A stretch of 39,429 bases of DNA, from contig JBHIAE010000026.1 of NCBI GenBank assembly GCA_046758445.1, positions 1 to 39,429 on the forward strand, written 5' to 3'. The notes beneath the pieces are model-generated. The model was not told the DNA's origin and ran no database searches. It saw nothing but the letters and a program-made list of their open reading frames with translations. Shown one piece after another: positions 1 to 39,429 of this stretch. Both the position numbers and the translations under genes were made by a program. The first letter of the stretch is position 1. Every line of letters begins with the position of its first letter. The DNA is from Candidatus Thorarchaeota archaeon. GTDB taxonomy: Archaea; Asgardarchaeota; Thorarchaeia; Thorarchaeales; Thorarchaeaceae.

Positions 1-10
1 GTCACGGCCT

Positions 11-1336
11 TCAAAACATCGCCACCCCCTTCTGTTTCGCTTGCTCGTAGGTCTTAATGATTGTAGGTAGAAAGTCTTCGGGACCTACATTCATGACTCC
101 AATCCCGAATCTTGCCAGAGCTCTTCCAATCTTCCTTCTTCGTTCCCAGAGCTCTTCAGAAACGGCCTCGGATAGAACCTTCTCAACGGGGCCGAATTGT
201 CCGACTGGTGCCTCGAACCACGGTCCAAACGGGCTTATCACCAGGGCCTTGTGACCGTTCGCTACGAGTGCCTTCATGGCATTTAGTAAGGGTGCAGGAC
301 TCTCTTCGAGGTCCGTCATCCATATGATCAGCGAACGCTTCCTTGTATGCTCTGTCACATATGAGATGGCAGTTTCATAGTCACTCCAGCCACCTGGTTC
401 AGCCATTGCTAGGGACTCTAGTACATTGAACATGTGGTATGGATGTGTTGATGGTTCAACGTAAGAGTGGACGACGTCGCTGAATACACAAGTGCCAACT
501 AGGTCCTTTCTTTCCAGACCCATGTGTGTCAGAAGAACCGCAGCACGGATTGCGTATTCCAGCTTGGTGTTCTCAGGGTAGCCATTCCCCATGCTACCAC
601 TGGTGTCCACCATACAGATGATCTGGACGTTCTTCTCCTGCTCAAACTGTTTGACGACCATGTCCCCTCGTTTGGCACTGGTCTTCCAGTCGATATATCT
701 GAACGCGTCGCCTGGGACATACTCTCTGAAGCCAGCAAAGTCGGTCCCCATTCCTACAATCTTCGTGCGGTGTGAACCGAACATCAGACCCAGCTGTCTC
801 TGTTTCCCGAGTGCCTCAAGACGTTTCACGTCTTTCCAAGTTGGCATGACGAGGACTTCAGTTTCGGCTTTCAGAGTCCTCTTGTAGTAGTGAAGGCCAA
901 GACGATCGCGCATGATGACCTCAGTCGGACCCAAGTAGTAGCGACCACGCATTCGACATTGAAGGATATAGGAGAAGGTTATGCTGCTTCCCGGCTCAAT
1001 TCGTGTGGCGATGAAATTCTCACCAACGGCCAAGACCCACGTTTCCGGATACTGATCATGCACCTCTATGAAGTCGAAGTGCCTTCGTGACGTGTTGCGA
1101 ATTGACACTCGAACGCGTAGGAAGTCGCCGGAGAATACCTTGACTTTGTCGATCTGCCGGTCTACTTCAATGCCGGCAATGTTCGCAGTCAATGCAAAGA
1201 GGGGTAGGGTGACAACTAGCCCTATCAACAAGTATACGCCGATTAGAGTGAGGTAGAAGTTTCCGCCAGAAGCAAATCCACTTGTTATGAAGAGGATTGC
1301 TGCGAAGACTACTATGAAGCCTCTTTGCGTAATCAC
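11..1336 (-). CDS. DUF58 / von Willebrand factor A (vWA) domain membrane protein, MoxR partner
   Basis: Two N-terminal hydrophobic helices; DUF58 signature FREYVPGDAFRYIDWKTSA; MIDAS motif DTSGS; directly downstream of MoxR; GTG start. Confidence 0.92.
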   Translation of the reverse strand: MITQRGFIVVFAAILFITSGFASGGNFYLTLIGVYLLIGLVVTLPLFALTANIAGIEVDRQIDKVKVFSGDFLRVRVSIRNTSRRHFDFIEVHDQYPETWVLAVGENFIATRIEPGSSITFSYILQCRMRGRYYLGPTEVIMRDRLGLHYYKRTLKAETEVLVMPTWKDVKRLEALGKQRQLGLMFGSHRTKIVGMGTDFAGFREYVPGDAFRYIDWKTSAKRGDMVVKQFEQEKNVQIICMVDTSGSMGNGYPENTKLEYAIRAAVLLTHMGLERKDLVGTCVFSDVVHSYVEPSTHPYHMFNVLESLAMAEPGGWSDYETAISYVTEHTRKRSLIIWMTDLEESPAPLLNAMKALVANGHKALVISPFGPWFEAPVGQFGPVEKVLSEAVSEELWERRRKIGRALARFGIGVMNVGPEDFLPTIIKTYEQAKQKGVAMF

Positions 1337-1374
1337 TTCAGATCTTCTCCGGGTTTGAGCAATATACGTTCATG

Positions 1375-2364
1375 TCATTTCGGAACGTCAACTTCACCTA
1401 GAATCTTCGAAACCACTCGCTCCACGGTCAGGCCTTCAAGCTCTGCCTCGGGTTTGAGGATGAGCCTGTGATTGAGAGCCTGGACTGTCAGCTTCCTGAC
1501 GTCTTCAGGAACTACATAATCGCGTCCATCCATGGCTGCCCTAGACTTTGATGCGTTCATTAGTACCAGCGACGCGCGGGGAGAGCCACCAAGCAGAACC
1601 TGTGGATCGTTTCGTGTGCGGACGACAATATCCCTGATGTAGTTGATAATATCCTCCTCGATAAACACGGTCCTGCATGCCATTTGCATCCTGACCATAG
1701 CTGCAGGATCTGCAAGCACACTCAGGTCTGTCACCTCTCCAAGGTGTTTCCTGCGGATGACTTCCGCCTCTTCAGAGTCTGTAGGATAGTCTAGCAGAAG
1801 GCGGAACATGAACCTGTCAAGCTGAGCCTCAGGTAGAGGATAGGTTCCCTCTTGTTCCACCGGGTTCTGAGTTGCTATGATTAGGAATGGCATCGGGAGC
1901 TTTCTTGTGACCCCCTCAATTGAGACCTGCCGCTCTTCCATCACTTCAAGCAGTGCGCTCTGCGACTTGGGTGGACAGCGGTTGATCTCGTCTGCCAGAA
2001 CCAGGTTAGCAAAGACCGGTCCCTTACGGAACCAGAACTCTCCGGTACGCTGGTTGAACACGTTGCTGCCCAGCAGGTCTGCAGGCAGAGTGTCAACGGT
2101 CAGCTGTATTCGCTTGAACGCGCACCCCAATATTGAGGCGAACGTTCGAGCCATGTATGTCTTCGCCAGGCCCGGCACTCCTTCGAGCACGACGTGGCCG
2201 TCTGAGAGAAACGCTGTAAGTATATCCCTTAGTATGTGGACCTGGCCCACAACACGTCGTGCGCACTCGTTAAGAATCGTCGAAGTGACTTCTTTCACTT
2301 CATCGATGCTCATCGGTTGGAGTGCATCGGCCGACGGGGTTTCGGTTGTTTCTTCTGTTGTCAT
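1375..2364 (-). CDS. moxR: MoxR family AAA+ ATPase
   Basis: Walker A EGVPGLAKT, Walker B LADEINR, MoxR signature ATQNPVEQEGTYPLPEAQLDRF, GGSPRA. Confidence 0.97.
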   Translation of the reverse strand: MTTEETTETPSADALQPMSIDEVKEVTSTILNECARRVVGQVHILRDILTAFLSDGHVVLEGVPGLAKTYMARTFASILGCAFKRIQLTVDTLPADLLGSNVFNQRTGEFWFRKGPVFANLVLADEINRCPPKSQSALLEVMEERQVSIEGVTRKLPMPFLIIATQNPVEQEGTYPLPEAQLDRFMFRLLLDYPTDSEEAEVIRRKHLGEVTDLSVLADPAAMVRMQMACRTVFIEEDIINYIRDIVVRTRNDPQVLLGGSPRASLVLMNASKSRAAMDGRDYVVPEDVRKLTVQALNHRLILKPEAELEGLTVERVVSKILGEVDVPK

Positions 2365-2383
2365 TTTACTTCTACCTCATATT

Positions 2384-3736
2384 TCATTTCATTTCTATCA
2401 ACTGTGACTGGATGTTCCTCATCCAGAAGAATAGATTCATCATTTCAGCTTCTTTGATCTTGATGTCGGGTTTCGAGGAGATCTCCTCGATGCGTGCTAT
2501 GGTCTTGAAGAAGTCATCTTCCTTCAGGCTGGAGTCCTTGTAGCGGATGAGGTCCCACATCTTCCTCGCATCGTACTCTGTCCACTGGTGTTTCTTGGCC
2601 AGGTCTCTTCTCAACCGTCGGTAGAGCATCTTCACAACCCGGCCATAGTTGCCTTCTGTTCGATAGTATGACATACGTTCACCAAAGTAGGTCTGACCTC
2701 TTCGCAGGAAGACTTCGGACACACTCTTCACCTGAGGCTTCTTGGCATCGGGTAGATACTTGCGTATGCCAAGAATAGTCACTAAGGGGAACAAGGGTGC
2801 CAAGTATGGGAGAGTCGAAAGCCAAAGAGCTCTCCCTAGGTATAGTCCAAAGAAGAACTCGGGTGAGTTCCACGGTACTTCTAAGAGGCTCTCGCAGAAG
2901 ATCACGGTGCTGTGGTTTGTTCCTGTCAACCAGTCTATTATGTTCAGTCCAAATCGTAGGTTGCTTCCGAGGCCTATCATGTCATTCTTGAACATACTGG
3001 GGTCGCTCAGGGCTACAAGTCTCCCAATGCCAAGATCGATGGCACTGGCAACTGGTAGGCGTCCGGCCAGCTCGGTAGCGTTGGGCCATGGATTCGGATC
3101 GTCTATGTCGCTCTCACACCAAGCCCGTGTCGTTGTCCATGCAACGCCCTGCAATCCGGCAAGGCTCGTCGGATGTATAGCCGATGCGTAGTTCAGGTAT
3201 AACTCACTCACACCTTGCGTGATGTCGTGACTTGTGAAGTCTCGGACTATGGGCAGACGCGGGTTCTTGTCATAGGAGTCGAGGTCATAGAGCACTCCAC
3301 CCGCAAAGTTCAGAATCCCAGAGACATTCATTGGTAGCTGGACCATCTGCTGAAGATAGGTGTTCAGAAAGAAGAATGAGTTGTTTGCAGTGCCGAAGTC
3401 ATCTGCAATCACTACTCCTCCACCGGCTAACAGGTGTTGGAAAATGACAAGTATCACGTCAACGCTGAAGTCCACGACCGGACCCATAATCACAAGTGTG
3501 GCATTTCCACCGTATCTGCTTAGTGTGCCCATTGAGGACTGAATAGAATACACCTCGTAACCAGCGCTTTCAATTGCATCTCGAAAATCGCTTGTGCCGT
3601 TCACGCCTCTGTTGTATATGCTAAAGTCTTGAGCATACACCTCTTCTACTCCGAGTACTGACATGCCAGCCAGCATTCCCACTGGTACCCATGCGAGAAT
3701 GAATAGCAGCACTTGCACGTACTCTTTCCAGCCCAT
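2384..3736 (-). CDS. DUF4350-type membrane protein (N-terminal TM/signal, extracellular domain, second TM, cytoplasmic helical tail)
   Basis: FSIYNRGVNGTSDF and LSDPSMFKNDMI motifs typical of archaeal DUF4350 proteins; hydrophobic N-terminus and a second hydrophobic stretch (LPYLAPLFPLVTILGI); MoxR operon context. Confidence 0.8.
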   Translation of the reverse strand: MGWKEYVQVLLFILAWVPVGMLAGMSVLGVEEVYAQDFSIYNRGVNGTSDFRDAIESAGYEVYSIQSSMGTLSRYGGNATLVIMGPVVDFSVDVILVIFQHLLAGGGVVIADDFGTANNSFFFLNTYLQQMVQLPMNVSGILNFAGGVLYDLDSYDKNPRLPIVRDFTSHDITQGVSELYLNYASAIHPTSLAGLQGVAWTTTRAWCESDIDDPNPWPNATELAGRLPVASAIDLGIGRLVALSDPSMFKNDMIGLGSNLRFGLNIIDWLTGTNHSTVIFCESLLEVPWNSPEFFFGLYLGRALWLSTLPYLAPLFPLVTILGIRKYLPDAKKPQVKSVSEVFLRRGQTYFGERMSYYRTEGNYGRVVKMLYRRLRRDLAKKHQWTEYDARKMWDLIRYKDSSLKEDDFFKTIARIEEISSKPDIKIKEAEMMNLFFWMRNIQSQLIEMK

Positions 3737-3750
3737 TATTCACACCCTTT

Positions 3751-4143
3751 CTATTCTGGCATTGCTCTTCCTTCGATTCTTGGATACAGGTCGCTGAAGG
3801 TCTTGATAGCAAGCTCGTAACGTTCACGCGTTATGACATGATTTGAGAATCTTGCCTCCTCATAGGTGGAAACGAAGTCCTCGACGGTAACACCATCGAG
3901 AGGAATCACCTTGAGCACGCGTTCAAGAAACTCTCTAGCAGTTTCAGAGTGGGAACGTTCAGAACCAGTCTTCACACCACACATCTGCTCGAAAGTACGA
4001 TATGCCAGTGTGATTGCGGCACCGTACTTTCCAGCATCTGCCAGCTTCTTGGTATTTCTCAGTTTGGCGGGTACATCAATCCCGGTCCTCGTCGGCTTGC
4101 TGCTACCTCGGAAGACTCGTGATATGGATTCTCTAAAGCCCAT
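3751..4143 (-). CDS. Stand-alone DUF4129 domain protein
   Basis: SETAREF and YEEARFSNH motifs; near-copy of the C-terminal domain of the upstream giant protein; SD-like GGTGA before the ATG. Confidence 0.85.
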   Translation of the reverse strand: MGFRESISRVFRGSSKPTRTGIDVPAKLRNTKKLADAGKYGAAITLAYRTFEQMCGVKTGSERSHSETAREFLERVLKVIPLDGVTVEDFVSTYEEARFSNHVITRERYELAIKTFSDLYPRIEGRAMPE

Positions 4144-4149
4144 AGTATA

Positions 4150-7100
4150 TCACCTTGGTTCAGTTATTGACACCGCTTCAATCTGCGGATAGAGATCAGT
4201 AAACACACGCATGGTGTCTTCATAGCGATCACGAGTCAGTTCGTGATCCGAAAAGCGTGCTTCTTCATAAGCCTGTAGCAGCTGGATAACAGAGAAGTCG
4301 TCCAGCGAAACCTCCTTCAAGACACGGTCTACGTAGTCCCGTGCGGTCTCAGAGTAGAGTCGCGTTACACCGGTATTCGTGCCGCATGTGTCCTCGAAGG
4401 TTCGGTATGTGAGTGAGATTGCTGCACTGTACTTGCCTTGGTCCGCCAGCTTCTTGATACGTCTCATCTTTCTGGCAAGGTCACTCGCCGGTGAAGAGAT
4501 CAGTCCTCTACCAAATCCTCTGACGAAGTAGAGATAGAGGAACACAACAACCACTGCAACAGAAATGGCTCCAAGGGGGAGCAGGAGGTCCAACAGACCC
4601 GGGAGTCCAGGCCCAGGGGGCACTATATCGATGGTAATCAGCTGTGAGTCCCTGTCCGTGACTTCAGCTGAAAGCAGAGTCGCAGAAACCGTGAAAGCTC
4701 CGACGGGGTCGACTCTATAGAGTAGAGTGACAGCACCATTGGAATCGGTCGTACGTGGGACTATTGTTACTTGATTGAGGTTGAGTGTGACATCGCGATA
4801 TCTAATCGGTGTGCCTAGTTCGTCCGTTAAGATTACCGAGATTGTGAAATCGGTCCCGTTGATGACTGTTTGCGGAGTTGCACCGAAGTCGAAGTTAACA
4901 TTGGCGATGAAGTGCACCATGTCTGTTGACTGACCGGTTGAATTCAAGACGTACTGGCCAGCATCTCCACCGTATACTACAGAAACTGGGTAGACACTAC
5001 TCTCAGTCCAATCAGATGGAATCGTGACTTGGAATGTGTCGCCAGAATCTGGGACTGTTACGTCGGCGAGATGATCTGTGCCAAGATATATGCTCACGTC
5101 TGCATCTAAGACTGGATTCGTGTCTACGTCTTGGACTAGTATGCTTACAGTAATGTTCTCACCTGGCAAGACCTCATATGGCTGTGGAATGCCGACTGAT
5201 ACGATCGTGTCCACAAACACATCAACAAGCCAGAAATCTGATGGTCCAATTGAGTCGAAATAGCTGCTGGGATCAACTTGCAGACTGATGTTGTGGGTGC
5301 CCTTGGTTGCTGTTGCGGGCACTTGAATAGTCATAGTGAACGTTCCATCAGATTCAGTGATTATGGAACCAAGGGAAACATTGCCATCAGCAAGTATCTG
5401 AATCGGAACAAACGCAACTCGTCTCCCTCCATCGGTTCCAGATCCCGAGATTATCAGGTCGGACCCTCGTTCTACTGTCCATTGCGACTGTGCATCTAGA
5501 AGAAGCAAGACCTGGTCTCGTACCTCAATTGCCTCACGTACCGTGGAGGCAGTTTCGAAAGCCAAGTTCGGACGATTGAAGGCGACATAGTACTGGCTCA
5601 TTCCTACAGGATGTTCCCACGAGATAGGGTGTACGTATGCGTACGACCCTGAAACTGCATCAGTGATTGTGATGGTCTGGACAACCCAGTCTGTGCCATT
5701 GACCCAGTGAATGTCGACCTGGTACCCAGCCATTCCAGAGCCGTTGGTGAATCTTAGATTTCCACTGATTGTCACAGAGTTGCCACGGTACACAACATAG
5801 GTGTCCGCGGTTGCAGTGAGATCTACGGGATATCTTAGAATGTCAACAATCAGGGGAGGTGTTGTGTAGTCTGCCACCCAGTTCCATGGTGAAACGAAAC
5901 TGGCACTGATGGCGTGTTGGCCCGGAACAGTGGTTTCTGGGATTGGCCAATTGAATGTGAATGAGCCATCTGAGGCTGTGATAGCGGGTCCAACAGGGTT
6001 TCTGTCAACTAGAATCTGAACTGTGGTTCCGCCAATAGGTTCAGGGACAATAACGTAGGTCAGAGTGCCGCTTATTGGAATGGTCTGCAGAATATTGTAA
6101 GGAGACACCCCAGCGTCGAAACCGCTGATTACGGTCTGCCACTGCAATAGTGTGAGGGTCGGATGGGGGAGAGTTTCCCCTTCTTCAATGAACGGCGTTC
6201 CAGCGAAATAGGCGTAGACCTCAATGCCACTCCGGACCGAGTCCTCGTCCATCTCAGAGTAGACATAGCTTACCCAGCCAGTTCCATCAGTGACTAAGGG
6301 GATGTCGTCCAATCTGTGGGTAGTTCCATTGAACCAGTATAGTACGATTGTTGCTCCCGCTATGCCAGATCCATTATGCGCGAAGTACAGATGAGCTTGA
6401 ACTGTCAGCGTTTCGTTCTGGTATACTGGATTAGGCAAGAGGAGAACGTCTAGCATGACCGGATATCTCTCTGCTATCACTTCAATGGGTGGAGTTGTAG
6501 CATCGTTGTTGTAAGGACTCGTGCTAGTGTAATTGCACTTGAAATAGTAGCTTCCCTCGGTGTCAGGGGGAACCGTGAAGTAGTGTGTGTAAGTGAAGAA
6601 GCCTGTGTCGTTGGTGAGTGGGCTGGCAACAAGAGCCCACGGGCCACCCATGTTCCGAGAAATGAATATGTCAACATTCTCTCCTACAAGCGGAGGAAAG
6701 CCTCCCAGGTACGTCAGTGTGCCCTGAATGAGTAGTCCTTGGTCAATGTAGATAGTGGGCGGTATTACGGCATTGAGTTCAAGGTCGTACAGGATGATTG
6801 TTGAGCCCTGGGTTACAGAAATCGCATCACTCCAGAGTGGATCTGAACTGGTGTACTCACTCCAGATCCAGATACCACCAAGAGCATCGGTTAGCGAGAA
6901 GTTGTACTGGAAGCTGAAGCTGCCGGTGGCATCTGTCACTTTCGTATAAGGATAGGTGCCTGTACTGTTTGAGTACCACACTGTGATTGTGGCTCCGGGG
7001 ATAGGATTCCCATTGTGGACAAATGTCAGCGTTCCGGTATAGTAGAGGACTTCATCCAGATGGTACGTACCGTTGATTGCGTTGACCGAGATGTCCGTCT

Positions 7101-10100
7101 GATACAATTGAGTCCAGAGTGATGGCACGAGCATTCCTGAAGCCCCAGACACAGAATGATCCACAGTGACAGTTATGGTCCCCTCTCCGTCGCCAGGAGA
7201 GAGAGGATAGAATAGCTCGTAGTGACCAGTGAAGTTTGTGGTATCGGGGAACGTCAGAGTATCCGTGCTGTTCGACCAGTATATGGTTACGTCCCCTCCA
7301 GAGAGTGGGAATCCCCCAAACAGCACCTGCCCGTAGATATGTACGGTTTCATTGAGATAGAAGACCGAACCGTTTGAGCTCACGGTAACAAGTGTGGTTG
7401 GTGCCTCAACGATTGGATAGAGATGTGGCGACTCAGCATCGTTGACGTTTGGGTATGGAGAGATGAATGATGCATAAAGGGTCACATTGCCCTCCTCGTG
7501 ATTCAGGGGCACTTGGTGATAGTAGACATATCCTCCAGTCGAGTTGGTAACGACAGATGTGAGATTGTGTAGGCCGTCTGTGGCATTGTACCACCAAATC
7601 GTCAATCGGGCACCCTCGAAAGGCCACGGAATCTCAGGAAACGTCACGACTCCCTGAATCGTCATAGTACCAAGTTGGTACACAGGGTCAGGGTCGGCAA
7701 AGATGCTTATGTCGACATCCCACTTCTTGACCTCAATCGTCAATATCGGTGACTGAGTGTCATCGTAGTACGTGTCGGGAGAAGTGAAGGTCACCCAATA
7801 GTCGACGAATCCCTCATACCCAGAGGGTACTGTGTACGTATACTCATAGTATCCTCCCGCGACTGTGGTGTTTGACCCGATACTAACAACGGAAGTCCCG
7901 TCATCCCACCAGAAGTCTACCGTCTTGCCGACTAGGCCAGTACCATTCACGCCATCCAGAAGGTTGCCATATATCGTGATGTTCTGGAGGATGTGAACCG
8001 CCATTGGATCCCTTGGCCAGGAGTCAACATTGCTCAAGTCAGTAGGTCGACGACGAATCTCAACTGGTATGAGATCTGAACTATCAGAAACACCAGCGAT
8101 TGTTGAGGTCCAATTGACGTAGGCATTCGCCCATCCGAGTGTCTGGTCGATGGCAATGGGATAGTCGTACTGGAAGAAGCCTGAAACATTGGTCACACGC
8201 GTTGTTAGATAGGTTCCATTGAAGTATATGTCAACGCTCTCGAACGCTAGTATCGTGCCGTTAAACAATTGGAGTGTGCCTTCGTAGTGAAGAGTTGCGC
8301 CTCTCCACGCCGGGTTAGGTGTGACCAACAGATTGGAGGTCGCTAGTCCGTACATTGTTACTGTCGATCTGTTGCTGGACACAGGGAGATAGATTGGAAG
8401 TCCGGTGACTGTATCATTCTCTCCTGCGTAGTACGCCCACAAGTCGTGAACACCAGGAGTCATCAGACTCATCAGGGTGGCATTGGTTCCATCAATGTAA
8501 AGAGGGAACAGGTAGCTTCCATCAGATTGGATTCTTGCCGAGCCAAGCTGAACACCGTCCCATATGGTTTGCATCCAGGGATTGTTGAGAGTTGTTCCAT
8601 CTACTGGTTGACCCCATTCATCAGTCATGATTCCTCGAATGTTGAGTGTATCATTCCAGTGTGCAGTATAGTTGTCGAGTGCCAGTTTAATGTCGATGTC
8701 AATTGTTTCACTTAGGAAGAATGTCTTCTCTGGCTCTGACGAAGCCACCATTGGAATGGGAGTCGAGGTGGCAGAAACGATAGTCCAATTGCTGACTGAG
8801 AACCCAGCTGAAACGTACGTCACAGAGATGTTATGCGGACCGATAGTAGAGCTCACTGGAAACTGATAGGGAAGAGTCGCCAGTGGAGGTGCTCCTGGTT
8901 GAATCTGTGCCGAGCCCATGGCTACAGAGTCAGTGTTATCGTAGAAGAAGATAGTTTCAGGGGTGGAAACTGGAACATAGTCCACCATCAGAAGGGCGTA
9001 GAACGAGAAGTTGGTACCTATCGGCACCCATGGCGGAGACACACTAGGCCACACCCAAAGCTCTGCGTTGCCAGATCCAGTATTCGCAGGATCCTGTCCA
9101 CCACCCATGCTGCCGGGGAGAGGAATGGGGAGGACTTGGATCCATTCACCGCCATCAGGGTGACCAGTCATGGGAACGAAGACTTCAGCCCAGAACATCA
9201 TGTGGCGGACCTTGATCTCTCGATAGCCTCCCATGGCGTCTCCAACAGCGTAGCCTAGAGCCATTCGCGCTGGGATATTCAGGTACCTAAGGAAGACACA
9301 GTAGGCGGTCGCAAAGTCCATTGGTAATCCACCGCCACGTTCCAGAAACCAATCAGTGACCTCTTGGCCTGCTGGGGGCCGGTCATTGTAGTTGTCAAGA
9401 ATCAGCTCGAATATGCCGCTCCGGAAATAGCTGTCAACTGCCACAGCCGTCTGATAGGCGTTGCCTGAGGCAAGGAACTGAGATGCATTGTCAATCACCC
9501 TCTGGGTCAACGTTACACCAGGCAGTGTAGAGTACATGCTGCTGACTGCCGGTGGAGCCTGATCACCGTTCAGGGCCCTATTTGCCACATCTAGGAGATC
9601 TTGGTCCTCATACGAAACCAAGTAGCTGAGAAGAAGGCTCTCTCCGGCCGGAACGTTCACAAAGAAAGGATTCTGAAGGGCTGTGCCATAATCATCCGTG
9701 TAGAGTTCGTAGCTCTGTAGTCTACTCGAAGTGTCAGGCTGATAGGCGCCTCCAACCAGAGTCCCTGTTTCAAAGGAATTCTGTATGATCATGACCTCAG
9801 GAAACAATGCTGGTAGCTCAATGCTTCCTCCACTCTGTCCAGGAGTGACATTCAGATAGACTCTGTATATCTGATTAGTAGTAGCACTCGGATCGATCTC
9901 TGCAAGTGGTACTTGAGTGAGGGAGGTCTTTGACCATCCCGAACCATCGTAGCTATCGTAGGCTGTACTACGCCACAGTTGTGGAGGGTCTTCTGGAGCG
10001 ACGTAGAACAATGTATTCTCCATTTGGCCTAGGAGATCGTCAGGAAATGGCAAGTCCATGGGGACGTCGGTATAGTTGATATTCTCAAACCAGTTGGACC

Positions 10101-10299
10101 TACCGCCAGACCAATTGATGTTGTAGTCGAAGACTGGCGTGTCGTCGTATGTTGTGTGCGGGTCGTATGCTCTTACCCATCCAAACTGAACAAGAACAAA
10201 GGAGTAGGTTGCCCAGACTATCATTGCGACTAGAATGAGGGAGCTAATTATGGTGGTAGCACCCATCCTTTTGTCGTCAGTCGTAACGGCGGCACTCAA
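4150..10299 (-). CDS. Giant surface protein: N-terminal TM + TgpA-like transglutaminase-fold domain (triad lost) + ~14 Ig-like repeats + TM + cytoplasmic DUF4129
   Basis: 2049-aa ORF; LWRSTAYDSYDGSGW and FATAYCVFLRYLNIPARMALGY transglutaminase-family motifs; ~100-aa beta-rich repeats with many N-x-S/T sequons; TM LLLPLGAISVAVVVVFLYLYFV; SETARDY...YEEARFSDH; TTG start with GAGG upstream. Confidence 0.88.
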   Translation of the reverse strand: MSAAVTTDDKRMGATTIISSLILVAMIVWATYSFVLVQFGWVRAYDPHTTYDDTPVFDYNINWSGGRSNWFENINYTDVPMDLPFPDDLLGQMENTLFYVAPEDPPQLWRSTAYDSYDGSGWSKTSLTQVPLAEIDPSATTNQIYRVYLNVTPGQSGGSIELPALFPEVMIIQNSFETGTLVGGAYQPDTSSRLQSYELYTDDYGTALQNPFFVNVPAGESLLLSYLVSYEDQDLLDVANRALNGDQAPPAVSSMYSTLPGVTLTQRVIDNASQFLASGNAYQTAVAVDSYFRSGIFELILDNYNDRPPAGQEVTDWFLERGGGLPMDFATAYCVFLRYLNIPARMALGYAVGDAMGGYREIKVRHMMFWAEVFVPMTGHPDGGEWIQVLPIPLPGSMGGGQDPANTGSGNAELWVWPSVSPPWVPIGTNFSFYALLMVDYVPVSTPETIFFYDNTDSVAMGSAQIQPGAPPLATLPYQFPVSSTIGPHNISVTYVSAGFSVSNWTIVSATSTPIPMVASSEPEKTFFLSETIDIDIKLALDNYTAHWNDTLNIRGIMTDEWGQPVDGTTLNNPWMQTIWDGVQLGSARIQSDGSYLFPLYIDGTNATLMSLMTPGVHDLWAYYAGENDTVTGLPIYLPVSSNRSTVTMYGLATSNLLVTPNPAWRGATLHYEGTLQLFNGTILAFESVDIYFNGTYLTTRVTNVSGFFQYDYPIAIDQTLGWANAYVNWTSTIAGVSDSSDLIPVEIRRRPTDLSNVDSWPRDPMAVHILQNITIYGNLLDGVNGTGLVGKTVDFWWDDGTSVVSIGSNTTVAGGYYEYTYTVPSGYEGFVDYWVTFTSPDTYYDDTQSPILTIEVKKWDVDISIFADPDPVYQLGTMTIQGVVTFPEIPWPFEGARLTIWWYNATDGLHNLTSVVTNSTGGYVYYHQVPLNHEEGNVTLYASFISPYPNVNDAESPHLYPIVEAPTTLVTVSSNGSVFYLNETVHIYGQVLFGGFPLSGGDVTIYWSNSTDTLTFPDTTNFTGHYELFYPLSPGDGEGTITVTVDHSVSGASGMLVPSLWTQLYQTDISVNAINGTYHLDEVLYYTGTLTFVHNGNPIPGATITVWYSNSTGTYPYTKVTDATGSFSFQYNFSLTDALGGIWIWSEYTSSDPLWSDAISVTQGSTIILYDLELNAVIPPTIYIDQGLLIQGTLTYLGGFPPLVGENVDIFISRNMGGPWALVASPLTNDTGFFTYTHYFTVPPDTEGSYYFKCNYTSTSPYNNDATTPPIEVIAERYPVMLDVLLLPNPVYQNETLTVQAHLYFAHNGSGIAGATIVLYWFNGTTHRLDDIPLVTDGTGWVSYVYSEMDEDSVRSGIEVYAYFAGTPFIEEGETLPHPTLTLLQWQTVISGFDAGVSPYNILQTIPISGTLTYVIVPEPIGGTTVQILVDRNPVGPAITASDGSFTFNWPIPETTVPGQHAISASFVSPWNWVADYTTPPLIVDILRYPVDLTATADTYVVYRGNSVTISGNLRFTNGSGMAGYQVDIHWVNGTDWVVQTITITDAVSGSYAYVHPISWEHPVGMSQYYVAFNRPNLAFETASTVREAIEVRDQVLLLLDAQSQWTVERGSDLIISGSGTDGGRRVAFVPIQILADGNVSLGSIITESDGTFTMTIQVPATATKGTHNISLQVDPSSYFDSIGPSDFWLVDVFVDTIVSVGIPQPYEVLPGENITVSILVQDVDTNPVLDADVSIYLGTDHLADVTVPDSGDTFQVTIPSDWTESSVYPVSVVYGGDAGQYVLNSTGQSTDMVHFIANVNFDFGATPQTVINGTDFTISVILTDELGTPIRYRDVTLNLNQVTIVPRTTDSNGAVTLLYRVDPVGAFTVSATLLSAEVTDRDSQLITIDIVPPGPGLPGLLDLLLPLGAISVAVVVVFLYLYFVRGFGRGLISSPASDLARKMRRIKKLADQGKYSAAISLTYRTFEDTCGTNTGVTRLYSETARDYVDRVLKEVSLDDFSVIQLLQAYEEARFSDHELTRDRYEDTMRVFTDLYPQIEAVSITEPR
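4620..9070 (-). repeat. About 14 tandem, highly diverged ~100-110 aa Ig-like (beta-sandwich) protein repeats
   Basis: Recurring pattern (T/V)xLxV..P.V..G..L.I.G.L...G.P..G..V.I.W.NG...T...G.F.Y...P...G...I.A.F.S counted by eye; repeat is at protein level only; boundaries approximate. Confidence 0.75.
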
Positions 10300-10509
10300 G
10301 TGATTATACCTCTCATTGTCTAGGTCCTAGCGCATAACCGAGGCAGAACCCGCATTAGGTGGTGAGCCTATCTACCCTCAATCGTCCGGTTCAAAGAATT
10401 AAAGGGTTTCTCGGACCTGTTCACGGTTCCATAAATCGAGAGGCCTTGATACGCAGCAACATCAATATGTGCTTCTCCTAGATACGCATCAAGACAATTA
10501 GGAGAGTGT

Positions 10510-11097
10510 CTGACAATCATTCCTGAAGACAAGATTGACTCGTTCGTCAGAAGAGAGATGTCGCGCTCGAAGGCCGGTGCCCATGCGTACGATCATGTAA
10601 GACGCGTCTATTCCATATCGATGGAGCTGGGAAGGGCCTTAGGTGCAGACCTGAGGATTCTGGCGGCCGCCGCACTCCTCCATGACGTCGGACGTGTCCG
10701 AGAGGAAGAAACAGGAGTTTCTCACTCTGTTGTTTCCGGGGAGATGAGTGAAGACATTCTCAAAGAACTGGGATATACTGATGCGGAGATTTATGGTGTG
10801 AAGAGAGCCATCAGAACGCATCGTTTCAGCGAGAATCTTACACCTGTTTCGCTTGAGGGGGAGATTCTTTGTGATGCAGACAAGCTTGATGCAATGGGTG
10901 CTATCGGGGTGTTCCGTGCCATAGCTCAGGCCGCTATAGAAGACCTAGGCTTTGAGGCATTCTTGAAACATGCGGATCAGAAGCTTCTCAAGCTTCGCGT
11001 CTTGATGCACACTGATGTGGCAAAGAGAATGGCCGAAGAGCGTCACGCAGTGCTTGACTCTTTTGTTGTCCAGCTGCGCAGGGAGCTTGGGACCTAG
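10510..11097 (+). CDS. HD domain metal-dependent phosphohydrolase (YedJ-like)
   Basis: H...HVRRV, LLHDVGR, THRFS, DADKLD motifs. The ORF track starts at ATG 10558, but the frame is open to an in-frame CTG at 10510 just after GGAGAG; start uncertain. Confidence 0.85.
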   Translation: MTIIPEDKIDSFVRREMSRSKAGAHAYDHVRRVYSISMELGRALGADLRILAAAALLHDVGRVREEETGVSHSVVSGEMSEDILKELGYTDAEIYGVKRAIRTHRFSENLTPVSLEGEILCDADKLDAMGAIGVFRAIAQAAIEDLGFEAFLKHADQKLLKLRVLMHTDVAKRMAEERHAVLDSFVVQLRRELGT

Positions 11098-11108
11098 GAT
11101 TGGGGTGG

Positions 11109-11693
11109 TTACTTCTCAAGGAATAGCTCAAGATAGGACTCTCGAATAGACGCTTCGGGATCAAGTCCTAGTTTGATGAGAATCTGGAACATCTTCGCTC
11201 GTACCGGCTCTATCTCATTCTTTGACGTAACCACCCTTTCAAGCTCTAGGAATTCGCCCACCCTTTCTATGTCATCAAGACTCAGAGTCAAGTCATCTAG
11301 GGAATAGAAAACACGTTTCTTGACAATCTCGGCCACGGGCTTGAATCCAAGATGGGTCAGAATTGATTTAGCAATGTCCAACTCGTCTAGACCCACTGAG
11401 AGCTCCACCCGGGTCTTTGACGAAGGATCGAACTTCGAACCCTTGTAGGTGAGTTCGTAGAGCGGTCTGGATTCATCAACCGGTTCTGACGATCTCCGTG
11501 AATAAGGGATCCTGCTCCTCAACCTTATGGCTTCGTCAGTCTGCTGAAATGCCCTACAAGGATGGTCGTAGTATGTGTCGATCTGAGTTTCGCTGTTGAG
11601 CCTCTCGGCTCCTATGTGTTCGAGTGAATCTCCCAACTGTTCCAAGTTGCCAACAGGAATCTTAACCTCTACTTCAAAACTGGTTTTGTTCAA
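11109..11693 (-). CDS. cyaB: Class IV adenylate cyclase / CYTH triphosphate tunnel protein
   Basis: N-terminal EVEVK (ExExK), QIDTYY, LTYKG, KKR, FLELE, YLEL motifs. Confidence 0.92.
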   Translation of the reverse strand: MNKTSFEVEVKIPVGNLEQLGDSLEHIGAERLNSETQIDTYYDHPCRAFQQTDEAIRLRSRIPYSRRSSEPVDESRPLYELTYKGSKFDPSSKTRVELSVGLDELDIAKSILTHLGFKPVAEIVKKRVFYSLDDLTLSLDDIERVGEFLELERVVTSKNEIEPVRAKMFQILIKLGLDPEASIRESYLELFLEK

Positions 11694-11822
11694 TGTGAAT
11701 TCCCTCTAAGTAGGCTTCCATCAGATTCCCACATGCCAAACAGGAGTTAGGTGTTTCTCCCCACTGGGAAATTGATGTTTCTGAGCCAAAATCCACATAA
11801 CTAGAGTAATAGTCCCATCAGA

Positions 11823-13085
11823 ATGGGTGTCACATTGTCTAGGGTCATTGAATACAAATGTGCAAAGTGCGGCAAGGAATACACAGACGAAGACGTACCA
11901 CCAAATGACAACTGCGGCGGCAGGATTGACATAACCTTTGACTTGGAATCCTTGAAGGAGGTACTCTCCAAAGACAACATTAGACGTAGAAAGGGAGGGC
12001 TTTGGAAGTACTTCGAGCTCATGCCCCTCAGACATCGAGAGAGCATAGTGACTCTTGGTGAAGGAGATACCCCGCTTATCAAAGCCGCCAGGTTAGGAGA
12101 AGCCATCGGCCTACAGAATCTTTACTTGAAGCTTGAAACTGTCTGTCCGTCCGGGTCCTTCAAGGACCGTCCGATTTGCGTAGGTGTGAGTCGTGCAAAG
12201 GAGGATGGAGCTGAAACGGTTGCTGCGGCATCATCTGGAAATGCTGCTGCCGCTATGTCCACATACGCGGCAAGGGGAGGGTTGAGAGCGGTAGTGTTTG
12301 TGCCTGAGGACGCTCCTGCTGGGAAGCTCATCCACCTCAGGACCCTGGGGGCTCGGGTCTTTCGCGTTCGGAAGATGACCGAAGGTGTTGATCCCACTAC
12401 GACACTGCTCCGTGCTGCCATTGATGAGCTAGGATGGACGCCCAGTCCCTCCTTTGGACCCTTCAACTGCTTTCAGTTCGAGGGCACCAAATCACTTGGA
12501 TACGAGGTCACAGAACAGATGGACTGGGATGTCCCTGATTGGATTCTATTCCCTACGGGGAGCGGTGGGCTCATGGCAGGTACAATGAAGGGCCTGTACG
12601 AGTTCCAAGAACTGGGGTTAGTTGAAGAGATATCGAAACCTGTTGTTGTTCAACCAGAGGGCTGTGCACCAATTGTGAGGGCATTCAATGAAGGACAGGA
12701 CCCCCTAGACATCCGACCCTGGGACTCAAACGTGACTGTTGCTGGCGGACTTGCAGACCCATTCCCCTGGGACGGTGATGCGGCGCTGAAGTATCTTGGT
12801 CTTGCCAGGGGACAGGCGGTGGCTGTCCCTGACAAACAGATTGAGAGGTTTCTGATCTTGCTTGGCAGGCTGGAAGGCGTCTTTGCCGAACCCAGTGGAG
12901 TTGCCGCGCTTGCGGGCCTTGAATCTCTTCTTGGTCAGGGCGTGATTGACAGGTCAGACTCAGTGGTTGTACCCATAACTGGCTCTGGTTTCAAGGACCT
13001 CAAGACTCCTGATAGGCTGACACCGCCAGTTGTGTTGATCAATCCTAGAATCGATGAGTTGATGGGGTCTCTTGAAGACGCCTAG
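11823..13085 (+). CDS. thrC: Threonine synthase (fold-type II PLP enzyme)
   Basis: LGEGDTPL, PSGSFKDR (PLP lysine), ASSGNA, PTGSGG, EPSG, TGSGFK; a ThrC-like paralog with another substrate is not excluded. Confidence 0.88.
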   Translation: MGVTLSRVIEYKCAKCGKEYTDEDVPPNDNCGGRIDITFDLESLKEVLSKDNIRRRKGGLWKYFELMPLRHRESIVTLGEGDTPLIKAARLGEAIGLQNLYLKLETVCPSGSFKDRPICVGVSRAKEDGAETVAAASSGNAAAAMSTYAARGGLRAVVFVPEDAPAGKLIHLRTLGARVFRVRKMTEGVDPTTTLLRAAIDELGWTPSPSFGPFNCFQFEGTKSLGYEVTEQMDWDVPDWILFPTGSGGLMAGTMKGLYEFQELGLVEEISKPVVVQPEGCAPIVRAFNEGQDPLDIRPWDSNVTVAGGLADPFPWDGDAALKYLGLARGQAVAVPDKQIERFLILLGRLEGVFAEPSGVAALAGLESLLGQGVIDRSDSVVVPITGSGFKDLKTPDRLTPPVVLINPRIDELMGSLEDA

Positions 13086-13087
13086 TC

Positions 13088-14089
13088 GTGAAGAAGAGTG
13101 ATGAGATGGTCAACAAACAACTTCGTCAGAAAGCAAAGGAAATCGCGAAGAAGTATGGCTATCTCCAGTATATGATTGAACGATACCTATCTCTCTGGGG
13201 TGAGGACGAAACAATCAGTTTCATTGAGGCCTGCGAAAGTCCCGTTAGGACATCAATCAGAGTCAACACACTCAAGGCGACGGTAGAGTCACTGAAACCT
13301 CGCCTTCTGAATAAAGATGTCGCTCTTGAGGCAATCCCATGGCTGAAGGAGGGGTTCTGGGCCGACTTTGAGAGAGGCTCACCGGGCTCGTTGTTCGAAC
13401 ATATGCTTGGGTTCTACTATGTTCAAGGAGTGCCCTCAATGACTGTCAGCAGGGTTCTCGATCCGCAGCCGAATGAAACTGTAGTCGATATCGCCGCGGC
13501 ACCTGGTGGTAAGACAACGCATATTGCCCAGCTTATGGAGAACCTGGGAACCGTGGTTGCAATAGACGCAGACAGAAGACGAATCGCCAGTCTGGAGAGC
13601 AATATTCAGAGATGTGGAGTCAATAATGCCATCGTGCTACGTGGAGATGCAAGGAAACTAGACCGGACGAATCTATCACCTGATAGAATCATGCTTGATG
13701 CACCCTGCTCGGGTGAGGGTCTGATTCCTCTCGATCCTTCTAGAAAGATGAGTAAGTCTATGGCCGATATCAGATTCTGCGCAACGAGAGAGGAGGAGAT
13801 GCTTGAGGCATCAGTATCTGCATTGGCTCAGGGGGGAACGCTGGTGTATTCGACATGCTCTATTGCACCAGAGGAGAACGAATACGTTGTTGATGGGATT
13901 CTTCAAAGGCATGCTGAGATACGGATCGTGGAGATACCACTGGAATTCGGTTCTCCTGGCTATGTCGAACCCTATGGTGTGCAACTAGACAGTTCACTGG
14001 CTCTAGCAAGGAGATTCCTACCTCACTTACACGGAACTGAGGGTTTCTTCATCTGTAAGATGATGAAAGAAGGTTGTGAAGCCGAATGA
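13088..14089 (+). CDS. RsmB/NOP2/NSUN family RNA m5C methyltransferase
   Basis: DIAAAPGGKT, DAPCSGEG and YSTCS (both catalytic Cys present); start GTG 13088 or ATG 13106. Confidence 0.95.
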   Translation: MKKSDEMVNKQLRQKAKEIAKKYGYLQYMIERYLSLWGEDETISFIEACESPVRTSIRVNTLKATVESLKPRLLNKDVALEAIPWLKEGFWADFERGSPGSLFEHMLGFYYVQGVPSMTVSRVLDPQPNETVVDIAAAPGGKTTHIAQLMENLGTVVAIDADRRRIASLESNIQRCGVNNAIVLRGDARKLDRTNLSPDRIMLDAPCSGEGLIPLDPSRKMSKSMADIRFCATREEEMLEASVSALAQGGTLVYSTCSIAPEENEYVVDGILQRHAEIRIVEIPLEFGSPGYVEPYGVQLDSSLALARRFLPHLHGTEGFFICKMMKEGCEAE

Positions 14090-14622
14090 CCACGGAGCTC
14101 GTTGACCCCTCAGATTGGGCGGATGTGACAAAGCAGATAGATGGTGAGTTTGGTGACGGAATCACAAAGTCGCTGCTTGGAGATTGTGCACCAATCTCCA
14201 TGAAAAGAGGTGAGGCAACATCATTCTACATCGTTCCCATGGAATGGATCAATAGAATCGGTGACTATGAACAATATGAGATTCAGTCTATGGGAGAACG
14301 TTTGGGTGACTTAGTAAGAGGGAGGTTCAGGTTCAGCCTTCAGATTTTGGACTCCCTGGTGGATCTCACAGACAGAGTGATCGTAGTTTCCGGCAAGGGG
14401 GCGGAGGCCTTCACCTACGGCCGAAGCATTCTCAAAGAATCAGTGTTCGATCTTGACTCTAGATTGAAGAGAGGGCAAAGGGTTCTCGTCCTGAATAAGG
14501 ACCGTGAGTGTATTGGACTAGCTGTTTTGTCTGTTGATGGGTCCAAGCTCAATCGACTAGCTAAGGAGAAGCTCGTTGCCAAGAACCTCGTTGACATTGG
14601 TGCCTATGTGAGAGGCGCTTAG
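14086..14622 (+). CDS. Nip7-like (UPF0113) PUA domain ribosome biogenesis protein
   Basis: AEAFTYGRSILKES and KNLVDIGAYVR resemble Nip7; ATGA overlap with the Nop2-like gene. Confidence 0.75.
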   Translation: MTTELVDPSDWADVTKQIDGEFGDGITKSLLGDCAPISMKRGEATSFYIVPMEWINRIGDYEQYEIQSMGERLGDLVRGRFRFSLQILDSLVDLTDRVIVVSGKGAEAFTYGRSILKESVFDLDSRLKRGQRVLVLNKDRECIGLAVLSVDGSKLNRLAKEKLVAKNLVDIGAYVRGA

Positions 14623-15368
14623 ACGAACATATCACTCGACCGGTCCGAGGACTCGATTGACTGACGCATCTTCTCAAGGCGTTCAATCTCGCGTGATTCC
14701 TCCAGGAGCTGTTCAACGTTTGCCTCTACCCCATACATCTCGTTAATCTTCTCCAGCATGGTGGCCGCCGACTTCGGATCCGGTCTACCGCGTGTGGCAT
14801 AGGTCAAGAGACCCAAGGCAGCTTGATCACGCATCTCCAATTCTGCTAGTAGAAGCGCAAGAGGGCCAGCCACAAATAGCCCCTCTTCAAGGAGAGGAAC
14901 AGACCATTTGTCCAAGCGTGGCGCGAAAGCGGTTGTAGGAACACATCGCATCTCGTCTTCTCCCTCTTTGAAACTGGCATCAAGACCTCCCAAAAGCAAT
15001 GCCTCATCGAACTTGTTCTTCGCAATCCATTCTGCCAGCCGGTCAATCCACCCCCATTGTTCAGAGCTATGGGGCTGAAAGCGTGGCACAAGGAAGACCA
15101 TCTTCTTTTCCGCGTACCAGTATATCTCGAATGGGAGCACCAGTCTTTCATTCTCCATTGAAACAAAGAGGGGAAGCATGTCGCTCTTGATGAAGCCAAC
15201 ACGTTCTGCATTGAGAGCTCTTGTTAGGTGCGCTGTGCTGAGAAAACCAACCTCACCCAGCCCGTGAAAACCGCAGACAAAGGTCGAATCAGGCTCGACC
15301 TTGAAGCCCTTCTTCACTATTATCTCAAAAGTCGATTCTCTTGTTGCGACAAACGCCATTACATTCAT
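14619..15368 (-). CDS. PAC2 family proteasome assembly chaperone
   Basis: GFHGLGEVGFL, LLGG, GPLALLL, PDPKSAA, VEQLLEES motifs. Confidence 0.9.
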   Translation of the reverse strand: MNVMAFVATRESTFEIIVKKGFKVEPDSTFVCGFHGLGEVGFLSTAHLTRALNAERVGFIKSDMLPLFVSMENERLVLPFEIYWYAEKKMVFLVPRFQPHSSEQWGWIDRLAEWIAKNKFDEALLLGGLDASFKEGEDEMRCVPTTAFAPRLDKWSVPLLEEGLFVAGPLALLLAELEMRDQAALGLLTYATRGRPDPKSAATMLEKINEMYGVEANVEQLLEESREIERLEKMRQSIESSDRSSDMFV

Positions 15369-15642
15369 ACCTCAGTTCGGTAGCCGAAACTCAGAGGAGC
15401 AGTTCCTTGTACGCGTGTTAATGACTGCAATCTGCCTATTACTCTATGTATGTGTCACATATGATACGGTTTGGTGGATTCCTGTCGCGAAAACCGTGAA
15501 GAACCGACTTCGCCAGATTGCAGAACGCTACATATACTGATTCTTCTCAGGATTTGTAGCTCTTCTTAACAGGAAAACTAATAGGATAAGGTAATGGTTC
15601 ATAGAATGAACGCGTATCTAAATCGGCGGGGTAGAATGCAAA

Positions 15643-17862
15643 TTGAGCACGCTTAGAGAGCTTGAGTTGGCACAGGTTGCACCACGTCTGCTTGAGCTTC
15701 TAAGACGACAGGGTTTTGGCACACTTACAGCATTCCAGGCCGACTCAGTGAACGAGGGAATCATGAGAGACGAGAGCCAGATACTGGTGACTAACGATTA
15801 CGACGAGGCATACGTGGTAGGTGAGATTGCAGTTCTAAACAAGGTAGCGTCGGACTTCCGTGCAAAAGTACTAGTCCTTTGTCCAAACCCACATCATGCT
15901 GAGAGGAGGTATCAGTCACTTAGTCAGAAATGCAGACGCATGGGAATTGAAGCTACAGAGATCATTCGAGAAAGGACTGCCGTCAAAGGTGACTGGGCTA
16001 ACGGTCGAGTTGTTGTTTCTACGTATCGTGCCATGGATGTTGCCGTCAGAGCACATCCAGAACTGCTTGAGAGTGTTGAGTGTGTCTTGATCGACCGCCT
16101 GGACCTAATTGGCCAGCCAGGACTGGGTGTCAGACTTGAAAGAGTGATAGTTTCGCTGATGGGATTTGCCGATCCTATACAGTACATTGCCATCTGTCCG
16201 CCAGTTGCAGACGTTCCTGAGTTGTCACATTGGCTGAATGCCCGGGCGGTTGAAGACAAGAAAGCCGAAGTAAAGATGATCTTCAGTGTGAGGGCATTTG
16301 ATAGTGTAAACGAGTCATTGGCAGACCTAACCGAGTTCGTTCATTACCGCCGCGGCCAAGTAATGATTCTCTGTGCCAACATACCTGCCAGCGAGGACTT
16401 AGCCAGACGACTTGCAGGACTAACTGAAGAAGAGCAAGACGTGACCCTTGACCTTAGGCTTGTTCCGGAGCACAAAGAGGACTTGCTCGAGTTGGCCAGA
16501 AACGTCAAGCAGTCCTACGCCGAGTGTGACATGACATCGCTGCTGGGAGCTGCCATATCGAGAGGTGTAGCATTCCTCCACGAAGGCGTTTCGAGAACCC
16601 AGAGGAGAAGAATCTCAAACGCATGGGAAGACGGAATCATCCCTGTTGCTGTGATGCCTACTCGTTTTGCGATTGCAAGTGGACTAAGAGCCACTGTCGT
16701 CTTCCTGTTGGGTGTGTTCATGCAAGAATTAGGAAAGGAGCTGACACAGGAGGATAGTGTGACCATGCTGTCCGAGTGGCAGCTGAACGACGTGCTTCAG
16801 TCTGCGGGAAGAAGAGGATTGGATAGAGAAGCATTTGGGATAGTTGTAGTGGATAACGAACAAGAACGAACTAGGGTGATGGCCCAGTACTTTGACAAAG
16901 ACCCTGAAGGGAACCTCTCTCTTAGACAAGCAGAGGTGGACAGCGTGATGGATGACCCGGACAATATCCAAGATCTTGTTCTGGGACAGATATGCGGCCG
17001 CTCAAGAGAAGAAACTGACCCCTACTCAATAATCGATCGGACTTACTGGGCGACTAGCAAAAGAACGACGACCATCCCACCTGACGGTTCACGTACACGC
17101 GACGATGCATCTGTGAAACAGCTAGTTACACTCAGGAGTACTAAGTCGACGGAGAAGCGTGCCCAAGAGATACCTGATGAGAGCGTCCGACTCGTTTCAC
17201 TAAACCCTTCCAAGATTGAAGGACTAGTGCATAGCGGAAGTAGGGAGATGTGGCATTATGTATCGCTCAAATCAGCAGACGGAGTGTCATGTTCTTGCGA
17301 GTCATGGAAGTATCAGGGAATCCGAAGACATAGGCTCTGCAAACATCTTGTGAAGTTCACCAAGTATGCTCTTCAACAGGAGAAGACCAAACCCTACGCA
17401 CCAAGTGTGATTGAACAGTCCTTACGTGGGCTTGAAACCATTGGTGAATTGGAGAAGGACGGGCTAGTACGATATGAAGACAAGAAACACAGCTGTACCG
17501 AGCTGGGTGAAGCGGTGACCTTACTAGGCGTACCCGTACGCGACGCAAAGAAAGTGATGGATGCAATAGACCAAGGGAAGGCTGATCTCAAGAGAGTCCT
17601 TCTTGGTGTGTCCAAAGCCAGAGGCAATCTTCCTAAAGGTGTGCTCGCTCGAGTTCTTGATTCTCTGCCCGCAGATACTATAGATAGCCTAGTATGCAAG
17701 GATATTGATCTCCCGGGAATAGTTGAGAATTGTGTTGGCGACTTGGACTACACCAATTTGGTTCTGCAAAGGCTGATGAAGGACAGGCGAAGGGCAAAGA
17801 TGAAACGAGAGAGTGTCGCGCTTGAGAAGAGATTCCTGACGCTGCTCAAAGCGAGCAGGTAA
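15643..17862 (+). CDS. Inactive Hel308/Ski2-like SF2 helicase homolog with SWIM zinc finger
   Basis: Q motif GFGTLTAFQ, ELSHWLNA, GVAFLHEGV and SAGR show the Ski2-like fold; Walker A/B degenerate; CSCESW...LCKHL SWIM motif; TTG start. Confidence 0.8.
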   Translation: MSTLRELELAQVAPRLLELLRRQGFGTLTAFQADSVNEGIMRDESQILVTNDYDEAYVVGEIAVLNKVASDFRAKVLVLCPNPHHAERRYQSLSQKCRRMGIEATEIIRERTAVKGDWANGRVVVSTYRAMDVAVRAHPELLESVECVLIDRLDLIGQPGLGVRLERVIVSLMGFADPIQYIAICPPVADVPELSHWLNARAVEDKKAEVKMIFSVRAFDSVNESLADLTEFVHYRRGQVMILCANIPASEDLARRLAGLTEEEQDVTLDLRLVPEHKEDLLELARNVKQSYAECDMTSLLGAAISRGVAFLHEGVSRTQRRRISNAWEDGIIPVAVMPTRFAIASGLRATVVFLLGVFMQELGKELTQEDSVTMLSEWQLNDVLQSAGRRGLDREAFGIVVVDNEQERTRVMAQYFDKDPEGNLSLRQAEVDSVMDDPDNIQDLVLGQICGRSREETDPYSIIDRTYWATSKRTTTIPPDGSRTRDDASVKQLVTLRSTKSTEKRAQEIPDESVRLVSLNPSKIEGLVHSGSREMWHYVSLKSADGVSCSCESWKYQGIRRHRLCKHLVKFTKYALQQEKTKPYAPSVIEQSLRGLETIGELEKDGLVRYEDKKHSCTELGEAVTLLGVPVRDAKKVMDAIDQGKADLKRVLLGVSKARGNLPKGVLARVLDSLPADTIDSLVCKDIDLPGIVENCVGDLDYTNLVLQRLMKDRRRAKMKRESVALEKRFLTLLKASR

Positions 17863-17940
17863 CTTTTTACGCATTAACAGTGCAGCGGGGGGCTTGAGGC
17901 CCGGGCAAGTCCTTCGATTTCCCCTATGGTGATGACATAC

Positions 17941-19086
17941 ATGAAGTTGTTTGAGCATGAAGCCAAAGACATCTTCCGTTCCTTTCAGATGCCAACTCCT
18001 CCAGGAGGCGTGGCTAGAACATCTGAAGAGGCCAAGAAACGTGCTGTCAAGGTCGGCAAGCCGGTTGTTGTGAAAGCACTGGTACTTGCTGGAAAGAGAG
18101 GCAAGGCGGGAGGAGTGAAGTTTGCGGATACTCCTGATGACGCGAAGAAGCTTGCCAAAGAGATTCTTTCCATGAGAATCAATGATTTGCCTGTTGAGGC
18201 CGTCCTAGTTGAGGAGAAGCTGGAGATTCAGCAGGAAATCTACGCAGGCATAACAGTCGATCGAAATGAACGGAAATACGTCGTGATTGGGAGTGCAGCG
18301 GGGGGCATGTCAATTGAAGAGCTTGCAGAAGAGAGCCCAGAGAAGATCATCAAGAGATACGTTGACCCAGACATTGGTCTACGGCCCTTCGAGGCTAGAG
18401 AGATGGCCATTATGATGGGATTCAAGGGTAAAGACATCAACAAGCTGGCCGGATTCTTTCTCAGACTATGGGAGATTGTGAAGACACATGACATTGAGCT
18501 CACGGAGATCAACCCTCTGATTCTGACAAAGGATGGAAGATTCCTTGCAGCAGATGCCCGATTGAATATCGATGATAATGCATTGTTTCGACACAAGAAA
18601 CTGGTTGAAGGGCTTCAAAGAGAGCCAGCAGAACAGAATGAGAGGGAGAGGATGGCCGCACTGGAAGGGATGGCCTATGTAGAGCTCGATGGGGATATCG
18701 CATGTATCTGCAACGGGGCCGGGCTCACAATGGCCACACTGGATGCAGTATCGCTATACGGTGGTAAAGCTAGCACATTCCTAGACCTTGGTGGCGGCGC
18801 AGATGCAGAGAGAGTAGAGAAGGGCATCGAGATTGCGATGAAGTACGATCGAGTGAAGGCGATTCTGGTCAATATCATGGGTGGCATTACCAGATGCGAT
18901 GATGTTGCGAATGGTATCGTTTCTGCAAGAAGCGATGGAGACATAACTGTCCCTTTGGTCATCAGAATGGTAGGCACAAACGAGGAGGAGGGGCAGCAGA
19001 TTCTAGCGAAAGCTGGCATACCCTTTCTAAAGACAATGGAAGAGGCCGCTCAGAAGGTGGTCAGCTTGGTCGAGGAGGGGGCATAG
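17941..19086 (+). CDS. sucC: Succinyl-CoA synthetase beta subunit
   Basis: MKLFEHEAK, RGKAGGVK, EINPL, NGAGLTMATLD, FLDLGGG; start moved to ATG 17941 (SD GGTGA at 17928). Confidence 0.96.
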   Translation: MKLFEHEAKDIFRSFQMPTPPGGVARTSEEAKKRAVKVGKPVVVKALVLAGKRGKAGGVKFADTPDDAKKLAKEILSMRINDLPVEAVLVEEKLEIQQEIYAGITVDRNERKYVVIGSAAGGMSIEELAEESPEKIIKRYVDPDIGLRPFEAREMAIMMGFKGKDINKLAGFFLRLWEIVKTHDIELTEINPLILTKDGRFLAADARLNIDDNALFRHKKLVEGLQREPAEQNERERMAALEGMAYVELDGDIACICNGAGLTMATLDAVSLYGGKASTFLDLGGGADAERVEKGIEIAMKYDRVKAILVNIMGGITRCDDVANGIVSARSDGDITVPLVIRMVGTNEEEGQQILAKAGIPFLKTMEEAAQKVVSLVEEGA

Positions 19087-19956
19087 ATGGTCGTACTTGT
19101 GGACAAGGATACTAGAGTAGTCATACAGGGAATCACCGGTTCCCAGGGCACTTTCCACTCGGAAGCAATGCTGAAGTATGGCACGAAGATAGTTGCAGGT
19201 GTCACTCCAGGTAAACAGGGAGAAGAGGCACATGGGATTCCTGTCTACGATAGCGTTAGGGAGGCAAGGGATGCACACAACGCAAACGCGTCCGTCATAT
19301 TTGTGCCAGCGCCATTTGCTGGAGACGCCGCTCTGGAGGCTATCGCAGCAGAGCTCAATCCTGTAGTTGTGATTACCGAGCATGTCCCTGTTCTGGATGA
19401 AATGCGAGTGATTCACGCAGCGAAATGCAAGGGAATCACAGTGATTGGACCCAATACTCCGGGAATCATCACTCCGAATGCCAAACAGAAGCTCGGTATT
19501 ATGCCTGGGCACGTGTTCTCAGGAGGGAGAGTAGGTCTTATGTCACGTAGCGGCACCCTCACATACGAGATTGCTGCGGGCATGACAGATGCAAAGATTG
19601 GCATCTCAACGGCGATTGGTCTCGGTGGGGATCCATGCGTGGGACTCACTGCAGTTGAGGCAGTAGAGATATTCAATGACGACCCGGACACTGATGCGCT
19701 CGTTCTGATAGGTGAGATTGGAGGAGACGCCGAAGAGCGGGCTGCAGAGTATATCCAAAGTCATGTGGAGAAGCCTGCCGTAGCCTTCATAGCAGGTAGA
19801 ACCGCACCCCCCGGCAAGAGAATGGGACATGCCGGTGCAATCATCAGTGGGAGTACAGGAACCGCGGCGGCCAAGATTAAGGCCTTCAAAGACGCAGGAG
19901 TTCCAGTTGCCGAGAAACCCAGCGATGTGGCACGGCTCCTTAAAGAAGTCCTGTAG
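19087..19956 (+). CDS. sucD: Succinyl-CoA synthetase alpha subunit
   Basis: [32 protein letters not shown] (phospho-His). Confidence 0.97.
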
Positions 19957-19984
19957 TATTCGGAATTGTGGAAAGAGCACAAGC

Positions 19985-19991
19985 TTTTAAA
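19985..19991 (+). promoter_or_regulatory. Probable TATA box for rpl40e
   Basis: TTTTAAA with purine-rich upstream sequence, 70 nt before the ATG at 20062. Confidence 0.5.
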
Positions 19992-20061
19992 ACACAACCC
20001 GGCAGTGAAGCGGGAACGGGCCGACTAGAGACTATGCCCGGCCCGAACTGAGGTCTAAGAG

Positions 20062-20220
20062 ATGCCAGTTGCAGACATTGAGAAACGCAGGCTTGCACAG
20101 CACTACTTGTTATACAAGTCAGTGTGCCGATACTGTGGAGCGACCAATCCACTGAAGGCAAAGAAGTGCAGGAAATGCGGCAACAAGGACCTCAGACCCA
20201 AGAGGCGGTCCAAGAAGTAG
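20062..20220 (+). CDS. rpl40e: 50S ribosomal protein eL40 (not in the ORF track, 52 aa)
   Basis: Hand translation [52 protein letters not shown]; C4 zinc ribbon and LRPK motif; GAGG SD. Confidence 0.95.
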
Positions 20221-20259
20221 ACTTGCCGAATCAAGAAGTCGACTCTCGCACCTGCCTCA

Positions 20260-21192
20260 TCAGAGCTTCTTGTACCATTCATGAACTGGTGTCTTTTCAG
20301 TAAGGCCTTTTGACTCGTACAGACGATTAGCGGCCTCAGTTGGTGTAGCACCTTGAATGCATAACAAGGTGGGGCTGTGTTTCTCAAGACGTTTTAGACC
20401 CTCTAGAAGGACTGCTATCGCTAGGCCAAGTTTTCGATAGTCCGGATGCGTTCCCACAGGTTCAAACTCTGCAATTCTGCTCACCGGATCAAGCCTCACT
20501 GTGCAGAATGTTGAAAATGTTCCATCTGGCGTGACTGTAACAAGGTCAATCTCTGAATTGTAAAAGCACGCGGTTCGATAGATATCAGCCATTCTCCGTG
20601 TCATTCCCTTCAAGTGCTTGAAAACAGAGGCCTGTACGTTTCTATAGTGAATGAAGTCCTCCATTATGTCCACACTTCTGATTGTGAACCCTTCTGGTAG
20701 CCAATAGTCTGGAATTGGGAGGTCTAATGAGCGAGTTCGATAATATGAATGTAGACCACGATTCTCATAGCCCAACTCAGTCAATAGCGATTGTCGCTCT
20801 ATGTCAGTGTCTTAAACCATGAAGAGTATGTCAGTGTCACCCATTGCCTCTACTTGTTTCTCCAACCAACTGACAAGCTCTCGCTCTAGGAACCGGTAAT
20901 CTGGATGAATCTGTATCCATGAGCTGCCTGACGATTTCGCTATTGTGACTGCCACCATCTTTGCGTCGAGTCCGTCTCTTGAATCATCTATGTCCTCCCA
21001 GACCTTGATACCCTCATCCTCCTCGTCCTGATACTCAGTCCCCCCTGGTCTAAACTTGATGTTTTCAGACATGATAGGTGTCCAACTATGAAGAGACTGG
21101 TTTAGACTGTAGGCTTCAATCAGGAAACTTCGAACATGCTCAAAGTCCTCACTCCAATGGAGTGATGGCATCCCAATGGTCACCAAAGACAC
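20260..21192 (-). pseudogene. GNAT family N-acetyltransferase interrupted by one in-frame TAA (20812-20814)
   Basis: ORFs 20812..21192 and 20260..20784 are in the same frame and read ...LFMV*DTDIERQSLLTELGY...; GNAT motif A EPVGTHPDYRKLGLA and ANRLYESKG. Confidence 0.8.
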
Positions 21193-21297
21193 CGACCAAA
21201 TCCACTTCTGGGAAATAATAAATCATGCAGTCCATGGGAGAGAATGCCTCAGGGTGTGACAATCAAAGAGCTGATATCAGTCCGTCATCCATCATTC

Positions 21298-21303
21298 TTA
21301 TAT
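21298..21303 (+). promoter_or_regulatory. Probable TATA box of the tRNA-Val gene
   Basis: TTATAT about 30 nt upstream of the mature tRNA 5' end. Confidence 0.55.
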
Positions 21304-21332
21304 CCGGATTACTCTTCAGACATCTCGTCCCC

Positions 21333-21444
21333 GGGCCGGTGATCTAGTCGGCTATGATGCCTCCTTCACAATTGGGGTTCAATCTGATATGTGCTCCATG
21401 GAAATCGGAGGAAATCGGGAGTTCGAGTCTCCCCCGGCCCACCA
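21333..21444 (+). tRNA. tRNA-Val(CAC) with a 35-nt intron at 37/38 (21371-21405) and encoded CCA
   Basis: Acceptor GGGCCGG/CCGGCCC + A discriminator + CCA; anticodon stem CCTCC/GGAGG; loop TT-CAC-A^C; T arm GGGAG-TTCGAGT-CTCCC. Confidence 0.92.
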
Positions 21445-21445
21445 T

Positions 21446-22109
21446 TCATTGCCAGATTATGAGCCCCTTTTGATCCAAGTTCTCTATCGCTTCTGAAACT
21501 GCTGTTCCGCGATATTCTGAGTCTAAGTACGCTATTACTGACGGGTCTATTCCAATATTGAGCAGCTTAGAGATCGAGACAATCGGCGACAGGTCTATCT
21601 CTCTAATCGGATTAGAATTCAGAACCAGTAATTCGAGTTGTTTGCATTCTGTCAATGGAGTGAGGTCAAGATGACCTATCTGATTGCTTCCAATATGGAG
21701 CTCCTTGAGTTGAGTGTAGTTTTGAAGAGGCTCCAAATCAATCTCTTTCAAATAGTTGAGGAAAACTAGGATTGTTTCCAAATCTCAGCACATCTCAGGG
21801 GATCAAAGTCTATTGTTTCCAATTGATTATCTGCGATGTAGAGTCCCTTGAGTTTCTTCAGCTGCGAGAGAGGGCTGAGGTCTATCAAGCTTAGAAGGTT
21901 CTGTGATAGGCCAAGATGTTCAAGCTTAGTGCAGTTCACAAGGGAGCTAAGGTCTACCGTTTCTAGTCCATTGGCACCCAAGGAGAGCTCTTCAGATTCT
22001 GGCAACTGGCTAATGGAGTCAGATTGATGTCACCCAACGTGTTATCACTGAGGTGGATTGTTTCTAGCATGGTGCATTTTGAGAGCGGGCTTAGATCAAT
22101 CCCAATCAT
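21446..22109 (-). pseudogene. Leucine-rich repeat protein remnant (24-aa LRRs), 5'-truncated with two frameshifts
   Basis: Repeats LxxLxLxxNxLxxIDLSPLxxxxx spread over three frames; apparent 1-nt deletions near 21995 and 21785; a TGA lies two codons upstream of the first fragment. Confidence 0.8.
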
Positions 22110-22325
22110 GTATCAATCGCGGACGACCAGTCTTTTCGCATTGATATGACAATGAACTTTGCCTTGCAGCCCATGTCTTCTCTGATATAGCAACTCCACA
22201 TGATTCTTCAGTCAGAACGCCTCGTTTGTCCGGTTCATAGAATGAAACCATTCGAACTGGAAACCTAAAAGTGATTCTCCGAACTAGCTTGACCATAGAG
22301 AATCAGTGGGGATAATCCGTCACTC

Positions 22326-22331
22326 TTATAA
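22326..22331 (+). promoter_or_regulatory. Probable TATA box for rpl38e
   Basis: TTATAA 40 nt upstream of the ATG; GGAGG SD present. Confidence 0.5.
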
Positions 22332-22370
22332 CGAGTTGAACTTCGGTGAGGTTAATGCGGAGGCTCAAGA

Positions 22371-22586
22371 ATGCCGAAACAGATCTATGATGTAGAGAAG
22401 TTCCTCGAGATGAGTGAGGACGCCGAGGAGTGCCGAGTCAAACGTGGTAGTGATCAAGTCAAGCTGAAACTCCGTACGAAGCGATATCTCTACACCATCA
22501 TTCTCGAGCCCCAAGAGGCTGAGAATGTCCTACAGCAAGTGAAATGCCAGATAGTTGAGGCCCGCCCAGAGAAAGAAGAGGACTAG
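22371..22586 (+). CDS. rpl38e: Ribosomal protein eL38
   Basis: MPKQIYDVEKFL...VKLKLRTKRYLYT matches the eL38 pattern MPxxIxxIKxFL...KFKVRxxRYLYT. Confidence 0.88.
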   Translation: MPKQIYDVEKFLEMSEDAEECRVKRGSDQVKLKLRTKRYLYTIILEPQEAENVLQQVKCQIVEARPEKEED

Positions 22587-23848
22587 ATCTCTACTGTTTC
22601 GTTCACTTCTGGTACGTGCGCTTTCCTGCCTTTCTTCTCCAGAGTTTCTGCAAGCGCATCGCAGGACTCCGACTCTCCGTGTACAACGTAGAACTCCGGG
22701 TTTCCTGGAATTCTTTCAAGAAGGTTCAGCAATCCTATCGAGTCTGAATGTGATGACAGATGGTGCATGTGCACATCTGCAGTTACATCGAGTATTCGGC
22801 TTCCGACTTGCACCTTGCGTGTAGCCAAGAGCTCCGCACCCGGAGTACCTGGAATCTGATAACTCACCAAGATGATTGAGTTCTCGGGATTATCATAGAG
22901 CATCTTGAAGTAGAGGTGTGATGCTCCTCCCTTCAACATTCCAGCAGGAGAGATGATTATCCCACCGTTGTTTGCAGCCTTTGTGCGGTCTTTGTTGTCG
23001 TGAATCACTCGGGTTCTGCTGACCGCACGGCTGAATGACTGTGGACTTTGTAGATACTGGGGATGTCTGACAAGGATCTCATTTACTTTCCTAGCCATCC
23101 CGTCCACATAGATTGGATACTTCTGTGGGATTTCGTGGCGTTCCAGAATGCACATTATCTCTTGGCTACGACCCACTGCGAACGCGGGGATTAGAACCGT
23201 CCCTCCTCGCTCTACTGTTTCAATCACTGTTTGAACCAGTCCCTCTTCAATCTCGGCCCTCTCAGGATTCAATCGACGTGCATAGGTACTCTCGGTTACG
23301 ACCACGTCATGCTTTGGGAGGTTCTTCCTGGCTCCAGGGTTAAGCTGGGACTCTGTGGCATTGAAGTCGCCGGTGAAGAGCACTCTCTTTCCATCGACTC
23401 TCAGCGAAACCATTGAGCTGCCTGGAATGTGACCTGCGTTGAAAAGAGTCATCTCAATACGGCGGCCGAGTGGCAGAGTTTCCTCATACGATGTTGTTTG
23501 ACACTGTCTTCTCACTAGTGGAATGTCATTTCTATTGAACGGAAGCCTTCCTTTTGAGATGTTGTACATGTCTCGAAGGAGTAGTATGGTCAGGTCTCTA
23601 GTGGCAGGAGTGCAGAATAGAGAGGCGTCTGTCTGAGAAAGAACACGCGGGACGCCACCAGAATGATCCAGATGGGCATGGGTAAGCGCGATTCCTTGAA
23701 TATCGTCAAGAGGAACTAGATCCGGAAACTTCGGAGGTTCTACAAGCTTTGCGCCGTGGTCAACGAGCACGCTCTCGTCCTTCTCCTCTAGAAAGAAACC
23801 TGCCCGTCCTATCTCTCTACATGAACCCAAGAATGTGAGTTGTGTCAT
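22583..23848 (-). CDS. Beta-CASP metallo-beta-lactamase ribonuclease lacking KH domains (aCPSF2-type)
   Basis: THAHLDHSG, AGHIPGS, FTGD, ESTY, PAFAVGRSQE, SSHSD, VHGE. Confidence 0.92.
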   Translation of the reverse strand: MTQLTFLGSCREIGRAGFFLEEKDESVLVDHGAKLVEPPKFPDLVPLDDIQGIALTHAHLDHSGGVPRVLSQTDASLFCTPATRDLTILLLRDMYNISKGRLPFNRNDIPLVRRQCQTTSYEETLPLGRRIEMTLFNAGHIPGSSMVSLRVDGKRVLFTGDFNATESQLNPGARKNLPKHDVVVTESTYARRLNPERAEIEEGLVQTVIETVERGGTVLIPAFAVGRSQEIMCILERHEIPQKYPIYVDGMARKVNEILVRHPQYLQSPQSFSRAVSRTRVIHDNKDRTKAANNGGIIISPAGMLKGGASHLYFKMLYDNPENSIILVSYQIPGTPGAELLATRKVQVGSRILDVTADVHMHHLSSHSDSIGLLNLLERIPGNPEFYVVHGESESCDALAETLEKKGRKAHVPEVNETVEI

Positions 23849-24056
23849 TTACGAGAACTTCCACGACCGCGCGTGTCGGTTTGAAGAAAAGGCTTCCGCC
23901 TTTGTAGTGTGGTCCCTCTCTGACTGGCCGCTATTGAGATTAACTTAGAATTGCAGGAGTTCGGGTGGCCTGGGGAATCGAAATCTATATCAGACAGGGT
24001 CCGCTGCTGTGCTATATCTAATACCCTTAAGAGCAGCAGCAGGGGAGAGGCTTCGG

Positions 24057-24368
24057 GTGACAGAGAAGAAGACCGACGAGAAGTCGGGTGAAGAGAGCCA
24101 CGGCGACTCGGTTATCCTTGTAGGCAACAAGAATGTGATGTCATACGTTCTGGCCTGTGTGACTTTATTCAACAAGGGTGCCAATGAGGTTGTAATCAAG
24201 GCGAGGGGCAGACTGATCAGTCGAGCTGTAGACGTTGCCGAGATCACACGCCACAGGTTCATCTCCGACCTCAAAGTCAAGGACATAGAGATCGGCACAA
24301 CCACTGTTCAGACGGACAAAGGAAGCGATCTCAACGTTTCGACAATTGACATAACACTCTCCAAGTGA
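24057..24368 (+). CDS. albA: DNA/RNA-binding chromatin protein Alba
   Basis: [37 protein letters not shown]; start set to GTG 24057 after GGGGAGAGG. Confidence 0.95.
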
Positions 24369-24442
24369 AACGAAAGTAATCAGTTGTACTCCTCGCCTGA
24401 AGACCAGCCATTGCTGGGGCTTCTCGTGGTGAGGAACGAGAG

Positions 24443-25030
24443 ATGAAGTTACCCATCTGTGTGTTTGACATCGAATCGGACATGCTTTGCTCCGGCTGCC
24501 AGGAGCGACTGGACCGGGGCGACTTGACGGAGTTCGATGTGGAGTTCTCCAGATGGGTCCTGGACAGAGTAGAGGACTACCCGGAATTGGAAGACCTTCA
24601 CCTTCAAAGAGCAATAAGGCTCCAAGACCGTGCGATATTGGTGGTGAAGAAGAAGGGCAGAGATGTCTTACTGGCTGAACAGGCCTTTCTTGATGAGATT
24701 GGGGAGTCGTTCGGTGATGTATTCATCTTCGAATCACCTATGAAGCTGAGGAAGATTGTTAGAAGTCTAATTGCGCCTGCTGTTGAGTTAGGAGTCAACC
24801 GTCTGCATCTTCCAGATGGGTTCAGAGAGAGCATTGTGATGCTTCGGGCAGAGGATAGAGAAAGGATTCCCTACTCAAAGGATGATCTTAGAGCGATTGT
24901 ATCTGCTGTGATGGGTGAATCAGTGATCTTCCGCTATCAGGACGAGGGTATTGAGAAGGATGAAACGTCAGACGATGATGTCTTCGAAGAGAAGATGAGA
25001 AGATTCACCGGGAAACGTCGTGCTCGATGA
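24443..25030 (+). CDS. Archaeal NusA-like (KH-fold) protein with N-terminal zinc-binding motif
   Basis: MKLPICVFD...LCSGCQE N-terminus and LIAPA.ELGVN motif typical of archaeal NusA-like paralogs; neighbours truD/pth2. Confidence 0.72.
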   Translation: MKLPICVFDIESDMLCSGCQERLDRGDLTEFDVEFSRWVLDRVEDYPELEDLHLQRAIRLQDRAILVVKKKGRDVLLAEQAFLDEIGESFGDVFIFESPMKLRKIVRSLIAPAVELGVNRLHLPDGFRESIVMLRAEDRERIPYSKDDLRAIVSAVMGESVIFRYQDEGIEKDETSDDDVFEEKMRRFTGKRRAR

Positions 25031-25031
25031 C

Positions 25032-26369
25032 TCACACTCTGTTGATTGGATGATTCTTCATCAGCTCCCGCATGACAACAGTTGCATAGGACCCCTTCGT
25101 CAGTTTGAACTCCAGGACTAAGTCTTGGTCTGCGCATCGTGCCTCAATCTGTGAAAGTACAATTGTGAGTAGATGAAGTCCGCCGGGTGCATCGAGCGCC
25201 TTCCAGTCAGGGTTTCGGAATTCTGGAAGCCGTATGTCCTCATCTTTCAGAAGATTTTGCAACAATTCGGAGTGCTTGGATTGTGGGGTCTTCGTCGAGT
25301 ATCCTGGAAGAGGGGCCGCCAAGCTATATTCACCAGATTGTACAAGTTCTCTCCGCTCCTCAAGGTTCTGATCAGTCACGTAGAACCAAAGGTCCCGCCC
25401 AGAGTGTATTTCATCCAGCTTGATGATAAAATCCCCAGGTTCCAGTCTGTCGATAGGAATGCCAGACTTGACTCTCAGACTGATTAGCCGATTGAACAGA
25501 TATGACTGAAATGAATGGACTAGTATAGTGAGAATGCGTGAGGGGACTCTGGAGAATGCCCGCCTGAAGTCGCCAGGGTGCTTGATGAGCTGCTTCATGA
25601 CTATTCTCTCGTAGCTCAAGTCCCTTGGAAACGCCTCTAAGATGCTGTCATCAGGAGAGAGATCTATAGCCAGACGTTTCCGTGCCTCTGTGAGTTCATC
25701 TGACTCGTATTCACTCGTAAGGGTCAGGAGAATGCGTGCAGCTTCCTCATAATCTTGCTTCACAAGTGCTCTACCTACAAGGTGTGTAAGAGGACGCCAG
25801 ATGCCGAATCTCTGAACACCGAAGTAATTGAGAAGAGGACGTTGCTTCAACTTCCTTGCTAGGTCAAGGGCGTCGGCGCATTCCGCGTCCATCTCAGAGA
25901 GTCGGACAGTGAAACGATTGCCCCAGAGGTCACCTATTTGAGTCCGATGACGCGTATGGCAAAGGTTTCTGATGGTCATTCGCGACAGCCTTGCATCTCT
26001 GAGTCGTTCAGCCGCAGAAGCCGGTATGGACATCATCTGAACAGTCACGGCTCTCTTGTCCTTCAGTCCGGCATAGCTAACAAGATGTTGAGGTAACTTC
26101 AGCTCAGCGGCGAGAATGGTCGATGCATCTAGCGTTGACAATCCCATCTTCTGAATGACAAATGTAACATACTTGGAGCGTTCTCCTGCCACGGCCATTT
26201 CCGAAGATTCGCTCTTCCAGTCTTTGAACTCAAGCACCTTTCCCTCTGGAGTTATCTCCTCCACAAGGAAGTCCTCGAAACGCCTCTTGAGCCGCCCTCC
26301 GACACCAAGCGCCGTTGTACTATATAGCTCCATCCCGAGGGCAACTTCGAAGGATGGAGGTTCGATCAT
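25032..26369 (-). CDS. truD: tRNA pseudouridine(13) synthase
   Basis: EDFLVEE, AGLKDKRAVT, GNRF, NYFGVQRFG, GSYATVVMRE. Confidence 0.97.
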   Translation of the reverse strand: MIEPPSFEVALGMELYSTTALGVGGRLKRRFEDFLVEEITPEGKVLEFKDWKSESSEMAVAGERSKYVTFVIQKMGLSTLDASTILAAELKLPQHLVSYAGLKDKRAVTVQMMSIPASAAERLRDARLSRMTIRNLCHTRHRTQIGDLWGNRFTVRLSEMDAECADALDLARKLKQRPLLNYFGVQRFGIWRPLTHLVGRALVKQDYEEAARILLTLTSEYESDELTEARKRLAIDLSPDDSILEAFPRDLSYERIVMKQLIKHPGDFRRAFSRVPSRILTILVHSFQSYLFNRLISLRVKSGIPIDRLEPGDFIIKLDEIHSGRDLWFYVTDQNLEERRELVQSGEYSLAAPLPGYSTKTPQSKHSELLQNLLKDEDIRLPEFRNPDWKALDAPGGLHLLTIVLSQIEARCADQDLVLEFKLTKGSYATVVMRELMKNHPINRV

Positions 26370-26380
26370 TGTTTCTCTCC

Positions 26381-26749
26381 TCAGAGGAGTGTCAGGTCGC
26401 CGGTCACTCTGTCAATCTGCTCTCCTGTGGCTGGTCCCACTGCAATCACTGTGGTGGTTCCGGGAGGTAGCTCAGTCATCCCTGCATCACGAATTAAGGC
26501 AAATGGAATCCCCTGTTCTACAGCAGCACGCCTCAATCCGAGTAGCTCTTCTTCAGATATGACCTTCACAACGACCTTCTTTTGACCCTCTCTGAACCAC
26601 TCCTTCCAGATGGCCTGATGAGTTACTCGGACTCGCTCTGATGCACTTACAGAACCGTGTGCAACTTGGACGGCAATCTTCCCCTTGCTCATGTCCAAGT
26701 CGGTTCTGACAGCAATGACCTGCTTGTACTTGAAATCCCGTCCGCTCAT
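26381..26749 (-). CDS. pth2: Peptidyl-tRNA hydrolase 2
   Basis: VRTDLDMSKGKIAVQVAH, QKKVVVK, DAGMTE, GP...ID.VTG.L.LL. Confidence 0.97.
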   Translation of the reverse strand: MSGRDFKYKQVIAVRTDLDMSKGKIAVQVAHGSVSASERVRVTHQAIWKEWFREGQKKVVVKVISEEELLGLRRAAVEQGIPFALIRDAGMTELPPGTTTVIAVGPATGEQIDRVTGDLTLL

Positions 26750-26794
26750 CTTGAATGCCTTCTAGTCACAGCCAGGGTCACTTGAGGGGAGAGA

Positions 26795-26800
26795 TATTAA
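26795..26800. promoter_or_regulatory. TATA-like box in the divergent pth2/GGR spacer
   Basis: TATTAA 26 nt before the GGR ATG, consistent with a leaderless mRNA. Confidence 0.45.
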
Positions 26801-26825
26801 GGGTATCCACTGCTCTTGTGGTGGG

Positions 26826-28040
26826 ATGCCTAGAAGAGTCCATGATGTAGCCATAGTTGGAGGAGGTCCAACAGGCCTGATCACTGCACATGACATAGCA
26901 GAACAAGGCCACGATGTAGTTGTGCTGGAAGAACATCCCACAGTAGGAGAGCCCGATCACTGTGCCGGGCTTCTCAGTGTGTCAGGACTCGCCTCACTGG
27001 GGCTTCGGCCGCCGAGGGAAGTCATTCAGAATCGCGTATCAGGAGCTAGGATCTATTCACCATCAGGGCATTCTGTTCTTGTTGAAAGGGGAAGGCGCGA
27101 GGCACAAGTCATAGACAGAACAAGATTCGATAGATGGCTGGCAGAGAGAGCCATAGACGCAGGGGCCTCCGTTCTCACAGGAACGAAGGCAATGGGAATC
27201 AATTGTCCTGAGGGGGAAATCTGTTCTGTGATCTTGCAGAAGGGTGATGAGGACCATGCACTAGACTCGCAGATTGTTGTCGATGCAGAGGGCACTCGAT
27301 GTCAGTTGTCAAAGGCTGTCGGACTACCAACCGTCCCGAGAGGCAGTAAATACCCCGCATATCAGTATGAATTGAGTGGAGTGGATATGGACGAGGACAT
27401 AGTCGAGATGTACTACGGACGACGCACTGCCCCGGGGTTCTTCGCATGGATCATTCCACTAGGCGGGAAGAGAGCAAGAGTGGGACTTGCGGCAAGAGAT
27501 CGTGCAAAGGTGAGACTTGAGGCCGCAATGCGATATCATCCTGTCATGAATAGGAGGCTGAAACATGCCTCTGTCGAACGCGGATTTGGAGGGGTCGTAC
27601 TATCCGGACTGCCTATCAAGAGGACCGTCAAAGGCAGGTTTCTGGTAGTAGGAGATGCAGGCGGGATTGTGAAGCCAACCACGGGAGGAGGAGTCATCAT
27701 GGGAGGTACTGCCGCGAGAGTCGCGGGTAGAGTGATTTCCAATGCTCTAAGCAGGGAGAATCTAAAAGATACGGACATCCAGCTGTACGAATCGGGTTGG
27801 AGATCTCTGCTTCTACGAGAACTGCGTGCAATGTACTTCACTCAAAGGGTGATTTCCAGCCTTTCTGACAGAGGCCTTGACACTCTCATCAAGGACGCCG
27901 AGCAATTCGACCTCGTCGAAACTGTAAGGAGAGAGGGCGATATGGACTTACAGAGACGAGTGATACTCCGCCTCCTCGTCAACCCATTCACAATTCTGGC
28001 AGGACTCAGGGCAGTTAGATACCTCAGCCCTCTGTTCTAG
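26826..28040 (+). CDS. Geranylgeranyl reductase family FAD-dependent oxidoreductase
   Basis: VAIVGGGPTG, HCAG, IDRTRFD, GFFAWIIP, VGDAGGIVKPTTGGG. Confidence 0.92.
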   Translation: MPRRVHDVAIVGGGPTGLITAHDIAEQGHDVVVLEEHPTVGEPDHCAGLLSVSGLASLGLRPPREVIQNRVSGARIYSPSGHSVLVERGRREAQVIDRTRFDRWLAERAIDAGASVLTGTKAMGINCPEGEICSVILQKGDEDHALDSQIVVDAEGTRCQLSKAVGLPTVPRGSKYPAYQYELSGVDMDEDIVEMYYGRRTAPGFFAWIIPLGGKRARVGLAARDRAKVRLEAAMRYHPVMNRRLKHASVERGFGGVVLSGLPIKRTVKGRFLVVGDAGGIVKPTTGGGVIMGGTAARVAGRVISNALSRENLKDTDIQLYESGWRSLLLRELRAMYFTQRVISSLSDRGLDTLIKDAEQFDLVETVRREGDMDLQRRVILRLLVNPFTILAGLRAVRYLSPLF

Positions 28041-28090
28041 GCACATCTTTATGAGCGCAGTTCTTCTCGACTGACTGACAGAGGTCCAAT

Positions 28091-29461
28091 TTGATGGGTA
28101 GCAATGATGAGAACTACATTCTAGGCACAGCCAGGAAAGTGCTGGAAACGCAGCCAATGTGCGATCGGTGTCTGGGCCGACAATTCGCATGGCTCAGCAC
28201 TGACACCTCAAACGAAGAGAGAGGGCGCTCAATCAAGTTGACTCTATCGATGAAGGCTCACAATGAAATAAAGGAAGGTAAGAAGGAAAACGGAACACAA
28301 CTCATAGCCCTCTTGGCTGGCAACGGGATGTTCGGACCAGCGCAGACTCTTGCGAAGAGAGCCTCAATTGATTTTCCCGTTGAGAAATCCTGCTACTTGT
28401 GTTCAGTGGACAACGGCTCGTTGTTCAATAGGTTGGACAATATCGCGGAAGAGGCAGTTGCTGCTGTAGAAGGCATTGAATTCGATTCATTCTTGGTGGG
28501 AAGTGTTCCGACGCCTAAGTTCTCTGAGCGTGAAGACGAGATTAGGAGCGCACTGAAGATACTACACGGTGAAACACTGAAGGCCGATTTCAACAGAGAG
28601 CTGGGAAAGCGGCTGCAGAGCCTCTTTGACAAGCCTGTCGAATTCGATAATCCCGACATTGTGATTATACATGACATGGTCGAAAACAGGATCAAGGTGA
28701 GGGTCAATCCCCTATTCATCTCCGGGAGATACAGGAAACTGTTGCGAGGAGTCCCTCAGAGTCGTTGGGACTGTAGATCTTGTAAAGGAAAGGGTTGTGA
28801 AGAGTGCGGTGGCACTGGAAGGAAGTATCCCGATTCCATATCAGAGTACGTAGGCATTCCGGCCCAAGATGTGACTGGTGGTACAAAGTTCAAGTTTCAT
28901 GCAGCAGGGAGGGAAGACATCGATGTTCTGATGCTGGGAACGGGTCGACCCTTTGTTGTAGAGGTTTCGGAGCCAAAGATACGAAACCCTGATCTCAAGA
29001 AGCTCGCAAAGCGTATCAGAAAAGACTCAGGGAAGAAGCTGGAGGTTCTTGAATTGGGGCTGTCCAATAGGAAGAGAGCCCAGGCACTGAAGGATGAAGC
29101 ATCCGAGAATGTGAAAGATTATGGAGCAATTATCAGAACCCAAGAGGAAGTCACGACAGAAGACCTCAGGCGAGTGTGCGAAGAGTTCGAAAACGTGGAA
29201 ATCAATCAGAGAACTCCAAAACGTGTTGCACACCGGAGAAGCGACCTAGTAAGAACAAAGCGAATCATAGAGATACGGCTTGAGAAGAAGAGTAGTCACA
29301 CTCTGAAGGGCTTCCTCAAAGTCCAAGGCGGGACCTACGTCAAGGAACTAGTTTCTGGAGACGACGGCCGAACCACACCATCATTGTCTGAAAGACTTGG
29401 CACAGCCTGCGAGTGCCTTGAACTCGATGTTTTGGAGATTCACGACGGAAACAGACCATAA
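28091..29461 (+). CDS. pus10: tRNA pseudouridine(54/55) synthase Pus10
   Basis: CDRCLGRQF, GRYRK, AGREDIDV, QRTPKRV, GGTYVKE. Confidence 0.97.
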   Translation: MMGSNDENYILGTARKVLETQPMCDRCLGRQFAWLSTDTSNEERGRSIKLTLSMKAHNEIKEGKKENGTQLIALLAGNGMFGPAQTLAKRASIDFPVEKSCYLCSVDNGSLFNRLDNIAEEAVAAVEGIEFDSFLVGSVPTPKFSEREDEIRSALKILHGETLKADFNRELGKRLQSLFDKPVEFDNPDIVIIHDMVENRIKVRVNPLFISGRYRKLLRGVPQSRWDCRSCKGKGCEECGGTGRKYPDSISEYVGIPAQDVTGGTKFKFHAAGREDIDVLMLGTGRPFVVEVSEPKIRNPDLKKLAKRIRKDSGKKLEVLELGLSNRKRAQALKDEASENVKDYGAIIRTQEEVTTEDLRRVCEEFENVEINQRTPKRVAHRRSDLVRTKRIIEIRLEKKSSHTLKGFLKVQGGTYVKELVSGDDGRTTPSLSERLGTACECLELDVLEIHDGNRP

Positions 29462-29554
29462 TCCTTAAGTGGCGACCCTAGAGGGGATGCTGGACCTCGG
29501 GTACCCAGTAGGCTTTAGGTAGGTCGAGGTACAAGTGTCAATAGATGATGCCCT

Positions 29555-29851
29555 ATGGTTAAGAAGAGTCATGGTTACCGTGCCCGGACGCGTAGTCTGA
29601 TGAGGAAGAAGGTGCGGCAACGTGGGATGAGCTCTCTTAGTAGGGTCCTCGTTGACTATGAGGTGGGCCAACGAGTAGATATTGTCATTGATTCCAGTGT
29701 ACACAAGGGTATGCCACACCGGCGATACCATGGTAGAACTGGAGTAGTGACTGGAAAGAGAGGTCGGGGGGTCGTAATCGATGTCAAATTGGGCAAGGCT
29801 TCCAAGACGATAATTGTGAGACCCGACCACCTGAAACCAAGCAGAGGCTGA
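29555..29851 (+). CDS. rpl21e: 50S ribosomal protein eL21
   Basis: SHGYRARTR, HKGMPHRRYHGRTG, RPDHL. Confidence 0.98.
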   Translation: MVKKSHGYRARTRSLMRKKVRQRGMSSLSRVLVDYEVGQRVDIVIDSSVHKGMPHRRYHGRTGVVTGKRGRGVVIDVKLGKASKTIIVRPDHLKPSRG

Positions 29852-29859
29852 ACAAGAAG

Positions 29860-30195
29860 ATGCCGAAAGAGGTAATCAGTGAGGAGGAAACTACTCTTCC
29901 TAGAGTGAAGAAGCTGCTCTCCCAAAGAGCTAAGGATGGAGAGTTGTCATTCCAGCAGAATATCACTCTGGAACATGCCTCGGCATTCTCAAAGATGGCA
30001 CCAGCGGCTGCTGACAAACTTGTAGAACGCCTGATCAAAAACTTCGGCATCTCAAGAGCTCAGGCTGTGCAGGTTGTAAACATCGCTCCCACCACTGTGG
30101 AGGAGCTGAGAACCATTCTTGACGCTCGATCTACGAGCGTTACCGATGAACAGATTCTCGAAATTGCTGAAATTGTCAAGAAGGCAACCTCGTGA
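29860..30195 (+). CDS. rpoF: RNA polymerase subunit Rpo4 (F)
   Basis: ELSFQQ..TLEHA..FSK and VNIAPTTVEELRTIL; conserved rpl21e-rpoF-DUF655-ksgA order. Confidence 0.93.
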   Translation: MPKEVISEEETTLPRVKKLLSQRAKDGELSFQQNITLEHASAFSKMAPAAADKLVERLIKNFGISRAQAVQVVNIAPTTVEELRTILDARSTSVTDEQILEIAEIVKKATS

Positions 30196-30294
30196 GGTTG
30201 CGCGTCGCAACGCTTCACGCTGAAGTAACACTTTTTATCCATTCCCACACATCTCATGTGTGCTGCGGTCCCAGAGTGTATGGAGAGAACCAAG

Positions 30295-30891
30295 ATGGAA
30301 GGACACCAAGACAGAATGTACGAAACACATGCATATGTCCTGGCAGTCATTCCTCCGAAGGTATACCTCCGTGACTCAAGACCTCGGGGTGAAACCGTCG
30401 TTCAAGGTATAGGTGAATCATTCTTTACACTCCTTGAGATGATACCTCAACGTGGTGCAAAGCCACACCCCCAGGAACGTCTATCCATCGATAGAAATAC
30501 GAGAAGCAAGATAGACCATGTGAAGAAACGCATCTTCTATGAAGACTTAGCACCTGAAAGTGCCGCAGAGCTCCCTCTGGTCGTTGAGATTGTTGTTACG
30601 AAGCACGAACACAAGTTTGTCCAGTTCTTCAATGAGGCGGCTCCGATAACTACTCGTCAGCATTCATTGCAGCTACTCCCAGGAATCGGCCAGACGTTGA
30701 TGTGGGCTCTCCTTGAGGAAAGAAAGAAGGAGCCGTTCAAGAGTTTCGAAGACATAGCAGCACGTACAAAGTTGCAGAACCCAAAGAAAGTGATAACTGC
30801 AAGGATAATCGATGAACTGAGGGAAGATGTCAAACGTTGGCTGTTTGTCAGACCGCCAAGGCGAAATGATGAGAAGGAACGGTCCAGGTGA
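30295..30891 (+). CDS. DUF655 domain putative RNA-binding protein
   Basis: QGIGESFFTLLE, FFNEAAPITTRQHSLQLLPGIG, FKSFEDI; start set to ATG 30295 after GGAGAG (track start 30256). Confidence 0.92.
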   Translation: MEGHQDRMYETHAYVLAVIPPKVYLRDSRPRGETVVQGIGESFFTLLEMIPQRGAKPHPQERLSIDRNTRSKIDHVKKRIFYEDLAPESAAELPLVVEIVVTKHEHKFVQFFNEAAPITTRQHSLQLLPGIGQTLMWALLEERKKEPFKSFEDIAARTKLQNPKKVITARIIDELREDVKRWLFVRPPRRNDEKERSR

Positions 30892-31766
30892 GATCCCTGA
30901 CCGCCGAACGCATTCGCTACATGCTCCAGAAATACTCGGTCACGCCAGACAGGAAATTAGGTCAGAGCTTTCTGGCAGACCCAAGCACAGCTAGGGAGAT
31001 AGTTGAGACGTCCAAACTGGACAGGAAGACATCGGTGCTAGAAATCGGCGGTGGTCTCGGAGTGTTGTCTGAGATGATTGCCCGAGTATCGAAGAGGGTT
31101 CATGTGATAGAGGTTGACCCCGGGCTGGTCAGGGCTCTGAGAGATGTCCTCGATGAGTATGACAACGTTGAGATAATACATGGAAACGCGTTGGATGTTG
31201 ACTTGCCCCAAGTTGATAGGATTGTTTCAAACCTGCCCTACAGTATATCCTCCCCTATCACTTTCAGACTATTGAATGAAATGGACTTCGAATTTGCCGT
31301 ACTCATGTATCAGAGTGAGTTTGCTGAGCGGCTCTTGGCAGAACCTGGTAGCCAAAACTATTCCAGACTATCAGTTGGCATTCAGTATCTGGCACGTGTT
31401 GTTGAAGTGTTGCACGTTCCTGCTGAGAGCTTCTATCCCATTCCTGCCGTGGACTCGAAGGTGGTGAGAATCGAACCTCGCACCGACGGCACTTTTGCTC
31501 AGGAGAAGGAGGTGTTCTTCTGGGTGGTCCACGGGATATACTCCTATCCCAACAAACAAGTCAGGAAAGCCTTGGGGATTTGGTTCAAGAACCTAGGTCA
31601 CGATAAGGACTTGGCGGACGAAGTGATTAGGCGTTCATCAGACACTTTGAGTGGAACGGACCGACTTAGAAACTTGGACCAAGTGGCCATCGTTCGAGTC
31701 GCGGACACTGTCTACGATTTGATTAAGGACGGAACATTGGCGGACCCAAGAGGTTTGTCAGAATGA
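30888..31766 (+). CDS. rsmA: 16S rRNA adenine dimethyltransferase KsgA/Dim1
   Basis: KLGQSFL, LEIGGGLG, SNLPYSIS, YSRLSV, P.VDS. Confidence 0.96.
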   Translation: MRSLTAERIRYMLQKYSVTPDRKLGQSFLADPSTAREIVETSKLDRKTSVLEIGGGLGVLSEMIARVSKRVHVIEVDPGLVRALRDVLDEYDNVEIIHGNALDVDLPQVDRIVSNLPYSISSPITFRLLNEMDFEFAVLMYQSEFAERLLAEPGSQNYSRLSVGIQYLARVVEVLHVPAESFYPIPAVDSKVVRIEPRTDGTFAQEKEVFFWVVHGIYSYPNKQVRKALGIWFKNLGHDKDLADEVIRRSSDTLSGTDRLRNLDQVAIVRVADTVYDLIKDGTLADPRGLSE

Positions 31767-32347
31767 TGCTCGATGATGTCGACGTCATCGTTGACTCGGG
31801 CGTGTACCCGCCCTCAGAAGACACTTACCTGCTTCTGGAGACCATCAGGCTGAAGGGTTCAGACAGCTTCCTAGAGATAGGATGCGGAACTGGAATCATC
31901 TCGGTGGCAGCGGCCAAAAGGGTGAAACAAGTGATAGCTGTGGACGTTTCTTTGGACGCTGTCAGAAACACCTTGAAGAACCTAGAGCAAAACTCGCTAG
32001 TTCATCGATGCGAGATTCTGCAATCGGATCTGCTGACATCCATCAGTTCGGAGGCCAAGTTCTCTGTGATTGCCTTCAACCCGCCTTACTTGCAGAGGGA
32101 TGAAGACACGACACAGCTGGACCATGCGCTTGTAGGAGGAGAAGCAGGCACAGAGTTGACGGAGAGATTCCTCTGCCAGGCGTGTGAGCATCTTGAGAGT
32201 AAAGGATCCATATACGTAGGTGTATCCACACTTGGAAACATCGACAAGGTTGTTGGTATGATGAAAGAGATTGGCCTGTCTGTCGAAAGACTAGCGAGTA
32301 AATCGTTGTTCTTCGAATCAATACAGATATTGCGGGGAACCGGCTAG
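31763..32347 (+). CDS. HemK2/Mtq2 family release factor glutamine methyltransferase
   Basis: VYPPSEDTYLL, LEIGCGTG, FNPPY. Confidence 0.93.
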   Translation: MMLDDVDVIVDSGVYPPSEDTYLLLETIRLKGSDSFLEIGCGTGIISVAAAKRVKQVIAVDVSLDAVRNTLKNLEQNSLVHRCEILQSDLLTSISSEAKFSVIAFNPPYLQRDEDTTQLDHALVGGEAGTELTERFLCQACEHLESKGSIYVGVSTLGNIDKVVGMMKEIGLSVERLASKSLFFESIQILRGTG

Positions 32348-32365
32348 GGGACTACACACAAACCA

Positions 32366-32375
32366 TTTTATTAAA
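32366..32375 (+). promoter_or_regulatory. Probable TATA box for the FKBP gene
   Basis: TTTTATTAAA about 40 nt upstream of the ATG. Confidence 0.5.
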
Positions 32376-32413
32376 GCCCCATTCAGAAACGAAGTAATCC
32401 AGAGGGAATATGC

Positions 32414-33229
32414 ATGTCTAAGAAGAAGGCCAAGAAGACGACTGTTAAGAAGAAGCCCAAAAAGACAGCGGCCAAGACAACAAAGAAAAAGACGACCAAG
32501 AAGAAGCTGGAGAACGTCGTCAAAGAAGGCAGCCTAATCTATGTAGACTATATCGCAAAGACGAAAGATGATGGCAGAATCTTCGACCTGACGCTGGAAG
32601 AGGTTGCAAAGGAAGAGGGGCTTTACAAAGAGGATGACCGTTACGAGCCCATCCTGGTTGCAGTCGGCTCAAACTGGCTCCTTGAAACAATTGAGGATGA
32701 GCTGGTTGGTATGAAGGTTGGGGAGTCGAGGACAGTGGAGGTTCCACCCGAGAAAGGAGCCGGCACCCGCGACGACTCTCTGGTGAAGATGATAGCACGC
32801 GCGAAACTTGAGAAGCTGGGTGTCCGGATAGTCAAAGGAGAGAGAATCGAGTTCGGAAAGGAACGTGGAGTTATCACTGCCATACTGCCACGAAAGGTCC
32901 GAGTGGACTTCAACCCACCACTTGCAGGGAAGACCCTTCTCTTCGATGTCATAGTCAAGGGGATAGTGAGTGACCCGAAGGACAAGATACTGGCCGTCCT
33001 CAAAAGACGAATACCTGCTCTGCCAGATGACAAATACGAGGTTTCTATCAAGGCCAAGACCATCAAGATTGAGTTCCCAAAAGAGTCGAGGTACATTCAG
33101 GACTTCCAATATGCAGAGATTGGAATCGCAATGGATTCGCTCAAGGTAATCGACTCAGCGGAGAAGGTCGAGATGCTCGTCACATACGAGCGGCCTGAGC
33201 GTCAAGCCACAGCTGAAACTGGTGAGTAG
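32414..33229 (+). CDS. Long-type archaeal FKBP peptidyl-prolyl isomerase (IF domain) with Lys-rich N-terminal tail
   Basis: VDY...FD.T.EEVAKEEG, VPPEKG.G.RD, VDFNPPLAGKTL. Confidence 0.92.
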   Translation: MSKKKAKKTTVKKKPKKTAAKTTKKKTTKKKLENVVKEGSLIYVDYIAKTKDDGRIFDLTLEEVAKEEGLYKEDDRYEPILVAVGSNWLLETIEDELVGMKVGESRTVEVPPEKGAGTRDDSLVKMIARAKLEKLGVRIVKGERIEFGKERGVITAILPRKVRVDFNPPLAGKTLLFDVIVKGIVSDPKDKILAVLKRRIPALPDDKYEVSIKAKTIKIEFPKESRYIQDFQYAEIGIAMDSLKVIDSAEKVEMLVTYERPERQATAETGE

Positions 33230-33254
33230 TCAGGTTTGACACCACAAAGAAATG

Positions 33255-33262
33255 TTTTAATA
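33255..33262 (+). promoter_or_regulatory. Probable TATA box for psmB-aCPSF1
   Basis: TTTTAATA preceded by AAAGAAA (BRE-like). Confidence 0.5.
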
Positions 33263-33324
33263 CGGAACTCAAGACGTCGAGCCTGTCACTAGTTCTCCTG
33301 TTCTATCTGTTAACAGGGAGTTTA

Positions 33325-33966
33325 TTGAACATGGAACATCCAACACAGTCACCGACTGAACTAAAAACTGGAACAACGACTCTAGGACTAATCGCAAAGG
33401 ATTGTGCCGTCTTAGCCAGCGACCAGAGAGCCACTATGGGGACTCTTATTGCTAGCAAGACCGCTCAGAAAATCTACAAGATCACTGACCGAATTGGCGC
33501 TACCATAGCTGGATCCGTTGCGGATGCACAGTCAATCATGGACATCTTAAGAGCAGAATCCAAACTGTTTGAGATCCAGCGAGGCCGGTCCATGAGAGTC
33601 AAAGCCTTGACGCGTCTTCTGAGCAATATCATGTTCCAAGGTCGTGGGCTGTACATGCTACAATGTGTCGTAGGAGGCCTCGATGATGATGGTCCGCAGA
33701 TCTATTACAACGATTTCATTGGCTCCGTACTTTCAGACAAGTACGTAGCTACCGGATCGGGTTCACCTGTGGCGCTAGGCGTTCTTGAGGCGGACTATGC
33801 TGATGACCTCCCAAAACAGAAAGCAATAGAGTTGGCAGTGCGTGCAATCGCCTCAGCAATTGAGAGAGATGCTGCCACCGGTAACTCAATTCTTGTCAGC
33901 ATCATTGACAAGGATGGCTATCAGGAAGTACCGAAGGAAAAGGTCCTGAAGATTTGGAAGAAGTAG
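33325..33966 (+). CDS. psmB: Proteasome beta subunit
   Basis: Short propeptide then KTG/TTT, ASDQRAT, AGSVADAQ, ATGSGS, RDAATG; start TTG 33325 or ATG 33331. Confidence 0.97.
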   Translation: MNMEHPTQSPTELKTGTTTLGLIAKDCAVLASDQRATMGTLIASKTAQKIYKITDRIGATIAGSVADAQSIMDILRAESKLFEIQRGRSMRVKALTRLLSNIMFQGRGLYMLQCVVGGLDDDGPQIYYNDFIGSVLSDKYVATGSGSPVALGVLEADYADDLPKQKAIELAVRAIASAIERDAATGNSILVSIIDKDGYQEVPKEKVLKIWKK

Positions 33967-34091
33967 TGACAGGTGTCGTGAGCTCGCCACAAGCGAGCAA
34001 CACTGACAAATCAGTTTCCTCTTTCGGGCTCATCGTACCATGAGAGCCCGGGGAGGGTTTGAAGGGCCAACGGCCAATGAAGTGACATTAG

Positions 34092-36005
34092 ATGACTTCT
34101 GCGAAAAGCACAGAACATGTTGACATCCGAGATACTGTCAAGAAGGCACTGCCGCGCTCGGCAGCTGTCACGTCAGTCGAGTATGAGGGGCCTGAGATAG
34201 CCATCTATTCCAAGGCACCAAAGATACTCCTAGACGATGGCGACAAAATCAAGGCCTTGGCTAGAAAGATGAGAAAGCGGATTGTTGTCAGATCCGCACC
34301 AGAAGTGAGGCTATCCCTTGAAGATGCTGAGAAGACTGTACGAGAACTCGTACCAAGCGATGCAGAGATAACTTCAATCGACTTCGATGTGTCCAGGGGA
34401 GAAGTCATCATCGAGGCACAGAAGCCAGGTCTGGTAATTGGAAGGAGTGGTACAACACTCAGGGAGATTACAAGACAGACCTTCTGGCGGCCAAGTGTAA
34501 TGAGAACGCCGCCAATTGAGAGCAAGCTCATAAAGCAAATACGATATATCGTTCAGTCAGAGGCCGCATATCGTAACAGGGTGTTTCGTGACATTGGCAG
34601 AAGAATACATCGCAGTACTCTGTTGAACAACGGCTGGATTAGGCTCACGGCCTTGGGTGGTTTCAGGGAGGTTGGCCGGCAAGCAATGTTCCTGCAGACC
34701 TCCGAGAGCAATATACTGATTGAGTGTGGCGTGAATGTAGGCACACCAACAAAGGCATTTCCGCGTCTTGACATGCCGGAATTCAACATCAATGAACTCG
34801 ATGCTGTGATTACCACACACGCGCACCTCGACCACTGCGGAATGGTTCCCTTCCTGTTCAAGTACGGCTATAGAGGCCCCGTCTACATGACAGCACCAAC
34901 GCTGAACCTTGCAACACTTCTCCAGCTTGACTACCTGGACGTGGCAGAGAGAGAAGGCAAGCTCAGACCTTATCGCGATAGGGACGTGAAGGAGTCGATT
35001 CTCCACACAGTGGCTTTGAACTACGGCGAAGTCACGGACATCGCCCCCGACGTACGACTCACGCTACACAATGCTGGTCACATTCTCGGATCAGCAATCG
35101 TTCACCTTCATATCGGTGATGGACAGTATAATCTTGCGTACACTGGTGACTTCAAGTTCGGAAGAACGAGGCTTCTTGAGCCTGCGACCTTCACTTTCCC
35201 GCGTCTTGAAACCCTCATTGTTGAAAGCACCTACGGTCACCCAACGGACAAGATGCCACCACGGCAGGAGGTGGAACGGAGATTCGCCTCGGCAATCAGA
35301 AGGACAATTGAACGTGGCGGCAAGATTCTCATCCCAGTCCTTGCTGTGGGTCGGGCTCAGGAGATTATGCTCGTTCTAGAAGACCTAGTGACGAAGAACC
35401 GGATTCCAAGGATACCAATCTACATTGAAGGAATGATTGCTCAAGCTACTGCGATACACACAACGCATCCGGAAGCACTCAGTAAGAAGATTCGTGAGAT
35501 GATATTCCACCAAGGAGTGAATCCCTTCCTGAACGAGATATTCGTGCAGGTGGACAGTCCAGAACAGCGTGAAGAGATAATAGAAGGAGAGCCATGTGTC
35601 ATTATGGCAACCTCGGGCATGTTGGCAGGTGGACCAAGCGTTGAGTACTTCAGACTTCTCGCCCCCGATGAGAAGAACACACTCTGTTTCGTGAGCTACC
35701 AGGGTGAGGGTACATTAGGACGTCGGATTCAGAAGGGTTGGAAAGAGGTCCAGATGCGGAATCGGGAGGGCAAGGTCGGTGTGGTCCCGGTCAACATGCA
35801 GGTTCAGACAGTAGAAGGATTCTCAGGCCACTCTGACAGAAAACAGATTCTGAACTTCGTCAAACGCGTAAACCCAGCACCAGAGCGAGTCTTGACGTGC
35901 CATGGAGAGGCCACAAAATGCTTGAATCTCGCATCCACGATTCACAAGGCCTTGAACATAGACACAAGGGCCATGACAGTCACTGAAAGCATAAAGCTCC
36001 GGTAG
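34092..36005 (+). CDS. fttA: Beta-CASP ribonuclease aCPSF1 / transcription termination factor FttA
   Basis: N-terminal KH domains (EGPEIAIY, KPGLVIGRSG), LGGFREVGR, THAHLDHCG, GFSGHSD, CHGE; adjacent to psmB as is usual in archaea. Confidence 0.97.
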   Translation: MTSAKSTEHVDIRDTVKKALPRSAAVTSVEYEGPEIAIYSKAPKILLDDGDKIKALARKMRKRIVVRSAPEVRLSLEDAEKTVRELVPSDAEITSIDFDVSRGEVIIEAQKPGLVIGRSGTTLREITRQTFWRPSVMRTPPIESKLIKQIRYIVQSEAAYRNRVFRDIGRRIHRSTLLNNGWIRLTALGGFREVGRQAMFLQTSESNILIECGVNVGTPTKAFPRLDMPEFNINELDAVITTHAHLDHCGMVPFLFKYGYRGPVYMTAPTLNLATLLQLDYLDVAEREGKLRPYRDRDVKESILHTVALNYGEVTDIAPDVRLTLHNAGHILGSAIVHLHIGDGQYNLAYTGDFKFGRTRLLEPATFTFPRLETLIVESTYGHPTDKMPPRQEVERRFASAIRRTIERGGKILIPVLAVGRAQEIMLVLEDLVTKNRIPRIPIYIEGMIAQATAIHTTHPEALSKKIREMIFHQGVNPFLNEIFVQVDSPEQREEIIEGEPCVIMATSGMLAGGPSVEYFRLLAPDEKNTLCFVSYQGEGTLGRRIQKGWKEVQMRNREGKVGVVPVNMQVQTVEGFSGHSDRKQILNFVKRVNPAPERVLTCHGEATKCLNLASTIHKALNIDTRAMTVTESIKLR

Positions 36006-36020
36006 GCCAGGAAGTCCACC

Positions 36021-36422
36021 TCATAGTCGCACAAATGAGGGGGCTACAATCACACAGTCATCGTTGACTAGTGCTATATCTGCCTGGTAACTGCGCGTTT
36101 CTCCCCGGATCCTTTCGATGATGCGTTTCAACTCTAGATGCGTCTGTTCCTTTCCGTCATTGAGTCGAGATATGTCTAGTAGGACGATGTTCCCCTCTCG
36201 AATCTGATTGACAACATAGGGAACGTCCTCGAGAGTTTCCAATCGTTTCGATCTCACGAATATGGCTTCTAGCTCCTCCAGTCTTCTGAGCTCACGTGTA
36301 GGGCTAGGTTTCACCGCGTCAACAGCAGGCGAGAAGATTCCAAGGCCTGAATACTTGTGTACAGCTTCTGACTTGGACGCAGAATCGTCATCCTTGCCGA
36401 AGAGTCGGGATAGGAATTTCAA
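36021..36422 (-). CDS. sepF: SepF family cell division protein
   Basis: Amphipathic N-terminus MKFLSRLFGK; IREGNIVLLDI, ELKRIIERI, DIALV...VIVAPS; GGGTGA SD before TTG. Confidence 0.88.
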   Translation of the reverse strand: MKFLSRLFGKDDDSASKSEAVHKYSGLGIFSPAVDAVKPSPTRELRRLEELEAIFVRSKRLETLEDVPYVVNQIREGNIVLLDISRLNDGKEQTHLELKRIIERIRGETRSYQADIALVNDDCVIVAPSFVRL

Positions 36423-36502
36423 CCAGATTCACCCTAGTTTGACCCTGCTGTAAATACTAAGAAAAGACCGAGTATTATCAAATGGGAGTAACTGTGGGGA
36501 AC

Positions 36503-36509
36503 TTTTATA
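36503..36509 (+). promoter_or_regulatory. Probable TATA box for the wHTH-helicase gene
   Basis: TTTTATA 24 nt upstream of ATG 36533; lies inside the track ORF, so the true start is probably downstream. Confidence 0.5.
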
Positions 36510-36532
36510 CCGGCTCTCGGCATCGACGAGTG

Positions 36533-39220
36533 ATGGAGATGTCGGCCCGAAGCAGGAAGGACGAGAGCCTATCAGAGCTTCAGCAGCAACTAAAGGCACT
36601 TGGTAATCGATATGCTGTGGAGATCCTTCAAGTATTGAGCCCAAAGACAGGAGAGATTATCACTAGCGTCGGATGGGATGGCATAGTTGATGGCGTACTA
36701 GAGCTCCAAGGAATGAGAAGACCTGAGAGCAGACCAGGCAATGAGAAGACTCAGGATGAGGCAGAATACGAGAAACAGCGCAAGAGGTTCGTGTCTGGTG
36801 GAACACTGTATGAAACAATGAACAAACTGATCCAGGTCGACTTTGTGACGGCTCACGGTGAGAGAGGAAGGAAGAATCGCAAGTTCACAATAACTCATGA
36901 TGGCCGTCTGGCACTTACGGCGATAGGAGGCATGCGAGGACCGACTGCCGCAGATACGGAGATTCGCAGAGCCGCTAAGACACTACTAAAGCACAAGAAC
37001 TTCACACAACTGTTGCCTGCTCAGGAGAAATTCTTGGAGGAAGTCGGGGAGGTCGAAGGGAACCTAGTGATTCAGATGCCTCCAGGATCAGGAAAGACCT
37101 TCCTTGCCATGATCGTGATTCTGATTCGTCTTCAACGAGGGATCAAATGCCTCTATTTGACACCATACACTTCGTTGAACACCCAGGTGATTGACGAGTA
37201 TGCTGAGCTTTTCGAGAAGATGGGATACGGCGTAGTTAGGCATGACGGAAGACATCGAGCTACTGAAGCCGAACTAGGGAGTTCATCTCTCGTAGTAGGT
37301 GTCTTGGAGTCTGTCCTGTCATCCGTTCTACAGAGGAAGGCCTGGACAGAAGAAATCGGCCTCGTGATAGTTGACGAACTCACAGAGCTGGACTCAGCAT
37401 TGATACGCAAAGAGCCTCAAAGTCTGGGGACAGACAGAAGCACGAAGCTGGATTGCCTCATAACCCAACTCCTGCAGAGTACTCAGATAATCACCTTGTC
37501 CTCAAGGTTCGGCCAGACAGAAGAAGTGGCAAGGTGGCTGGATGCCCAAGTGTTCCGACCAAGAGTACGACTAGCACCGGATGAATTCATTGTCACAAAG
37601 GATGATGACTTTGCTATCATTCAGAGTAGTGACGGTACACAACATGCTCGAACATCGAATGAAGACTTGCTCGATGCTATACTAGAACACATGGGTGAGT
37701 ATCAGGAGAACTCAGCTCTCATCGTCGTGGGAACACGAGATACGGCTGAGGGAATAGCATCTAATCTGGCAATGACTTACCCCAGACCTATCTCAAAGGA
37801 TATTGTATCAATGATTCTAGGCCCGGAGAAGGGATTGCCAGTCACGGCCCGACTTGAGAAGCCGCTCATAAACGGCGTGGCATTTCATCATGCAGGTCTC
37901 GACGCGGCAGTCCGCGAGAGGTTAGAGAGGAGCATAAAGATTGGTGCTGTGAAGACCGTGGTTTCTACCACCGGAATCACGTCGGGCATGAGTTTTCCAT
38001 TTGACTGTGTGATAATCTTGTTTGGTTCTGGGATGTATTTCTCTATGGCGAGATCTAGATATCTACAGATAGCCGGCCGCATTGGTGAATACTACCTGGC
38101 TCGAAATGGTGGCCGCGTGTATCTAGCGTACGATGGCCCGACCATGCAGTTTAGAAGTTTGGATGAGTTAGAAGAAGTACTACTCCATCGTCCTCTTGAG
38201 CCGCTCCGACCTGGAGAACTCCATCCTTCGCTTGTTGCAAGTCTTTTGATGAAGGAGGCAGTAAGAGGAAGGGGCTTCACTCAAGAGACTGCTGAAGCAA
38301 GATTCCTCAAGCTGGCTGAGAACACATTCAGAGGTTCGGTTGATGCCAAATACAGAGAGCACATGAAGCAGATGTTCTTGGGCCTCTTTCAGTGGTTGGT
38401 GAAGAACGCAGTTCTGGAGAGGAGTGACAGGAAATTCAGAATCAGCAAAGAGGCAAAGGCAGCAGTTTCTTCCGGTATTAACATAATCGAGTACGTTGCT
38501 ATTCAGGATTCACTCTCATCACTACAGCCCAGTTCAGATGAATCCGAGCTTGTTGATCTTCTTCTGAGATTCAGTCTGCCCCAGACTATCAGACCTAGGG
38601 CCCTGATTCCAACTGACATAGAACTGAGTCTTGCCAATCTTGACTCTCCGGATCAACGATATCGAGAGTTCAAGCATGGGCGTGACCATTTCAAGAAACT
38701 AGTACTGCAGGGTTGGTTAGATGAGATGAGCGTCAAGGACGCAATTGAGCATTCAGAGGCAATCTCAAGAGAGGCTCTTGAAGGCAGACGTCCTGTCAGC
38801 AGTGACATTGGAGAGGGGGACCTTGAGGCACTTGTAGGAATATGCAGCAACATTGCATGGAGTATCTGTGGCTTCTTGAAAGCAACGAGACGTCGGAGTC
38901 TATCTCGTCGTTTCGAAGCGTTCAGCAGACAGCTTAGGCACGGCGTCAAGATGGACCTTGCGACGACTGACCTATTTGATTTGAACATCCCCGTGAAGGA
39001 TGATGCGGCGTCAAGATGCTTGTCAAGATTAGAGGCTAGAACTCTGTTTGACAGTGGATATAAATCTGTCAACGAGATTGTAAGAAAGGATATTGATGCC
39101 AAGAAATCAGGATTCGCCAGAGACCGCTTTGCCAGAAACTCAGGACTCGAACTGGAAACAGCCAAGGAGATATACAAAGCGGCACTGAGCCATGTCAAAT
39201 CGAAGCTCGATGAGGATTAG
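36533..39220 (+). CDS. Ski2/Hel308-like SF2 helicase with N-terminal winged helix-turn-helix
   Basis: wHTH (LKALGNRYAVEIL...TLYETMNKL...FTITHDG); Q motif LLPAQ; PPGSGKT; IVDELT; GVAFHHAGL; QIAGRIG; HhH-like EARTLFDSGYKS; start 36533/36539 preferred over 36482. Confidence 0.85.
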   Translation: MEMSARSRKDESLSELQQQLKALGNRYAVEILQVLSPKTGEIITSVGWDGIVDGVLELQGMRRPESRPGNEKTQDEAEYEKQRKRFVSGGTLYETMNKLIQVDFVTAHGERGRKNRKFTITHDGRLALTAIGGMRGPTAADTEIRRAAKTLLKHKNFTQLLPAQEKFLEEVGEVEGNLVIQMPPGSGKTFLAMIVILIRLQRGIKCLYLTPYTSLNTQVIDEYAELFEKMGYGVVRHDGRHRATEAELGSSSLVVGVLESVLSSVLQRKAWTEEIGLVIVDELTELDSALIRKEPQSLGTDRSTKLDCLITQLLQSTQIITLSSRFGQTEEVARWLDAQVFRPRVRLAPDEFIVTKDDDFAIIQSSDGTQHARTSNEDLLDAILEHMGEYQENSALIVVGTRDTAEGIASNLAMTYPRPISKDIVSMILGPEKGLPVTARLEKPLINGVAFHHAGLDAAVRERLERSIKIGAVKTVVSTTGITSGMSFPFDCVIILFGSGMYFSMARSRYLQIAGRIGEYYLARNGGRVYLAYDGPTMQFRSLDELEEVLLHRPLEPLRPGELHPSLVASLLMKEAVRGRGFTQETAEARFLKLAENTFRGSVDAKYREHMKQMFLGLFQWLVKNAVLERSDRKFRISKEAKAAVSSGINIIEYVAIQDSLSSLQPSSDESELVDLLLRFSLPQTIRPRALIPTDIELSLANLDSPDQRYREFKHGRDHFKKLVLQGWLDEMSVKDAIEHSEAISREALEGRRPVSSDIGEGDLEALVGICSNIAWSICGFLKATRRRSLSRRFEAFSRQLRHGVKMDLATTDLFDLNIPVKDDAASRCLSRLEARTLFDSGYKSVNEIVRKDIDAKKSGFARDRFARNSGLELETAKEIYKAALSHVKSKLDED

Positions 39221-39429
39221 GCCTGGCTCTTGCCGAAGTCCCATAGAGCATCATTGACGTGATGTTTTGACATTATGACCTTCCCACTGGTGGCTGCTCG
39301 GATTTCCTCCGAGGACATCTTAGAGATTCCGACCGCAAGTGGCTTGCCGTGTCTTTCATCGACAATTGCTACAACTGAGCCTTGGACAATTCCATCATCA
39401 ATCTTTGTGACTCCAGGCCGCATTATGTC
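39217..39429 (-). CDS. PUA domain RNA-binding protein (MCT-1/Tma20-like), 3' part only
   Basis: DIMRPGV...VAIVDERHGKPLAVG...GKVI...HHVNDALW; frame open to the window edge. Confidence 0.88.
   Translation of the reverse strand, partial: DIMRPGVTKIDDGIVQGSVVAIVDERHGKPLAVGISKMSSEEIRAATSGKVIMSKHHVNDALWDFGKSQA

Follow-up and report, generated by a model that had tools for sequence, protein, structure and literature searches.

The question raised by the gene at positions 15643–17862 (forward strand, as are all its features) of the analysed window, that is, the whole 39,429-nucleotide stretch of thorarchaeotal DNA, is what a helicase-like protein might do once the residues driving a helicase are gone. 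From the letters alone it had been predicted that the product is colinear with Hel308 but has its catalytic motifs erased, and that it carries a SWIM zinc finger within its winged-helix region. The outcome of recombination is controlled by Hel308-, HELQ- and PolQ-type helicases from archaea to humans, and current thinking on these enzymes stresses ATP-independent annealing and scaffolding roles; Asgard archaea, furthermore, are the closest archaeal relatives of eukaryotes. Most probably, the protein is a Thorarchaeota-specific, ATPase-dead member of an Asgard clade of SWIM-bearing Hel308 paralogs and acts as a motor-less binding adaptor.

Kinship to Hel308 and the replaced motifs

The gene comprises 739 codons, beginning with TTG and ending with a stop at 17860–17862; its ORF translates into 739 residues plus stop, and the starts of its orthologs (ATG, GTG or TTG) coincide with the one at 15643. 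Colinearity with Hel308 was borne out by both sequence and structure. HMMER aligns the protein to solved Hel308/Hjm (2zj2, E 2e-14; also 2va8 and 2p6r), and the NCBIfam Hel308 models score 70–92 bits across residues 8–473; NF040935, the Hel308/Hjm equivalog, covers residues 8–423 only, with 78.9 bits, and does not reach its curated cutoff of 1200. The AF2 model (pLDDT 77, pTM 0.77), searched as a whole with Foldseek, has Hel308 (2va8) as its best match (E 1.3e-23, TM 0.61–0.68), with the PolQ helicase domain, Brr2 and Mtr4 coming next, and model and search agree on the RecA1–RecA2–winged helix–ratchet fold of Hel308. Because the same genome encodes a canonical Hel308 elsewhere (633 bits, motifs intact), the protein is a paralog and not a replacement.

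Compared to archaeal Hel308/Hjm (PDB 2va8, 2zj2/2zj5/2zj8 and 2p6r; NF040935), domain order and fold are alike, as are the Q motif, motif IVa, the wing and the position of the ratchet-helix aromatic; the protein differs in that motifs I, II, III and half of motif VI are replaced, a 115-residue SWIM insert is present, domain 4 is shortened and the HhH domain 5 is absent. The RecA1-like domain (15643–16257, residues 1–205, as delimited by alignment and AF2 model) retains the Q motif (F31 Q32), and the RecA2-like domain (16258–16926, residues 206–428) retains motif IVa (16564–16590, residues 308–316, from G308 to V316), both as originally read. Within motif IVa, F311, H313 and G315 are invariant in the dead clade; the motif of the protein reads F-L-H-E-G, in contrast to F/Y-H-H-A-G. 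A loop at residues 355–380, at the position of the Hel308 β-hairpin, is conserved and was modelled poorly by AF2. The shortened ratchet-like helical domain (17533–17859, residues 631–739) keeps the ratchet-helix aromatic as an invariant Y703 (17713–17757, residues 691–705), while the ratchet arginine is lost. No Pfam match to an HhH domain was found in the protein, and its alignment stops short of the HhH of the relatives P0138 and P0139 and of the genome's own Hel308, in line with the predicted lack of domain 5.

The catalytic motifs themselves are gone in the manner first described, as judged from the HMMER comparison with the solved structures. In place of the Walker A loop stands T50-N-D-Y-D-E-A-Y57 (15790–15813), in place of DExH D151-R-L-D154 (16093–16104) and in place of SAT C185-P-P187 (16195–16203); motif VI (16798–16818, residues 386–392) aligns to Q386-S-A-G-R-R391 and is reduced to S-A-G-R-R. 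The SF2 signatures I (GK[ST]), II (DExH), III (SAT) and VI (QxxGRAGR) are therefore all absent: neither the lysine nor the glycine loop of Walker A remains, the catalytic glutamate of DExH is gone, and the first arginine of motif VI is replaced. Several motifs contacting nucleic acid (Ia and parts of V) are altered as well. The Pfam models DEAD and Helicase_C missed the protein, yet detected every intact relative. Among 120 cluster representatives of the dead clade, D52, E55, R152, D154 and P186 are present in every one; the Walker B aspartate D151 is kept in 113 and the motif VI arginine R390 in 111, and position 185 varies such that the former SAT reads C/S-P-P.

The SWIM insert and the Asgard clade it defines

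The winged-helix domain is split. Its first half (16927–17052, residues 429–470) contains helices 439–451 and 460–467; the second (17398–17532, residues 586–630) contains the recognition helix (586–605) and the wing hairpin (609–618). Between them lies the insert (17053–17397, residues 471–585), which opens with a variable linker and continues through two helices and a four-stranded sheet to the SWIM zinc finger and its helix. The AF2 models place it between helices 460–467 and 586–605 (helices 2 and 3 of the winged helix), with the wing and then the ratchet-like helices following. The split winged helix is re-formed around the insert; many MarR and PadR winged helices align over both halves (Z 5–6).

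The finger, C550-x-C552-x13-C566-x-H568 (pattern CxC-x13-CxH), is encoded at 17290–17346, exactly where it had been predicted. With the Pfam SWIM model (PF04434) it scores 16.4 bits in a protein-level hmmscan, below the gathering cutoff of 19.6, and 20.5 bits, above that cutoff, in a six-frame search of the genome; relatives pass it as well (P0139 with 27.7 bits, P0135 with 21.5 bits). All 33 diverse family members aligned have the four zinc ligands, which puts the pattern far beyond chance, and so do all 120 representatives of the dead clade, where the whole loop 550–569 is nearly invariant. Outside the helicases, the insert is structurally closest to ZSWIM8 (9rwz_M, residues 486–597; Z 7.3, rmsd 3.4 over 96 residues), a Z below 8 possibly reflecting a common arrangement; Foldseek of a 212-residue fragment against the PDB returned nothing under E 1e-3. 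With other SWIM proteins (PF04434: ZSWIM8, Shu2/SWS1 and the bacterial SNF2-associated ones) the insert shares the CxCxnCxH signature and its β-β-α context; it differs from them in being embedded within the winged helix of a Hel308 fold. As leads only, a protein atlas lists SWIM and SNF2_assoc clusters for residues 486–601.

The arch of Mtr4 and Ski2 consists of a helical stalk and a KOW barrel and has no zinc finger. In a survey of the Ski2 family in Archaea it is described as an accessory module inserted in the winged-helix domain of a Ski2-like helicase (PMC10946056), and the SWIM insert is likewise an accessory module within this domain, a likeness at the level of the domain. A term search of the same survey turned up neither a SWIM finger nor a degenerate paralog, and no paper linking SWIM to Hel308/Ski2-like helicases was found in a literature search, nor was a characterised family to which the protein would belong. 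The original prediction that the architecture is undescribed stands to this extent; it does not hold that SWIM-in-winged-helix is peculiar to the dead protein, as it is common to intact Asgard helicases, which leaves only the loss of the motor as specific to Thorarchaeota.

The SWIM insert is the defining trait of a clade of Hel308 paralogs that spans the Asgard archaea and is apparently undescribed so far. In a tree (LG+C20 PMSF) the SWIM-bearing proteins are split from canonical Hel308 with 100% SH-aLRT, and the CxC...CxH finger occupies the same alignment columns of the winged helix across the clade. Members were found in Loki (including the cultured Promethearchaeum syntrophicum), Hel, Heimdall, Baldr, Odin and Hod lineages, most of them with all motifs kept; erosion is partial in the forms from Odin, Hod and Ran and has gone furthest in the Thor form. 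The intact proteins, such as that of P. syntrophicum (QEE16306.1/WP_147663182.1, annotated as 'DEAD/DEAH box helicase'), agree with the dead form in the position of the finger and the side of the 100% branch, and most of them also lack the HhH; unlike it, they keep Walker A, DExH/Q, SAT and GRAGRPG as well as their Pfam DEAD/Helicase_C matches. Identity between the two is only 17–27%, and the stem of the dead clade measures approximately 2.3 substitutions per site.

Nearest to the dead clade, in both trees, are the Odin, Hod and Ran forms (P0130, P0132, P0135 and P0151; E 5e-59 to 1e-38), a grouping with an SH-aLRT of only 90 for which long-branch attraction is a possible cause. They share with it the SWIM-loop signature C-x-C-E-[HYS]-[WF]-[KR]-[FY] and have lost the DExH histidine, SAT and the second arginine of motif VI; Walker A (GK[ST]), absent from the dead form, is kept in them, and so, mostly, is the acidic pair of motif II. 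An intact SWIM-Hel308 (Walker A, DEIQ, HHAGL, GRAGRPG) is also encoded in 56 of 80 genomes of the thorarchaeotal family and in 20 of the 23 high-quality ones, so that most Thor genomes hold three family members. With the queries used it was not found in the genome under study, which is 92.7% complete and may encode it in the missing part, nor was it found in some other high-quality genomes with the dead form. That the dead clade is a recent duplicate of this intact Thor paralog was rejected by an AU test (ΔlnL 30.5, p 0.0076), with the tested group chosen after inspection of the tree and long branches involved; the clade may instead stem from old paralogy, fast divergence or transfer.

Maintenance and genomic surroundings of the dead form

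It had been suspected that the intact frame of 739 codons betrays a maintained pseudo-enzyme, whereas recent decay should show as close orthologs with Walker motifs or a dN/dS near 1. Neither sign of decay was seen: the close orthologs lack the Walker motifs too, and NG86 dN/dS (approximately 0.1) is 0.06–0.12 for the whole gene, 0.09–0.16 for RecA1, 0.06–0.13 for RecA2 and 0.02–0.17 for the insert. Of 76 genomes from the thorarchaeotal family, 73 carry an ortholog, as a single copy, and every ORF on a complete contig is intact. The gene is maintained under strong purifying selection in all domains and is not decaying. A search of genome contigs with the single protein gave 61 loci, all of them thorarchaeotal or from unnamed Asgard MAGs, with SMTZ1-45 and AB_25 among them.

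The gene lies between genes for HD, CYTH, PALP, RsmB/F, PUA and PAC2 proteins on one side and those for the β (SucC) and α (SucD) subunits of succinyl-CoA ligase on the other. This housekeeping block is collinear in 12 of 12 other family loci fetched, representing ten genera, and none of its genes was found beside the distant SWIM helicases. Because the whole block is collinear at every Thor locus fetched, a matter of genome collinearity and not of linkage, no neighbour points to a pathway, and gene neighbourhood was rejected as a clue to function. The sequencing runs matching the gene are DNA runs of hydrothermal-vent metagenomes, perhaps from the source sample itself, plus four small-share runs; no RNA run is listed among them.

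Candidate functions of a motor-less Hel308

With canonical binding and hydrolysis of ATP presumably precluded by the replaced motifs, the protein would have to work without a motor and therefore as a static binding or adaptor protein. Nucleic-acid binding is suggested by the residues it retains: most likely, the remnant Hel308 channel would hold single-stranded or branched nucleic acid through motif Ib (T127), motif IVa (F311, H313 and G315), the wing and the ratchet residue Y703, and the invariant SWIM surface would be offered to a partner protein or to a second strand of nucleic acid in DNA repair or recombination. The former nucleotide pocket may be filled by the invariant acidic D52 and E55 together with R152. 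The first suggestion, a nucleic-acid clamp or scaffold serving repair or RNA surveillance with the Shu complex as analogue, stays at the level of a hypothesis.

A motor-less version that is fixed in a whole archaeal lineage under selection as strong as that on an enzyme amounts to a natural separation-of-function variant, in which the remaining activity of the Hel308 fold needs no ATP. Across the clade the motifs grade from complete to fully dead, a clear illustration of pseudo-enzyme evolution, and the intact form, which could be expressed from the cultured P. syntrophicum, offers a tractable entry point. A broader view, to which we give little credence, is that the Asgard SWIM-Hel308 clade forms an unrecognised branch of repair and recombination with the dead Thor member as its regulator in trans, in one of two guises: a pseudo-helicase subunit or a Shu-like mediator. 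As the former it would control a working motor of the Hel308 family, with the dead Brr2 cassette as its functional analogue; as the latter it would couple the DNA-binding ring of Hel308 to RadA paralogs via the SWIM finger.

Each of these two roles can also be considered by itself. In Brr2, the inactive C-terminal cassette modulates the active N-terminal one in cis. By analogy, the dead protein could be a regulatory, non-catalytic partner in trans of an active Hel308-family motor, be it the intact SWIM-Hel308 or the canonical Hel308; this is unlikely, even though Brr2 and the PolQ helicase domain come right after Hel308 as structural matches and the intact SWIM-Hel308 is widespread in the family (56/80 genomes, 20/23 high-quality ones), since the latter was found neither in the genome under study (92.7% complete) nor in some other high-quality genomes, and in no locus examined do the dead and intact genes lie side by side. 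PMC8220420 describes an enzymatically inactive cassette in Brr2. The C-terminal cassette of Brr2 is likewise a Hel308-like unit kept for a non-motor role; it is, however, fused in cis, keeps its nucleotide pocket, and has Sec63-type HLH and Ig domains and no SWIM finger, whereas the thorarchaeotal gene stands alone and its product lacks the P-loop and any Pfam match to Sec63.

Shu2/SWS1 are SWIM proteins that partner Rad51 paralogs, an established association which would suit a second role, that of an ATP-independent strand-annealing or recombination mediator, a non-translocating Hel308 that would contact RadA paralogs with its SWIM finger. Besides RadA itself, the genome encodes two paralogs of it. 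HELQ, according to a review (PMC13623763), pairs strands without ATP, anneals naked DNA in its ATPase-null form and binds the RAD51 paralogue complex BCDX2, and motif IVa, of which the protein keeps F311, H313 and G315, tunes annealing in Hel308 (PMC10484726). We nevertheless regard this role as decidedly doubtful: annealing is assigned mainly to domains 4 and 5 (PMC13623763), the first of which is shortened in the protein and the second, the HhH domain, absent, its motif IVa is F-L-H-E-G and not F/Y-H-H-A-G, and there is no genomic linkage of the dead gene to the radA paralogs. A complex prediction for the winged-helix/SWIM fragment with the two RadA paralogs (score 0.00, mark 0.32) is evidence neither way.

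An ATPase or helicase activity via a non-canonical nucleotide site is highly improbable; retention of the Q-motif glutamine, D151 (113/120) and R390 (111/120) could accommodate it, but Walker A lysine and glycine-rich loop are missing, acidic D52 and E55 sit at the position of the phosphate loop, the catalytic glutamate is an invariant arginine, SAT is C/S-P-P, and Pfam DEAD and Helicase_C pass over the protein while detecting every intact relative. Finally, that the gene is decaying, or encodes a helicase that is mobile or belongs to a defence island, like Hachiman HamB, is barely conceivable, as the one weak PADLOC match to HamB (21.7 bits over approximately 100 residues) reflects generic similarity of the core and was rejected with no HamA-like gene nearby, while dN/dS is approximately 0.1 in all domains, 73 of 76 family genomes have one copy of the gene, its housekeeping surroundings are collinear in all 12 other family loci, and its base composition resembles that of the remainder of the window.

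Motifs and fold of the pseudo-helicase

The open reading frame at 15643–17862 (forward strand) comprises 739 uninterrupted codons with a TTG start, which is credible because the orthologs, whose start codons are ATG, GTG or TTG, begin at the same residue; its base composition is about that of the remainder of the window. The frame encodes a Hel308/Ski2-like pseudo-helicase into which a SWIM module is inserted. Pfam returned only a sub-threshold SWIM match (residues 547–570); the NCBIfam Hel308 equivalogs aligned to residues 8–473 with 70–92 bits (cutoffs are ~900–1,200), and solved Hel308/Hjm chains matched with E values of 2e-14 to 1e-8. Alignment to these chains bore out the original prediction that the catalytic motifs are erased and that the Q motif remains, and showed motif IVa to be kept: the Walker A loop reads T-N-D-Y-D-E-A-Y (residues 50–57), the DExH position D-R-L-D (151–154) and the SAT position C-P-P (185–187), and in motif VI the second arginine alone is kept (S-A-G-R-R). 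The SWIM pattern, C550-x-C552-x13-C566-x-H568, lies at nt 17290–17346 (forward strand), exactly where it had been placed. The protein keeps the ring shape of Hel308 but not the residues that bind or hydrolyse ATP.

The AF2 model of the full-length protein was derived from 21 orthologs (pLDDT 77, pTM 0.77) and has Hel308 as its top match (2va8; E 1.3e-23, TM 0.61–0.68), followed by the PolQ helicase domain, Brr2 and Mtr4. In a second model, of residues 429–640 and built on 33 diverse relatives (pLDDT 84), two winged-helix helices (439–451 and 460–467) precede the insert (471–585), which comprises two helices and a four-stranded sheet as well as the zinc knuckle and its helix; the recognition helix (586–605) and the wing (609–618) follow. 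When this fragment was compared by exhaustive structural alignment, the winged helices of DHX37 (Z 7.5) and Hel308 (Z 7.4) scored highest; ZSWIM8 (9rwz_M) matched the insert only (residues 486–597; rmsd 3.4 over 96 residues) with a middling Z of 7.3. Dozens of MarR/PadR winged helices, ranked below these three, align over both winged-helix halves; therefore, the SWIM module loops out of an intact winged helix. All these Z scores are middling, and a Foldseek search by itself yielded no significant match to the fragment, so the main basis for assigning a fold to the insert is its invariant pattern of ligands.

A shortened ratchet-like bundle makes up the last 109 residues; its ratchet-helix aromatic is conserved as Y703 and, as anticipated, Pfam and alignment with relatives revealed no HhH domain after the bundle. 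Further, a stretch rich in invariant residues (G357, M360, Q361, L376, E378, W379) at 16705–16782 (residues 355–380) occupies the site of the strand-separating beta-hairpin of Hel308; it is modelled with pLDDT < 50 and could be a conserved binding element which becomes ordered only on a partner.

Conservation and chromosomal setting

As had been proposed, the dead protein is maintained; it is under strong selection and is not decaying. More than 200 ortholog clusters from Thorarchaeota MAGs share 56–93% identity, nearly all with ~735–740 residues; among 301 sampled genomes of the phylum, 73 of the 76 that belong to the window's family have an ortholog, one per genome. Species-representative genomes, scanned separately, gave 61 loci, all from Thorarchaeota or Asgard MAGs (including SMTZ1-45 and AB_25 bins). 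Walker motifs in close orthologs and a dN/dS near 1 had been named as signs to the contrary; what is found are the replacement residues, with D52, E55, R152, D154 and P186 fixed in 120/120 cluster representatives, Y53 in 118 and A56 in 119, and a pairwise dN/dS (NG86) of 0.06–0.12 overall, similarly low in the dead RecA domains (RecA1 0.09–0.16, RecA2 0.06–0.13) and in the insert (0.02–0.17). Among the same 120 representatives F311, H313, G315 and Y703 are invariant, and the SWIM loop (550–569) is almost frozen. Since a canonical Hel308 that has every motif (633 bits) is also encoded in the window's genome, the dead protein is an extra paralog.

Upstream of the gene are those for HD, CYTH, PLP enzyme, RsmB/F methyltransferase and PUA proteins; the interval 14619–15642 holds a divergently transcribed PAC2-family (proteasome assembly chaperone 2-like) gene and the 274-bp intergenic region, and succinyl-CoA ligase beta and alpha follow downstream. 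The divergent arrangement and the whole surrounding block are kept in all Thorarchaeota loci examined; the block is collinear in 12/12 loci fetched, which come from ten genera other than that of the window, and none of it lies beside the distant SWIM helicases at the loci fetched, so that the context shows only stable chromosomal residence. PADLOC gave no defence-system signal for the protein beyond generic helicase-core similarity.

Two other genes of the window deserve mention. A 421-aa metallo-beta-lactamase/beta-CASP/RMMBL ribonuclease (22583–23848, reverse strand), aCPSF2- or RNase J-like and without KH domains, lies in the same collinear block in nine of the 12 Thorarchaeota loci; of the negative loci, two end early at a contig end, and L026 has a 6-kb flank there with no match. 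A second non-canonical SF2 helicase of 912 aa (36482–39220, forward strand), 19 kb downstream, matches Pfam DEAD with 65 bits and Helicase_C with 22.8 bits, which is below cutoff, and separately the Hel308 model with 89 bits (genome search).

The SWIM-bearing Hel308 family of Asgard archaea

Searched exhaustively with HMMER, 1.8 billion representatives gave a single close cluster and, below it, a tier of full-length proteins (17–27% identity) aligning through the SWIM region. In these proteins Walker A, DExH/Q, SAT and GRAGRPG are intact, and the CxC...CxH finger falls at the same alignment position; 43 of the ~130 long matches have a SWIM-type finger. Thus, the finger predicted in the winged-helix region of the dead paralog is present but not special to it, being found also in motif-intact Asgard relatives, and this wider family is what the analysis chiefly adds to the initial reading. 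Named members, all annotated just as "DEAD/DEAH box helicase", stem from Lokiarchaeia (including the cultured Promethearchaeum syntrophicum, QEE16306.1), Helarchaeota, Heimdallarchaeota, Baldrarchaeia, Odinarchaeia, Hodarchaeota and Ranarchaeia; every one of them is matched by the Pfam DEAD and Helicase_C models and some by SWIM, and the Heimdall and Baldr forms also show domain 4 and HhH. A full-text literature search found no paper linking SWIM to Hel308 or Ski2-like helicases, and a term search of a recent survey of archaeal Ski2-like helicases, which took in 27 Thorarchaeota genomes (PMC10946056), brought up no mention of a SWIM finger or of a degenerate paralog.

A 100% branch parts canonical Hel308 from all SWIM-bearing proteins (IQ-TREE, LG+C20 PMSF), a split that is consistent with one origin of the insert. 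The dead clade, i.e., the Thorarchaeota orthologs, has 100% support and a stem of ~2.3 substitutions per site; it joins the Odin, Hod and Ran forms (SH-aLRT 90; FastTree 99), where long-branch attraction is possible, and has a distinctive SWIM-loop signature in common with them. These forms are partly eroded, lacking SAT, the histidine of DExH and the second arginine of motif VI, and look like an intermediate stage of motor erosion. A series is suggested that starts from Hel308 plus SWIM with HhH (Heimdall, Baldr); HhH is then lost, in a third step the coupling motifs erode (Odin, Hod, Ran), and finally the ATP site is lost completely (Thorarchaeota). Walker A GK[ST] is kept in the Odin/Hod/Ran proteins P0130, P0132, P0135 and P0151, and at loci L034 and L037; in the complete 1.4-Mb genome G001 an eroded form of this type is the sole SWIM helicase found.

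An intact SWIM-Hel308 of another subclade occurs in 56/80 genomes of the Thorarchaeota family (20/23 high-quality ones), for example at L033 (G233:C7, ~27860–29900; ~735–740 aa, with Walker A, DEIQ, HHAGL and GRAGRPG); searches of the window's genome (92.7% complete) and of its nearest relative, G218 (73% complete), did not turn it up. A sister relation of the dead clade to this paralog is rejected by a post hoc AU test (p 0.0076, with the long-branch caveat).

Possible roles of a motor-less Hel308

The dead protein has a frozen SWIM surface and probably functions as a motor-less binding adaptor: the parts of the channel that it keeps (motif Ib T127, motif IVa, wing and ratchet aromatic) suggest that single-stranded or branched nucleic acid would still be held, and the SWIM finger would provide a second binding surface, for protein or nucleic acid. 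ATP-independent roles for the Hel308 fold are plausible because HELQ without ATPase activity still anneals naked DNA and HELQ also binds RAD51 paralogues (reviewed in PMC13623763), and because annealing is tuned by motif IVa (PMC10484726). Domains 4–5, to which annealing has been linked (reviewed in PMC13623763), are shortened or missing in the dead protein, which speaks against a simple annealase. The window's genome encodes two RadA paralogs. Possibly the dead protein regulates co-resident active paralogs, by analogy with the inactive Brr2 cassette.
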